In this document: piece by piece, positions 1 to 64,000 of the stretch
Position numbering within the stretch: the first letter of the stretch is position 1
How the letters are laid out: every line of letters starts with the position of its first letter
NCBI GenBank assembly: GCA_945903605.1
Contig: CAMDOH010000003.1
Span: forward strand, 5,654 to 69,653
Direction of reading: 5' to 3'
Source: Akkermansia muciniphila
Lineage (GTDB): Bacteria; Verrucomicrobiota; Verrucomicrobiia; Limisphaerales; UBA1100
DNA: 64,000 nt
Notes under the pieces: model-generated
What the model saw: the letters and a program-made list of their open reading frames with translations, nothing else
Told to the model about the DNA's origin: nothing
Databases searched by the model: none
Program-made: the position numbers and the translations under genes

Positions 1-1
1 C

Positions 2-442
2 GTGAGCGTGAGCATTGGCGGATGGGACACGCACAGCAATAACTTCACTTCGCTGAAGACACGGCTTTCACCTTCACTCGATGCAGGTCTTGCCGGATTG
101 TTTGAATCGCTGCATCAGAAGGGACTTCTCGAATCCACTACGGTGTTTGTCACTGGCGAATTCGGCCGCACACCGAAGATTAACAAAACCGCTGGTCGCG
201 ATCATTATCCGCGCGCCATGTTCTGCGTAATGGCAGGTGGCGGAATCAAGGGTGGCCAAGTGATTGGCGCATCGGACGAGAAGGGTGAAGGCCCGAAAGA
301 TCGTGCCATCACGCCAGACGATGTCGCTGCGTCGTTTTACAAGACGCTGGGTATTGACGCCACGAAGGAATACAATACACCCAGCGGTCGTCCTGTGATG
401 GTGGTTCGCAACGGCAAGCCGATCGACGAACTGTTCGCTTAA
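2..442 (+). CDS. DUF1501 domain-containing protein (sulfatase-like fold), C-terminal part; the 5' end lies outside the window
   Basis: The ORF runs into the window edge. The translation contains GGWDTHSNNF, GEFGRTPKIN and GRDHYP, blocks characteristic of the DUF1501 family expanded in Planctomycetota/Verrucomicrobiota. Confidence 0.75.
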   Translation: MSVSIGGWDTHSNNFTSLKTRLSPSLDAGLAGLFESLHQKGLLESTTVFVTGEFGRTPKINKTAGRDHYPRAMFCVMAGGGIKGGQVIGASDEKGEGPKDRAITPDDVAASFYKTLGIDATKEYNTPSGRPVMVVRNGKPIDELFA

Positions 443-454
443 TCGTAGAAAATC

Positions 455-494
455 AAAAAAACCCTGTCGGCAAACCCGACAGGGTCTTTTTTTG
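455..494. terminator. Bidirectional intrinsic terminator between convergent genes
   Basis: A 10-bp stem pairs ACCCTGTCGG (461-470) with CCGACAGGGT (476-485) around loop CAAAC. An A6 tract lies upstream and a T7 tract downstream, so it can act on both strands. Confidence 0.7.
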
Positions 495-498
495 CAGA

Positions 499-1545
499 CT
501 AGAAAGTGAGCAGGTCGAGCAGGTTAATTCCGGCGGGCGCCAATTCCCAGCGACCTTTCTTTTTCACGACAAGATTGCGGGCAGGATTTTTCTTCTGCTC
601 AGTTTCATTGACGGAGAGAATTTGATATTTACCAGCGCCTTTAATTTCGGAGGCTGCGCGTGGCGTGATCTTGTAGGGGATGCCTGAGAAACTGATGGCG
701 AGTTCAAATCCAGCAACACCTTCTTTATCGGCGATCGGGTTGGGGAGAATCAATGGCGCATACCTCTTGATCCATTGAAATTGCTGTTTACGTACCATGA
801 CTCTGCACAATTCGGTTTGAGTGCGGACGAGATCAACGAGGTTGAATTTATTTCCCAGTCTATTCTGTTGAATGAGCAAGGATGTGGGATCGATTCCAAT
901 CAGATTCTGTCCGTTCCATTCGCCGTGATCGTTGCGTTGGCCGGGATGTGAGACTTTATACCAAGTTGCAAATCGGTCATTGGCGAGAAAGCCTAACTCG
1001 AAATGGAGATGAGCACGTTCGCGGGCGATTCCCTCGCGCGTGTTGGTAGTTCGTCCCAACACGGCAATCGTTTCACCAGCCTTGATGGTGGCGCCCGTCT
1101 TCAGTCCGGCACGAATCTCCTTGAGATGGGCGTACAGAGAATAAATCTCCATCCCGTCAATATTGTGCCGAATGACAAGATAGTTGCCGTAGTTGGAGAG
1201 GCTGGGACGGGTGTTGATGTAGGTCACGGTGCCATCGGCAGTGGCGAACACTGAATCAGTCGATTCGCCTTTCTTGTCGCGCTTGAGGCATTTGATGTCG
1301 ATGCCCTCGTGAAACTGGTTTCCGCCGGAACGAACACATCCAAATGCACCGGATGTCCATGATTTGCCAACGGTGCCTACGAAGAATCGTTCCTCTTGTC
1401 CACTTTCCAAAAGCAGTCGGTTCTCAGTTGGAAACGAAATGGCAGGTGCAGCATTGGCGGGACTTCCGAGAATGAAACACGAGATGAGCGTGCCGATGTA
1501 AAGTGGGAGTTGGCGCGTAATTCTCCGGAGTCGGGCTTGAATCAT
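499..1545 (-). CDS. M23 family (LytM-like) metallopeptidase, secreted
   Basis: The 348-aa ORF has an N-terminal signal-like segment (LPLYIGTLISCFILGSPANAAPA). It carries the M23 zinc motifs FHEGIDI (HxxxD) and AHLHFE (HxH). Its start overlaps the upstream gene's stop by 4 nt (ATGA). Confidence 0.8.
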   Translation of the reverse strand: MIQARLRRITRQLPLYIGTLISCFILGSPANAAPAISFPTENRLLLESGQEERFFVGTVGKSWTSGAFGCVRSGGNQFHEGIDIKCLKRDKKGESTDSVFATADGTVTYINTRPSLSNYGNYLVIRHNIDGMEIYSLYAHLKEIRAGLKTGATIKAGETIAVLGRTTNTREGIARERAHLHFELGFLANDRFATWYKVSHPGQRNDHGEWNGQNLIGIDPTSLLIQQNRLGNKFNLVDLVRTQTELCRVMVRKQQFQWIKRYAPLILPNPIADKEGVAGFELAISFSGIPYKITPRAASEIKGAGKYQILSVNETEQKKNPARNLVVKKKGRWELAPAGINLLDLLTF

Positions 1546-2123
1546 TTCCTTGGCGATTTCGAATTGGCGGTGGGGAAAAGTTTATCGGGTGGGGGAGTTT
1601 TCTTTGGAGTTTTGGGTTTTGGCGGAGCGACCATCTTTTTATTGACTCCATCCACAATCTGTTTGCATTCCTCGATGGATGCGTCTGGAGTAAAAATCAG
1701 GTTGCCATTGGTAATCGTCTCCGTGAGTAGCAAAGCGGTAAGCCAGCGTAACTGCGGATTCTTTTCTCCGAAAGAGGCTCCGATGACCAGTCTCTTTCCG
1801 CGATGACTAATGGACATATTTTCAAGATAGACTGTGCCGGATCGATTGAGAGTAATATGGAGAACGTGCCCGCCATCGATTGTTTCTCTGAGTGTCAGTG
1901 TGTCGAAAGAATCCATCGCGATTGAAGGAGTGCGATAAACGTGAAGCACTCGCGGAGCAGCTCGAAAAATCTCAATAGGTATCACTCGGCCTTCTTCGAT
2001 AGGGCTGCCTTCAAGGTAAATTGCAACGGTCGCCTTTGGTTTTGTTTGCCCAGGAAGAGTACTGCAAGCATTCAAAAAAAGGCTGACAACGAGAAGTAGA
2101 GTGGTCGCCACTTCATTTTTCAT
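1542..2123 (-). CDS. Hypothetical lipoprotein, co-transcribed with the M23 peptidase
   Basis: The ORF is 1542..2204. An internal Met at 2123 gives MKNEVATTLLLVVSLFLNAC, a canonical lipoprotein signal with an LNAC lipobox. The C-terminus is Pro/Lys-rich. I recognise no family. Confidence 0.5.
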   Translation of the reverse strand: MKNEVATTLLLVVSLFLNACSTLPGQTKPKATVAIYLEGSPIEEGRVIPIEIFRAAPRVLHVYRTPSIAMDSFDTLTLRETIDGGHVLHITLNRSGTVYLENMSISHRGKRLVIGASFGEKNPQLRWLTALLLTETITNGNLIFTPDASIEECKQIVDGVNKKMVAPPKPKTPKKTPPPDKLFPTANSKSPRK

Positions 2124-2168
2124 GTTGCCATGGAGACAGAAATACGGCACGCCTGTAAAGAGTTCGAT

Positions 2169-2273
2169 ATGAGCAAACAGCATAATAAGGTTCAAAAACG
2201 TCAACGTCGTCTGAAATCCCTCAAGCGCAAGAAGGTCGCCGCCAAGTCGCGCACTCGGAAAAAAACTAAGTAG
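2169..2273 (+). CDS. Possible 34-aa Lys/Arg-rich micro-ORF (MSKQHNKVQKRQRRLKSLKRKKVAAKSRTRKKTK)
   Basis: I translated it by hand from ATG 2169 to TAG 2271-2273; it is below the ORF-track cutoff. It has 18 of 34 K/R residues and only a weak AAGAG upstream. It is free of overlap only if the divergent lipoprotein starts at 2123. Confidence 0.25.
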   Translation: MSKQHNKVQKRQRRLKSLKRKKVAAKSRTRKKTK

Positions 2274-2279
2274 TCAGAC

Positions 2280-3405
2280 GGTTCCTGTCGCCGGGCCAAT
2301 AGCGTTTGCTAGTCAAAGTGACTTGCACGCTTGAATTCCACTCCGCATTCGCAGGGGTTTGTTCACACTGCCTGAAAATCGCGGCAGCGTGGTTGTGAAC
2401 AATTCTAATCCCCATCGCAAACGGCTTTGTTTGCAGCGCTATTTCGATGTTCACTTCCAAATCCAACAATCCATTCTGTTAGAAGTTGGCGTATAAGATT
2501 CAATAGTCACTGAGGGATTCCGTGTTAGCGTATTAACAGTTCCTTGAAAGAACCGAGACAATCTGGTGATTCGATTCGCGGATTGTTTTAAAGATAAACC
2601 CAGGTGACTGGGCAAAGAATCAATCAAGCTAGTTAGGTTGATTCCCTCTGATAGACTTTCGGGCTGCTGCCTCACGGTGGTAGTTCGGGAGGATAGGAGG
2701 CAGGATTCACCGACCCCTGCGCTGGCGTTCGCGCGCTGGCGTAATGCGAATTAGGGGCAGGCAGCTAGGGACGATTAGAAGCCGTTCCGCGCTGAGTAAG
2801 AAATTCGGGTGGTTTCGAACCCGAGTGGATCGTGGTTGCCAAGATGGCAGTGGTTACTACCGCGTGCTAGTACAGAGACAAGGCCAGATGGACGTAAGTC
2901 CGTCATGACAGAAAAGACCGCTGCGAGGCGGGAAATAAAGTCGGTTTGTTTCTGTGGGGATAAAAGGGCGCTGGCAGTGCCCGTTTGCTCCGGTAAATAG
3001 GACAGCAGCGACTGAAAAGCCGCTGAAATGTAAGACTAAAGTAACCTGAGAGGTAAGAGGCAAGACCCGTCGCACGGGCCAACGCACCGCCAAAAGCGGT
3101 GGCCGTCCTTGTGCAAAGCGGTTCAGAGGCGAGTCAGCTTGCATTCGTGTCTGAACTAGGTTCGCTAGCGGAGGGACCGCAACCCTTCGCCAAGTGTGCA
3201 AAGAGGCCTCACTCGATAGTCTGGTAGTTGAAAGACTCTAGACGGCCCTGCTATGAGGCCGAGACTCCGTTTGCTCCGGAGAATAGCGTCGGGAAGCCGG
3301 CGACCTATATGGTGCCAAATGTCCGGCAATGGGAAAGAGAGTGTGGCGAACTCCCACCCCCTATTTGACCCGTCCGACGAAAGTCGGGCGGGTCTTTTAT
3401 TTCGT
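2280..3405 (+). ncRNA. Candidate large structured RNA of unknown class (core 2660-3405; 5' boundary uncertain)
   Basis: This ~1.1 kb has no credible ORF; only overlapping 60-115 aa frames on both strands with R/L/P/S-rich junk translations. It contains many stems, including 2359-2367/2394-2402 (9 bp), 2667-2673/2697-2703 (7 bp) and 3121-3127/3150-3156 (7 bp). Further stems are 3168-3175/3183-3190 (8 bp with one G-U), 3205-3211/3254-3260 (7 bp) and CACCGC/GCGGTG near 3086-3102. The exact 13-nt repeat CCGTTTGCTCCGG occurs at 2981-2993 and 3267-3279. The region ends in a strong plus-strand terminator at 3367-3404. Confidence 0.45.
3367..3404 (+). terminator. Strong intrinsic terminator closing the structured region, 66 nt upstream of the cysK ATG
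   Basis: A 12-bp stem pairs GACCCGTCCGAC (3367-3378) with GTCGGGCGGGTC (3383-3394), with one G-U pair and a GAAA tetraloop. TTTTATTTCG follows it. There is no A-tract upstream, so it acts on the plus strand only. Confidence 0.8.
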
Positions 3406-3470
3406 CGTTTGGATTCATCGGAAAAGGCTTGCCCTCGCATCACTTTGTCGGACAATCGTCACCAATACTT

Positions 3471-4454
3471 ATGGGACGCATCTACAACGACATTGTCGAA
3501 ACAGTGGGAAACACTCCTTTGGTTCGGCTCAACAAGGTGACAGCGGGATTGCACGCAACAATCCTGCTAAAGTGTGAGTACTTCAACCCGCTCGGTTCAG
3601 TCAAAGACCGCATCGGCATGGCGATGATCGCCGATGCTGAAAAGCGTGGCATCTTAAAAAAAGACACAATCATTATTGAACCCACCAGCGGCAATACTGG
3701 AATTGCGCTCGCCTTCGTTTGTGCCGCCCGTGGTTATCAACTCATTCTCACGATGCCCGAAACGATGTCGCTGGAACGCAGAACACTGCTGGCTATGCTC
3801 GGCGCCAAACTAATTCTCACGCCAGGACCGCAAGGAATGAAAGGCGCTATTGCCAAGGCCACTGAATTGGCGGCGCAGACTCCTAACTCATGGATCCCGC
3901 AACAATTTGAGAACGAAGCGAACCCAGAAATTCATCGCAAAACAACGGCTGAAGAAATCTGGTCAGACACGGATGGAAAGGTGGATATTTTGATCGCAGC
4001 CGTCGGAACGGGTGGCACAATCACTGGCTGTTACGAAGTGATCAAGCCCCGCAGAGCTTCCTTTCAAGCTATCGCCGTTGAACCGATGGACTCGCCAGTA
4101 ATCTCGCAGACGCTTGCTGGGCAGACTCCCGTTCCGGGGCCGCATAAAATTCAAGGCACCGGTGCCGGGTTTGTGCCGAAGAATCTTCACCTCAAAGATT
4201 CCAGTGGCAACAATCAGATTACGGAATGTGTCAAAGTCTCGAACGACGATTCATTCGCGATGGCACGACGATTGGCGAAGGAAGAGGGGATCTTGGTCGG
4301 GATTTCAACCGGAGCCAACGTAGTGGCTGCAATTCAAGTAGCCAGTCGGCCTGAAAACAAAGGGAAGATTATTGTCACGATTGCGTGTTCCACAGGCGAG
4401 CGATATTTGAGCACCGCTTTGGCGGCGGATGCCAGAGCAGAAGTGGGTGCTTGA
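3471..4454 (+). CDS. cysK: Cysteine synthase A (O-acetylserine sulfhydrylase)
   Basis: The N-terminus [18 protein letters not shown] matches CysK. The PLP-lysine motif SVKDR, TSGNTG and the GTGGT loop are present. I chose ATG 3471 over TTG 3429 by comparison with typical CysK N-termini. Confidence 0.9.
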
Positions 4455-4622
4455 ATTTCTATTAAATTAGGGTTGCCAACCGATGGCCGCTGTTGCATAA
4501 GAACGCGTCGTTGGCGTCGGGTAGGTTTCACCAGACAGTCATTCGTTCAGGCTTAACAATTCAAATACGGTTCGTCGGTTTGTCCTGATTGGGTGGAGTA
4601 ATTCGCGCCAGCATTTTTGAAC

Positions 4623-5747
4623 ATGAACAACCATAGCACGCCCTTCCCTGAACAAGGTGAAGGATATTTGGAAATCGCCGAAAAGGGATTTGGATTTCTC
4701 CGTTCCCCCGGCAATCGATTCCAATCCAAGCCCACCGACATCTTCGTCACTCCCGACACCATCAAGCGCAGTTTTCTGCGCGAGGGATGTCATGTCGCAG
4801 GCAAACTTTCTCCGCCACACCGAGGCCATAGCCCACAGCTCAAAGAGGTCGTATCCGTGAACGGAGTCGCATTCGTTGAGTACACTCAAGCAATCCGGTT
4901 CGAAAACCTCACCACCATCGATCCCATCGAGAAATTCAAACTCGAGACCACCCCCGATGCCATCGAGACCCGCATCATCGATCTCGTCACACCCATCGGC
5001 AAAGGCACGAGGGGACTCATCGTGGCGCCACCGCGCACCGGCAAGACCACCATTCTCAAGCAAATCGCCAACGCGATCACCACCAACCATCCCGATGTGA
5101 AAGTGATTGTGCTGCTCATCGATGAGCGCCCGGAGGAAGTCACCGATTTTGAACGTTCAGTCAAAGCCGAGGTTGTCGCCAGCTCGAACGACATGGATAT
5201 TGAAACCCATGTCCGTCTTTCCCGATTCATCATCGAGCGTTGCCGACGTCTCGTTGAATGCGGTCAAAATGTATTCGTTTTGTTGGACTCCATCACACGC
5301 GTCGCCCGAGCTTACAACAATGTGCACGGCGGATCTGGAAGAACGATGTCCGGCGGTGTGGATGCCCGCGCATTGGAGATTCCCCGAAAAATGTTTGCTG
5401 CCGCACGCAAGATCGAAGGCGGCGGCTCACTCACCATCCTTGCCACTGCGCTCGTCGATACAGGCAGCCGCATGGACGAATTGATTTTCCAAGAGTTCAA
5501 AGGCACCGGCAACATGGAGCTGATTCTGGAACGGAAACTTTCCGAGCGCCGACTTTTCCCCGCCATCGACATCCCCAAATCGGGCACGCGCAAAGAGGAA
5601 AAACTTTTCCCAGCGCATCAACTTGAGGCCATCCGAAAACTTCGTCGTACCATGGTGGATCTCAACCCAGTCGACGCAATGGAAACGCTCATCGGCGCCT
5701 TGAAGAAATTTAAGACGAATGACGAGCTGCTTTCGAAGCTGATTTAA
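4623..5747 (+). CDS. rho: Transcription termination factor Rho (short form, no N-terminal helix bundle)
   Basis: The translation has GFGFLR (RNA-binding OB fold), Walker A PPRTGKTT, LLIDERPEEV, GTGNMEL and RLFPAID. A TTG at 4617 or an ATG at 4623 could be the start. An in-frame TAA at 4599-4601 prevents any upstream extension. Confidence 0.93.
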   Translation: MNNHSTPFPEQGEGYLEIAEKGFGFLRSPGNRFQSKPTDIFVTPDTIKRSFLREGCHVAGKLSPPHRGHSPQLKEVVSVNGVAFVEYTQAIRFENLTTIDPIEKFKLETTPDAIETRIIDLVTPIGKGTRGLIVAPPRTGKTTILKQIANAITTNHPDVKVIVLLIDERPEEVTDFERSVKAEVVASSNDMDIETHVRLSRFIIERCRRLVECGQNVFVLLDSITRVARAYNNVHGGSGRTMSGGVDARALEIPRKMFAAARKIEGGGSLTILATALVDTGSRMDELIFQEFKGTGNMELILERKLSERRLFPAIDIPKSGTRKEEKLFPAHQLEAIRKLRRTMVDLNPVDAMETLIGALKKFKTNDELLSKLI

Positions 5748-5810
5748 CCGGCAGTTTTTTCAGCGCGTTGTCACTGGCGCAGTGTTCTGGCTTCCATTAC
5801 GGTTGCTGCA

Positions 5811-6812
5811 GTGACACGGAGGGAAAACAACACCGGCATTCGGCAATCGCCGCGTCAACGACCGCCACTGGAGCGGATGATGCGGATTCACCATCTCCTA
5901 CAGGCTGAGAAGAAACCGAACGCAACAACTCTGGCCAGAGCGCTTGAGGTTTGCTCAAAGACAATCCATCGCGATCTGGAATTCATGCGCGACCGGCTGG
6001 GCTTGCCCTTGGAGTACGACTCCAAGGCCAATGGCTACCATTACACAGGCCCAGTGACTGAGTATCCTGCATTGCAAATTACAGAGGGAGAATTGTTCGC
6101 ACTGTTGATTGCTGAGAAAGCAATCCAGCAATATCGCGGCACTCCATTCGAGGTTCCGTTGTCGCAAACTTTTCAGAAGATCGTTTCCGCTTTGCCAGAT
6201 GAGTTTTCATTAAATCTCGCCGAATGGGATCGAAGCATTTCATTCCGCACCTCGGCAGTTCCGCGATTGCCGGTGGAGGTGTTCGATCAACTGGCGCGCG
6301 CGACCGCCAAACGCAAAGGGCTGAAATTGCATTACCGCAAACCGGGCGCGAGCAAGGCAGAGGTTCGGACTGTTGATCCCTACCATTTGGCAAACATCAA
6401 CGGAGAATGGTTTCTGTTTGCACATGATCATCTGCGCAATGATTTGAGAACGTTTGTGCCGGCTCGAATAGAGCAAGTGGAGGAGACGGGATCGACATTC
6501 GAACGGCCGGATAATTTCTCGCTGGCAAAACATCTTGAAGGATCATTCGGCATTCGGACTGGTGGAACCCCACACAAGGTGGTGATCCAATTCTCTGCCC
6601 AAGTGGCGACGTACGTTCGCGAAAAACAGTGGCACGCATCGCAGCAACTCAGAAATCTAAATGAGGGCTGTGTTGAGTTGACCCTGCGATTGAATGAACT
6701 TGATGAAGTGCGGCGTTGGATACTTTCCTGGGCAGGCGAAGCGCGCGCCATTGCTCCAAAGGAATTGATCGATGCAATCCGGCTTTCTGCAACGCAAATA
6801 CTCAAGAGTTGA
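5811..6812 (+). CDS. HTH + WYL domain transcriptional regulator
   Basis: The N-terminal winged-HTH segment reads LARALEVCSKTIHRDLEFMRDRLGLPLEY. The central WYL-type block is DPYHLANINGEWFLFAHDHLRNDLRTFVPARI, followed by a C-terminal extension. The start is uncertain: GTG 5811 or ATG 5877. Confidence 0.7.
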   Translation: MTRRENNTGIRQSPRQRPPLERMMRIHHLLQAEKKPNATTLARALEVCSKTIHRDLEFMRDRLGLPLEYDSKANGYHYTGPVTEYPALQITEGELFALLIAEKAIQQYRGTPFEVPLSQTFQKIVSALPDEFSLNLAEWDRSISFRTSAVPRLPVEVFDQLARATAKRKGLKLHYRKPGASKAEVRTVDPYHLANINGEWFLFAHDHLRNDLRTFVPARIEQVEETGSTFERPDNFSLAKHLEGSFGIRTGGTPHKVVIQFSAQVATYVREKQWHASQQLRNLNEGCVELTLRLNELDEVRRWILSWAGEARAIAPKELIDAIRLSATQILKS

Positions 6813-7016
6813 AATGCAATCTGAGCTTGAATTGTTGGCCGTCCGCGCACATTATCTGTAATAGCAAAAAGGAGGCTCGCCATTCGGTTTGAACGGTTTA
6901 GCGCCGTTTGGTTTAGAAATGGGCTTGCACTCCATATAGTGGTTGAGGTAACTACTCGGCCCGACATATAGAGGCTGTTGCCTCTGAGGTGTCGATTAAT
7001 TGAAAGGGAGGGATGC

Positions 7017-10000
7017 TTGTATCTTAAAACGATGACAGCGTTGGGGTTTAAGTCTTTCGCAGACAAAACCACTTTAGATTTTCTACCTGGCATAACGGCC
7101 ATTGTGGGGCCAAATGGTTGCGGCAAATCAAACGTGTCCGATGCCGTCCGTTGGGTTTTGGGAGAGCAATCGCCGCGAGCCATGCGTGGCACCGAAATGG
7201 CCGATGTCATTTTTTCTGGAACAGAAGGTCAGCCAGGACGCAAAGCGCTAGGCATGGCCGAAGTCTCATTGACGATCAGCGATGTCGATCAGGAATCACT
7301 CCGTGCAGCGGGTGTGGATCTTTCATTCAATGAAGTCACCATCACACGCCGACTGTTTCGCGATGGAACCAGCGAATACTTTCTGAACAACACGCCGTGC
7401 CGTCTTCGCGACATTCAGCAGTTGTTCATGGGCACCGGAGTTGGGCGCGCCAGTTACAGCATCATGGCGCAAGGCAACATCACGCAGATTATTTCCAGCA
7501 AGCCGGAAGATCGCAGAACAGTTTTCGAAGAAGCCGCCGGCATCACAAAATTCAAAGCACAGAAACGTGAAGCACTCAGGAAATTAGAGGCCAGCGATCA
7601 GAATCTCTTGAGGCTCGATGATCTGATTCGCGAAATTAAAAGACAGATCGGATCCTTGCAACGTCAAGCTGGGAAGGCGCGTCGTTACAAAAAACTCTCC
7701 ACCGAATTGCTGCATCTCGATACGCAGTATATGCGGCATCAGTACGACTTGCTCACGACGGCACTGCAAGAAGCGCAGCAATCTGCAGATGATGCACGTG
7801 CAAAAATCGATTCGGAAAATATACAGATTCTCAATGTCGAATCCTCTTTGAGGACGGAACGGGAACGACTCATCGAGCTTGAACATCAAATCGGACTTAG
7901 CCGCCAGCGATCCATGGAAGTGCGATCGGAGATCGAGCGGCACAAGAATCGAGTTTCATTTAACGAAGAGCGCCAACGCGAATCGGATCAACGCAAAGAA
8001 GAATCCGAACGCAATGTGGTAGAGGCCGACTCGCGTCGAGAAGAATTGCTGTCAGAAATCAAGCAGCTCGAAGAACAGATCGCACAGATCGCGGTGGAAT
8101 TATCACGATGCCAGTCGGACTTGGTCGATCGCAAACAAATCGTTCTAGACATTGAATCATCACTCACTGCCCGGCAGTCTGAACTTTCATCGTTGAGAGA
8201 CAGTTCGCTGCGATTGGCCGGACAACTCTCCATCTCGCGCAACTCCCTCAGCGCATTGGAAATTCATCAACAGGGTAATAAGATTCGGCTGGAAAAACTT
8301 TCTGCTGAAAAAGCTCAAGTGGAATCCGAACGAGCTTCATTGCTGCAACGATTGGCAGAATTCTGCGCAGATCTTGAATCGGAACAGAAGGAACTGAATA
8401 ATCGTCGAATGCTTTTGAGCAAGCGTCACACGGAGCTTGTTGGAAAAGAATCGGCTCTCGAGAAACTACGCGGTGAAAAAGCAACGGCCGCACGCAATCT
8501 GGCGGAGATCAATGCGCGCCTTGAAATTCTTCGTGCACTAGAAGTGAGTCGCGATGGTTGGGATTCCGGTCCTCAAAGTCTGGTGAAGTTGAGCAAAGGT
8601 TCAGCGCGTTTCATTGCTGATCAAATCAGTGTTCCTGCAGAGCACACTTGCGCCATTGAGACGGCGTTGGGTGTGACCTTGCAACTGGCTGTTGCATCAG
8701 ATGCGTCCACCGCGTGCGAATGGATTTCGGAATTGTCAAAAGCGAAGACCGGCCGAGCGCAAGTAGCTGCGTATGATTTGCTGGCAAGCCGATTGGCAAA
8801 ACCACACGAAGTTGCCATTGATGTTGGAATTCCTGCGGCATCGGTTGTGGTTGCTGCACCGGAAGTGGCTGCAGTCGTTGAGTCATTGTTGGCGAGGACG
8901 AGAATCGTCGATGACCTTGCTGCTGCGACGAAGGCTTGGCAAGGCGCTCCGGGGCAATTCAGTTTTGTGACTCGGAATGGCGAAATGCTCGATCAAATGG
9001 GTGTTTATCATGGAGGTCAGGATGGAAAGCCGGAATTGTCACGCATCTTGTCACGGAAATCCCAGATCGAAACGATGACGAAGCAATCGGGCAAAGCCAA
9101 AGTTGAGTTTGTCCGATTGGCTGAGTTGGAAGTTTTGCTGTTGGCTGAATTGAATGAAATGGATGCGCTCGTTGCAACTGAGCAAAAAGATCTCTCTGAC
9201 AAAGAAGTCTCGCTCGCAACACGACAAGGCGAGCAGCAGGCTTTGCAATCATCATTGCGCATTTTGGATCAGAAAACTGAAACAGTTTTATACGAAGTGC
9301 AAAGTTTGGCTGCGCAACAGTCGGAAGCCTTCACTCGAATGCAGGTGCTGGTAAAGGTGGTTGAAGAGGGTAGCAGCGAAGAAGCTGGATTACAGACACG
9401 GTTGGGCACAGCCCAGCAGTCGATTGATGATGGTCGAGAGAAACGTGATCTAGCAAACACTGCCTACTCGGAAACGCGGATCGCGTTGGCAAAGGAAGAA
9501 CAGATGCTGTCAACACTGCGTCAGCATCGCGCTCCGTTGGATGCTCGCATCAAGGACTATTTGCAGGTTTCTGAACGAGGCAAGCAATCGCTGGCTGAAA
9601 TTGAATTGAAGCGTGCCCAAATACTCGTTGAGAACGCTGAATCGGAAGACTACATCGTTCGCCTCGATGGGGATCTTTCCAAAGTTGAAGCCGAGGCCGA
9701 GGGATTGCTTTCAGAGAAGAACCAGTTTTCTGTGTCGCACCATGAGAGAGAGCGCCAGTTGCACGCACAACGGAATGAACTGACTGACCTGCAGAATAAG
9801 AAAGGACAGATTGAGGTCTCGATTGCGCAAAAGCAGATGTCGCAGCAAAACATGATTGAGCGAGTTCAACAGAAATATCTACTCAACCTCGCAGACATCC
9901 GCAGTGAGTGTATCACGATCACGATGTCGGAAGATGGCAGAACGTCCGCTCAGACTGTGTCGCCTGAAGAAATGGCAAAAAATGGTTTGGCAACAGATTG

Positions 10001-10766
10001 GACGGCAATCCGAGCGCAAGTTGAAGCGATACAAAGCCAGGTTGATGAGATGGGGCCGGTAAATCTGGTGGCAATCGAGGAGTGCGAGGAGATCGAGCAG
10101 CGACATGAATTTCTTTCTGCACAGCATGCCGACCTGACCGGTGCGAAGGCGCAATTAATCGAAGTGATCAATCGGATCAATATCCAATCGCGCGAGATGT
10201 TCCTGCAGACTTTTGAGAAGATCCGCGACAATTTCAGGACAATTTTCCCCGAGATGTTCGGTGGCGGCAAAGCTGACCTCCAATTGACGAATGAAGGTGA
10301 TGTGCTCGAATGCGGGATTGATATCTATGCGCGCCCACCAGGCAAGCAGCTGCAGAGCATTTCATTGTTATCGGGCGGCGAGCAGACAATGACCGCCGTC
10401 GCATTGCTCTTCTCAATTTATCTGGTCAAGCCAAGTCCGTTTTGTGTGCTGGATGAATTGGATGCACCGTTGGATGAATCGAACATCAACCGGTTCGTTG
10501 CGAAGTTGAAGGTGTTCGCCGAGCAGTCGCAGTTCATCGTGATCACGCACAACAAACGAACCATCAGCAGCGCCGATGTTCTTTACGGTGTCACGATGCA
10601 GGAACGCGGCGTGAGTCGCGTGGTCAGCGTGAAATTCCATAGAAATGACGAAGGCAACGGATCGAGGTTGTTGGCTGAATCTACCGTTCCAACTGCCAGT
10701 CGGAATTCAGATGCGGTTCAAGTTGAGGCATCCCGTGAGACCACCGAGGTCTTCATGGCAAAATAA
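7017..10766 (+). CDS. smc: Chromosome segregation protein SMC
   Basis: The N-terminus (L)YLKTMTALGFKSFADKT...VGPNGCGKSN carries the Walker A motif. Long coiled coils flank a hinge. The signature LSGGEQ and Walker B FCVLDELDAPLD are present. I set the start at TTG 7017 because an AGGGAGGG Shine-Dalgarno-like sequence lies 5 nt upstream and the SMC N-terminus is conserved. Confidence 0.93.
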   Translation: MYLKTMTALGFKSFADKTTLDFLPGITAIVGPNGCGKSNVSDAVRWVLGEQSPRAMRGTEMADVIFSGTEGQPGRKALGMAEVSLTISDVDQESLRAAGVDLSFNEVTITRRLFRDGTSEYFLNNTPCRLRDIQQLFMGTGVGRASYSIMAQGNITQIISSKPEDRRTVFEEAAGITKFKAQKREALRKLEASDQNLLRLDDLIREIKRQIGSLQRQAGKARRYKKLSTELLHLDTQYMRHQYDLLTTALQEAQQSADDARAKIDSENIQILNVESSLRTERERLIELEHQIGLSRQRSMEVRSEIERHKNRVSFNEERQRESDQRKEESERNVVEADSRREELLSEIKQLEEQIAQIAVELSRCQSDLVDRKQIVLDIESSLTARQSELSSLRDSSLRLAGQLSISRNSLSALEIHQQGNKIRLEKLSAEKAQVESERASLLQRLAEFCADLESEQKELNNRRMLLSKRHTELVGKESALEKLRGEKATAARNLAEINARLEILRALEVSRDGWDSGPQSLVKLSKGSARFIADQISVPAEHTCAIETALGVTLQLAVASDASTACEWISELSKAKTGRAQVAAYDLLASRLAKPHEVAIDVGIPAASVVVAAPEVAAVVESLLARTRIVDDLAAATKAWQGAPGQFSFVTRNGEMLDQMGVYHGGQDGKPELSRILSRKSQIETMTKQSGKAKVEFVRLAELEVLLLAELNEMDALVATEQKDLSDKEVSLATRQGEQQALQSSLRILDQKTETVLYEVQSLAAQQSEAFTRMQVLVKVVEEGSSEEAGLQTRLGTAQQSIDDGREKRDLANTAYSETRIALAKEEQMLSTLRQHRAPLDARIKDYLQVSERGKQSLAEIELKRAQILVENAESEDYIVRLDGDLSKVEAEAEGLLSEKNQFSVSHHERERQLHAQRNELTDLQNKKGQIEVSIAQKQMSQQNMIERVQQKYLLNLADIRSECITITMSEDGRTSAQTVSPEEMAKNGLATDWTAIRAQVEAIQSQVDEMGPVNLVAIEECEEIEQRHEFLSAQHADLTGAKAQLIEVINRINIQSREMFLQTFEKIRDNFRTIFPEMFGGGKADLQLTNEGDVLECGIDIYARPPGKQLQSISLLSGGEQTMTAVALLFSIYLVKPSPFCVLDELDAPLDESNINRFVAKLKVFAEQSQFIVITHNKRTISSADVLYGVTMQERGVSRVVSVKFHRNDEGNGSRLLAESTVPTASRNSDAVQVEASRETTEVFMAK

Positions 10767-10788
10767 TCCTTCGTTGGATTATTTTTTC
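10762..10788. terminator. Hairpin and T-tract at the convergent junction of smc and the downstream minus-strand gene
   Basis: An 8-bp stem pairs AATAATCC (10762-10769) with GGATTATT (10776-10783), followed by TTTT. It overlaps both stop codons. Confidence 0.5.
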
Positions 10789-12131
10789 CGTTCCGATTCT
10801 GGGATATACAACACGGTGAGCGCGCAAGTGTCCCAGGCTTTTGAATTACGATTCGCATTCCAAGTGATGAAGAGCGTTTCACCCTTCGGATCCAATGCCA
10901 CACTGTATGTGCCTTTCAATGTGCAGCCGTATTGGGTCTGATAAAACGGATGGAGGAAGGCGATGATTTTCCGTTGGCGGTTTTTTGTGTCGTATTGCAC
11001 CACCGCTGAATTGTCCTGTTCGCTTCCACCATGCGCGCCGGGCACGTAATAAATATAGCGCCCAGTTGGATCGGCATCGAGTGTCGTGATGTATTGTTGT
11101 GAGCCAACCGCAGCCGGACCAATCATCTCAACCTTTTCAGTCTTGGTATGGAATGCGTACATTTGGGCCATTTCGCCTTTGCGACCTTGTGAAACGGTGT
11201 ACACGATTCCCTGCGGCGTTTCTTCTGAAGCCGCACGCAGGCCAATTTCGCCGGCGATTTTCACTGGCTTGTTGCCTTTAGTCGGATCAAAGCGCATGAG
11301 CGCGCTTTCCGCGTTGCTTTGGTTGTAATAAACACGGCCCGTTGACGGTGCGAAAATCATGGCGCGAGCGGGGCCATCGGGTTCATCGCAGATCACTTTG
11401 CGAGTATTGATATCGTACGCAAAAAACCGCACGCCGGCATCTTCGCCGCCTGTTCCCGGAGCGGTGCCTCCGTAGAAAATCATTCGTTTTGGATCAAATG
11501 CACTGGTCGGAATACAGTGTTTGGGAACAGGGCCATGTGAAACAATTTCAGTTTTGCCTGTGGCAGGATTGTGGCGAAGAATCCAATCACCCTTGTAGTG
11601 ATATTGGTCGGTGGTGACGCGTGTTGATCCCCGGTGTGTGGAGAAGTACAGGTAGCCGTCATTTCCCATGTCGATCCGGCTGTGTATTTTTCCGGGCGCG
11701 TAGTGTCCTTCAGGGAGATTGAGCGTTGAAAACACATCCATCAGTCGGCGGAGTTTCTTGGTTGCAGGATCGTATTCATAGATGAACGCGTTGCCGGCTG
11801 GAGCGAGATGGTCGCCGATCGATGCGTAATATTTCCCGTTGGCGTAAAGGCTATCACCCCAATTCGACCACGGTTTGCCAGGATAGTCCTGACCGGGGTA
11901 ATAGATAAAATCAACCGTTGGTGGTTTCTTTGCGATGGATACGCCGGGAAGCAAGGTCGCTGGCGGCTTGAGAAAATCTTGCGACGTATCGGTCACCAGA
12001 ATCTTGCCATTGGGTAATTTCGGTGGGTAGGTCACTTCAGCTGCTGAAGATTTGACCTTGGGATTCTTTTTCAACGGTTCAGCGGCGAGGAGTGATCCGA
12101 TGAGGGTGAGTCCCAGTAAGAGTGATTTCAT
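10779..12131 (-). CDS. Secreted hypothetical protein (beta-propeller-like by composition)
   Basis: The 450-aa ORF has the signal peptide MKSLLLGLTLIGSLLAAEP. Its ATG shares one base with the TAA stop of the upstream FG-GAP gene (TAATG). I recognise no family motif. Confidence 0.6.
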   Translation of the reverse strand: MKSLLLGLTLIGSLLAAEPLKKNPKVKSSAAEVTYPPKLPNGKILVTDTSQDFLKPPATLLPGVSIAKKPPTVDFIYYPGQDYPGKPWSNWGDSLYANGKYYASIGDHLAPAGNAFIYEYDPATKKLRRLMDVFSTLNLPEGHYAPGKIHSRIDMGNDGYLYFSTHRGSTRVTTDQYHYKGDWILRHNPATGKTEIVSHGPVPKHCIPTSAFDPKRMIFYGGTAPGTGGEDAGVRFFAYDINTRKVICDEPDGPARAMIFAPSTGRVYYNQSNAESALMRFDPTKGNKPVKIAGEIGLRAASEETPQGIVYTVSQGRKGEMAQMYAFHTKTEKVEMIGPAAVGSQQYITTLDADPTGRYIYYVPGAHGGSEQDNSAVVQYDTKNRQRKIIAFLHPFYQTQYGCTLKGTYSVALDPKGETLFITWNANRNSKAWDTCALTVLYIPESERKK

Positions 12132-13729
12132 TATTCAGTAAGGTTGATCAATTGGTCGGCGGCGACATGGGTGCGAGTGATGGATTTGCCGTGAGAGAGT
12201 TTGACTTCGATATCGATCTTGGCGACGGAGCCAAGTCCAAAATGGGCAATCGCCGGTTGTCCGCTGGCATAGCCGAACCCGATGTTGATTTCTTGAAACC
12301 CGAGTAGCGCTTCACGTTTGCCAAGTTGTCCGGCTTGATAGAGTCGTATCTGCGAGCCGATTCCCATGCGGTTCATTTGTTTTCCGGTGACGCGCACTTG
12401 CAGCCAATGGCGTGTTGCCGATTCATTTCGCAGCAGGCGAGAGTGGTTTCCTTTGAACCAATTGATAAGAAAGAGATCGAGTTTGCCATCGTTGTCAAAA
12501 TCGCCTGACGGTCCGCAAGGGAAATAGACCATGGGTGGTTTGATCGGTTTGGGCGCAGTGAATTGAGGGAGTCCACCATTGTTGCCCGTGTTTCTGAAAA
12601 TGAGCGGAGTGATGATGCCCTCCTCCTGCCACCCAGTAGAGAGATAAATATCCGGCCAACCATCATTGTCGAAATCCTGGATTTCTACGTGCGGACATTT
12701 CACAGGCACGCTTTCGGGAAAGCCCACCTCCTTGCTGACCTCCCGAAATTGAGGCAGGCCATTTTTCAATCCGTCATTGATGAAAACTTTATTGCGTGCG
12801 GTTTCACAGTGAATGCTCAGGACAAGGTCGAGTCTGCCATCGCGATTCAAATCGCCAAAGGCTGCGCCACAAGGCCAATCTTCACCATGCAACGGTTTCC
12901 ATTGAAACAGTTCGCGTAACTCGACGGCTTCACGATAACGGTTTTTGCCGTTACTCATAAATAGGCGATTGCTATGACCGATAAAAAAGTCGGGGCGACC
13001 ATCTTCATTCAGATCGGCAACGGCGTGGCCGAGGCCAAACAGGTCTTCTGGAAGTCCAGCTTCTGCTGTGACATCTTTGAATTTTAATCCGCTGAGATTT
13101 TTGAAAAGTGTGGTACGCGGTTTGCGCGTGAATTTGTCCTCGATGACCAGCAGGTCGAGCATGCCATCGCTGTCGTAGTCGAAGACTCCGATATTGCGAG
13201 CGGTGAGAAGTGAATCGGGGACTGCACCACTTGCAATCGAGATGTCCTTTAATTTGCCGTTGGTGTTTTTGAATAGCTGGCTGTGATGATTCTTGGCTGA
13301 GGATTGGGGTTCGATGGTTGATTTGGATTTTGTGCCAGCGGAAGCTTTGGCGTTGTTGGCAACGTAAAGGTCCAGTGTGCCATCATTGTCGAGGTCAGCA
13401 AACACAGCACCGCTGGTACGAGCGTATGTCGCGGTGGGCGAATCTTTCATCAATTCAAATCGGCCTTTGCCAAGATTCCGGAATAAGCGAGTTGGAACAG
13501 GCGATGTTGCGGGTTCGTATTCGGCGTTGGGTCGGTCGCAGAATCCGCCAACAAATAAGTCGATCAAGCCATCGTTGTCGAAATCTCCCCAAGCGCCGCC
13601 GTGTCCCATCAATCCAGCGAGAGGCTCCAGAAGGCCAGCGGATTGAGTGAGGTCTTTGAAAAGGATTCTGGGTTGAGCAACAAGGTTTGTCGCAAGTATG
13701 ACGATGAAGATGGCGTGTAATCGCATCAT
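12131..13729 (-). CDS. FG-GAP/VCBS repeat protein with ASPIC/UnbV-like C-terminus (CRTAC1 family), secreted
   Basis: Seven Ca-binding-like DxDxDG repeats are present: DFDNDGLIDLF, DLDNDGTLDLY, DYDSDGMLDLL, DLNEDGRPDFF, DLNRDGRLDLV, DFDNDGWPDIY and DFDNDGKLDLF. The signal peptide MMRLHAIFIVILATNLVAQP begins at the internal Met at 13729. Confidence 0.75.
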   Translation of the reverse strand: MMRLHAIFIVILATNLVAQPRILFKDLTQSAGLLEPLAGLMGHGGAWGDFDNDGLIDLFVGGFCDRPNAEYEPATSPVPTRLFRNLGKGRFELMKDSPTATYARTSGAVFADLDNDGTLDLYVANNAKASAGTKSKSTIEPQSSAKNHHSQLFKNTNGKLKDISIASGAVPDSLLTARNIGVFDYDSDGMLDLLVIEDKFTRKPRTTLFKNLSGLKFKDVTAEAGLPEDLFGLGHAVADLNEDGRPDFFIGHSNRLFMSNGKNRYREAVELRELFQWKPLHGEDWPCGAAFGDLNRDGRLDLVLSIHCETARNKVFINDGLKNGLPQFREVSKEVGFPESVPVKCPHVEIQDFDNDGWPDIYLSTGWQEEGIITPLIFRNTGNNGGLPQFTAPKPIKPPMVYFPCGPSGDFDNDGKLDLFLINWFKGNHSRLLRNESATRHWLQVRVTGKQMNRMGIGSQIRLYQAGQLGKREALLGFQEINIGFGYASGQPAIAHFGLGSVAKIDIEVKLSHGKSITRTHVAADQLINLTE

Positions 13730-13818
13730 GTTGTTTGACGTTGATTGTGTGCTGAAGAGTTCAAAAGTGATTCTATGTCTTGCCATTGTCACGCGCGAAA
13801 CTAACCTAGCGCGTCTTT

Positions 13819-14751
13819 ATGGAACAAGTGGTCATCATTGGGTCGGGTTGTGCGGGTTGGACGGCGGCACTCTACACTGCCAGGGCAAATCTTTCGCCGT
13901 TGGTCATCACAGGTGCGACTCCCGGAGGATTGCTGACCACGACAAGCATCGTGGAAAATTATCCCGGATTTCCAGAGGGAGTGGATGGGACGGATTTGAT
14001 GATTCGAATGCAGCAACAAGCCGAACGATTTGGAGCGAAGACAATGTTTGGCAGCATGGTGGAGTCGGTGGATCTTTCGAGCCGGCCGTTTGTCTTGACG
14101 GTGGATGGAGAGAAAATCGAGACGCAAACGATTATCATCGCGACCGGTGCTGGGCACAAGCATTTGGGCGTGCCGGGTGAACATGAGTTGGAGAAGAAGG
14201 GTGTTACTTTTTGTGCGACGTGCGACGGCGCATTGCCCATGTTTCGCAATCAGCCGGTTGTTGTGGTTGGGGGCGGCGATTCAGCGTGTGAGGAGGCCAC
14301 TTTTTTGACGCGGTTCGCTTCGATAGTTTACCTGGTTCATCGGCGCGATTCATTGCGTGCTTCGAAAGTGATGGCCGATCGTGCGCTGTCCAACCCAAAG
14401 ATCAAACCGATTTGGGACACGGTCGTGACCGAAGTGCGCGATATCAAACAAGGTAAAGTGACCTCTGTTGAGTTGAAAAATCTCAAGAGCGGCGATGTCC
14501 AGAAACTTGATTGCGCGGGATTATTCGTTGCGGCTGGTCATATTCCGAACACGGATTTATTCAAGGGCACCATTGATATGGATGAGGCTGGATACATCAT
14601 CCCGAAGCACGGCACAGAAACGAACGTTTCCGGAGTGTTCGTTGCTGGAGATTGTTCAGACCGGATTTATCGGCAGGCGATTACAGCGGCAGGCATGGGT
14701 TGCGCGGCAGCAATCGACACGGAAAGATATTTGGGTAAGATGAATAGTTGA
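13819..14751 (+). CDS. trxB: Thioredoxin-disulfide reductase
   Basis: The translation has the FAD GxGxxG motif (IIGSGCAGWTAA), the redox-active CATCDG and the NADPH motif GGGDSACEEA. The 310-aa length fits. Confidence 0.9.
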   Translation: MEQVVIIGSGCAGWTAALYTARANLSPLVITGATPGGLLTTTSIVENYPGFPEGVDGTDLMIRMQQQAERFGAKTMFGSMVESVDLSSRPFVLTVDGEKIETQTIIIATGAGHKHLGVPGEHELEKKGVTFCATCDGALPMFRNQPVVVVGGGDSACEEATFLTRFASIVYLVHRRDSLRASKVMADRALSNPKIKPIWDTVVTEVRDIKQGKVTSVELKNLKSGDVQKLDCAGLFVAAGHIPNTDLFKGTIDMDEAGYIIPKHGTETNVSGVFVAGDCSDRIYRQAITAAGMGCAAAIDTERYLGKMNS

Positions 14752-14796
14752 ATGTGAACAGGGCGATTACGTCCGACAAACGTCCGTTAGTATTTC

Positions 14797-15462
14797 ATGA
14801 AAAGGCGAACGGCAAAATTGAATCGTATTACAGGCGAAACAAGAATTCGGCTGAAGTTGGATTTGGACGGGCAGGGGATTGGCAAGGTGGATTCGGGTAT
14901 TCCTTTTTTTGATCACATGCTTGTGTTGTTCGCAAAGCATGCAACTGTGAATTTGCAGTTGAGTTGCCGAGGGGATTTGGATGTTGATCTGCATCACACC
15001 GTCGAGGATTGCGGCTTGGCTTTGGGTCGGGCGTTCAACGAGGCTCTTGGTGAGAAGCGTGGCATTCGGCGATACGGAGCAGGATTTCATCCGCAGAATC
15101 CATTTACCGGTGAGGCATTCGTTCCAATGGATGAATGTCTGGCGCGTTGCGTGATTGATTTTAGTGGTCGACCATTTCTAGTTTGGCGCGGAATGGGCCG
15201 GCTTGGATTGAAGGCGATTCCTTCGGGGTTGAATGGGGACGTTCCGACCATATTCCGATTTGGTCTTGCGCGTGAATTCTTCCAGGCGTTCACGAATGAG
15301 GCGCGATGCAACTTACATTTGGAGTTATTGTATGGTGAGGAGCCTCACCATGTTGTTGAGGCCTTATTCAAGGCTTGTGCACGGGCTGTGGATGTGGCCC
15401 GGCAGAATGATCCGAGAATTACTGGTCTTATTCCCAGCACGAAGGGGAAATTATCAAATTGA
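14797..15462 (+). CDS. hisB: Imidazoleglycerol-phosphate dehydratase
   Basis: The translation has RITGETRI, DLHHTVEDCG and EEPHHVVEALFKA, the IGPD metal-binding His/Glu blocks. Confidence 0.9.
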   Translation: MKRRTAKLNRITGETRIRLKLDLDGQGIGKVDSGIPFFDHMLVLFAKHATVNLQLSCRGDLDVDLHHTVEDCGLALGRAFNEALGEKRGIRRYGAGFHPQNPFTGEAFVPMDECLARCVIDFSGRPFLVWRGMGRLGLKAIPSGLNGDVPTIFRFGLAREFFQAFTNEARCNLHLELLYGEEPHHVVEALFKACARAVDVARQNDPRITGLIPSTKGKLSN

Positions 15463-15491
15463 ATAGGGCGTAGAAGGAGCCGTCTATCACA

Positions 15492-16100
15492 ATGTCCAGA
15501 CGTATTGACGTCAAAGCTGCCTCCGATCAGGAACTCGTTGCTGCTGCCCAGAGTGGGCGGATGGAAGCGTACGAGGAGCTGGTGTACAGGCATCGGGATA
15601 AGTTTTATGCCCGAGCCTTCAGTATGCTGCGTAATGAAGACGAGGCGCTCGATCTTTCCCAGGAAGCGTGGGTGAAGGGCTGGCAGCGCTTGAAGCAATT
15701 CAAGGGCAATTCCGGTTTCACCACATGGATGACACGGATTGTGATCAATCTCTGTCTGGATCATTTGCGAAAACGGAAACGGCAACAGACCGATTCGATT
15801 GAGCAGATGGAAGAACAGTCGGGTGGAATTGAAAGAAAGATGCCCTCTGTTGAATTCAATCCAACAGAGCGACTGGAGCAGGAAGAACTCCGCGAACGGA
15901 TTGACCAGTCTATGGTGAAATTGTCCTATGAGCATCGGACCGTACTGGTGTTGCACGAATTTGAAGGCATGGAGTACCAAGAAATTGCAGACCAAATGCG
16001 GTGCTCCATCGGAACTGTGATGTCACGGTTGTTTTATGCGAGGCGCAAACTGGCCTCGTTATTGAGAAGTTTAAAAGCAGAAAGACACCCCCCTAAATGA
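15492..16100 (+). CDS. ECF (group 4) RNA polymerase sigma factor
   Basis: Region 2 (DLSQEAWVKGWQRL, FTTWMTRIVINLCLDHLRK) and region 4 (YQEIADQMRCSIGTVMSRLFYARRKL) are both recognisable. The stop overlaps the start of the next gene (ATGA). Confidence 0.85.
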   Translation: MSRRIDVKAASDQELVAAAQSGRMEAYEELVYRHRDKFYARAFSMLRNEDEALDLSQEAWVKGWQRLKQFKGNSGFTTWMTRIVINLCLDHLRKRKRQQTDSIEQMEEQSGGIERKMPSVEFNPTERLEQEELRERIDQSMVKLSYEHRTVLVLHEFEGMEYQEIADQMRCSIGTVMSRLFYARRKLASLLRSLKAERHPPK

Positions 16101-16630
16101 ACGAAGATAGAATGATGCAGTTGCAAGCATGGGTTGACAATGAGCTCAGCCCCAATGAAGCGAAAGAAGTTGCCGCATTTGTTGTCTCGGATACCGAGGC
16201 AAAGGCGGCAGTGGACACTTTGCGCACATTGAAACAATCGATGCAGGTCGGAGAGCCGTCCCGCACGATTGAAATTCCAGCCAGTTTGTATTGGGACGCG
16301 ATTGCGCGAAAGATTGAATTGGAAGAAGTGGAGCCGACAACCTCACACTTTAATTTCAATGCCATTCGCCAATGGATTGCTCCTGTTGGTGCGCTGGCGG
16401 CTATTGGCCTGTTCGTTTGCTTTTCGGATCAATTCCCGGCACAAAGCCCAAGTCGAAATGGCTCTGGCCATTCCGATGCTGCTGGACAATCTGAGCGTGA
16501 TATTGATTCGAAGGACGTTGGCGTGATGAATCTCAATGACCCTTCAAAGTTAGGATCGTTGCTCTGGTTGCAGGATCAAAATGAACAACAGCAATTCAAT
16601 CCTGGCTTGATTGACAACGCAGAACGCTAA
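16097..16630 (+). CDS. Putative anti-sigma factor, single-pass membrane, no zinc-finger Cys/His motif
   Basis: It is translationally coupled to the ECF sigma gene. The N-terminus LQAWVDNELSPNEAKEV resembles an anti-sigma domain. A central TM segment (IAPVGALAAIGLFVCF) is present. Confidence 0.5.
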   Translation: MNEDRMMQLQAWVDNELSPNEAKEVAAFVVSDTEAKAAVDTLRTLKQSMQVGEPSRTIEIPASLYWDAIARKIELEEVEPTTSHFNFNAIRQWIAPVGALAAIGLFVCFSDQFPAQSPSRNGSGHSDAAGQSERDIDSKDVGVMNLNDPSKLGSLLWLQDQNEQQQFNPGLIDNAER

Positions 16631-16647
16631 AAGTTCACCACTCTCAA

Positions 16648-16677
16648 AAGCCTCCGATTATTCGGAGGCTTTTTTAT
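16648..16677 (+). terminator. Intrinsic terminator after the sigma/anti-sigma pair
   Basis: A 9-bp stem pairs AAGCCTCCG with CGGAGGCTT, followed by TTTTT. Confidence 0.75.
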
Positions 16678-16700
16678 TGAGTCGGCTCAGCTGAGTTAAC

Positions 16701-16727
16701 TTATCCACATCTACTAATAGTGGATGA
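16701..16727. promoter_or_regulatory. DnaA-box-like inverted pair upstream of gyrB
   Basis: A perfect consensus TTATCCACA sits at 16701-16709. A 7/9 box (TCATCCACT) lies on the opposite strand at 16719-16727. Both are about 140 nt upstream of the gyrB ATG. Confidence 0.3.
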
Positions 16728-16799
16728 ACTCGGGTTCCACTGTACATATGTAGTGCTTGGTTCCGTTTGAGTGTGAAAGAAAATTGATTGTTGGACTAG

Positions 16800-19385
<2,586 letters not shown>

Positions 19386-19402
19386 TTTTTCGCACCTGAC
19401 CT

Positions 19403-22021
19403 ATGACCGACAAGAACGACAACGATAAAACAAATTCACGAACAGAATCACTGTACGCAGCCAACGAAAAGCTCGCCAAGATCAACGTCGCCGAGGAGAT
19501 CAAAAACTCATTCCTCGACTACTCGATGTCGGTGATTGTATCGCGCGCATTACCCGATGTGCGGGATGGGTTGAAACCCTCACAGCGCCGCATTCTCTTC
19601 GCGATGCACGAGCTTTCGCTCTATCCGCCGCGCAAGCACATGAAGTGCGCCAAGATATGCGGCGACACTTCTGGTAATTTCCATCCGCACGGCGAGGCTG
19701 TGATCTATCCGACTCTCGTTCACATGGGGCAGTCATGGGCCATGCGAGAGCGACTCATTGATTCGCAGGGAAATTTCGGTTCCATCGAAGGTGATCCACC
19801 GGCCGCGATGCGTTATACCGAAGCGCGACTTTCTCCACTCGGCGGAACGCTGATGGATGACATGGAGAAGGACACGGTCGATTTCGTCCCGAACTATGAC
19901 GAACGACTCACTGAGCCAAAAGTTTTTCCTGCCTCATTCCCAAATCTATTGGTGAACGGTGGCACGGGCATCGCTGTAGGAATGGCGACCAACATGCCGC
20001 CGCATAATCTCGGCGAAATCATCGACGGCATTTGCGCGCAGATTGACGACCCGGAAATCACCATCGCCAAGTTGATGAAGCATGTGAAAGGGCCGGATTT
20101 TCCCACTGGCTCTACGGTATGTGGGCTGGAACCGATCAAACAGTATTTCACAACGGGTCGAGGCAGTTTGAAAGTCCGCGGGCGAGTGGGCATCGAGCAA
20201 CTCAAAGGCGGCAAAGAACAACTCGTCATCACTGAGATTCCCTACAACGTCAATCGCGCCACGCTTGTTAGTCGCATCGCCGATCTTGTTAACGAAAAGA
20301 TTATCACCGACATCACGGCCATTCGAGATGAGTCGGATGAGAATACGCGCGTCGTTATCGAGCTAAAACGCGATGGCATTCCGAAGGTAGTGATCAACAA
20401 TCTCTACAAGCATACTCAACTCGAATCCTCTTTTTCGGTGAATGCTCTGGCTATTGATCATGGCCGGCCAAAGACGCTTGGTCTGAAGGAAATGATCGGT
20501 GCCTATATCGAGCACCGTCGCGAAGTGGTGTTACGTCGCACGCGGTTTGAGTTACGCAAAGCCGAAGAGCGAGCTGAAGTGCTTGAAGGTTATCTCATCG
20601 CACTTTCCAACCTCGATGAATTCATCCATATCATCCGCGCATCGAAAAACCGCGATGAAGCCAAGGTAAAGCTGCTCGCTTTCGAATGGACTAAAGCTCA
20701 GGTGCTGCGTTGGGGGATTATCATTCGTAACGAATCGCGCCTCACGAGCGGACGTTACGGACTCACCGAGCGTCAGGTGGATTCCATTCTTGAACTGCGA
20801 CTCTACCAACTCACAGGGCTTGAGATCGACAAGGTCGAATCCGAATACAAGGCGCTCTTAAAGGCAATTGAAGATTTGATGGACATTATCGCCAAGGAAT
20901 CGCGAGTGATGACCATTATCAAAGCGGAGTTAAAGGTCATCCGCGAGAAGTTCGCCACACCGCGACTCACGGAGCTTGCCCCTGATGAGGGCGAAATGGC
21001 CATCGAAGATCTCATCGCCAACGAAGGCGTCATCATCACGCTCACGCATAGTGGACTGATCAAGCGCACCAATGTCTCAAGCTATCGCGCACAGCGTCGC
21101 GGCGGCAAAGGTGTCATCGGCATGACTACGCGCGAGGCGCAGACGGATGACGACAAAGATGATTTCATCGAGCATCTGTTCACTGCATCCACTCACGATT
21201 ACCTGATGTTCTTCACGAACACAGGTCGCGTGTATGTCGAGAGAGTGCACGAAATTCCGGACATGGGCCGAGCTGCGAAGGGACGCAGTATCGCGAATAT
21301 TCTCGAATTGAAGTCAGGCGAGAAGGTCGCTGCCCTCATTCGGATTCTTTCCAAAACAAATGCGAACAAGGAAGACACAACATGGGAACAGGAGGGACAT
21401 CTCTTCTTTGTGACCAGTATGGGTACGGTCAAAAAGACGGCACTTGCCGATTTTGCCAATGTCCGTAAAGGCGGTATCATTGCCATTGGAATTGAACCGG
21501 GCGACAACCTCATTGAGGTCAAACTAACCACAGGTCAGAACGAAGTCGTGCTTATCACCCGCGAAGGCATGAGCATCCGTTTCAGTGAAGAGGACGTGCG
21601 TTCTATGGGGCGTCCCGCAGGCGGAGTCCGCGGAATCACACTGGAAAAAACCGATGCTGTCGTCGCGCTTTCCGTCGTTGTAGCCGATGCCACGTTGCTT
21701 GTCGCCGGCGAGAACGCAATTGGCAAACGAACTCCATTTGATGAGTACCGGCTCCAATCGCGCGGTGGCAAAGGCATCATCACGATGAAAACCAACGACA
21801 AGACCGGTAATGTGGTCGGCGCATTGACCGTGCATGTTGGCGATGAAATCATGTTGATCACTCAGGAAGGGCAGATGGTTCGTACTGGCATCGATGGAAT
21901 TCGCGAGGCCGGGCGGAACACTCAAGGAGTTCGGCTCGTCAACCTGAGCGCCAATGACAAACTCACCGCCATTGCACCTGTCATCAGCGAAGATAAAGTA
22001 GACGAATCTGACCCAGAATAA
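19403..22021 (+). CDS. gyrA: DNA gyrase subunit A
   Basis: The translation has DGLKPSQRRILFAM, the QRDR-type HPHGEAVIY and the active-site AAMRYTEARL. C-terminal beta-pinwheel repeats are present. It lies 17 nt after gyrB. Confidence 0.95.
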   Translation: MTDKNDNDKTNSRTESLYAANEKLAKINVAEEIKNSFLDYSMSVIVSRALPDVRDGLKPSQRRILFAMHELSLYPPRKHMKCAKICGDTSGNFHPHGEAVIYPTLVHMGQSWAMRERLIDSQGNFGSIEGDPPAAMRYTEARLSPLGGTLMDDMEKDTVDFVPNYDERLTEPKVFPASFPNLLVNGGTGIAVGMATNMPPHNLGEIIDGICAQIDDPEITIAKLMKHVKGPDFPTGSTVCGLEPIKQYFTTGRGSLKVRGRVGIEQLKGGKEQLVITEIPYNVNRATLVSRIADLVNEKIITDITAIRDESDENTRVVIELKRDGIPKVVINNLYKHTQLESSFSVNALAIDHGRPKTLGLKEMIGAYIEHRREVVLRRTRFELRKAEERAEVLEGYLIALSNLDEFIHIIRASKNRDEAKVKLLAFEWTKAQVLRWGIIIRNESRLTSGRYGLTERQVDSILELRLYQLTGLEIDKVESEYKALLKAIEDLMDIIAKESRVMTIIKAELKVIREKFATPRLTELAPDEGEMAIEDLIANEGVIITLTHSGLIKRTNVSSYRAQRRGGKGVIGMTTREAQTDDDKDDFIEHLFTASTHDYLMFFTNTGRVYVERVHEIPDMGRAAKGRSIANILELKSGEKVAALIRILSKTNANKEDTTWEQEGHLFFVTSMGTVKKTALADFANVRKGGIIAIGIEPGDNLIEVKLTTGQNEVVLITREGMSIRFSEEDVRSMGRPAGGVRGITLEKTDAVVALSVVVADATLLVAGENAIGKRTPFDEYRLQSRGGKGIITMKTNDKTGNVVGALTVHVGDEIMLITQEGQMVRTGIDGIREAGRNTQGVRLVNLSANDKLTAIAPVISEDKVDESDPE

Positions 22022-22036
22022 TCCGAGCGGGATCTA

Positions 22037-22960
22037 TCAGCAGCAGTTCGTCCCGCAAACGGTCTGCGGCGCGTTTGAGATTTGAAAAACCGTCTGCGTT
22101 TGAAATGGAACTGGTGAACTCTTTCTGGCCTCGATTGTCACGGATCGAAATTCGATTCCATTGACCACGCGCCACGGCGTTTCCTGTCGTTGAAGAACTA
22201 CAACGGCATTGAATCCGGCGTTCTCGAATGCACTTAGAAATTCCCGTTCTTGCATCGCACCGGAGATGCACCCACTCCAGAGATCTGGGTCGGCCTGCAT
22301 CGAGTTGGGGACAGCGGTATCGGAAACAATATCAGAAATCACAGCGCGTCCACCTGTGCGAAGTACCCTGTGAATCTCGCGGAAGAGTTGTCTTTTTGCA
22401 GCGGGTTGCACGAGATTCAAAACACAATTGGAGACGACGACGTCGATGCTGGCTGTCGATACAAGCGGTTCGTTCAATCGAAGGTGTTCGGCGATGTCCT
22501 CATTCGCAAGATAGTCATCGAGTGGAGAAGTGGTCGGCTGTGTTTGCGCCTGTTCGAATTTGTGGAGATCAAGTGCGAGGTCTTGGATTCGTCCTTTGCG
22601 AAACTCGACGTTTGCGTATCCGAGTTGATTGGCAACAACGGGAGCGTTGCGTTGAGCGACTTCGATCATGGCGTCATTCATGTCCACACCGATGACTTTG
22701 CCATTGGGACCGACGACTTGCGCGGCGATGAAACAGATCTTTCCAGCGCCGCTGCCGAGATCGAGAATAGTTTCTCCAGCACGAATATGGCGTGATGGGT
22801 CACCGCAACCGTAATCTTTCTCGATGACTTCTTGTGGGATGATGGCGAGGTATCGGGCGTCGTACTCAACAGGACAACACAGTGCGGCTTCGGGTGCTGA
22901 TGCGGCGGCAGTGTAGCGTTGTTTGACGGCGGACTCTTTGCTCGAAACGGTGGCTGTCAT
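22037..22960 (-). CDS. SAM-dependent methyltransferase, arsenite methyltransferase (ArsM)-like
   Basis: The SAM motif ILDLGSGAGKICF is present. Cysteines sit at the positions expected for ArsM: CCPVEYD, YGCGDPS, SNCVLNL and WSGCISGA. No other ars genes are adjacent. Confidence 0.6.
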   Translation of the reverse strand: MTATVSSKESAVKQRYTAAASAPEAALCCPVEYDARYLAIIPQEVIEKDYGCGDPSRHIRAGETILDLGSGAGKICFIAAQVVGPNGKVIGVDMNDAMIEVAQRNAPVVANQLGYANVEFRKGRIQDLALDLHKFEQAQTQPTTSPLDDYLANEDIAEHLRLNEPLVSTASIDVVVSNCVLNLVQPAAKRQLFREIHRVLRTGGRAVISDIVSDTAVPNSMQADPDLWSGCISGAMQEREFLSAFENAGFNAVVVLQRQETPWRVVNGIEFRSVTIEARKSSPVPFQTQTVFQISNAPQTVCGTNCC

Positions 22961-22982
22961 TGATGATGGTCAATCTGTGATA

Positions 22983-24119
22983 TCAGAGGCCGCGATGGAT
23001 GAGTTCGAGCGCGATAATAGAATAAGCAGTGACGAGCGGTGTTTCTTTTTCCCACCAACGAGCGTTGTCGTTTTCCCATGTGCCATTGGATTTCTGGAGG
23101 TTCAATAGTTTGGCGGCGAGTTCTCTGCGCCAGTTGATCGTTTTCCCATTCTTCAGTTGGATCTCCGTGGTGCCGTGTACACTGAGTGCCTTAGCCATGA
23201 GATAGTAGTAATAGTAAAGCCCCTGCGGACCCATTCCGGGATTCTCTTCGAGCGTGAAATTCTCGGTGATCCATTTATGGACGGCGACAACGCGCGGGTC
23301 GTCGCGTTTCACTTCCGCGTAAATGTAGCTCATCATTCCTGCGTAGCTGATGGAGCCGTATGAGCGAAGGGCAACCTTACCAGTGGCGGAATTCGTGGCA
23401 CTGCCAGCCATGCTGTGGCCGGGGAAATAAATGAAGCCGCCTTTCTGTTTGGGGTCGTCGCTGGCAAAAGGAAGTTTGTTGTGCGACGGAAGATTCTGAC
23501 AATTCTGAATGAATTGAATGGCTGCGGCCCAGTTCAGATCGGGTTCCTTCGGATTGTCCTTCACCAAATGGCGAGTGTAGTAAAGTGATTCGAGTGCGGT
23601 GAGAGTGTTGTTGAGGTCAGAGTGCGGGTAGCGATTTCCATAACCAATGCCGCCATCGAGCGGGCTATCGAGAATGCCTTTCGTGTCAAAATCCTGTTGC
23701 AGTCCAACAAGGAAAGAGCGCGCTTTTCTGATCACTTTTTCATTCGCGGGATCATTGGCGGTGACCAATGCCATCATGCAAAGAGCGGTGTTGTAATTGG
23801 CCAGACCTTTTTCCTTCACATAGATACCTCCATCGGGCTGCACATTTTTCAGTAGAAATGCGTGCCCGCGCTTTACCCAATCTGGCATGGGAGATTTGCC
23901 AGTGCTCGACGGGTCACCATGAAAGGAGAGGAGGCAGAGCGCGGTAACGGCGGGATGATCTGGACTGAGCCAATAACCGTCGGCGTGTTGGCTGGCTTTG
24001 AGCGATGCGATGCCTTTGTCGATGGATCGCTGGACTTCTTGTTTGTAGGAAATATTCGGTTGCGCGAAGCAAGGCAACGCAGCGGCCATCAACAGCCATA
24101 TCACTTGAGTCGTTTTCAT
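22983..24119 (-). CDS. Secreted prenyltransferase/squalene-oxidase-repeat (terpenoid cyclase-like alpha-alpha toroid) protein
   Basis: The signal peptide is MKTTQVIWLLMAAALPCFA. Repeated QxxDGxW-type motifs occur: QHADGYW, VQPDGGIY, LDGGIGYG and QKSNGTWEN. Confidence 0.6.
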   Translation of the reverse strand: MKTTQVIWLLMAAALPCFAQPNISYKQEVQRSIDKGIASLKASQHADGYWLSPDHPAVTALCLLSFHGDPSSTGKSPMPDWVKRGHAFLLKNVQPDGGIYVKEKGLANYNTALCMMALVTANDPANEKVIRKARSFLVGLQQDFDTKGILDSPLDGGIGYGNRYPHSDLNNTLTALESLYYTRHLVKDNPKEPDLNWAAAIQFIQNCQNLPSHNKLPFASDDPKQKGGFIYFPGHSMAGSATNSATGKVALRSYGSISYAGMMSYIYAEVKRDDPRVVAVHKWITENFTLEENPGMGPQGLYYYYYLMAKALSVHGTTEIQLKNGKTINWRRELAAKLLNLQKSNGTWENDNARWWEKETPLVTAYSIIALELIHRGL

Positions 24120-24160
24120 CTTGTTAAGTTAGACGGAATTGAATTTCGAATCGCGTGTCG

Positions 24161-24859
24161 TTATTGTGATTTTTCAACTGGCTTGGGTAACGGCGGCAGA
24201 CGGAATTCGACAATGACAGCGGTGTTGAGAGGTGGAAGCCCTTTGGCCAGCACCTTCCAGTTCTCATCATTCTCGCGACCCGGTCGAGGATTGTTGAAAA
24301 GCGCATCTTGGTCGGTGATGAGTGAAAGAATGGAGCCGTCTCGTTGTGCGATGAATTGGCCTTCTTGAATTCGCGAACCATTAAAAACAAATGGTCCTTT
24401 CGTCATCGGCGCCTTGGCGGTCACATTTTCAATGAAGGATTCGGCTCGTGCGGATTTCTCTTTTTCATCTTTCCAGAAAATCTGAACTTCAACCTGTTCG
24501 CCGGGAATCGGCTCAGTGTGCTTCTCTGGAAAGGGTCGCGAGTTCAATCCCTTTGCGTTGAGCAGTATCATGGCAACTTGGATGTGTTGTGGCTGAGCGG
24601 CGGTGAGTAAGAGGCTTTCGTGCGTTTTACCTTTTTCTGTGACGACCAGATATTCGATCCATCCATCGGTCATGCAAATCTTCGCCGGGAAACGGACGGT
24701 GCGCGCGGCTTTATCCATTCGCACAAGACCAATTTGAAAGACATTCTTGCTGATCTGTTCGACGACCGGCTTGGTATCGTCTGCCGCAAAAAGAGGAATG
24801 GAAAAAATCGATGCCAATGCGAGAGCCACCAAGCGGGTTGATCGGAACGTATTCTTCAT
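24161..24859 (-). CDS. Secreted hypothetical protein
   Basis: The ORF is 24161..24883. An internal Met gives the signal peptide MKNTFRSTRLVALALASIFSIPLFA. I recognise no motif with confidence. Confidence 0.5.
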   Translation of the reverse strand: MKNTFRSTRLVALALASIFSIPLFAADDTKPVVEQISKNVFQIGLVRMDKAARTVRFPAKICMTDGWIEYLVVTEKGKTHESLLLTAAQPQHIQVAMILLNAKGLNSRPFPEKHTEPIPGEQVEVQIFWKDEKEKSARAESFIENVTAKAPMTKGPFVFNGSRIQEGQFIAQRDGSILSLITDQDALFNNPRPGRENDENWKVLAKGLPPLNTAVIVEFRLPPLPKPVEKSQ

Positions 24860-24953
24860 AAAACAATGAGGAAAACGTACCATGCTGAATCCTAGAAATC
24901 ACTTGGTATTTACGGGCGTGAACATTACCGTCCGCCAATAGTTGGACACACAT

Positions 24954-27107
24954 ATGGCTTCCAAGTCACTTTCCACAGCTGAACTGACCCAGATCAAAAT
25001 CGCGCTTCATAAACTGGCGCGAAACATCTGGTGGACTTGGAACCAGCATGCGCAGGAATTGTTCGCTGAATTGTCACCGCGCAGCTGGCAAAACCTCTAT
25101 CACAACCCTGTGGCTGTCCTACACGAAGTTTCGACCTACGAATTAGGCGTGCGATTGTTGGAGCCGGAATTTGCCGCGCGCGCCAAACAAGTTCTCGCAG
25201 ATTTCGACGCCTACATGAGTCAATCCGACACGTGGATCCGTCGTGAGATGCCCGAACTTGCCGGCAAGACCATCGCTTATTTCTCCGCCGAATTTGGACT
25301 TCACGAGACACTGCCGATCGCTGCGGGCGGCCTTGGAGTTCTTGCAGGTGACCATGCAAAATCTGCCAGCGATCTGGGCCTGAACTTTGTCGGCATCTCC
25401 CTGTTTTACCGTGAGGGCTATTTTCAGCAGGCCATCAATCGCGACAATTGGCAGACAGAATATTATTCGGTGCTCGACCCTAAATCTCTCCCCATCGAGC
25501 CCGTGCTGGATCCATCGGGCGAGCCGCTTGTGTGCAGTCTGCGAGTCGGGGCAGGTTCAATTTATTTTCAAGCGTGGCGAATCAATGTTGGACGTTGCGT
25601 CATCTACCTGCTTGACACCAATCGGCAAGAAAATGAGCCAGCCATTCGCGATTTGACCCTGCGTGTGTATGGCGGCGACGCCAATACGCGCATCTCGCAG
25701 GAGATGTTGCTTGGGATCGGTGGTGTGCGATTGCTTCGTGCATTGGGGAAGCAGCCAAATGTTTTCCACATGAACGAGGGACACGCTGCATTTCTCACGT
25801 TGGAATTGATGCGCGAGAAATTGGCCGACGGAATCTCGCTAGATCAGTCCATTGAACAAACGCGCCGGGAATGTATTTTCACGACGCATACTCCTGTTCC
25901 AGCTGGGCACGACCGGTTTCCATCCGACCTTGTTCAATATGCCGCCGGCACATTCATCGGAAAACTGAAACTCACGCTGCCGCAATTCATGGCGTTCGGG
26001 CGAGTGAACCCAGAAGATTTATCGGAACCATTTTGCATGACTGTGCTGGCTCTCAAATGTTCACGTGCGGCAAATGGGGTCAGCGAACTACACGGTCAAG
26101 TGAGTCGCGAAATGTGGCAGTCGATGTATCCGGGTAAAAAAGTAAGCGAAGTTCCCATTGGACATGTCACCAACGGCATTCACCTTGCCGGTTGGATGAA
26201 GGGGAGTGTGCGTCGATTCTGGCTGGACCGACTTGCGATTGGTAATGGCGGCAAGCATGACAGGCACGAGTATGAACTGATCAATCAGTCCGAGTTTTGG
26301 AATCAGATACTTTCGGCGGACACCGTATCGGATGAAGAGATTTGGGCTCTGCGTTATCGGCTCCGCCGTGAGTTGATAGAATTCGTTCGTCGCCGCATCT
26401 CCACATCGGAGCATCGTCCCAACGGCGGCTTCATCGAGTACGACACTTTGTTGGATTCCGATGCGCTAACCATTGGATTCGCTCGCCGATTTGCCACCTA
26501 CAAGCGCGCGCCGCTCATTTTTGATCAGTTAGAAAACATCCACAAACTAGTTCAAGATTCTCAGCGCACTGTTCAGTTTATTTTTGCTGGCAAGGCTCAT
26601 CCGCGCGATGACGAGGGAAAAAAATTCATCCAAAAGATTGTTCACCTGAGCAAATACAGCGACCTGAAAGGACGTCTCGTCTTTGTTGAAAACTACGACA
26701 TCCACGTCGCTCGCCAGATGGTCGCCGGTTGTGATATCTGGCTTAATAATCCGCGTCGACCGCTGGAAGCCTCGGGTACCAGTGGAATGAAAATCACGGC
26801 TCACGGCGGATTGAATTGCAGTATTCTTGATGGCTGGTGGCGCGAGGGATACGATGGTACGAATGGTTTTTCCATTGGCGACGATTCGCACCCTGAAAAC
26901 ATCGAAGAACAGGATCGCCGCGACAGTGCCAATCTTTTCAAGGTGCTTTCTGAGGAGATCATTCCCGCGTTTTACAACCGCGATGCCGACGGTATTCCGC
27001 ACGAATGGATCGGGCGCATCCGGCGTTCGATGGCCACACTCGCTCCTCAATACAACACGTGGCGCATGGTTCAGGAATATTGTCGGAAGTATTATCAGGC
27101 TGAGTAG
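24954..27107 (+). CDS. glgP: Alpha-glucan phosphorylase (GT35, DUF3417-type N-terminus)
   Basis: The translation has NIWWTWN, SAEFGLHE, GGLGVLAGDH and the PLP-lysine block EASGTSGMK. I chose ATG 24954. Confidence 0.85.
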   Translation: MASKSLSTAELTQIKIALHKLARNIWWTWNQHAQELFAELSPRSWQNLYHNPVAVLHEVSTYELGVRLLEPEFAARAKQVLADFDAYMSQSDTWIRREMPELAGKTIAYFSAEFGLHETLPIAAGGLGVLAGDHAKSASDLGLNFVGISLFYREGYFQQAINRDNWQTEYYSVLDPKSLPIEPVLDPSGEPLVCSLRVGAGSIYFQAWRINVGRCVIYLLDTNRQENEPAIRDLTLRVYGGDANTRISQEMLLGIGGVRLLRALGKQPNVFHMNEGHAAFLTLELMREKLADGISLDQSIEQTRRECIFTTHTPVPAGHDRFPSDLVQYAAGTFIGKLKLTLPQFMAFGRVNPEDLSEPFCMTVLALKCSRAANGVSELHGQVSREMWQSMYPGKKVSEVPIGHVTNGIHLAGWMKGSVRRFWLDRLAIGNGGKHDRHEYELINQSEFWNQILSADTVSDEEIWALRYRLRRELIEFVRRRISTSEHRPNGGFIEYDTLLDSDALTIGFARRFATYKRAPLIFDQLENIHKLVQDSQRTVQFIFAGKAHPRDDEGKKFIQKIVHLSKYSDLKGRLVFVENYDIHVARQMVAGCDIWLNNPRRPLEASGTSGMKITAHGGLNCSILDGWWREGYDGTNGFSIGDDSHPENIEEQDRRDSANLFKVLSEEIIPAFYNRDADGIPHEWIGRIRRSMATLAPQYNTWRMVQEYCRKYYQAE

Positions 27108-27179
27108 CGAACGGCGTGTTTTGTTACATCCTCGACAGGAAAATCAATTCCTGCGAGTTCATCGGTTTGTTTTGCCAGA

Positions 27180-28310
27180 ATGTTGCCGTACATCAAATCA
27201 TTTGCTCGTGAAGAATTGCAGGCTCAGTTGGAGCAGTGGAATGAGCCTGCCTTTCGGACTGACCAGATACTTTTCTGGCTTTATTCGCGCCGGGCAAGTT
27301 CATGGGATGAGATGACGAATCTCCCAAAACTACTTCGTGATCGTCTCCAATCAACTTTTTCACTGGGTGTCATCGAGTTGTTCCGAAAACTAGGCTCACG
27401 CGACACGACGCAAAAGTTTCTATGGCGATTACATGATCATTCGCTTGTGGAAAGCGTTCTCATCCCCGCCAGTCCATCTCTCTACGGTGAACAAAGCGAT
27501 CGCCACACGCTTTGTCTCTCCACGCAGGTAGGCTGTGCGTATGGTTGTAAATTCTGCGCAAGCGGACTCGATGGGTGGAAACGCAACTTGGAGCCATTCG
27601 AAATCGTGGAGCAAGTCATCGCCATTGAGCGTTGGCACGACAGGCAGCCGGAAGAGATGGAGCGCATCGACGGATCGCCGAAAGCCGATCGTATCATCAA
27701 CAACCTCGTCATAATGGGCATGGGCGAGCCGTTGGCGAATTACGCCAATCTGTTGAAAGCGCTCTCAATTCTGAACGCACCTTGGGGCGGTGGCATCGGC
27801 GCACGGAAGATTACTATTTCTACAAGTGGGCTAGCGCCGCAAATTCGGCAGCTTGCCGACGAGCCTTTTCAATTTCGACTGGCCATATCGCTCCATGGCG
27901 CGACCGACGAAGTACGATCTCGTATCATGCCGGTCAACAGGAAGTATCCACTCAAAGAACTGGCCAATGCCTGCGCCTATTATCAGGAGAAGAAAGGGCG
28001 CATGATCACATTCGAGTACATCCTCATTGCTGGTGTGAATGATCAACTCGATCAAATCAAACCGCTGTCGGCTCTCGCTCGACGATTAAATGCAAAAGTG
28101 AATCTGATTCCGTACAACAAGGTCGATGGCTTGGAATGGGTGCGACCTGATGAACGAACGCAGGAGGCATTTCTGGGTGCGCTTGAAGATCAGGGAATCA
28201 CTGCAACTCTTCGTCGTGAAAAAGGTCACGACATCGATGCCGCCTGTGGCCAGCTTCGATTGAAGACAGAACGCGAGTTGCGAGGCGATGTTGCCACAAC
28301 CAATACCTGA
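27180..28310 (+). CDS. rlmN: 23S rRNA/tRNA (adenine-C2)-methyltransferase, radical SAM
   Basis: The CxxxCxxC cluster reads VGCAYGCKFCASG. MGMGEPLANY and the C-terminal DIDAACGQL (catalytic Cys) are present. Confidence 0.9.
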   Translation: MLPYIKSFAREELQAQLEQWNEPAFRTDQILFWLYSRRASSWDEMTNLPKLLRDRLQSTFSLGVIELFRKLGSRDTTQKFLWRLHDHSLVESVLIPASPSLYGEQSDRHTLCLSTQVGCAYGCKFCASGLDGWKRNLEPFEIVEQVIAIERWHDRQPEEMERIDGSPKADRIINNLVIMGMGEPLANYANLLKALSILNAPWGGGIGARKITISTSGLAPQIRQLADEPFQFRLAISLHGATDEVRSRIMPVNRKYPLKELANACAYYQEKKGRMITFEYILIAGVNDQLDQIKPLSALARRLNAKVNLIPYNKVDGLEWVRPDERTQEAFLGALEDQGITATLRREKGHDIDAACGQLRLKTERELRGDVATTNT

Positions 28311-28325
28311 TTCTATTCTCGCGTC

Positions 28326-28943
28326 ATGATTGCGTTGCTTGACTATGGTTCCGGCAATCTCCGGAGTGTGGAGAAGGCGCTGAGGCATGTCGGTGCAGAT
28401 GTACGGGTGACATCGGATCGGAATGTGATGCGCAATGCGCGCGCCGTTGTACTGCCGGGAGTCGGCGCTTTCGATGACTGTCTCAACGCGATGGCTCGGC
28501 AGGAACTGCACGACGGAGTCAAAGAGTTCATCTCGAGTGGCCGGCCATTTCTAGGGATCTGCGTCGGCTATCAAGCGCTCTTTGAACGGAGCGAAGAGTT
28601 TAACAGTTGCGCAGATGGACTGGGGATCTTCAAAGGCAAAGTGGTTCGATTTACAGGGCAGGCAGGATACAAAGTGCCGCAGATTGGTTGGAATGAGATT
28701 CAGATTACGAAACCGGAGTGCCCGCTGTTTTGCGGTATTCCGAACGGCAGTCACTTTTACTTCGTGCACAGTTTTTATCCAAAGCCGATGGATGAATCGA
28801 TCGTCGCCACGCGCACGATGTACGGCGATCATTTCAGCTCATCAATCTGGCGGGACAATGTGTTCGCCACGCAGTTTCATCCGGAGAAAAGCCAGAAGCA
28901 CGGCCTGCAGTTGCTCAAGAACTTTGTTGCGCTGGGAAAGTAA
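28326..28943 (+). CDS. hisH: Imidazole glycerol phosphate synthase, glutamine amidotransferase subunit
   Basis: The N-terminus IALLDYGSGNLRSV, the nucleophile elbow GICVGYQ and the catalytic His/Glu block QFHPEKS are present. Confidence 0.9.
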   Translation: MIALLDYGSGNLRSVEKALRHVGADVRVTSDRNVMRNARAVVLPGVGAFDDCLNAMARQELHDGVKEFISSGRPFLGICVGYQALFERSEEFNSCADGLGIFKGKVVRFTGQAGYKVPQIGWNEIQITKPECPLFCGIPNGSHFYFVHSFYPKPMDESIVATRTMYGDHFSSSIWRDNVFATQFHPEKSQKHGLQLLKNFVALGK

Positions 28944-29009
28944 TTTCTGAGAGAGGACTTGTGAGTTTTCTGGCCGCCTGATATTTCTAACCCGACAACA
29001 TTATTAATT

Positions 29010-29636
29010 ATGTCACACGAACTTGCTCCGCTTCCCTATCAGCACGACGCACTGGAACCGCACATCGACAAGCAGACGATGGAAATTCACCACGGCAAAC
29101 ATCACAATGCCTACGTGACCAATTTGAACAAGGCGCTGGCTGGAAACGCTGAGTTGGAGGCTAAACCGATTCTCTCACTGATCGCTGATCTCGCCAGTGT
29201 GCCAGAAAACATTCGCGGCCCCGTTCGTAATAATGGCGGTGGTCATTGGAATCATACTTTCTTTTGGAATATTCTTGGACCCAATGCTGGCGGTGCGCCG
29301 ACGGGCCAATTGGCCGAGGCGATACTTGCGGCGTTCGGCAGCTTTGATGCGTTCAAGGAAAAATTTGAGGCCGGTGGCATCGGACGTTTTGGCAGTGGAT
29401 GGGTTTGGTTGGTTGTCAATGCAGGCAAGTTGGAGATCGTCTCCACGGCCAATCAGGATAATCCACACATGGGAAAAGCGATTGCCGGATGCGAAGGCAA
29501 ACCGGTGCTCGGCTGTGATGTTTGGGAGCACGCTTACTACCTCAAATATCAAAATCGCCGGCCAGATTATCTCAAAGCATGGTGGAACGCGGTGAATTGG
29601 GAGCAGGTCGCCAAGAACTACGAAGCCGCGAAGTAA
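29010..29636 (+). CDS. Fe/Mn superoxide dismutase
   Basis: The translation has [19 protein letters not shown] and [18 protein letters not shown]. Confidence 0.9.
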
Positions 29637-29654
29637 CGCTTTTAAATCTCACCC

Positions 29655-29686
29655 ATGCGCTGGGAAACCAGCGCATTTTTTATTTC
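29655..29686 (+). terminator. Intrinsic terminator after the sod gene
   Basis: A 9-bp stem pairs ATGCGCTGG with CCAGCGCAT around a GAAA loop, followed by TTTTTTATTTC. The T-tract overlaps the stop codon of the convergent gene. Confidence 0.7.
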
Positions 29687-30642
29687 AGGTAACGGCGTGG
29701 AAGTTCGGCTCCAGCCACGTAACTCAGCTTGGCCATGTCGCACATCTGATAAACATTCACGCGCAAATCGGGACATGCGGTCATCAGGCAATAAGCATCG
29801 GTTGGTGAATAGCCATGTTCTGTGATAAGCCAATCCATGAGATTGGCGATGGCGGTTTTCACGGCGACTTCCAACGGCTTTGCGCAATGCAGGGCAATGA
29901 TGGCGTCCGGCTTTTCGATTCGCATGAAAGGAATTGTTTTCTTCGGAAGCGATTCGAAGTGGAGTCGGACTGTTGACATCGTTTCTGCCGCTGTACCTGT
30001 GAATTCGGTGTCGCCCTGACTGGCGTGAACATCACCCAAATAAAAGAGCGCGCCATCGTGAGCCACTGGTAGCAGGACGCGATTGCCAATGGCGACATCG
30101 CGCGAATCCAGATTGCCGCCCCACGGTCCTTGGCCGTCAAGGCTGGTGGCCACTTCACGGTCGGGAGCCACGCCAATCGTTCCAACAAAAGGTGTGATGG
30201 GCCACTGGATCCGATCGCTGAATCGTAATGTGCCATCCCGCATCGTGCCACTCGGGCCAGGAAAATGTTTGAAGATCTTGGTGGTGTGTTCCAAAGAAAG
30301 TTCCGGCCAACGTGATGATTCACCAAAGGGGCCGCGCTTGGGGCCGACCGCAGTCCAGGACTGATTTCCAACCAGGATGTCTTCGATGACAATCACCAGA
30401 ACGTCGCCGCGATTCACGGTCTCGACAAAAACTGGTCCGCCGATTGGATTTGCCATGGGCGGGTAACGATCGAATCCGGGACGATTCGCTGGGATGGCTT
30501 TATCGGCCTCAGTTTTGAAATAACCTGTGCCGGCATCATAGGTCTCAATCTCGAAACTCTCGCCGAGTTTGACTCGCAATAGCGGTTCATCGCGCCAATC
30601 AAAGGCGTATTTGCGGGCGTGGTCGCGGATGATGCGTTGCAT
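29680..30642 (-). CDS. Acetamidase/formamidase family protein
   Basis: The blocks NPIGGPVFVETVNRGDVLVIVIEDI and WGGNLDSRDV are typical of FmdA/AmdA. Its start abuts the stop codon of the upstream amidohydrolase gene (1-nt coordinate overlap at 30642). Confidence 0.7.
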   Translation of the reverse strand: MQRIIRDHARKYAFDWRDEPLLRVKLGESFEIETYDAGTGYFKTEADKAIPANRPGFDRYPPMANPIGGPVFVETVNRGDVLVIVIEDILVGNQSWTAVGPKRGPFGESSRWPELSLEHTTKIFKHFPGPSGTMRDGTLRFSDRIQWPITPFVGTIGVAPDREVATSLDGQGPWGGNLDSRDVAIGNRVLLPVAHDGALFYLGDVHASQGDTEFTGTAAETMSTVRLHFESLPKKTIPFMRIEKPDAIIALHCAKPLEVAVKTAIANLMDWLITEHGYSPTDAYCLMTACPDLRVNVYQMCDMAKLSYVAGAELPRRYLK

Positions 30643-31916
30643 TAGGGTTTTTTGATAGGACGGTTTTTGTAGCGATCGTATAGCCGCGTGTGCCGACTCT
30701 CGAGCGAAGTCTCATTTCCAGCGATCCACATTCGTTTCACATTCGTGCGAATGTCGAGCAGGTCTCCATCGACGGCGATGAACGTGGCCTCCTTGCCGAT
30801 TTCAATCGAACCTAGTCGGTCATCCACACCCATCAGTTTCGCGGGATTGAGAGTGATGCTGCGCAAGGATTCATTTTGTGGCAGGCCGTGTGCGGTTGCT
30901 TGTGCAGCGAGGTGGGGCAGGTTGCGTAAATTGGCTGCAGACCAAGAGCCGATTGGAAAACTCAATGTGAGGGGTACATTGGCGCGATGAAGGGTCGCGG
31001 GTGCTTTGAACTGCGCGTCATAAGAATCGTTTTCAAGTGAAGGTAGCAAGTAGGTCCCATCGTAAATGACCGGAATCTTTTCTTTGGCGAGCAGGTCTGC
31101 GACGCGCCAAGCGTCTTTTGCTCCTGCGATGATGATGGAATAGTTGCGCCTCTTGGCCCACGCGACAGCCGCTTTGATTTGTCTCAAGTCATCTGCCTGA
31201 ACGACGATTGTTTGCTTGCGAGTGATGACAGGAAGCATCGAGTCCCAAACCGGATGCTTGGAAAGAGAAGTTGCACCGGAGTTGATTGCCTTTGCATAAG
31301 CATCGGCTTCATTGAAAAACTCGTCGAGTTCACGCAGCTTCTTCTCTCGATCCTTTACTTGCTCTTCAGGCGATTTGGTTTTGGCACCCAATTGGAGTCC
31401 CATTTCTGGCCAGTTGATGTGAAGTGCGACGCCTTTGCGAACGATCATATCTTCGATGCTCCAACCTGTGAGAGCGATGACACCCGATTGGCCGGAAATG
31501 GTGCCGCCTTGTGGAGTGACCTGCACATGCGTGATGCCGCCAGCTCTGGCAACGGGTATCAATTCAGAATCCGGGTTCACCGCAATCCACGAATGCACAT
31601 CGGGAGAAAAGTTGCCGACCTCTGTTGTATCTTGAGTGGCGCGAACTCCGCTAATCTCTGTCAATCCAAGCGAGGTGTTCGCCGCAATTAATCCGGGATA
31701 AAGCTGCAGACTTTTCAAATCGATCAACAGCGCGGAGTCAGCCGTGGTGATGGCTTGACCCACTGCGACGATTCGACCGTTGGAAATCAGAACTTCACCT
31801 GGAGTGAATGAAGTGCCGGACACGGTGTGGATGGTGGCCGCACGAATCAGGAAGCGATCGGCAGATTCGGCGCTTGAACAAAGAATCGCCGTGAAGCAGA
31901 AAATGAGAGTTCTCAT
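30642..31916 (-). CDS. Amidohydrolase family protein, secreted
   Basis: The signal peptide is MRTLIFCFTAILCSSAESA. The C-terminal block GSIEIGKEATFIAVDGDLLD is typical of the metallo-dependent amidohydrolase fold. Its start overlaps the upstream gene by 4 nt. Confidence 0.7.
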   Translation of the reverse strand: MRTLIFCFTAILCSSAESADRFLIRAATIHTVSGTSFTPGEVLISNGRIVAVGQAITTADSALLIDLKSLQLYPGLIAANTSLGLTEISGVRATQDTTEVGNFSPDVHSWIAVNPDSELIPVARAGGITHVQVTPQGGTISGQSGVIALTGWSIEDMIVRKGVALHINWPEMGLQLGAKTKSPEEQVKDREKKLRELDEFFNEADAYAKAINSGATSLSKHPVWDSMLPVITRKQTIVVQADDLRQIKAAVAWAKRRNYSIIIAGAKDAWRVADLLAKEKIPVIYDGTYLLPSLENDSYDAQFKAPATLHRANVPLTLSFPIGSWSAANLRNLPHLAAQATAHGLPQNESLRSITLNPAKLMGVDDRLGSIEIGKEATFIAVDGDLLDIRTNVKRMWIAGNETSLESRHTRLYDRYKNRPIKKP

Positions 31917-34765
31917 CGTTTGTGTCGTTCATCGCCGCACTCAAAGCAGCCGTGTTGATCCTGCTCATGTTCGATCGCATGACGGAAGAATGCGACTACT
32001 GCAGCATTGAAATCGCCGTTGCCCGCATCGGCAGTCATCTTGGCGCTGGCGAGTAATGCGTCGCGTTCGGACTGAAGGTCGGTTGACCGTTTCTTTGAAT
32101 GATCGCGGTCGAAGAATTTCTTGCCGTCAATCCAAGTTTCAAGACAGAGCGTCCCGCTATCCAAAGGAGACTTTGACCAAATGACAAAGTCGGCATCTTT
32201 GCCTGGCTCAATGGAGCCGACAGATTGGTCGATTCGTAATTGCCGCGCCGGGTTGATGGTGACAAAGGCGAGCGCATCCTGCTCGGAAAGGCCGCCATAC
32301 TTCACTGCCTTCGCTGCTTCGAGATTCAGTCGTCGAGCAAGGTCCGATGAATCTGAGTTGAAGGAGACCGTGGCACCGCGATTGTGCATCAACGCGCCTG
32401 CGTAGGGAATGGCGTCGATCACCTCATACTTGTACGCCCACCAATCCGAGAAGCAGGAAGCCCCAGCGCCGTGCCGAGCAATTTCATCGGCGATTTTGTA
32501 ACCTTCGAGGACATGCTGAAGCGTTCCCACCTGCACCTTGAAATCTTCCATCAATCGCAGGAAGACGAGGATTTCGTCCTGCCGATAACTGTGACAGTGG
32601 ATTTTGCGATGGCCCTCAAGAATCTCCACGATCGCTTCAAGTTCAAGATCGCGTCTTGGCGGTGTGCCTTTTCCATTTTTGAAATCAAGCCAGCGCCGTT
32701 GATAATCCTGTGCCGCGAGAAAACGATTATTGATGAAGGTGCGAACTCCCATTCGCGACTGCGGAAATCGCGTGGTCTTCTTGTCGCCCCAGTTGGATTG
32801 TTTCACATTTTCGCCCAGCGCAAATTTGATTCCGAGCGGAGCCGATTTGAAAATGAGATCTTGTGGTGCATCTCCATGTCGAAGTTTGATGACTGCGTTT
32901 TGCCCGCCGATCGGATTGGCCGAACCATGCAGCAAGTTGGCCGTGGTCAATCCGCCTGCGAGTTGAAGATAAATGTTCTCAGACTCGGAATTGACGACAT
33001 CGCTGATGCGGACCATCGCGGTGGAAGGGAGTGTGCTTTCATTCACACCGCCAAGAATCATACTGTGATTATGGGCGTCGATGAGGCCCGGAGTGATGTG
33101 TCGGCCGGTGCCGTTAATGATGATCGTGTCTTTTGTGTAATTGATGGCCGCTGCAAGTTTTTTGCCGATCGCTTTGAACTTCCCTCCTTCGATAAGGATG
33201 TCGGTGTTCTCTAAAAAGCCTTTCGGACCAGATGTCCAAACGAAAGCATTCGAAATGACAATGGATTTGGAAGCGGCAATCGGGCCGCGAAAATCAGCAG
33301 GGGATTTGGCAGCTCTGACTTTCGTTGCTTTGGGAGGGTCGATTGGTTTTTTCGCAGCAGGTTTCTGCGGAGGGTTGGCAAAGGATTGGCCGTTGATCCA
33401 AACACTGTGAATCTTGGCGTCGGGGATGAAATAATTTGTTCCAGTGACTACAGTGAAATTCGCAATCTTATCTTTCTCAATTGTGCCTAACATTTGACCA
33501 AGGCCGCACAGCTCAGCGGGAGTGGTTGTCAATGCGGCTAAAGCATCTTTCTCGTTGAGGTCGCGTCCGATGGCAGCCAGGAGTTTATTGTGAAACTGTT
33601 TCCGGTCGGCCAATCCGTGCATTGTGAGAGCGATTTGGAGGCCTTGCCGACGGAGCAAGGCGGGGTTTTCCGGTGCCCAGTCCCAAGCGCGTAACTGATC
33701 AAGTGTGACTTGATTCCAATCGTCAGCGTCAGGCAATTTGGGCGGTTCAGAAAAATTCAATGGGACGATGAAGGGAGATTTTGTCGCGGCAGCAAGTTCG
33801 GGACGGCGCCATTCTTGACCGGAAGAGACGATAATCGATTTCAGATTGAACTCGTTGGCCAGTCTCCATGCGCGATCAACCATCAATGCGGACCCCGGCT
33901 CTATGACAGCTGTCATGTTCCCGGCAAGGAGTGGTTGGAGCGAATCGAGTGCTGGATTTGTGGGTGCCCGAATTCCGGCTTGTGGCTTGGTCTTTAAGTG
34001 CGCGGCAATGTCCCGGTGATGCTGGGCATCGAGAAGTGCCTGTCTCGTGGCCGCAATGACTCCCATGAGTGATCCTGGATAGGAGTCGTCGCCGCCGCGT
34101 TCGGGTTCAAATGCGAAATGTTGAAACACATCTGCTCGAAGGATGGAATCATTTGGGTTGGATTCATTGAGCAGAATGAACGCGCTACTGCCACGAAGGA
34201 TTCCTTTCGTTGGAATAATGTTCGCGGCTGTGAATCCAAGTTCGCGTAATGATTCCAGACTTTTGGGGTCAGGAGCGAATCCATCGCTTGCGCGCTTCTC
34301 GGGAGTGATTCGATCATTCTCGTAACTGGGGCCGGCTATTCCGGAATCGGTTTCTTGGCCGGGCACGCCAAAAAACCTGACGCCTCGCTCAACTCTGGAT
34401 GTGGCTTGTATCGGTATTGTCATGGTCGTGACAACGGGTGAAGCCGATTGGGAGAGCGTGAGGTAGATGTCGATGAATCCGGGATAGAGGGTCGTTCCGG
34501 TCATATCCCAAATGCGGGCGTCGGCTGGAGGCTTGATGTTGGGGCCGATCGATTCGATGACACCGTTGTTGACGATGATGACGAAGTTCAGATTTGTAAC
34601 GCCGGGTTTTGGAATGATTGTCGCGCCGGTGAGATAGTGTTTTCCGTGAGGGACAGGTTTGTGTCCAGGTGGAAGAAATGGCACCGCGAGAAGGGGGCTT
34701 GAGATGGCGATGACACAGATGGCCACGAGTCCAAACATCCGGAAATCAAATCTGTGGGAGAACAT
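31913..34765 (-). CDS. Large amidohydrolase family protein (~950 aa), secreted
   Basis: The metal-binding HxH motif is GLIDAHNH. The C-terminal block is GSIEPGKDADFVIWSKSPLD. The signal/TM segment MFGLVAICVIAISSPLLA is present. I chose the start at 34765 (or 34738) rather than the ORF maximum of 34966, which would overlap purN. Confidence 0.7.
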   Translation of the reverse strand: MFSHRFDFRMFGLVAICVIAISSPLLAVPFLPPGHKPVPHGKHYLTGATIIPKPGVTNLNFVIIVNNGVIESIGPNIKPPADARIWDMTGTTLYPGFIDIYLTLSQSASPVVTTMTIPIQATSRVERGVRFFGVPGQETDSGIAGPSYENDRITPEKRASDGFAPDPKSLESLRELGFTAANIIPTKGILRGSSAFILLNESNPNDSILRADVFQHFAFEPERGGDDSYPGSLMGVIAATRQALLDAQHHRDIAAHLKTKPQAGIRAPTNPALDSLQPLLAGNMTAVIEPGSALMVDRAWRLANEFNLKSIIVSSGQEWRRPELAAATKSPFIVPLNFSEPPKLPDADDWNQVTLDQLRAWDWAPENPALLRRQGLQIALTMHGLADRKQFHNKLLAAIGRDLNEKDALAALTTTPAELCGLGQMLGTIEKDKIANFTVVTGTNYFIPDAKIHSVWINGQSFANPPQKPAAKKPIDPPKATKVRAAKSPADFRGPIAASKSIVISNAFVWTSGPKGFLENTDILIEGGKFKAIGKKLAAAINYTKDTIIINGTGRHITPGLIDAHNHSMILGGVNESTLPSTAMVRISDVVNSESENIYLQLAGGLTTANLLHGSANPIGGQNAVIKLRHGDAPQDLIFKSAPLGIKFALGENVKQSNWGDKKTTRFPQSRMGVRTFINNRFLAAQDYQRRWLDFKNGKGTPPRRDLELEAIVEILEGHRKIHCHSYRQDEILVFLRLMEDFKVQVGTLQHVLEGYKIADEIARHGAGASCFSDWWAYKYEVIDAIPYAGALMHNRGATVSFNSDSSDLARRLNLEAAKAVKYGGLSEQDALAFVTINPARQLRIDQSVGSIEPGKDADFVIWSKSPLDSGTLCLETWIDGKKFFDRDHSKKRSTDLQSERDALLASAKMTADAGNGDFNAAVVAFFRHAIEHEQDQHGCFECGDERHKR

Positions 34766-34874
34766 GAAAATGTCCGGTGAAACTAGGACTACAGGAAAAT
34801 GGAGGCAACAGTTTTCTCTGTCTTGCAAACGAACACTTCTAAGAATATCAATCTGAACTTCTGCAACACGATTG

Positions 34875-35480
34875 ATGAGCGCGAAGAAAATCAGACTGGG
34901 TGTTTTGGGATCCGGAAAGGGATCCAACTTCATGGCAATCGCGCAATCGTGCCAAGTTGGAGTCATGTCGGCCGAGATTGCCGTGACACTGACCGATGTG
35001 CCCGATGCAGGAATCTTGAAACACGCTGCGAGCTTGGGAGTTTCGGGTCGTTATATTGATCCTGGAAAATTTCGCACGAAATTGGACGACACAGCCGAGG
35101 CTGCCTACATCGCCGCATTGCGCGATGCGCGAGTGGATCTCGTGGTGCTGGCTGGCTTCATGCGGATTTTGAAAGGCCCGTTCTTGGCGTCGTTTCCAGG
35201 TCGTGTCATCAACATTCATCCTTCATTGTTGCCGTCATTTCCCGGTATTGCTTCATGGAAACAGGCGTTTGAGCACGGAGTGAAAGTTACTGGGTGCACC
35301 GTGCATTGGGTGGATCAAGGCATCGATACCGGGCGCATCGTTGCCCAGCAATCTGTGCCCGTCATTGATGGAGACACAGTAGAGACATTGCATGAGCGCA
35401 TTCAGGAGGCCGAGCGCGTGTTGTATCCACAGACAATCGCCGAATTGATTCGCAAGGGCATCATCAAATCGGCGGTTTAG
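34875..35480 (+). CDS. purN: Phosphoribosylglycinamide formyltransferase
   Basis: The translation has IRLGVLGSGKGSNF, LAGFMRIL, the catalytic block INIHPSLLPSFPG and HWVDQGIDTG. Confidence 0.9.
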   Translation: MSAKKIRLGVLGSGKGSNFMAIAQSCQVGVMSAEIAVTLTDVPDAGILKHAASLGVSGRYIDPGKFRTKLDDTAEAAYIAALRDARVDLVVLAGFMRILKGPFLASFPGRVINIHPSLLPSFPGIASWKQAFEHGVKVTGCTVHWVDQGIDTGRIVAQQSVPVIDGDTVETLHERIQEAERVLYPQTIAELIRKGIIKSAV

Positions 35481-35638
35481 TTTGGGTTGATAAAATTGTC
35501 GAAGCTCAAACTGGGAAAGAAAAAGTTGGCTTTTCCTCGCCGACGCTGGCAAATGAACCTCTCTACGCGGATGAAAGCGTCTGCAAAAGTGTATTCCCGT
35601 GCGAAGAATTAATACGCTGCGCGCGATAACAACGATTG

Positions 35639-36517
35639 ATGAGCAAACAGATTTTACGGTTCGGCTTGCCGAAAGGCAGCCTGCAGGAGGCCACGCTATC
35701 CAAGATGGCGAAGGCCGGCTTCAACATTCAGGTTAGCAGCCGTTCCTACATTCCATATGCCGATGATTCGGAGTTGGAGATCCGCATGTTTCGCGCTCAG
35801 GAAATGAGCCGGTACGTGGAGCACGGCTATCTTGATTGCGGAATCACAGGTTCGGATTGGATTGTGGAGAATGGATCGAAGGTTTACGAGGTAGGCGAAT
35901 TTCTATTCAGCAAGTCCACACGGCAGGCAGCGCGTTGGGTTTTGGCTGTACCGGAGAATTCACGCATCAAGTCCGTGAAAGATTTGCAAGGAAAGCGCAT
36001 CGCCACTGAAGTGGTTGGCATCACGCGGCAGTATCTCCGCAAGCACAAGGTCAAGGCAGAGGTGGAATTTTCTTGGGGTGCCACTGAAGTGAAGGCGCAT
36101 GAATTGGTGGACGCCATCGTGGATGTGACTGAGACGGGCGCTTCACTGCGCGCAAATAAACTTCGCATCGTGGACACGTTGCTGACTTCAACTCCGCGCC
36201 TCATCGCCAACCATTCCGCATGGAAAGACAAATGGAAGAGACGGAAGATCGAGACGATCGCGATGCTTTTGAAGGGCGCACTTGATGCCGAGACAAAAGT
36301 GGGGTTGAAACTCAACATCGCTGAAAAGAATCTAACGTCGCTGCTGGCGAAGTTGCCTGCGCTGCGCAATCCGACCATTTCAAATCTGAGTCAGACAGGG
36401 TGGGTGGCCGTCGAAACCATTATCGACGAGCACATCGTTCGCGAGATCATTCCGCAATTAAAAGCCGCTGGCGCGGAAGGAATCATTGAGTACCCGTTAA
36501 ACAAAGTGGTATACTAA
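35639..36517 (+). CDS. hisG: ATP phosphoribosyltransferase (long form)
   Basis: The translation has LRFGLPKGSL, DCGITGSDW and VDVTETGASLRAN, plus a C-terminal regulatory domain. The 292-aa length fits the long form. Confidence 0.9.
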   Translation: MSKQILRFGLPKGSLQEATLSKMAKAGFNIQVSSRSYIPYADDSELEIRMFRAQEMSRYVEHGYLDCGITGSDWIVENGSKVYEVGEFLFSKSTRQAARWVLAVPENSRIKSVKDLQGKRIATEVVGITRQYLRKHKVKAEVEFSWGATEVKAHELVDAIVDVTETGASLRANKLRIVDTLLTSTPRLIANHSAWKDKWKRRKIETIAMLLKGALDAETKVGLKLNIAEKNLTSLLAKLPALRNPTISNLSQTGWVAVETIIDEHIVREIIPQLKAAGAEGIIEYPLNKVVY

Positions 36518-36539
36518 AAATCAGTCGTACAAAACAGCT

Positions 36540-36641
36540 ATGGGATCGATAAAGAAACGTCGTAAATCAAAAATCAACCGGCACAAACGGCGCAAGAAGA
36601 ACCGCGCTAATCGCCACAAAAAACGTACGTGGCAGCAGTAG
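36540..36641 (+). CDS. 33-aa basic protein resembling ribosomal protein bS22 (AURKAIP1/COX24-like)
   Basis: I translated it by hand as MGSIKKRRKSKINRHKRRKKNRANRHKKRTWQQ, from ATG 36540 to TAG 36639-36641. The MGS-IKKRRK start and overall K/R richness match my recollection of mycobacterial bS22 ([33 protein letters not shown]). It is below the ORF-track cutoff. Confidence 0.5.
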   Translation: MGSIKKRRKSKINRHKRRKKNRANRHKKRTWQQ

Positions 36642-36706
36642 TCGCGGCTGATTACAAGTCACCAATCAATTCCCCGGCAAGGCGGAAATCTTGCCGGGGC
36701 AATGTC

Positions 36707-38410
36707 ATGTTCTTCAAGCACCACGTTGCTCAAGTTGCAATCCTCGTGTGCGTGTCGGTAGTGACAGGCTGCATCACCGGCGAGTCGCAACTTCGTGCGC
36801 TTGCCTCGAAGCAGTCGCCGCCGCCAACAGTGCAAAAGGCTTTTGAGCCGCCGGTATTAACACCGACGGAACAAGAGCGCCGCATCATGGCGATGACTCA
36901 TTATGCGATGGGTTTGAGCCTCGAAATGCGAGAGGAACCACGCAAGGCAGTCGATGAGTTTTTCAAGGCTGCGATGCTCGATAGTACCCATGAGCTATTG
37001 GTGACGGAGGCGTCGCGCAGACTTGTGCTTGCGAAGGATCCGGACAGACTCGTTCAGCTTTTGTTGCGCGCAACGGATCCGACCAATGCCCCAACATCAT
37101 TTTTTGCGACGCTCGGGCTTGCATATCATTTCGCCGGCAAAACGGATCTGGGCCTGCTTTCCTGCGAGCACGCGCTGAAGCGCAACCCATTTGAGATGGC
37201 GGCATATCAAGCGCTCTACCGCATTCATGTGGATCGCAACCAGCACGCTCAGGCGTATCAGATTTTGAAGCACGCTTCAGAAATTCAGAATGCGCCGCCC
37301 GCTTTTTTCATTGATCTGGCACAATTATTCTTTGAATTCACTCGCCTGCAACCAAAGGAAATGGAGTCGGTGAAAGGGCAGGTGCGCGCACTTTTGAAAA
37401 AGATTCGTCCGGCAGACGTCACGGATAATACGAAGCTGCTGGCGTTGACCGAGCATCACCGGTTTCTCGGTGATATTTCCAAAGCGGCTGAAGTGTATGA
37501 ACTGTTGATTGTCAGGCTTCCGGATGAACTGGAATTGCGAGAGCTGGCCACGGAGCTTTACATTTTTTCGAATGACTTTGGCAAAGCCACATTGCACATA
37601 GACAATTTACTTCGTCAGGATCCAGCCAATCCACAGGCAAACCGGCTGATGGGGATGCTGGCGTCTGAGAAGAAGGATTTTGCCAAAGCTGAGGAATTTT
37701 ATTCGAAAGTTTTGCTGCTCAACCCCGCTTTTGAACCGGGTTATTTCGAATTGGTGGGCGCACAATTATCGCACAAGAATCCAAAGGGAGCGTGGGCGAC
37801 GATAGAAAAGGCGCAGGCACGATTTCCGGCAAGTTTTCGACAGGAGTATTTTGCGGCCATGGTTCAAAACCAACTCAAGAACCATACCAATGCGCTGAAA
37901 CATTTGCAGCGCGCGGAAACCATCGCCCGCAGAGGTGAGCCAGCGAATCTGACATTGCAATTCTTTTTCCAAATGGCTTCCACGTTGGAACGAGCGAAGC
38001 GATTGCCGGAGGCGGAAACGCTTTTCAAACGGTTGCTGAAGGAAAACCCCAATTACCACGAGGTGATGAATTATCTGGGTTACATGTGGGCGGAACGCGG
38101 GGAAAATCTGCCGGAGGCAAAGAAGTTGATTGAACAAGCGCTCAAAGTGGAGCCGGACAATTCGGCTTACCTCGACAGTATTGCGTGGGTGTATTTCAAA
38201 ATGGGCGACCCCAAGAAGGCGTTGGACTTTTTATTGCGGTCGATTAAGCGCCTCGAAGAACCCGATGCGGTCGTGCATGACCATCTTGGCGATGTTTATA
38301 TGGCGCTGAAATCTCTTTCGAAGGCGCGCGATGCTTACAAGAAATCGATTCAAATTGAGCCAAACGCCGACATCCAAAAGAAGCTGGATGCCTTGAGTGC
38401 GAGCCGCTGA
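36707..38410 (+). CDS. TPR-repeat lipoprotein
   Basis: An internal Met gives MFFKHHVAQVAILVCVSVVTGC, a lipobox. Multiple TPR-like repeats follow (for example YLGYMWAERGENLPEAKKLIEQALKVEPDNSAYLDSIAWVYFKMGD). Confidence 0.7.
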   Translation: MFFKHHVAQVAILVCVSVVTGCITGESQLRALASKQSPPPTVQKAFEPPVLTPTEQERRIMAMTHYAMGLSLEMREEPRKAVDEFFKAAMLDSTHELLVTEASRRLVLAKDPDRLVQLLLRATDPTNAPTSFFATLGLAYHFAGKTDLGLLSCEHALKRNPFEMAAYQALYRIHVDRNQHAQAYQILKHASEIQNAPPAFFIDLAQLFFEFTRLQPKEMESVKGQVRALLKKIRPADVTDNTKLLALTEHHRFLGDISKAAEVYELLIVRLPDELELRELATELYIFSNDFGKATLHIDNLLRQDPANPQANRLMGMLASEKKDFAKAEEFYSKVLLLNPAFEPGYFELVGAQLSHKNPKGAWATIEKAQARFPASFRQEYFAAMVQNQLKNHTNALKHLQRAETIARRGEPANLTLQFFFQMASTLERAKRLPEAETLFKRLLKENPNYHEVMNYLGYMWAERGENLPEAKKLIEQALKVEPDNSAYLDSIAWVYFKMGDPKKALDFLLRSIKRLEEPDAVVHDHLGDVYMALKSLSKARDAYKKSIQIEPNADIQKKLDALSASR

Positions 38411-38413
38411 GTG

Positions 38414-38821
38414 ATGAAATATCAGTTCAATCAACATTACACGGTAGCTGAGGCTCGGGCATTGTTGCCGGACATCCGTACTTGGCTCAGCGATATTCGG
38501 AAATTTCAAAAGGCTATCCAACTTGGCGATGATCAATTCAAGAAGCGCATGTCTGGAGGCGATGATTTGGGCGGGCCAATCGTCGATGAACAGATGAAGC
38601 GTTATTTGGGTCTTGGACGCACTTTGCAGGCGTTTAAGGATCAGCAAATCCAAATCAAGGAAATCGGACGCGGCTTGGTGGATTTCCCAGCGATGCAGGA
38701 ATGTGGGGAGGCCTTTCTTTGTTGGGAAGAATCTGAGGATGACATTCTCTTCTGGCACAAACTGGAGGATGGATTTTCCGGGAGGCGGCCGATACTAAAT
38801 GCCAAACGACCTTCCATCTAG
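38414..38821 (+). CDS. DUF2203 domain-containing protein
   Basis: The N-terminus YTVAEARALLPDIRTWL and the ~135-aa size fit the DUF2203 family. This call is from memory of the family. Confidence 0.55.
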   Translation: MKYQFNQHYTVAEARALLPDIRTWLSDIRKFQKAIQLGDDQFKKRMSGGDDLGGPIVDEQMKRYLGLGRTLQAFKDQQIQIKEIGRGLVDFPAMQECGEAFLCWEESEDDILFWHKLEDGFSGRRPILNAKRPSI

Positions 38822-38882
38822 CATTGACACAACGAAGTTTTTTTAGGAAAAGCACGCGTCTTAATTCCGCTGAGATACGACA

Positions 38883-39617
38883 ATGATTGAGGTCAAAAAT
38901 TTGCGAAAGCAATTCGGGCCCAAGCTGGCTGTGGATGGCATCTCGTTCACTGTCGCTAAAGGAGAAGTGCTGGGTTTTCTCGGCCCCAACGGCGCCGGCA
39001 AGTCGACCACCATGCGGATGCTCACTGGATTTCTGACTCCCACAGACGGTTCTGTGAAGATTGGCACGCACGACATGGCACTCGCGCCCGTTGCCGCTAA
39101 AAGCTTGATTGGGTATCTGCCCGAAAACGCGCCATCCTATCCCGATATGACTGTCTCCGGTTTCCTCCGTTTTGCAGCCGAGATCCGCGGACTGTCCGGA
39201 TCTGAGCGTGACATCGCCGTGGATCGTTCGATGGATTATTGCTTTCTGAAACCGGTTCGACATCAAACCATCGACACACTTTCCAAGGGCTTTAGGCACC
39301 GCACTTGTTTTGCACAGGCGCTCTTACACGATCCTGAAGTGCTCGTGCTCGATGAACCGACGGACGGTTTGGATCCGAATCAGAAATATGAGGCGCGAAA
39401 TTTGATCAAGCGACTTGGTGAAACCAAGGCGGTCATTTTTTCCACACACATTCTTGAGGAAGTAGATGCCGCTTGCTCTCGAGTGATCATCATCGATCGC
39501 GGTCGCATCGTCGCCAATGACACTCCTGCGAATCTGAAAAAGAAAACTCCGAATGGGAAACTTGAAGATTTATTCCGCCAGATGACAGTTTCCGATACCG
39601 GCACCAAGCACTCATGA
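38883..39617 (+). CDS. ABC transporter ATP-binding protein (ABC-2/GldA-like)
   Basis: Walker A GPNGAGKST, the signature LSKGFRHR and Walker B VLVLDEPTDGLD are present. Confidence 0.9.
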   Translation: MIEVKNLRKQFGPKLAVDGISFTVAKGEVLGFLGPNGAGKSTTMRMLTGFLTPTDGSVKIGTHDMALAPVAAKSLIGYLPENAPSYPDMTVSGFLRFAAEIRGLSGSERDIAVDRSMDYCFLKPVRHQTIDTLSKGFRHRTCFAQALLHDPEVLVLDEPTDGLDPNQKYEARNLIKRLGETKAVIFSTHILEEVDAACSRVIIIDRGRIVANDTPANLKKKTPNGKLEDLFRQMTVSDTGTKHS

Positions 39618-40354
39618 ACCGCAACGTTGCCAATACGATGATCATCGCCAAGCGTGAATTGGCTGGATATTTCACATCGCCGGTGGCGTATGTGTTCCTG
39701 ATCATATTCCTCCTTTTGACCGGCCTGTTCACCTTCATGATCGGCCGCATGTTTGAACGAAACGAGGCATCGCTCGATGCGTTTTTCATGTGGCACCCTT
39801 GGCTGTACCTTTTCCTCGTGCCCTCCGTTGGAATGCGACTTTGGTCCGAAGAACGGCGACAAGGAACCTTGGAACTTTTGATGACTCTTCCCATCACGCA
39901 ATGGCAGGCGATTGTTGGTAAATTTATCGCCTCATGGGCTTTTCTCGCACTGGCATTGGTGCTGACTTGTCCTCTCGTTTTCACAGTTGAGTATCTTGGC
40001 AGTCCCGATTACGGCGCTGTTGTTTCTGGCTACATCGGCAGTTTGATGTTGGCCGGTGCTTATCTGGCGATCACTTGTTTCACGTCGTCGTTGACTCGAA
40101 ATCAAGTGATCAGTTTTGTTCTCTCAGTCACAATTTGTCTCATTATGATTCTGGCCGGCTGGCCGCCTGTCACAGATTTCGTGCGAGGTGTTGCACCGTC
40201 ACTCGTGGAATTCGTCACCGCATTTAGTGTGATGACTCATTTCGAAGGCTTCCAAAAGGGAGTCATCGATAGTCGCGACTTTTTGTTCTTTGCCTCAGTC
40301 ATTACTTTTTCACTGTTTGGAACCAGCCTGATGCTACGCAGCCTTCGCGCCTGA
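39614..40354 (+). CDS. ABC-2 type transporter permease (GldF-like)
   Basis: Its start overlaps the ATPase stop by 4 nt. The protein has about 6 TM segments. EERRQGTLELLMTLP is the conserved ABC-2 loop. Confidence 0.8.
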   Translation: MNRNVANTMIIAKRELAGYFTSPVAYVFLIIFLLLTGLFTFMIGRMFERNEASLDAFFMWHPWLYLFLVPSVGMRLWSEERRQGTLELLMTLPITQWQAIVGKFIASWAFLALALVLTCPLVFTVEYLGSPDYGAVVSGYIGSLMLAGAYLAITCFTSSLTRNQVISFVLSVTICLIMILAGWPPVTDFVRGVAPSLVEFVTAFSVMTHFEGFQKGVIDSRDFLFFASVITFSLFGTSLMLRSLRA

Positions 40355-40360
40355 TTGATT

Positions 40361-42298
40361 ATGGACACACGACAGCGTCAAACTTGGATCTACACGGTGG
40401 CGGGAATGATCGCCGCATTTCTCGCGTTGGTGGCAATTAACTACATGGCAAGTTTCGGTAAGGTGCGAGTGGATATCACTCAAGACAGTCTCTACACGCT
40501 TTCAAAGGGCACGCGGGAAATCCTCAATCGCGTGGCTAAAGATGGCACGAAAGTCAAAGTCCGTTTTTATTTTACAAAGACCGACGGTAATTCGCCCGAG
40601 GAATTGTTCATCAAAAAATACGCCGATCGCGTTGGAGACATGCTCGATGAGTACAGCCAGAATTGCAAAGGCCTGACCATTGAACGATTGAATCCGCAGC
40701 CGGATTCCGATGCTGAAGATGCCGCACGGCTTGATGGAATCACTGCACAACAATTACGGACTGGCGATGCCTTTTATTTTGGGTTGGCGATTAGCAGTCT
40801 TGATCAAAAGCTTGTCCTGCCGCTCCCGCCCGATCGCGAGAAGCTACTGGAATATGATCTCTCGCGTTCTATTTCGCGCGTCGCCAATCCTACGAAGCCG
40901 ATCATCGGAGTGATGACTCCGTTGCCTGTCTTTGGTCAGCAGATCAACCCAATGATGATGCGCCCAGGCATGCGCCCAGTTGATCCGTATATATTCATCT
41001 CCGAACTGAAAAAGGATTACGATGTGCGGCCAATAGAGATGACAGTCGATAAGATCGATGAAGTCATCACGGTTCTGCTCGTGATTCATCCTCGCGATCT
41101 GGCTCCTAAAACAGAATTTGCCATCGATCAATACGTGCTTCGTGGTGGCAAAATGATAGCGTTCCTAGATCCCATTTCTTTAGTGGATGCGCGAAACATG
41201 GGAGGTAATCCGATGCTCGGTGGCGGACCAGCTACCGGCTCAACTTTTCCGACACTGCTTTCCAAGGATGGTTGGGGACTGACCTTCGATCGCTCCAAGG
41301 TGGTGGCCGATCAAAAGTTCATGACTCGTATGATGCGAGGCGGTCGAGTGGAAGAAACCCCGTCGGTACTCTCTATCGCCAGATCGGATGACGATGCCCA
41401 TGTGATTTCAAAAGAAGATCCATCCACGAGCGACATCGATACACTCCTGATGCCTTTCGCTGGAGTATTTGCTGGCACGCCGGCACAAGGACTTATTTCC
41501 ACACCATTAATCCAAAGCACGAAGAAAGCGCAATTGGTCGAGGGATTCATGGCGCAAATGTCCTCGGAAGAAATTAATCGCAAATTTCAACCCGATGAAA
41601 AGTTTTATACGATGGCGTTGAGACTGAGCGGAAAGTTTAAGACTGCATTCACAAATGGGATGCCGGCCGATCCAACAAAACCCGATGACAGTGGTACCGA
41701 AGGGCCGAAAGTTAAGCCGCCAGTGTATCTAAAAGAGAGCCTCAAGGAATCGGCAATCGTATTGGTTGGCGACACAGATTTTCTGACAGACGATTTTTCA
41801 GTTCAAGTGCAGGAAATGTTTGGGCAACGGATTGCAATTCCGAGAAATGGCAATCTGGCCTTCATACAAAATATGGTCGAACACATGGCAGGAGACATGA
41901 GCTTGATCAATGCCCGAAGCAAGGCGACAAAGAATCGACCGTTCACTGTCATTCGCGACAAAGAAATACAAGCTGAGGAAAATCTAAGAGGTGAAAACCA
42001 GAAACTCATTGCTGACCTTCAAGAAACTCAACGCAAACTTGGTGAATTGCAACGGCAGAAAGATGAATCGCAACGGATGATTCTCAGCAAAGAACAACAG
42101 GAGGAAATCGAGAAGTTCCGAAAAAAGGAAGCGACGGCGAGGATTGCTTTGAAGAATCTTAAGAAGAACCTCCGAAGCAATATTGAGTCACTTCAAAACC
42201 GGCTTCGCTGGATGAACATCCTCGGTGTGCCGTTGCTCGTGGCTCTATTCGGCATCAGTGTCGCTGTTTCGCGACAATTGAAATTAAAGCAGCAATGA
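40361..42298 (+). CDS. GldG-like ABC transporter auxiliary protein
   Basis: It has an N-terminal TM segment, a large periplasmic domain and a C-terminal TM segment (ILGVPLLVALFGISVAV). It lies immediately after the ABC-2 permease, the usual GldA/F/G arrangement. Confidence 0.7.
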   Translation: MDTRQRQTWIYTVAGMIAAFLALVAINYMASFGKVRVDITQDSLYTLSKGTREILNRVAKDGTKVKVRFYFTKTDGNSPEELFIKKYADRVGDMLDEYSQNCKGLTIERLNPQPDSDAEDAARLDGITAQQLRTGDAFYFGLAISSLDQKLVLPLPPDREKLLEYDLSRSISRVANPTKPIIGVMTPLPVFGQQINPMMMRPGMRPVDPYIFISELKKDYDVRPIEMTVDKIDEVITVLLVIHPRDLAPKTEFAIDQYVLRGGKMIAFLDPISLVDARNMGGNPMLGGGPATGSTFPTLLSKDGWGLTFDRSKVVADQKFMTRMMRGGRVEETPSVLSIARSDDDAHVISKEDPSTSDIDTLLMPFAGVFAGTPAQGLISTPLIQSTKKAQLVEGFMAQMSSEEINRKFQPDEKFYTMALRLSGKFKTAFTNGMPADPTKPDDSGTEGPKVKPPVYLKESLKESAIVLVGDTDFLTDDFSVQVQEMFGQRIAIPRNGNLAFIQNMVEHMAGDMSLINARSKATKNRPFTVIRDKEIQAEENLRGENQKLIADLQETQRKLGELQRQKDESQRMILSKEQQEEIEKFRKKEATARIALKNLKKNLRSNIESLQNRLRWMNILGVPLLVALFGISVAVSRQLKLKQQ

Positions 42299-43485
42299 AT
42301 CGTGACCATACACAAAAACTGATTGGCGCTGCGCTGCTCATCGCCGTGCTCGGGCTTTTCATCTTCATCAAACAGCGAGGGGAATTTCGTGAGTCGGGCG
42401 TCGGATTGGGAACGGTATTCCTTTCTGGCTTCGACAAGTCGGTGAACGATGTCGCTCATATCACTGTTCGTGATGGGGATGGTGAGCTTAACCTGTCAAA
42501 GATTGCTTCTGGTTGGATCGTGAAAGAGCGTGGCGATTATTCAGCAGATTATTCTGACATTAATGGATTGCTTCGCAAATTAGTGGATCTGAAGTTGCAT
42601 CAAGTTGAGGAAGTTGGACAAGTCCAAGCCGATCGATTGAAATTCGGAATTTCAAATGGGGGCATGGAGCTGCAACTCAAAGACGCAACTGGAAAAATTA
42701 TTAATGATGTCTGGTTTGGAAAGGAGCAGCAGTCATCCGGTCAGGCCAGTTCACCTTTTGGCGAAGGAGCACCTGTTGGCCGTTGGGTGATGGATCGCAA
42801 GAAGCCGAAACAAGCAGGGCTTTGTTCTGAAGCATTCACGGATATCAAATCGAAGCCAGCTGACTGGCTCAATACGGCGTTTTTCAAGGTGGAAAAAGTG
42901 AAGGCTATCTCTGTGATGTATCCGACGAACAGCACCAACTCATGGGCGCTGACACGGGATTTGGAGACGGCTCCCTGGGTGTTGATTGAGCCAAAGGCTG
43001 GCGAGCAGATCGACCCCAACAAGGCCAACACGATTGGCAGTCCATTTTTTTCTCCGTCCTTCTCGGATATTCTCATCGGCAAAAAACCAGAAGAGACGGG
43101 GCTCGATAAGCCTACCCTCATCACCTTGCGCACGACTGATGATTTCACTTATCAGATTTCATTGGGTAAGAAGTCGGAGACTGGCGATTATCCAATCCAG
43201 CTCTCCATTCAGTCGAACTTTCCTGAGAAGCGTGTTCCCGGCAAAGACGAAAAACCGGAGGACAAAGAGAAGCTCGATAAGGATCATGGAGATCGACTCA
43301 AGCTCTCGAAAATCACCTTGGCGAATGAGAAGCGGTTCGAAGGCAGAGTTTATCTTCTTACCGGGTGGGCTGCTGATCCAATTTTAAAACAGCGTTCAGA
43401 CCTGCTCGCAGAGAAAAAGGCTGAAGAGCCAAAACCGCAGCCTCTGAAACCATTGCTCCCATCGCCCGATCCTTCCAAAAAGTAG
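42295..43485 (+). CDS. DUF4340 domain-containing protein
   Basis: Its start overlaps the GldG-like stop by 4 nt. It has an N-terminal TM anchor. Position and size fit the DUF4340 partner usually found after GldG-like genes. Confidence 0.55.
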   Translation: MNRDHTQKLIGAALLIAVLGLFIFIKQRGEFRESGVGLGTVFLSGFDKSVNDVAHITVRDGDGELNLSKIASGWIVKERGDYSADYSDINGLLRKLVDLKLHQVEEVGQVQADRLKFGISNGGMELQLKDATGKIINDVWFGKEQQSSGQASSPFGEGAPVGRWVMDRKKPKQAGLCSEAFTDIKSKPADWLNTAFFKVEKVKAISVMYPTNSTNSWALTRDLETAPWVLIEPKAGEQIDPNKANTIGSPFFSPSFSDILIGKKPEETGLDKPTLITLRTTDDFTYQISLGKKSETGDYPIQLSIQSNFPEKRVPGKDEKPEDKEKLDKDHGDRLKLSKITLANEKRFEGRVYLLTGWAADPILKQRSDLLAEKKAEEPKPQPLKPLLPSPDPSKK

Positions 43486-43529
43486 AAGTGACCTCTTTCA
43501 GCGGTTCGAATTTCTAATCCGATCGGTTT

Positions 43530-44909
43530 CTAGTATTCCGAGTCACGCTTGATACCGGGCATTGGGATTGGATATTTCCCATCCTTGTCTGCCAGAATCG
43601 GCGCAGGGCCATCGAGAGTGAGCTTGTCGACGTTCGGGGCGAATTCCTGCGGAAGTTTGCTGTAGTCATCCCAGCTAATTTCCTGACCAGTGTGTGCGGC
43701 GTAACGGCCCATCGTTGTGACCATGCTGGCGCGGGCGGCGCGCTTCACTTCATTATACGGTTTATTGTTGCGGACAGCGTCCAGTAAATCGTCCCATTCG
43801 AGCTGGTAAGGATCGGGCGGATTGAGCGGGGGATCCCAAACCTTGTCCTCGATCTTCATATTGTGCCCCTTGAAAATCCTGCACGCACGGCCCATGTGAT
43901 GGCCACCCAGCGAAACGGTGGTCATTCCTTTGGTGCCGTGAATGGCGCTCGTGAATTCGTCTTTCATGCCAGCCATCGTGCGGCCGTAGAAAAAGAACTT
44001 AGTGCCATCTTCAAACGTGTACTCAACTTGATAATTATCGAAATTCTGATCGATGTTTTCACCGCGATAATGACGGCCTCCAATCGCATGGCACTTCACC
44101 GGCCAGGCATCTTTCATCCAGCAGCATTCATCGATCTGGTGGATATAAAAATCGCTGAAGAGACCGCCACTGGCCCAAAGGAAGCTGTGGAAGCGTTTGA
44201 TCTGATACATCAACTCGCTGATTCCATCAGGTTTCTTTCCAGAGAATGCCGAGCCAACAGGAGGGTGCATTCGATACGCGCGCATCGCGATAATATCGCC
44301 AATGGCGCCTTCCTTGATCTTGTTGAACAACGCTTGGCGACCACGGCAATGGCGGACCATCAATCCGACGCCAACTTTGAGGCCCTTCTTGTTGGCAGCA
44401 TCCGCCAATTCAATCATCTTTCGCCCGCTCGCTACGTCCACGCAAATCGGTTTTTCCATGAACACGTTTAATCCCAACTCGATTGCGTGCTTGAATTGTA
44501 CCCAGCGAAACGCAGGTGGAGTTCCTAATATGACAATGTCGCCCTTCCTCAATGTCGCCATTCCCTCTTTATACCCGTCGAAGCCGATGTACTTTCGTGA
44601 ATCGGGGACATCCATTTTGTCCGCGAACCCGCGCTGCAAGGAACCAAAGCTTCCATCAAGGCGTTCTTTGAAAACATCCACCATGGATGTCATCTTCACC
44701 GGTCCATGCTGAGCAGAAACCGATAGCGCGTTGCTGGCAGCGCCCGTACCACGACCTCCGCAGCCAACCAGAGCGATCTTGACCGTGTTGTCTTCGGCGC
44801 AATGAACGTGCGGCAAAGCAACCCCAGCCAACGCAGATGCGCCAAGTATCAACGAGGAGTCTTTGATGAATTCGCGGCGGTTAGGGTTCGGTTTGATGAA
44901 GTTGCTCAT
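43530..44909 (-). CDS. Gfo/Idh/MocA family oxidoreductase with twin-arginine signal
   Basis: A TAT motif (NRREFIKDSSLILGASALAG) is followed by a Rossmann motif (VGCGGRGTGAA). Confidence 0.8.
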   Translation of the reverse strand: MSNFIKPNPNRREFIKDSSLILGASALAGVALPHVHCAEDNTVKIALVGCGGRGTGAASNALSVSAQHGPVKMTSMVDVFKERLDGSFGSLQRGFADKMDVPDSRKYIGFDGYKEGMATLRKGDIVILGTPPAFRWVQFKHAIELGLNVFMEKPICVDVASGRKMIELADAANKKGLKVGVGLMVRHCRGRQALFNKIKEGAIGDIIAMRAYRMHPPVGSAFSGKKPDGISELMYQIKRFHSFLWASGGLFSDFYIHQIDECCWMKDAWPVKCHAIGGRHYRGENIDQNFDNYQVEYTFEDGTKFFFYGRTMAGMKDEFTSAIHGTKGMTTVSLGGHHMGRACRIFKGHNMKIEDKVWDPPLNPPDPYQLEWDDLLDAVRNNKPYNEVKRAARASMVTTMGRYAAHTGQEISWDDYSKLPQEFAPNVDKLTLDGPAPILADKDGKYPIPMPGIKRDSEY

Positions 44910-45006
44910 AACGTGAGTGAATCGTTGGCCGCGCTCGGAATGCTGTCAACCTTGAAACAATTCTTTTCAGTTTTCCTGTCCTGATACTTTGCGCATCATC
45001 CGCCCA

Positions 45007-46386
45007 ATGTTTGGAGAGATACGTTCTGTACATTTCATCGGGATCTGCGGCACCGCAATGGCCAGCACAGCTGCGGCACTTCAGGCGCGTGGCTACCACG
45101 TCACTGGCTCAGATCAAAATGTCTATCCGCCGATGTCGACGTTTCTGGCCGAAAGAAACATCCATGTCATGTCGCCGTTCAATGAACAGAACCTTTCTAG
45201 CAAGCCCGATCTTGTGGTCATCGGTAACGCCATCAGCCGCGGCAATCCCGAGTGTGAAGCGACATTGGCAAATCGACTGCGTTATTGTTCGCTGCCCGAG
45301 CTGCTCAAGGGATTTTTCATTCACGGCAAACGCTCCATCGTCGTCGCCGGCACGCATGGCAAAACGACAGTCACGAGCCTGCTGGCGTGGGTCTTCGAGC
45401 ATAATGGTTTTGCGCCGAGCTACCTCATCGGCGGCATCCCAAATAATCTTGGGCAAGGCGCGAAGTTCACAGATGGCTCATGGTTCATCATCGAGGGAGA
45501 TGAATATGACACCGCCTTTTTTGACAAGCGCAGCAAATTCGTCCACTACCTTCCCGAAGTCGTCATCATTAACAATCTTGAATTTGACCATGCGGACATC
45601 TTTGAAAATCTCGTCGCTGTACAAACCAGTTTCCGGCGCCTCATCAATATTGTGCCTCGCAATGGACTGATACTTGCCAATGGAGATGAACCAAACTTGC
45701 GCGGCCTGCTCGATGTCACTCATTGTCCTGTGAAACGGTTTGGCCTTGGTGAATCGAATGACGTGCGCGGAGCGATTGTCGAGCTGACGGATAGTGGCTC
45801 AAGATTCAGAATCTCAAACGCCGAATTCTCGATTGGTTTGGTTGGAGAATTGAATGTTCGAAATGCGCTGGCTGTGGCTGCTTGCGCCCAGCATTGTGGC
45901 CTTTCAGATTCGCAGATCCAGTCCGCTTTCGACTCGTTCACCGGCATCAAACGCAGGATGGAAGTGCGCGGTGAATCACAGGGCATCACTGTCGTTGATG
46001 ATTTTGGTCATCACCCCACCGCGATTGCAGAGACTCTGAAAGCCCTTCGCGTTAAATTTCCGGGGCGCAGACTTTGGGCGGTGTTCGAGCCGAGATCAAA
46101 CACGACTCGACGGAATGTCTTTCAAAATGAATTGGTGAGCGCGTTGTCGTTGGCGGATGCGATCGTGATTGCTCAAATCGCGAGGTTAGATCAGATCAAA
46201 CCCGAGGAACGGCTCGATCCTGAACAGTTGATGAAAGGGTTGCTGGCGACAGGTAAACCAGCGGCTTATCTGCCGGATGTTAAGTCGATCGTCACGCACG
46301 TGTTGGCAGAACGGCGGGCAGGGGATGTCGTCTGCGTTTTCAGCAATGGCGGATTTGGTGGCATCCACGAGAAACTACTCGCCTGA
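45007..46386 (+). CDS. mpl: UDP-N-acetylmuramate:L-alanyl-gamma-D-glutamyl-meso-DAP ligase (murein peptide ligase)
   Basis: The sequence aligns closely with E. coli Mpl as I recall it. Shared blocks include GICGTAMAS, TGSDQNVYPPMSTFL, GNAISRGNPE, AGTHGKTT, EGDEYDTAFFDKRSKFVHY, NNLEFDHADIF and SNGGFGGIHEKLL. Confidence 0.88.
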   Translation: MFGEIRSVHFIGICGTAMASTAAALQARGYHVTGSDQNVYPPMSTFLAERNIHVMSPFNEQNLSSKPDLVVIGNAISRGNPECEATLANRLRYCSLPELLKGFFIHGKRSIVVAGTHGKTTVTSLLAWVFEHNGFAPSYLIGGIPNNLGQGAKFTDGSWFIIEGDEYDTAFFDKRSKFVHYLPEVVIINNLEFDHADIFENLVAVQTSFRRLINIVPRNGLILANGDEPNLRGLLDVTHCPVKRFGLGESNDVRGAIVELTDSGSRFRISNAEFSIGLVGELNVRNALAVAACAQHCGLSDSQIQSAFDSFTGIKRRMEVRGESQGITVVDDFGHHPTAIAETLKALRVKFPGRRLWAVFEPRSNTTRRNVFQNELVSALSLADAIVIAQIARLDQIKPEERLDPEQLMKGLLATGKPAAYLPDVKSIVTHVLAERRAGDVVCVFSNGGFGGIHEKLLA

Positions 46387-46390
46387 ATTC

Positions 46391-47347
46391 TCACCGACGT
46401 TTTTCAGAATCAGAAAGCTGTTTTTGAAGTTGAACTTTCATCTCTGAAAAGTATTTGTCTGACACTTTCAACAAGGACTGGCGCGCGGCAGTCCTATTGC
46501 CAGTCTTGAATTCGAGAATGGCGATATTGAGATAAACTGAATCCTTTTGGCGTTCAGACTGCGCGAGTTGCAAGGCGTGTTTCCAAGCGGTGGCAGCCGA
46601 CTCAGTTTGAATGGGGAGTATTTGTAAATAGGATTCGGCGAGTTCGGATGCGATTGTAAAATTCTTCGGATCCAACTTTAAGGCTGCTTGATATTCCTTG
46701 AGCGCCATTTCAAGGACGATAGTTGGAGTTCTTTGGAAGTGTTGTGCGGCTTCGTTTGGGTAGAGACAGATTGTAGTGGCGAGGTTGTGGTGATAGAGCG
46801 ACTGCTTTGAATCAAGAACGATGGCTTTGCCGATGAGTTCGAATGCCCTTGGTACAGATGAAGCATTCTTTTGCTCAATGGCTGTGAAGACCAGATGTCG
46901 TGCGAGATTATTGTGGACGGCAGCATTCTTTTCATCAGAAGCCAGAATTTGATTCCAATGTTCTTCGGCCAGTTTCTCGTCGCCGATATGTCTGAGAAAA
47001 CTTGCGTAAGCGTTGCGAGCGCGAGTGTGATCGGGGTTGTCCTGTAGGAATCTCTCGTAGGTTCCCCGCACCTGAAGCATTTGCTGACGTGCTCGATTGC
47101 GGAATGCAGAGCGAGTGACTGGATTTGCCTTTATTGATTCCGAGTTCTGATCGAGGCAGACAAGAATATCTTTCACCGCAGCATTATCCGCAGCGAGAAT
47201 TGCCTGGAATCGCGCCTCTTTTGGATCCGTTTGGAGAAGAATCGTGGTCTTCCCAATCGGACCTGTTGCGCATCCAGCTCCCAGCAAAAGCAAAATGAGA
47301 ATCCAACTAGCTGTCACGGCTTCTAACGTAGCAGCTGCCATTGTCAT
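46391..47347 (-). CDS. Hypothetical TPR-like lipoprotein
   Basis: An internal Met gives MTMAAATLEAVTASWILILLLLGAGC, a lipobox. The rest is helical-repeat-like. The gene looks visibly more AT-rich than its neighbours. Confidence 0.5.
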   Translation of the reverse strand: MTMAAATLEAVTASWILILLLLGAGCATGPIGKTTILLQTDPKEARFQAILAADNAAVKDILVCLDQNSESIKANPVTRSAFRNRARQQMLQVRGTYERFLQDNPDHTRARNAYASFLRHIGDEKLAEEHWNQILASDEKNAAVHNNLARHLVFTAIEQKNASSVPRAFELIGKAIVLDSKQSLYHHNLATTICLYPNEAAQHFQRTPTIVLEMALKEYQAALKLDPKNFTIASELAESYLQILPIQTESAATAWKHALQLAQSERQKDSVYLNIAILEFKTGNRTAARQSLLKVSDKYFSEMKVQLQKQLSDSEKRR

Positions 47348-47397
47348 GGCAACTCCACGAACTTTACGGGAGTCTCTGTTTACGCTAATTTGAGATC

Positions 47398-48216
47398 GTG
47401 CAACTGGAAGATCACATCGGTGACATCTGTAGAAAGGCGCGATTGCAATCCAAGATCGCATCTCACCTCGTGGCGAATGCAGCGAAGATCACTCAAGCAG
47501 AGTTGGAGTTGTTTGAATCGAATGGATTGACGCTGCCGGCGATGGATCAACTCGCATTATTCGATGTCGTGAAACTCGATCAGCACAAAGCTGAGCGAGT
47601 CGCGCAAGGATGGTTGCCAGACCCTGTGGATCTGTGCATGTGGAAAGAGTTGAGGATGATCACCACGACGGAAAACTTCTCGGTCAACTGTTTTCTCATT
47701 TGGGATTTGGAGTCGCGTCAGGCGGCTCTATTCGACACAGGCTGGTTCGCCGCTGAGATCATTCAATTCGTCACCCGATATCAACTCAGCCTCGACCACC
47801 TGTTTGTCACCCATTCGCACGGCGATCACATCGCCGCGATTGTGGACATTCGTCGTCATTATCCGAATGTGCAAATCCACTCCAACAGCCGATCCGCGCC
47901 AAAAGGTCAGCACAATATCATGGGAGCCGTGATTCAAGTCGGGCGTCTTGAGGTGGCTCACAGGCTCACGCCAGGTCATGCCGAAGACAGTGTGACTTAT
48001 CTCATCAACGGTTGGCCGCAGCAAAAGCGGCAGGTTGCAATTGTGGGTGACGCGATATTTGCGGGTTCAATGGGAAAAGATTTTCACACTCCGGACATCG
48101 CCAAGCAACATATTCGCGAACAGATTCTGTCACTGCCGTCCGACACGTTGATTTGCCCGGGGCACGGCCCAGTCACCACCGTGGAAGAAGAGAATTCGCA
48201 CAATCCATTCTTTTGA
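47398..48216 (+). CDS. MBL-fold metallo-hydrolase (glyoxalase II-like) with an N-terminal XRE-like HTH segment
   Basis: The metallo-beta-lactamase motif THSHGDH and a later GHGP are present. The first ~60 aa (IGDICRKARLQSKIASHLVANAAKITQAELELFESNG) resemble an HTH_3 domain. The start is GTG. Confidence 0.7.
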   Translation: MQLEDHIGDICRKARLQSKIASHLVANAAKITQAELELFESNGLTLPAMDQLALFDVVKLDQHKAERVAQGWLPDPVDLCMWKELRMITTTENFSVNCFLIWDLESRQAALFDTGWFAAEIIQFVTRYQLSLDHLFVTHSHGDHIAAIVDIRRHYPNVQIHSNSRSAPKGQHNIMGAVIQVGRLEVAHRLTPGHAEDSVTYLINGWPQQKRQVAIVGDAIFAGSMGKDFHTPDIAKQHIREQILSLPSDTLICPGHGPVTTVEEENSHNPFF

Positions 48217-48327
48217 TGGCATCGCCAATCATCAACCGCATCGTTCAGATTTCGCTTTGAATTCAACCCCGTTCAATACAGACTCCGCGCTTGTTTTTCG
48301 CCGGACAAAACTGGCGAGCACCATTCG

Positions 48328-50127
48328 ATGAGACGCACACACCATTGCAATGAACTCCGCCAGGAGCATTCCGGTATCGATGCCATTTTGGTAGGCTGGG
48401 TTCATTCCCGCCGCGACCTCGGTGGCGTACTTTTCATCGACCTTCGCGACCGAGAAGGCCGCACGCAGACTGTATTTGATCCTGCCGACTTGCCGAAGGA
48501 ACTCTTCGAACGCGCTTCAAAGCTACATAGCGAATCTGTCATTGAGGTGAGTGGGAAAGTCCGGATGCGACCAACGGGAACTGAGAACGCAAAGATTGCA
48601 ACGGGCGTTCTTGAGGTGCTCGTCAAGTCATTCACCGTTTTGAACCTTGCTGAGATATTACCTTTTCCCGTCGACGACCCCGAGGTCACGGCGAAAGTTA
48701 ATGAGGAGCTACGTCTCAAGTATCGCTATCTGGATCTTCGACGCCCAGAAATGATGCGAAACCTCCGACTTCGTTCGCGTGTTGGCACAGCCACTCGCGT
48801 CTTCATGGAGCAGGAAGGTTTTCTTGAAGTCGAGACACCCACACTTTTCAAATCAACACCCGAAGGCGCTCGGGAATTTCTTCTGCCGAGTCGAACCAAT
48901 CCAGGTGAGTTTTTCGCACTGCCGCAGTCGCCTCAGCAATTCAAGCAGATCCTGATGGTGGCCGGTGTCGAGCGCTACTTCCAACTCGCGCGCTGTTATC
49001 GTGACGAAGATTTGCGAGCCGATCGGCAGCCGGAATTCACGCAGGTGGACATCGAGATGAGTTTCATCGACCGCGAGGATATCTATGCGTTGATCGAGGG
49101 ACTGCTGGCGCGAGTTTGGAAAACTGCGCTTGGCATCGATATTCCCGCACCGTTCAAGCGGATCACTTTTGCCGACGCAATGAACCAGTTTGGCATCGAC
49201 AAGCCCGATACGCGATTCGGCATGCAATTGGTTGATCTCACGGAAGATTTTCGCACCAGTACTTTCAAAGTGTTTAGTGGTGCCGTTGCCAGCGGAGGCG
49301 TTGTCAAGGCGATCAATGCGAAGGGACTTGCCTGTGCCACTCAAGGTCAGATCGAGACAATGACTGAATACGCGAAAAGTTTTGGCGCGAAGGGACTGGC
49401 CTTCATCAAGTGTGAAGGCAACGAATGGAAATCGCCCATCGTCAAATTCTTCAGCGAATCTGAGAAGGTCGCCCTAAAACAGAAGCTCGCTATTGAAGAA
49501 GGTGATTTGATCCTTTTCGCTGCCGATCAATGGCTGAATGCCTGCGAAATACTTGGCAAGATTCGCCTCTACTGCGCCGATGTGCTCAAGGCGACTGGCA
49601 AATTATCCATCCCGGCTGGCCAGTTCAATTTTCTATGGGTCGTGGACTTCCCATTATTGAGCTATGACAAGGAATTGAACCGGTGGTATTCGAGTCATCA
49701 TCCCTTCACAGCGGCTGTGGAAGAAGATATTCCACTGCTCAAGACTGATCCAAAAAAAGTTCGCGGACAGCATTACGATATTGTTGTGAACGGAGTCGAG
49801 CTTGGCGGCGGCAGCATTCGAATTCATCAGCCGGATGTTCAGAAGCACATCTTCGAGGACATCCTGCAGATTTCGCCAGATGAAACCCAACTGCGATTTG
49901 GTTACATGCTCGAGGCGTTCAAATATGGTGCGCCACCCCATGGCGGTATCGCGTTGGGGTTCGATCGTCTCATCGCCATTCTTTGCGGAAGCACGAGTAT
50001 CCGCGACGTGATCGCGTTTCCAAAAACTGCAAAGGGCACTTGTTTGATGACAGATTCACCCAGCAGCGTGACGCCTCGCCAACTACGCGATTTGCATATC
50101 GATGTGAAGACACCGAAGAAGGAATAG
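48328..50127 (+). CDS. aspS: Aspartate--tRNA ligase
   Basis: The N-terminus RTHHCNELR, the class II motifs (FQLARCYRDEDLRADRQPEFTQVD, GGGSIRIH, GIALGFDRL) and the 599-aa bacterial-type length all fit. Confidence 0.95.
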   Translation: MRRTHHCNELRQEHSGIDAILVGWVHSRRDLGGVLFIDLRDREGRTQTVFDPADLPKELFERASKLHSESVIEVSGKVRMRPTGTENAKIATGVLEVLVKSFTVLNLAEILPFPVDDPEVTAKVNEELRLKYRYLDLRRPEMMRNLRLRSRVGTATRVFMEQEGFLEVETPTLFKSTPEGAREFLLPSRTNPGEFFALPQSPQQFKQILMVAGVERYFQLARCYRDEDLRADRQPEFTQVDIEMSFIDREDIYALIEGLLARVWKTALGIDIPAPFKRITFADAMNQFGIDKPDTRFGMQLVDLTEDFRTSTFKVFSGAVASGGVVKAINAKGLACATQGQIETMTEYAKSFGAKGLAFIKCEGNEWKSPIVKFFSESEKVALKQKLAIEEGDLILFAADQWLNACEILGKIRLYCADVLKATGKLSIPAGQFNFLWVVDFPLLSYDKELNRWYSSHHPFTAAVEEDIPLLKTDPKKVRGQHYDIVVNGVELGGGSIRIHQPDVQKHIFEDILQISPDETQLRFGYMLEAFKYGAPPHGGIALGFDRLIAILCGSTSIRDVIAFPKTAKGTCLMTDSPSSVTPRQLRDLHIDVKTPKKE

Positions 50128-50131
50128 TTCG

Positions 50132-50695
50132 ATGACCAAGGAGAATTTGAAAGACGACGCTGAAAATACGGAAGCGAACACACCCGATCCGTTGCCGGAA
50201 TTGGATCCGGTTACCTTGCCGCTCGAGGAGTTGAATGAGATCAAAGCGAACGCGGCCAAGGCGGATGAGAATTGGGATCGGTTTTTGCGACAGACGGCGG
50301 ATTTCGAGAATTTCAAAAAGCGCGCGGCACGCGAAAGACAGGATGCCATCAAGTTTGCCAATGAGTCTTTGCTTGGCCGATTGATTCCCGTTCTGGATAA
50401 TTTTGAGATGGCATTGTCTGCTGCGACTCTTGCAAAAGATAATTCAGAATCATTAAAGACGGGTGTGGCCATGATTCTGAGTCAGACCCGAGCAATTCTC
50501 ACAGAAGCGGGTCTCGAAGAGATTGATGCGGCTGGTAAAATGTTCGATCCGAATTTGCACGAGGCCGTTTCCCAACAGGAATCAAATGAAGTGCCCGAAG
50601 GCCAGGTCATGCAACAATTACGAAAAGGATACCGGCTGAAGGAACGATTGTTGCGACCGTCGATGGTGATCATCGCAAAGAAACCGGCGAATTGA
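50132..50695 (+). CDS. grpE: Nucleotide exchange factor GrpE
   Basis: The translation has RQTADFENFKKRAARE, FDPNLHEAV and KGYRLKERLLRPSMV. Confidence 0.9.
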   Translation: MTKENLKDDAENTEANTPDPLPELDPVTLPLEELNEIKANAAKADENWDRFLRQTADFENFKKRAARERQDAIKFANESLLGRLIPVLDNFEMALSAATLAKDNSESLKTGVAMILSQTRAILTEAGLEEIDAAGKMFDPNLHEAVSQQESNEVPEGQVMQQLRKGYRLKERLLRPSMVIIAKKPAN

Positions 50696-50698
50696 AGC

Positions 50699-51844
50699 AT
50701 GTCGACCAAGCGAGATTATTACGAAGTGCTCGGTGTCAGTCGCGATGTCAGCGATGAGGATTGCAAGAAAGCTTACCGCAAGCTGGCGGTCAAATTTCAT
50801 CCTGATAAAAACCCCGGCGACAAAAGTGCGGAGGGAAAATTCAAGGAGCTTGGTGAAGCTTACGAAGTCTTGAGTGACGCAGATAAACGAGCGGCATACG
50901 ACCGATACGGACATTCTGCATTTCAGCAAGGAGGAGGCGCAGGCCCATCGGCAGGTCAGGGTGGCTTTCACGATCCGTCAGATATTTTCTCGCAGGTGTT
51001 CGGTGGCCGAGGCGGTATCTTTGACGAATTGTTTGGCGGCGGACGAAGCGAGTCTGGTGGTAACGCAACGGGGTCCGATTTGCGCTTTGATTTGGAATTG
51101 AATTTTGAGGAGGCGGTTCGTGGTTGCGAAAAGAAAATCTCTGTTTCAAAGCTCGACTCGTGTTCGGATTGTAATGGTTCAGGCGCTCAGTCGGGTTCAG
51201 GAAAAGTGACGTGCGGTACTTGTCGTGGAAAAGGGAGGGTGATCAGATCGAATGGAATATTTTCAGTGCAGCAGACTTGCCCGACTTGCAACGGGCAAGG
51301 CAGCAACATCGAAAAACCCTGTCGCAAATGTCATGGTAAAGGACAACAGGAACGCCGCTCGGAGATCACCATTCGTATTCCAGCAGGCGTGGACACGGGC
51401 ATTCGCCTGAGGCAACGCGGCAAAGGTGAGGCTGGATTTCGTGGGGCACCGGCCGGTGACTTGTACGTCATCCTGCGTGTCCGCGCTCATGAGATATTTC
51501 AGAGGGACGGTGAAGATCTGCTCTGTGAAGTGCCGATCAGTTTTGTGACGGCAACTCTGGGTGGTGAGCTTTCGATCCCTACTCTCAATGGGCCGATGCC
51601 AATCAAGATTCCAGCGGGAACACAATCGTCGACTATCTTTCGTTTGCGCGGAAAGGGTGTGCCCAGTCTCTCGAACAGCGGCAGCGGCGATTTGCACGTG
51701 CGTGTGATCGTGGAAGTGCCGGTAAAACTTTCGCGCGAGCAACGGGTCAAACTCGAGGAATTCTCAGCGATCTGCGATGAGAGCGTCAATCCGCGGATGA
51801 AGAATTTCTTTGATCTCGCGAAGAACCTGTTCAGGAGGAGTTGA
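50699..51844 (+). CDS. dnaJ: Molecular chaperone DnaJ
   Basis: The J-domain block [14 protein letters not shown], a G/F-rich linker and four CxxCxGxG zinc motifs ([32 protein letters not shown]) are present. Confidence 0.95.
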
Positions 51845-52599
51845 ATTTGCGCCGTTTCTTTTTGGAGCCACATCATTGCACTGGAAATGAAGTGCGACTC
51901 ACGAGCGAGGAGGCCCATCATGCGGCGAACGTATTGCGGATCCGCGTTGGCGAGAAAGTAGCGGTGCTCGATGGTGCTGGGCAGGAATGCCACTGTGTCG
52001 TCCTGACCGTCGATCAAGATCTGGTCCGCCTGTCGGTGGTGGCGCGGAATCGTTTGCCAGTTTCCACATGCCGACTATGGCTTGTCCAAGCATTGATCAA
52101 AGGCAAGGCAATGGATTGGGTGATACAAAAGGCGACCGAGTTAGGTGCAGAACGAATTATCACTGTGAAGGCCGATCGTTCGGTTGCTCAAGTCGAGGAT
52201 GAAGCTGTGGAGATGCGATTGACTAAGTGGAATGCCATCGCAATCGAGGCGATCAAACAGTGCGGGTCACCTTGGTTGCCGAAGATTGATGCTCCGGCGA
52301 GTGTTGAGTTATGTCAGCGGAAACTCGATGCGGCAGATCTGGTTTTATTGGCCAGTTTGGAATCCGCGCGCAAACATCCTCGTCAATGGGTTGATCAGTT
52401 CAGATCGGAAAAAGGGCGGGCGCCAAATGTCATCGCCATTTGGATTGGGCCGGAGGGAGATTTTACGCCGCAGGAAACGAATTCGATCGAGTCTGCAGGC
52501 GCACTGCCAATCAGTTTGGGTCCCTTGGTGCTTCGTAGTGAAACAGCGGCGGTTTACGCGCTGTCGGTTTTGAATTACGAGATGCAGGCGCAGGGTTGA
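51841..52599 (+). CDS. rsmE: 16S rRNA (uracil1498-N3)-methyltransferase
   Basis: The TTG start overlaps the dnaJ stop and an AGGAGG lies upstream. The N-terminus RRFFLEP, the [10 protein letters not shown] block and the SPOUT C-terminus [11 protein letters not shown] are present. Confidence 0.85.
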
Positions 52600-52602
52600 T
52601 GT

Positions 52603-55600
52603 TTACTTGGGCGCGGCTAGCAGCTTCTTAAAATCAGTCAGAGATTGGAGATTGTTGAAGTTGGTATCGGTGACGAGGATGGATCTGAAGTTTCTCGCCG
52701 TCGGTTTTAGAGGTAATCGGGCGTCACTTTCTTTTAATGCGCGCGACAGTGATTCAAAAACATCGTTTGTTTTTCCAAGCGTGTTTTGGACAGTAGCTAG
52801 GTCGTACCAAACATCGGGTGTGTTTGGTGACAGTTTGGTCAGGCGCATAGTGATTTCCTCTTGTCGGGATGGATCGTGGAGCACGCGATAGGCCTGCGCG
52901 AGAAAAGTGAGATTGAGAACGCTGACTTGGTTTGTGTTGTCGATTCCTTCTATGAGTTTTCGCGCCTTGTTGGTTTGTCCTTCGTTGAGATAGGCAAAGA
53001 AAAGATTAAGGGTGTTGTCGATGTTGGTTGGGTTGGCAATTTGCCGCTGTTCGAGTTGCTGCAGCATCCGGCTTCTGGGCTGGCTGGATTTTTCTGAGTC
53101 AGTGTATTGTTTGAGTTCATTTACAAGCTGGGCTGCGATGGGGCTTTCGGGGTCGAGCAGTTCGAAAACCTTTGCGACGTTGAGGGCGTCAATGTACCGG
53201 CCGTTCGTTGCAAGAAATCCAGTGTAACGCATCACGGTTTCGGGGCTGTAGGGGCAAAATGCCAGTGCTTGTTTGTAAGCAAAGTCAGCTTCTTCGTAGA
53301 TCTGTTTGTGTTCAGCGGAACCTTTGGCGGTCTGAGTCAGTCGCCATGCGTAAAGGCCAGCGATGGATCCGCGTAATTTGGAGAAGGATTTTTGCGCGTC
53401 ATTATCGCGAATAAACTTGGGGTCGCCTTTGAAGTTTTTCAGGTTCTTCAAATGGTGGACTTGTTTAGCCCATTCGCAGATTTGCGACACTGTAGTTTCC
53501 GGCGAGACCCAGTCTGCTATCAGACGTTCGGAATACTTGCGCCAAAACCGGCGGTCTTTCGCAAGCACCTCGGCTGGCAATGATTCTAGTGGCTTGCGGT
53601 TGACCTTCATGATGATTCCATGAGGTGTGAGATACGGGAACATCCAGTCGAGTGGGAAACTTTCCTCGACATAGAATTCATTGGTGCTGTTTTCGTCGAA
53701 GATCCGTTTGGCCAGCAGGCCGTTGATGGCCATCACAGCGATGCTGCCGTTCACCTGCACGCGTTCGGAAACGCGGTTGATCAACGGTGTCTGGCAGTTG
53801 GGGCAGGGGATTCCCTTGGCGCCCATTTGCTGGACTTGCATCCATTGTCGGGCGTCGAACACATAGGGAACGGCGGCCTTGCAAGAGGAGCAGAGGTACT
53901 CGATGAAAAAACGAATGTCTTCACCGTTTCTCAATTGATTGGCCTGCATGCGGCGTTGCGCATCGCTCACGTATTCGTCGTAGGCAATCTGTGAATCGCT
54001 CGGCGTTGGAATGAAGATCTCTGATTTGGGATAAACTCCCGCTTCGCGCCGGGATGTTTCCACTCGATTGCCCAGCCAATCACCGAAGAATTTATCCAAT
54101 GAAGAAACTGATTTGGATCGGAGTAGTTCCTGGAAGAAGGGTGGATCCACTTGCTTGCTGCGATTGTAGTGTGCGCGGAGGTATTGCAGATAAGTTCCGT
54201 CGGCCAGGGCATTTTGTGTGATGATGTAAACATCTCGACGATCGAATTCGGGGTCGCGCCGATTCTTTGGGCTGATCTGGCTCTCGCAAAAAATCATGTA
54301 GGTGGGACAGAAACGGCCTGGATCTGTCCCTCCAAAGAGAATCGCGTTCTTTTCCATCTCAGGGAAAATGTCGAAGGGAGGCTTGAACATGTCGTGGCCG
54401 TACCAGAATCCAAACAGATGTCCGCGTTGTTCGTTTTCAGCCCAGTTGGCCAACATCAATCTGGTTGGGAAAAGGGCAAGCGCGCACAGGGCCAAGGCAA
54501 TCAGTTTGCGTCTGAAAACTTCGAACGAGCGGTTGATGAGTGCGAACAGCGTGCAGGAAAAAACAGCGAGCAGGATGATGCCGACGATAGCGCCCAGTCG
54601 CGGAGTCTCAGAATTAATTGTCGAGAGGGTTTTGTAGGTTGTGAAGGTGTCGGCAAACAATAGCGTGCCGAGTACCCCGACTAAGAGTGAGGTGAAGATT
54701 GCGTTTCTTGTGACGGCCATTGCCATCAACAATGCCAGACCAAGTCCCATTCCCAATCCGAGAAAAACATAGGTGCCAGCGAAGAAGACCTTGTTCAGGT
54801 GGCGGTTCATCATGTCGCCGGTCGGGTTGATCAGAATGATGAGGACGATTGTGAAGCTGATGTAAGTGAAGAGAATTCCGGCCCACCATCTTTTGTCTCG
54901 TTTGTCGATGAACCACCAAAATGCCAGTGGCAGGATGGCCACAATCACGAATATCAAATTGTATTCGTGCGTGGCTTCGCTGAAGTAGATGCCAATCTGT
55001 TTCAAAAGCACCGTGGGGCTTTCGGTGGGCATGATGCGGTCATACTGGCCGCGCGAAAGTGCATGAAAGAATCCCTGCACAGTTCTTGGATAGGCCCAGT
55101 TCATCGGTGGATTGGTCATCGAGGCAATGGGCATGTAGATGTAAAATGCTGCGCCGAGTATCCAGGCCAGCCGTGTCCAGCCCATCGTGAGCCAATCTGT
55201 GAAGACTGATTTCTGTAGCGATTTGGATTCCGATTTGGGATCGGAAACGAAGAAGGGATAAATCAAAAAGAACCCGAGCGCGCCCAGTGTCAGGAGAGAC
55301 CAGTAAATCAAATAACGATTCGCCGAGACCATGTTTGAATCTCCAACCGCATTCACCCACATCCGGGTGAAGATGATCATCAGCAGTGTCCAGATGATGG
55401 TGAGAGTCAGCTTGGTTGTCCGTTCACTTTTCAGGGTGAGCCACAACAAGGAGATCGTGAATCCCAGTCCGACTAAATTGTAGATGCCAAACACGACGAG
55501 ACTGCCTTCGGGCGGCATGTTGGATTTGCTCGACCACGCCTTGGCCAACAATCCGGCGACGTAAAGGAAGGTGTTGCAGATGGCAAAAATGCGGCCGAGT

Positions 55601-56370
55601 GATGGGTTCGCAAGAATCACTATCGCTTCCAAGCCGATCGCCGCCAAAATGAGTGTCTGATGGTTCGTGAAACAAATGCCGAAGACGAAATAAGCCAGAT
55701 AGAGGTATCGCCGTTTCTCCATGTCGTAGAACCAGCGCATCATCAAGGCGAGCACGGCCACAAAGGTGAAGATGCCCAGCGTGTATACTTCCACGATGAC
55801 CGCCTGGCTCCACATGAATCCGTTGAATGCGAGCAGCAGACCTGCGACGACGCCGCTGACTGCGGAAATCCATTTCTCGTCGTTGTCAGCAATGTCCTTG
55901 AAAAATTCAGTGCCGCGCAGAATCAATGCGCTTCCACGCGAGACCATCAATGCGAGTAGTCCGCATGAAAACGCAGCAGCCACGGCGGAGGATAATGCCA
56001 CTCGCCATGCGATATTGGAGAACGGTACTAGTTTGGTGAAGAGCCAGGAATAGATTGTCCAGACAGGGTATCCGGGCGGATGAGGCACACCTGCGTACAT
56101 CGATCCCACGCATAATTCACCGCTGTCCTCCAGCGTCAGATCCGGCGCCAGCGTGTAGTAGTAACCGACGAATGAAACAAAAACGGTGATCCAGAATGCC
56201 AACCAATCTGTCCGTCGATAGAAGCTGCCTTTGCTGGTTGATGGCTCGGTCGGTGGAGGTTCGGTAGTTATTTTCGCTGGCTCGACTCCATCGGCGGCAG
56301 ATGGAACAGATGTGAGCGGTGTGGTCGAAACCGATTGCGATCTATCTCTCCCACGCTTGTTTGCAGCCAT
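52603..56370 (-). CDS. Very large polytopic membrane protein: DUF2723 (GT-C fold, TMEM260-like putative glycosyltransferase) with a C-terminal zinc ribbon and TPR region
   Basis: The protein is 1255 aa. The N-terminal block YYYTLAPDLTLEDSGELCVGSMYAGVPHPPGYP is typical of DUF2723. It has more than 12 TM segments. A CxxC-N25-CxxC motif lies at aa 827-859. The tail is TPR-like helical. Confidence 0.7.
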   Translation of the reverse strand: MAANKRGRDRSQSVSTTPLTSVPSAADGVEPAKITTEPPPTEPSTSKGSFYRRTDWLAFWITVFVSFVGYYYTLAPDLTLEDSGELCVGSMYAGVPHPPGYPVWTIYSWLFTKLVPFSNIAWRVALSSAVAAAFSCGLLALMVSRGSALILRGTEFFKDIADNDEKWISAVSGVVAGLLLAFNGFMWSQAVIVEVYTLGIFTFVAVLALMMRWFYDMEKRRYLYLAYFVFGICFTNHQTLILAAIGLEAIVILANPSLGRIFAICNTFLYVAGLLAKAWSSKSNMPPEGSLVVFGIYNLVGLGFTISLLWLTLKSERTTKLTLTIIWTLLMIIFTRMWVNAVGDSNMVSANRYLIYWSLLTLGALGFFLIYPFFVSDPKSESKSLQKSVFTDWLTMGWTRLAWILGAAFYIYMPIASMTNPPMNWAYPRTVQGFFHALSRGQYDRIMPTESPTVLLKQIGIYFSEATHEYNLIFVIVAILPLAFWWFIDKRDKRWWAGILFTYISFTIVLIILINPTGDMMNRHLNKVFFAGTYVFLGLGMGLGLALLMAMAVTRNAIFTSLLVGVLGTLLFADTFTTYKTLSTINSETPRLGAIVGIILLAVFSCTLFALINRSFEVFRRKLIALALCALALFPTRLMLANWAENEQRGHLFGFWYGHDMFKPPFDIFPEMEKNAILFGGTDPGRFCPTYMIFCESQISPKNRRDPEFDRRDVYIITQNALADGTYLQYLRAHYNRSKQVDPPFFQELLRSKSVSSLDKFFGDWLGNRVETSRREAGVYPKSEIFIPTPSDSQIAYDEYVSDAQRRMQANQLRNGEDIRFFIEYLCSSCKAAVPYVFDARQWMQVQQMGAKGIPCPNCQTPLINRVSERVQVNGSIAVMAINGLLAKRIFDENSTNEFYVEESFPLDWMFPYLTPHGIIMKVNRKPLESLPAEVLAKDRRFWRKYSERLIADWVSPETTVSQICEWAKQVHHLKNLKNFKGDPKFIRDNDAQKSFSKLRGSIAGLYAWRLTQTAKGSAEHKQIYEEADFAYKQALAFCPYSPETVMRYTGFLATNGRYIDALNVAKVFELLDPESPIAAQLVNELKQYTDSEKSSQPRSRMLQQLEQRQIANPTNIDNTLNLFFAYLNEGQTNKARKLIEGIDNTNQVSVLNLTFLAQAYRVLHDPSRQEEITMRLTKLSPNTPDVWYDLATVQNTLGKTNDVFESLSRALKESDARLPLKPTARNFRSILVTDTNFNNLQSLTDFKKLLAAPK

Positions 56371-56442
56371 GATCGATAATTAATGCTGGTCGGGTATGAG
56401 GCAGAATCAAGAAGTTGTCCAAGCCAAATTGTCCCGAAGCGC

Positions 56443-58641
56443 TCAATTATATCCGAGAAACAATCCAGCCGATCTCACCACAAATGACAGTACCCAAGCC
56501 AGCGCACCCATGTAAAGCCACTGGAAGACTGGCCATTTCCAACCGCCGGTTTCACGGCGCACAATCGCAATCGTGCTGACGCATTGCAGTGCGAACACGT
56601 AGAAAACCATCAGCGTGACCGCTACGAGTGAAGTGAATAGCGGCGAGCCATCTGCACGCTTTTGCGCGCGCAACGCGGTGACTAAAGATTGTGTCCCGTC
56701 ATCTCCCCCATCATCATTTCCGACGTTGTACACGGTGGACATCGTGCTCACGAAGACTTCGCGCGCGGCAAATGAAGCAACGATTCCTATGCCGATTTTC
56801 CAGTCGAATCCGAGTGGCTCAATGACTGGCTCGATGAAGCGACCCAGTTGACCGGCGTAGCTGTGGCGGAGCTGTGCGCCGGATCTGGCGATTTCAATTT
56901 CTCCGAGCTTCTCCTTCAGAATCGGCTCTTCGATCTTTTGTGAGATGAGTGCCTCTCGTTGGGCGGCAAATTCTGAGGCGATGACATCATTCTTTGGATA
57001 GGTTGCCAAAAACCAAAGTAGAATGCTGATGCCGAGAATGACTGTGCCAGCGCGGCGAATGAAGAGTTTTGAGCGATCCCACATGTGTTGCAGAGTGACG
57101 CCAAGCACCGGCCGTCTGTAAGGGGGCAGCTCGAGGATCAGCATGGGTGTCTGGCCTTTGAGAAGAAATCGTTTGAAGATGAATGCCATGAACAGCGCCA
57201 TGATGATCCCAAGCAGATACATCGCCAACATGGTCAAACCAGGCAGACCCAAAACGCCGAACAGTTTCTCTTTGGGAATACAGGCGGCGATGAGCACGGT
57301 GTAAACTGGCAGTCGGGCAGAGCAACTCATCAATGGCGCGACGAGAATCGTGACGAGCCGATCCTTCGGCGTCTCAATCGTGCGCGTGGCCATGATGCCG
57401 GGAATGGCGCAGGCAAAGGAGCTGAGCATTGGGATGAAACTTTTTCCGTGCAGTCCCACCTTGCTCATGAATCGATCCATCAGAAACGCCGCGCGCGCCA
57501 TGTAGCCCGTATCTTCGAGCAGGCCGATATAGAGAAAGAGTAGACAGATTTGGGGTAGAAAGATGAGCACAGAACCGACGCCTGCGATGACTCCATCGAC
57601 CAACAGGCTCCTGAATTCGCCTTCGGACATATTGGATTCCACAAATCTACCGGTCCAACCAACTCCTTGCTCGATCCATTTCATTGGCCATTCGGCGAAG
57701 GTGAAGATCGATTGGAACATGAGAGCCATCACCATCACAAAAATGAGCAACCCCCAAAATCGATGTGTGAAAACACGGTCGAGGCGGTCGCTGATGGTCT
57801 CACGGTTCGCGTTTGATTGTGTGACTGATGTGTCGCAAATGCTCGTGATGCGAGTGTATCGGGCGGCGATGCCGGCGGTGTGCCAGTCCAGTTTCGCAGC
57901 GGTGATTCGATCGCGCGCAGCAACGACCTTTTCAAGGTTGATCGTGGGATAGTACTTGGAATTGATGGAAAGGAATTTCTCGTCGGAGACAATCAATTGA
58001 GCTTCGGCCTGTGCGGAATTTCGAGAGACTCCGCTCTGGGTGAGCAGTTGGGTGAACGCATCGATTTCGTTGGAGTAGGCGGCTGGCAACTGGCCAAAAC
58101 AGGGTGCAGCAGTCGCTGCGGGCTGTTTCAATGTGGCGAGAATCAATTCGCGCAATTGAGGGATTCCTTCGCCAGTGCTGGCGATAATTGGCGATACAGG
58201 CACGCCAAGTTCGCTTGAAAGGGCGACTGAGTTCACTTCGTGTCCATGGCTGCGCGCGACATCCATCATGTTCAGCGCGATCAGAGTGCGATGGCCCAGT
58301 TCGATGACTTGCGTGGCGTAATAGAGGTTGCGTTCGAGATTGGAGGCATCAACGACAATGACCACCAAGTCAGGCTCGGGCACATCGCCGAGATGATGGA
58401 GCAGGGCGTCGCGCGCGATTTGTTCGTCGAGTGAATTCGGACTCAGGCTGTAGGTGCCGGGCAGATCAAGTATCGTGATGTCGGTGTCGCGCAGTTTGCC
58501 TTCTTTGCGTTCGACGGTGACGCCTGCGTAGTTGCCCACTTTGGCTCGAAGCCCCGTGAGCATGTTGAAGAGTGTGGTCTTGCCGCAATTCGGGTTGCCA
58601 GTGAGAACGACCAACGGGTTCTGATTGGCGGCTGCAGGCAT
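56443..58641 (-). CDS. feoB: Ferrous iron transporter FeoB
   Basis: The N-terminal GTPase G1 motif is GNPNCGKTTLFN and the G3 motif is DLPGTYSL. A large polytopic membrane domain follows. The length is 732 aa. Confidence 0.93.
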   Translation of the reverse strand: MPAAANQNPLVVLTGNPNCGKTTLFNMLTGLRAKVGNYAGVTVERKEGKLRDTDITILDLPGTYSLSPNSLDEQIARDALLHHLGDVPEPDLVVIVVDASNLERNLYYATQVIELGHRTLIALNMMDVARSHGHEVNSVALSSELGVPVSPIIASTGEGIPQLRELILATLKQPAATAAPCFGQLPAAYSNEIDAFTQLLTQSGVSRNSAQAEAQLIVSDEKFLSINSKYYPTINLEKVVAARDRITAAKLDWHTAGIAARYTRITSICDTSVTQSNANRETISDRLDRVFTHRFWGLLIFVMVMALMFQSIFTFAEWPMKWIEQGVGWTGRFVESNMSEGEFRSLLVDGVIAGVGSVLIFLPQICLLFLYIGLLEDTGYMARAAFLMDRFMSKVGLHGKSFIPMLSSFACAIPGIMATRTIETPKDRLVTILVAPLMSCSARLPVYTVLIAACIPKEKLFGVLGLPGLTMLAMYLLGIIMALFMAFIFKRFLLKGQTPMLILELPPYRRPVLGVTLQHMWDRSKLFIRRAGTVILGISILLWFLATYPKNDVIASEFAAQREALISQKIEEPILKEKLGEIEIARSGAQLRHSYAGQLGRFIEPVIEPLGFDWKIGIGIVASFAAREVFVSTMSTVYNVGNDDGGDDGTQSLVTALRAQKRADGSPLFTSLVAVTLMVFYVFALQCVSTIAIVRRETGGWKWPVFQWLYMGALAWVLSFVVRSAGLFLGYN

Positions 58642-58649
58642 TGCTGGAT

Positions 58650-58892
58650 TCAGACGGTGGGGACGACGATGATTTGTTCTGCCTCGTGCTTGCGGAGTGA
58701 AAGGTGGTAGCCGCGAACTTTGATTTCAACAGGATCGCCGAGTGGTGCGAAACGAATCAATTCAACTTTGGTGCCCGGCAAGAGTCCCATCTCCTGAATG
58801 CGCCGAGCATCGTCGGTGACAAGATTGATGGCGATAATGGTTCCTGTTTGGCCAAGCGGGAGTTGGTGCAGAGCAGTCGGATCGGCAGCCAT
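58650..58892 (-). CDS. feoA: FeoA domain protein
   Basis: The 80-aa SH3-like FeoA pattern is present (LPLGQTGTIIAI...RIQEMGLLPGTKVELI). The gene lies 8 nt upstream of feoB. Confidence 0.8.
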   Translation of the reverse strand: MAADPTALHQLPLGQTGTIIAINLVTDDARRIQEMGLLPGTKVELIRFAPLGDPVEIKVRGYHLSLRKHEAEQIIVVPTV

Positions 58893-58894
58893 GT

Positions 58895-59212
58895 TCAGGC
58901 TGCGGGAACCATCTCTCGCATCGGTTCAACGAGGATGGTTTTCGCGAGTCGGTCACTGATTCCAAGGCGAGTGTTGCAAACTTGGCAGATAATCTGGCCA
59001 CTCTTGGCCAGCAGTTTGATGCGTTGTTCCTCGCAAAATCCAAGCTCGCGCAATCGGTTCGTGATTTCTTTGGAAGCGGAAAGTTGCTTGATTCGAACGG
59101 AGGTGCCAGGTTTTACGTCGGTGAGCGGGCAAAGAGTTGGGGTCGGGCAGCTTCCCGCCTCCACTGGTCGAAATAAATCCAGTTTGACTGACATCCGTGA
59201 CGCCACGCTCAT
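58895..59212 (-). CDS. Second FeoA-domain protein with an N-terminal extension
   Basis: The FeoA-like core is LTDVKPGTSVRIKQL...RLRELGFCEEQRIKLL. The start is ambiguous: ATG 59212, ATG 59194 or TTG 59233. Confidence 0.6.
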   Translation of the reverse strand: MSVASRMSVKLDLFRPVEAGSCPTPTLCPLTDVKPGTSVRIKQLSASKEITNRLRELGFCEEQRIKLLAKSGQIICQVCNTRLGISDRLAKTILVEPMREMVPAA

Positions 59213-59397
59213 GGAAATGAGACTCGTTTGCAAGTGGAATATTCAACGGTCACACATTCTCGGTTTGACCTTTGCCAGAGGTTAAAATAACAATCTCTGA
59301 ACTTGTTTGCGGTGTCATACTGCGATGAGCTAAACCGTTCGAATCAAACGCTAAAGAGGTTAATCTGGAAAACACGGGTATACACCGACCTCGCAAT

Positions 59398-61260
59398 GTG
59401 GATTGGAAACGGGCTGCTGCGTTGCTTTACGGCGATTGGGGCACCAGCAAGGCTTACGTCATCGGTCTGGCCTTCACGGCGCCTATTTTTCTGGGTCAGA
59501 AAGACCTCATTTGGGGGTACCGCTGCCTCCCTGTAATTCTGGCGGTCTGCTTTCTCACGGCGCTTGTCGCGTACAATTACATCGTCGTTTGCCGTTGTTT
59601 TCCAGATGGCGGAGGCGTTTATTCGGCGGCGCGCAGTCAGAGCCGGACATTGGCGATGATTGGCGCTTTATTATTGGTCGCCAATTTCACAGTGACGGCT
59701 GCGCTCAGCGGGTGGTCTGCGCTCAGTTACTTCGGTGTCCCCAAACAATACTTGGCTGTTTCAGCGATGGGTTTGATGGTTTTTGTTGGATTCCTGAATT
59801 TCTTTGGCCCCAAACACACGGGGAGTCTGGCCGTTTGGTTGGCCGTGCCGATGGTGGTGGTTGTCGTGGCGTTGATTGGAATGAGTGCGCCATATCTGAT
59901 AACCGGACTTTCTCAAGTAGAGGCATTGAGTGCGCCGTTGGAAGGGGGGCGTACAATTGGATTCTCTGAACTATGGATTGCCTTTTGCGGTGCCATCCTC
60001 GCGTTGAGCGGTGTGGAAGCAATCGCCAACCTGACAGGAGTGATGAAGGCCGACCCCGGTTCAACGGCAGAGAAGCCCGTTGTCACTCGCACGGCGATGA
60101 AGTCCATCCTGCCAGTCGGCATCGAAGTCGTTATCGGCACAACAATTCTTGGGTTGGCTTTGTTGGCATTGCCGAGCGACTTGGTGAAGATGGATGACAT
60201 CAAAGCGCATTATGAAGACGTCCTGCGCTTCATGGCGGAGAAATATGCTTGGCTGACTTTTCATTCGGAATCAGCTGCCAAAATCATTGGGCTTGTTGTT
60301 GGTATCGTCGTCGGTTTGCTGCTCGTGAGTGCGGTGAACACAGCCATCGCCGCTTTGATCGGATTGATTTACATGCTTGCCAGAGACGGTGAGATGCCGC
60401 GCCCATTCACAAAACTCAATCCACACGGTGTACCGTGGTGGCCGATGGTACTTGCGGTAGGATTACCCATCATCGTGTTGATGATGACAATCAGTAAGCC
60501 GACAGAAGGTCTGGAGCTATTGGCCGGTTTATATGCCATCGGCGTGGTTGGTGCGATCACGGTGAACCTCGGATCCTGCACGTTCAACACAACTTTGGCC
60601 ATGCATTGGTTGGAGCGTGGCATCATGGGAGTGACATTTTTCACGCTGTTCGCCGTTGAGATGACCATCGGAAAAACAAAACCCGACGCGCTCTATTTCA
60701 CACTCATCGTTCTCGGCATCGGGTTCGGCCTGCGCGGCTATTCGCAGAAACGCCAGCATTTGAAGACAGTCACAGTTCGCGAAGAAATCGCCGAGGCCAT
60801 CGAGGACGATCATGCCGAGCGACAACTCGAATTAGACAAGCCGCAATCCATCATGATCGCCGCGCGTGGCATTTCTCCAGTGATTTCTTTTGCGCTTCAA
60901 GAAGCAAAACTGCGCAACTGCCCATTATACGTCCTGTATGTAAAACAATTGGCCGTGAAACTTCCCGGTACACTTGCAAACCCCGAGAAACATCATTGGC
61001 AAGATGATTCAGATGCCGTTCGGATCATGGCCAATGCCTTGGAAAATGGCGGCAGGCTCGGAGTACAAGTTGTCCCTATCTATGCCATCAGCGATCATCC
61101 TGCAGCCACCATTCTGGACTTTGCCGCGACTTTGGGCATCGATTACCTCATCCTCGGCGCTACGAAACAGCGCACCTTGAAATCCCTGCTCACCGGCGAT
61201 GTGATCACGGAAATCTCGAAAGATCTTCCCGAAAATATCCGTCTTATCATCTACAGTTGA
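59398..61260 (+). CDS. APC-superfamily permease fused to a C-terminal universal stress protein (USP) domain
   Basis: About 12 TM segments are followed by a ~140-aa soluble tail (IMIAARGISPVISFALQEAKLRNCPLYVLYV...DYLILGATKQ) with the USP pattern. The start is GTG. The substrate is unknown. Confidence 0.6.
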   Translation: MDWKRAAALLYGDWGTSKAYVIGLAFTAPIFLGQKDLIWGYRCLPVILAVCFLTALVAYNYIVVCRCFPDGGGVYSAARSQSRTLAMIGALLLVANFTVTAALSGWSALSYFGVPKQYLAVSAMGLMVFVGFLNFFGPKHTGSLAVWLAVPMVVVVVALIGMSAPYLITGLSQVEALSAPLEGGRTIGFSELWIAFCGAILALSGVEAIANLTGVMKADPGSTAEKPVVTRTAMKSILPVGIEVVIGTTILGLALLALPSDLVKMDDIKAHYEDVLRFMAEKYAWLTFHSESAAKIIGLVVGIVVGLLLVSAVNTAIAALIGLIYMLARDGEMPRPFTKLNPHGVPWWPMVLAVGLPIIVLMMTISKPTEGLELLAGLYAIGVVGAITVNLGSCTFNTTLAMHWLERGIMGVTFFTLFAVEMTIGKTKPDALYFTLIVLGIGFGLRGYSQKRQHLKTVTVREEIAEAIEDDHAERQLELDKPQSIMIAARGISPVISFALQEAKLRNCPLYVLYVKQLAVKLPGTLANPEKHHWQDDSDAVRIMANALENGGRLGVQVVPIYAISDHPAATILDFAATLGIDYLILGATKQRTLKSLLTGDVITEISKDLPENIRLIIYS

Positions 61261-61407
61261 TCGTCAGTCAGAACTGTCTCGAATTAGTCAGTCTGACCAA
61301 GATTCACTCCTTCGGCTGGCAACTCATCGGGTTTAAACCCAGTCTCAGCGTGGGTTTTCCAAGTAAAACCGGCCAGTAAACGCTCCATCTCATTTTGCCA
61401 ATTCGTT

Positions 61408-61423
61408 TGGCATTGATGCTGCT
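61408..61423 (+). promoter_or_regulatory. Sigma-54-type (-24/-12) promoter candidate for glnB-amtB
   Basis: TGGCATTGATGCTGCT matches TGGCAC-N5-TTGCW, with GG and GC at the correct 10-nt spacing. It ends about 70 nt upstream of the glnB ATG. Confidence 0.45.
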
Positions 61424-61493
61424 TTAGAAGACGCGCTCGTTGGTCGTAACCGGATTGCGACCGCAATAACCGTCGGCAAAACATAATACCTGA

Positions 61494-61832
<339 letters not shown>

Positions 61833-61857
61833 TTCAACTCCGAATTAATTCCAACCA

Positions 61858-63396
61858 ATGAAAAAAACAATATTAGCTCTGACAATGCTGGCGCTGATCT
61901 GCGGTTCGCAGATTTCCGTCCAAGGCCAGCCAACGACGACCAACACGCCGCCGACCACGGAAAAACCCACGCCGACACTTGAACAGCGAATAGCGGGACT
62001 CGAGGCTTACATCGGCAATGTGGATCCCACTGCGGCGTTGAAGGCCAAAACGAAAGACAAGGACGGCAAAGAAGTGGATGCTGTTCCTGAAGGTCTCACC
62101 ACCGCGAGCGTGGGTGTTGCTGGTCCTGGCCACAATGCCTTCATGATGATTTGCGCCGCGTTGGTGCTATTCATGACGTTGCCCGGCTTGGCGCTCTTCT
62201 ACGGCGGTCTCGTTCGCAAGAAGAACGTCCTCTCCATCCTGGCACAGTGCTTTGGAATCGCCGGCCTTGTCACACTGCTTTGGTGGGTTTGCGGTTATTC
62301 GATGGTCTTCGGTGAAGGTGGCACGCATTACATGGGAAGCATGAAACACTTGTTCCTCAAAGACGTCGGCGCAGCCCCTGACACAAACTATTGTTTCTGG
62401 GTTTCTGAAACGGCCTTCGCCATGTACCAGCTCATGTTCGCCATCATCACTCCCGCACTCATCGTCGGCGCCATCGCCGAGCGCATGAAGTTTAGCGCCA
62501 TCCTGTTGTTTGTTGCGCTGTGGATGTTCGCAGTCTACTTCCCGCTCGCACACATGGTTTGGGGTGTGGACGGATTGATGAACGGAGTTTGGAACGGCGG
62601 CGCAAAGATTCGCGCGATCGACTTCGCTGGTGGCACGGTCGTTCACATGAGTTCAGGTTGGAGCGCATTGGTGCTCTGCTACATTCTCGGACCCCGTCTC
62701 GGATTTGGTAAGCAGAACATGCAGCCGCACAGCATGGTCATGTGCATGATCGGCACGGGTATGCTTTGGGTCGGTTGGTACGGTTTCAACGCCGGTTCCG
62801 CACTCGCAGCTGACGGCATCGCGGCCAACGCCTTCGCCACCACCACCATCGCTGCGGCCGTCGCTTCCTTTGTTTGGGCCATGGCAGAGTGGGTATTCCG
62901 CGGCAAACCCTCGGTACTGGGCTTCTGCTCCGGTGCAGTGGCTGGACTCGTGGTGATCACTCCGGCTTGCGGATTTGTTACCATCAACAGCGCTGTGATC
63001 ATCGGGATCATCGCGGGCATTGTTCCTTTCTTCGCTTGCTGGAAATTGAAGGCGATGATGGGTTATGATGACGCGCTGGATACCTTCGGCGTCCATGCCA
63101 TCGGCGGCACTCTCGGTGCCATCCTGACGGGTGTGTTCGCCTCTTCTGCCGCGAATGGCAACCTGACCGACGCGAACACTTACGCGAAGGACAACGGCCT
63201 CGCCAAACTGATCATCGATGGAGGTCTGTTGAATGAACAGCTCAAGGCTGTCGCCATCACCTTGGTGCTATCAGTGGTCGCCACGGCAGTCATTGCATAC
63301 GTCGTGAAGGCTGTCATTGGCCTGCGCCCGAATGAGGAACAAGAGACGATCGGTCTCGATCTCGAAGAGCACGGCGAAGAAGGTTACCACGGTTAA
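61858..63396 (+). CDS. amtB: Ammonium transporter
   Basis: A signal peptide and Thr/Pro linker are followed by the Amt signature blocks DFAGGTVVHMSSGWSAL, WYGFNAGS and DDALDTFGVHAIGG. Confidence 0.93.
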   Translation: MKKTILALTMLALICGSQISVQGQPTTTNTPPTTEKPTPTLEQRIAGLEAYIGNVDPTAALKAKTKDKDGKEVDAVPEGLTTASVGVAGPGHNAFMMICAALVLFMTLPGLALFYGGLVRKKNVLSILAQCFGIAGLVTLLWWVCGYSMVFGEGGTHYMGSMKHLFLKDVGAAPDTNYCFWVSETAFAMYQLMFAIITPALIVGAIAERMKFSAILLFVALWMFAVYFPLAHMVWGVDGLMNGVWNGGAKIRAIDFAGGTVVHMSSGWSALVLCYILGPRLGFGKQNMQPHSMVMCMIGTGMLWVGWYGFNAGSALAADGIAANAFATTTIAAAVASFVWAMAEWVFRGKPSVLGFCSGAVAGLVVITPACGFVTINSAVIIGIIAGIVPFFACWKLKAMMGYDDALDTFGVHAIGGTLGAILTGVFASSAANGNLTDANTYAKDNGLAKLIIDGGLLNEQLKAVAITLVLSVVATAVIAYVVKAVIGLRPNEEQETIGLDLEEHGEEGYHG

Positions 63397-63414
63397 TCTG
63401 CAATTCTGATTCAG

Positions 63415-63450
63415 CCGCCGCGTCAGGAAACTGGCGCGGCGGTTTTTTTT
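63415..63450 (+). terminator. Intrinsic terminator after amtB
   Basis: A 12-bp GC-rich stem pairs CCGCCGCGTCAG with CTGGCGCGGCGG (one G-U pair) around a GAAA loop, followed by T8. Confidence 0.75.
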
Positions 63451-63452
63451 GG

Positions 63453-64000
63453 TCAGATGATTGTCACAACGAGCGCCGTTGTGTTATCGCGTCCGCTCAA
63501 TTTCACTGACGCATCCACGAGCAACTGCGCCGGATTATCCAAGCTCACTTTCGAGTCGGATGGATGTAGTAGTTCCAAGATCTGATGCTCGTGCAATCCA
63601 TCCATCAAACCATCGCTGCAGAGCAGAAACATGTCGCCCGCTTCATAGGTTACTGCACCCACTTGCGGATCGACAAACTGATGGTCACCGCCCAATGCCT
63701 TCTGGAGCACATTCCGCCTCGGATGCGATCGCGCCTCGCGTTCGTTGATTTTTCCGTTCCGTAGAAGCCAGCCAACGTGAGTGTCATCTTCGCTCAGTTG
63801 TTGGATTTCGCCATTTTTTCCGGACAGTTTGTAAAGTCGACTATCGCCAATGTGACTGAAATACAGCCAACCCGGAGCAAACCAACAAAGAGTCAGCGTG
63901 GTTTCCATTCCACGACATTCACTGTAGCTGTTGCCGAGAAACGCGAGGGACTTGTGAATCTGTTTGTAGAGTTCAGAAAACACGCTCTGGATATCTTTTT
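63453..64000 (-). CDS. PP2C-family serine/threonine phosphatase, C-terminal part; the 5' end lies outside the window
   Basis: The translation has FSHIGDSRLY, LLCSDGL and RDNTTALVV, the PP2C motifs. The frame stays open to the window edge and the N-terminal PP2C motifs are missing here. Confidence 0.75.
   Translation of the reverse strand, partial: KDIQSVFSELYKQIHKSLAFLGNSYSECRGMETTLTLCWFAPGWLYFSHIGDSRLYKLSGKNGEIQQLSEDDTHVGWLLRNGKINEREARSHPRRNVLQKALGGDHQFVDPQVGAVTYEAGDMFLLCSDGLMDGLHEHQILELLHPSDSKVSLDNPAQLLVDASVKLSGRDNTTALVVTII

Follow-up and report, generated by a model that had tools for sequence, protein, structure and literature searches.

The question raised by this locus is what is encoded between a divergent lipoprotein gene and cysK, in an interval (2274-3405 of the 64,000-nt stretch of DNA analysed, hereafter the window) that the initial annotation had described as a candidate large structured RNA of unknown class. 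A cmscan search with Rfam 15 answers a good part of it. Positions 2592-3354 of the plus strand match the MISL RNA family (RF03079) along model positions 1-751 of 751, with 463.1 bits against a gathering score of 274.6 and with E-values of 3.4e-139 in the whole 64-kb window and 7.4e-141 in the local scan. This full-length match is untruncated, has an average posterior probability of 0.90, and is the single one found when the whole 64-kb window is scanned at the gathering threshold. Positions 2538-3403 (+) can thus be regarded, with a probability of about 0.9, as a single-copy chromosomal MISL RNA gene of about 865 nt that appears to form its own transcription unit.

The RNA of the window belongs to an already known class and is not a new one, the family having been in Rfam for years. 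The claim of a new class falls because MISL has long been in Rfam and is found at once by a standard scan; a significant match to an Rfam family, here a full-length one, had been named beforehand as the result that would refute it. The accompanying statement that no very large RNA was described for PVC bacteria was likewise mistaken, MISL being an Rfam family of Verrucomicrobiota that is matched by all 15 of the re-scanned loci described below. On the other hand, the RNA had correctly been held to be none of RNase P, tmRNA, SRP, 6S or group II intron. In a permissive cmscan of positions 2100-3500, none of these families, nor group I introns, nor the covariance models of OLE, GOLLD, ROOL, raiA and HEARO, gave a match at E<=1, and no Rfam family other than MISL was found in that segment at this threshold. 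Rfam gives the type of RF03079 as 'Gene; sRNA'.

MISL is among the longest bacterial orphan RNAs. The motif reportedly originates from the comparative-genomics screen of Weinberg et al. in 2017. No experimental work on its function (RNA-seq, genetics, biochemistry) was found in the searchable literature, where the sole use of MISL encountered is in Ribonanza, with a window of a MISL RNA serving as a chemical-mapping example. What is added here to the known family is an extended gene model, a conserved leader and promoter, a non-conserved genomic context and a set of cultured carriers. The result is a usable gene model, comprising promoter, predicted start, 5' leader with its helix, terminator, single-copy status and independence from the neighbours.

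Homologues were collected by scanning 185,579 species-representative genomes with an exact 21-nt core motif (CCTGAGAGNTAAGAGGCNAGACC). The motif is carried by 102 loci, in every one of which nhmmer found a MISL homologue; as one exact motif served as bait, divergent members of the family are missed by this count and the invariance of the motif is partly circular. Fifteen loci, namely 13 from genomes (mostly Verrucomicrobiota MAGs) and two from chimeric IMG/VR contigs, were re-scanned with Rfam, and all of them match MISL above the gathering score, with 339-534 bits. Twelve span the full model, three being cut by a contig or locus end, and the length of the element in the re-scanned set is 702-996 nt. 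The hosts of the 102 loci are nearly all Verrucomicrobiota MAGs or isolates and include Limisphaerales, Pedosphaera, Opitutaceae, Puniceicoccaceae, Limisphaera sp. and Horticoccus sp.; the cultured ones (Limisphaera sp., Horticoccus sp.) are hosts in which the function could be tested. The locus of the window shares synteny with Verrucomicrobiota carriers, and contigs 100% identical to positions 2124-3470 are present in several metagenome assemblies. The 102 genome loci are distributed over 101 assemblies, one locus each with the exception of one Stutzerimonas assembly. The two loci of that assembly lie on short scaffolds that look like contamination. No match to MISL was found among 72,556 plasmids.

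The features of the locus are collected in Table 1.

Table 1. Coordinates of the features of the MISL locus, in positions of the window; promoter elements and transcript ends are predicted.
Feature	Position	Strand	Basis or remark
Small basic protein gene, 34 aa	2169-2273	+	conserved; not part of the RNA
Unconserved intergenic spacer	2274-2490		nhmmer and fold test
MISL promoter (predicted)	2491-2531	+	sigma-70 consensus, position counts in 75 loci
Putative conserved promoter element upstream of -35	within 2491-2531	+	consensus TGSATAAGAATT
Putative -35 hexamer, TAGTCA	2504-2509	+	consensus TTGTCG
Putative extended -10, TG	2523-2524	+	ends the 16-nt spacer; one base, then the -10 hexamer
Putative -10 hexamer, TAGCGT	2526-2531	+	consensus TAnnnT
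5' leader of the transcript	2538-2591	+	outside the Rfam model; predicted start, motif and helix P0
Helix P0	2555-2564 with 2580-2589	+	RNAalifold; encloses a variable hairpin
MISL RNA body	2592-3354	+	Rfam RF03079 model positions 1-751
Most conserved core segment, ACCUGAGAGGUAAGAGGCAAGACCCGU	3046-3072	+	invariant in the 73-species alignment
Intrinsic terminator	3367-3403 (stem-loop 3367-3394)	+	terminator scan; marks the 3' end of the RNA

The Rfam model begins at GAUAAUCCC (2592), and the conserved sequence extends upstream of it into a leader. A near-invariant motif, GUUCCUUGAAAGAAC at positions 2539-2553 of the window and GUUCAUUGAAAGAAC in its family form, belongs to this leader, whose motif UUCAUUGAAAGAAC precedes MISL in 90 of 93 testable loci, those of Opitutaceae included. 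The motif is followed by helix P0, in which four of six pairs show changes on both sides in 20-26 of 75 sequences. At +2 to +15 this motif also reads, as DNA, as the palindrome GTTC-N7-GAAC, and on account of this symmetry it could be the operator of a protein instead of an RNA element.

Upstream of the leader, and at a fixed distance from it, lies what would be the MISL promoter, with an extended -10 and of the sigma-70 class. When 75 loci are lined up at the leader motif and their bases counted position by position, the most frequent ones are T69/T57/G60 at -36 to -34, T50/G65 at -17/-16, T66/A69 at -14/-13 and T64 at -9, and a conserved CAG stands about 7 nt past the -10 hexamer. Judged by the sigma-70 consensus, transcription is predicted to start at A2538 or G2539, so that the predicted 5' end of the transcript is the AGUUCAUUG leader. 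A different sigma-70 site suggested by a simple scan (TTAACA...GACAAT, 2533-2562) was dropped in favour of the promoter at the conserved, fixed position. The combination of -35 hexamer, extended -10 and upstream element is suggestive of strong expression.

At the opposite end, the stem of the terminator has 12 bp, including a single G.U pair, and is closed by a GAAA loop and followed by a T-tract that runs to about 3403, just as had been described from the letters. A strong hairpin with a T-tract follows MISL in 91 of 93 loci and ends at a median of 47 nt past the end of the Rfam model; these hairpins are G+C-rich, typically of -25 to -35 kcal/mol, and the sequences of their stems vary among loci. 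The extent estimated for the transcript, from about 2538 to about 3403, falls within the 700-1100 nt initially proposed for an RNA ending at this terminator.

Regarding the secondary structure, the Rfam consensus mapped on the window comprises 166 pairs, 153 of which are canonical, and at least 25 conserved helices are present in MISL RNA. Covariation was assessed on 73 full-length sequences from 73 species, aligned with MAFFT without use of the structure; since the structure itself was taken from Rfam, the test is not a blind one. Changes on both sides occur at 114 of the 166 consensus pairs, and the paired cells amount to 78.4%, a share that drops to 35.7-45.5% if the partners are displaced by 1-3 columns. 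None of the observed covariation measures was reached by any of 500 shuffles. The minimum free energy of the plus strand is -361.6 kcal/mol, compared with -302.8 +/- 8.2 for shuffled sequences (z=-7.2), whereas the minus strand attains z=-2.9 only. There are seven perfect local helices of >=7 bp, against 3.1 +/- 1.7 in dinucleotide shuffles, a number reached by 6 of 300 shuffles. A structured RNA read from the plus strand, as the initial annotation had proposed, is thus borne out by the folding energies of the two strands and by the covariation, and the conservation sought outside this genome is found in 102 homologous loci, which confirm the fold.

In the same alignment 114 positions are invariant, 66 of them unpaired in the consensus, and 384 of 763 positions are conserved at >=90%. 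The core segment forms invariant long-range pairs with 3207-3214 (the GCCUCACUC region), and helices 18 and 19 are 100% paired with zero variation in the 73 species; with such invariance in the long-range core helices, covariation speaks neither for nor against them. Conserved GNRA tetraloops are found at 2604-2607 (GUGA) and in the hairpin loop of 3160-3199 (GCAA), and GNRA-type loops such as GAAA in the hairpins 2917-2932 and 3220-3242. There are also conserved single-stranded stretches, for example GGAGGCAGGAUUCACC and GGGAAAGAGAG. A CCUAAU/UAUGG stretch resembles, by eye only, a tetraloop receptor.

The helices listed in the initial annotation are all in the sequence, at the given positions or within one base of them, but the conserved fold includes no more than three of the six. 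Five are perfect complements and one, 3168-3175/3183-3190, has a G.U pair; the exact position of the CACCGC/GCGGTG helix is 3085-3090/3096-3101. These two and 3121-3127/3150-3156 are the ones within the consensus. As to the others, 2359-2367/2394-2402 lies in the unconserved spacer outside the RNA, and 2667-2673/2697-2703 is in an insertion that few of the other species in the alignment have. Helix 3205-3211/3254-3260 is in competition with helices of the consensus, and the sole informative substitution, a G to A change at 3258 in two species, speaks against it, the compensating change lying in the consensus hairpin, with none in this helix. The interval flagged as RNA was right at its 3' end but began too early, given a predicted start at about 2538. 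Its first ~215 nt (2274-2490) form a spacer in which no conservation was found, the conservation detected there by nhmmer being confined to the small ORF upstream; this spacer folds with z=-1.57, 13 of 200 shuffles folding equally well.

Regarding the coding potential, the interval 2274-3405 was described as free of ORFs, and it does contain only overlapping ORFs of 40-115 aa, on both strands. Among 73 homologues no codon periodicity was found in the RNA part (phase entropy 0.60/0.64/0.66, Kruskal p=0.50; period-3 power, p=0.73), and of 1743 indels just 166 have a length divisible by three, the mod-3 remainders 0/1/2 numbering 166, 1039 and 538. Signs of a degraded gene in the homologues had been named as a result that would refute the proposal, and no coding signal was found in them. 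In GC-rich homologues, stop-free stretches of 83-250 codons are met with. Public gene callers place a spurious ORF of 95 aa inside MISL, and a correct annotation of the RNA would therefore remove a false protein.

The broader statement that no credible ORF lies between 2123 and 3471 was nevertheless wrong, as a real gene occupies 2169-2273. It encodes the 34-aa protein MSKQHNKVQKRQRRLKSLKRKKVAAKSRTRKKTK, starting with MSKQHNKVQKRQRRLKSLKRKK. Its codon-position entropy of 0.62/0.63/1.24 (p about 3e-5) means that third positions vary twice as much as first and second ones, which identifies it as a gene. Homologues of 30-76 aa, with the motif MG[KR]Q.NK..KR.RR..Y.KRK, are found in 32 of 89 loci, on the same strand and with the MISL model 259-744 nt downstream of them; the protein of the window has no family in Pfam or NCBIfam. 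A basic protein encoded at such a place might be thought of as the RNP partner of MISL, a proposal that is unsupported, the small ORF staying with the lipoprotein/M23 block when it is displaced (L033, L081). Since it follows this block and is absent from all loci of the Opitutales type, its link to MISL is one of synteny only.

In the window the gene order is M23 peptidase (-), lipoprotein (-), small basic ORF (+), MISL (+), cysK (+), rho (+) and WYL regulator (+). Among the 66 loci with enough downstream sequence, the gene directly downstream of MISL is cysK in 15, typA/bipA in six (Opitutaceae) and another gene in 45. Upstream, part or all of the M23/lipoprotein block is present in 36 of 84 loci, a DEAH helicase in 13 (Opitutaceae) and other genes in 35; the helicase is taken to be HrpB, Pfam showing helicase domains only. 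The genes on either side of MISL are housekeeping ones. No partner gene is conserved near it across the loci, and no transposase, IscB or reverse transcriptase adjoins it. Its own promoter and terminator are kept while the neighbours change, and MISL is consequently a single-copy gene that stands alone, as opposed to a leader of cysK.

The core motif was also found in only two of 2.9 million IMG/VR contigs (IMGVR_UViG_3300037734_000417 and IMGVR_UViG_3300037663_000426). Both are about 2.3 kb long and carry the same 590-aa ORF with a GDD motif, which matches Pfam RdRP_1 below threshold (E=0.008). Motifs A, B and C of an RdRp can be read by eye in this ORF. In both contigs MISL is joined to the 3' end of the RNA of the RdRp-like ORF, in sense orientation in one of them, starting within a few bases of position 1 of the Rfam model, and in antisense in the other, starting near model position 735; the MISL parts of the two belong to different species. 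Most simply, the contigs can be read as chimeras of reverse transcription or assembly in metatranscriptomes. Should the ORF encode a viral RdRp, the contigs would have been assembled from RNA, and under the chimera reading MISL RNA would be present in RNA pools. The sense junction would, as a weak indication, agree with a mature RNA that has lost the leader and whose 5' end coincides with the first position of the Rfam model.

Different explanations of the locus can be weighed on these grounds. The arrangement in the window, with cysK directly downstream on the same strand and the terminator 3367-3394 between the two, repeated in 15 loci, is what a cis-acting leader or riboswitch controlling cysK through that terminator would present, but the association is inconsistent (15 of 66 loci, with typA/bipA in Opitutaceae). 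Moreover, the terminator is strong and found everywhere, no competing anti-terminator was seen, although it was not systematically searched for, and MISL is far larger than any known riboswitch. Such a role for cysK is very improbable, and the varying downstream genes led to its rejection. Still less credence is given to a decayed protein-coding gene or to a mobile or phage element (HEARO/omega-RNA, group II intron, GOLLD-like). The stop-free stretches of 83-250 codons, the 95-aa ORF called inside the RNA and the two IMG/VR contigs could be read in that sense; however, the homologues show no codon periodicity, most of their indels have lengths not divisible by three, and compensatory changes abound. 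A mobile nature is opposed by the single locus per assembly, by a stable chromosomal synteny and by the lack of an adjoining transposase, IscB or reverse transcriptase. A phage or plasmid origin was rejected, as the IMG/VR matches are chimeras with an RdRp-like ORF and not phages, and plasmid matches are zero.

As for function, MISL RNA would act in trans as a housekeeping RNA, its folded shape being the functional entity. This reading, whether as the core of an RNP, as an RNA-only assembly or as a catalyst, is favoured slightly. It is suggested by the conserved unpaired positions, the one copy per genome and the changing neighbours, and a folded RNA acting in trans is suggested in particular by the invariant unpaired nucleotides, the GNRA loops, the receptor-like stretch and the strong-looking promoter. 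MISL is probably neither a regulator of its neighbours nor a base-pairing sRNA. A regulatory RNA, whether a long sRNA acting by base pairing or one that sequesters a protein as 6S and CsrB do, is a possible but rather unlikely alternative. It would fit the Rfam type, the stand-alone gene with its own promoter and terminator, and the conserved single-stranded stretches; on the other hand, a length of about 865 nt and 25 or more conserved helices go far beyond the needs of known sponges and sRNAs, repeated GGA-loop units are absent, and nothing resembles 6S or another family at E<=1. The conservation across orders (384 of 763 positions at >=90%) is also more typical of RNP or catalytic RNAs.

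A comparably tentative proposal is that of a ribozyme or of a self-assembling RNA-only particle like ROOL, GOLLD and OLE. Other large orphan RNAs of bacteria are documented to assemble as homo-oligomers (PMC12286853), and the size, the multi-helix architecture, the GNRA tetraloops, the receptor-like CCUAAU/UAUGG and the invariant unpaired nucleotides of MISL would agree with it. The tetraloop-receptor reading is, however, made by eye only, and MISL, unlike ROOL and GOLLD, has no association with phages or tRNA islands. Explanations beyond the housekeeping and regulatory ones are residual, at a few percent. Within the favoured housekeeping role in trans, a more specific idea, also doubtful, is that MISL may be the RNA core of an unrecognised housekeeping machine of Verrucomicrobiota, be it a ribozyme, an RNP or an RNA-only particle that assembles itself as ROOL, GOLLD and OLE do, with the leader motif and P0 as a signal for processing or assembly; if this were true, leader and P0 would be removed or bound during the maturation of MISL.

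With respect to the Rfam family itself, the window copy agrees in every feature that could be tested and has the same helices, the same invariant core and the same host phylum. The gene is longer, with a leader (about 54 nt) and a terminator (about 45 nt) outside the model, and it carries a 34-nt insertion in a variable hairpin (2657-2690). RNase P RNA of bacterial type A, a housekeeping RNA that acts in trans, is likewise a single-copy structured RNA with invariant unpaired nucleotides, but its architecture is different and its covariance model gives no match at E<=1; the short GGUAAGAG string of MISL presumably occurs also in the P10-12 region of RNase P RNA. ROOL and GOLLD are often phage-borne or located near tRNA islands, and OLE is found in Firmicutes, where it works with the partner proteins OapA/B/C. 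All three are, like MISL, large, multi-helix, conserved non-coding RNAs without an obvious cis target; they differ from it in that there is no match in sequence or structure and that MISL is a single-copy, chromosomal RNA of Verrucomicrobiota. ROOL averages 581 nt (PMC5737381) and many members of GOLLD exceed 800 nt (PMC12286853), so that MISL, at about 865 nt, is longer than the former and in the size range of the latter. The raiA motif RNA was once suspected to be a cis-regulator from its position upstream of genes and is now considered to act in trans (PMC10861870). It is, like MISL, a widespread structured orphan RNA, but it has another fold, occurs in other phyla (Firmicutes, Actinobacteria), is much smaller and shows no Rfam cross-match. 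Overall, MISL resembles ROOL, GOLLD, OLE and raiA only loosely, as a large and ornate RNA that differs from them in its fold and in its genomic habits.

The non-coding RNA MISL (Rfam RF03079) also occurs in genome bins that are labelled as Bifidobacterium, Bifidobacteriaceae, Klebsiella, Stutzerimonas, Acidoferrum, Haliangiales, Limnocylindrales or Proteobacteria. The synteny typical of Verrucomicrobiota, with the M23, lipoprotein and small-ORF genes, is present in several of them too (e.g., L020, L042, L063, and L074), and the contigs concerned are probably mis-binned or mislabelled. Contigs from several metagenome assemblies (L103-L106; window region 499-6812) are 100% identical to window positions 2124-3470. 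Among the GTDB species representatives none is close, the top MISL nhmmer score being only about 220 bits. The 95-aa gene called inside the RNA in public assemblies, whose identity to the window is established over the compared stretch 2124-3470, is a spurious protein call. In IMG/VR, the MISL core motif was found in only two contigs, L107 (1-2407) and L108 (1-2217), both chimeras carrying the same RdRp-like ORF (GDD motif), the 3' end of which is fused to MISL RNA; the MISL parts derive from two different species, one in sense and the other in antisense orientation.

Features and sequence sets (window coordinates unless a locus is named)
Feature	Position or members	Strand	Remark
Highly basic 34-aa protein gene (MSKQHNKVQKRQRR...)	2169-2273	+	conserved
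Element, consensus TGSATAAGAATT	2491-2501	+	fixed position directly 5' of -35 hexamer
5' leader UUCAUUGAAAGAAC and covarying helix	2538-2591	+	also upstream of MISL in L001-L102
Called 95-aa gene inside MISL	2857-3144; L104-L106 2387-2674	-	public assemblies
MISL loci in bins with other labels	L012, L018, L020, L021, L042, L049, L054, L062, L063, L065, L074, L075, L085, L088, L097		
Assemblies with contigs identical to 2124-3470	ENA ERZ27280287; Logan ERR5863105, SRR13399488, ERR5863119		

Upstream of MISL, the small basic protein gene has homologues in 32 loci and clear variation at third codon positions; no Pfam or NCBIfam family was found for its product, and its synteny is with the lipoprotein/M23 block and not with MISL.

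Within MISL, the segments GCCUC (3206-3210) and GAGGC (3255-3259) could pair with each other, replacing two consensus helices. Since both are almost invariant, covariation is uninformative on this pairing; the two sequences that are informative speak for the consensus hairpin. The copy in the window also carries a 34-nt insertion (2657-2690) in the variable hairpin, between model positions of about 66 and 77, which is able to pair with the conserved GGAGGCA segment only in this species.

On the side of the predicted promoter, the element preceding the -35 hexamer is kept at this spot in most loci; it may represent an UP element or a site for a transcription factor. The leader motif, near-universal (90 of 93 loci), doubles as a GTTC-N7-GAAC DNA palindrome located at the predicted transcription start and, together with its covarying helix, falls beyond the Rfam model RF03079.
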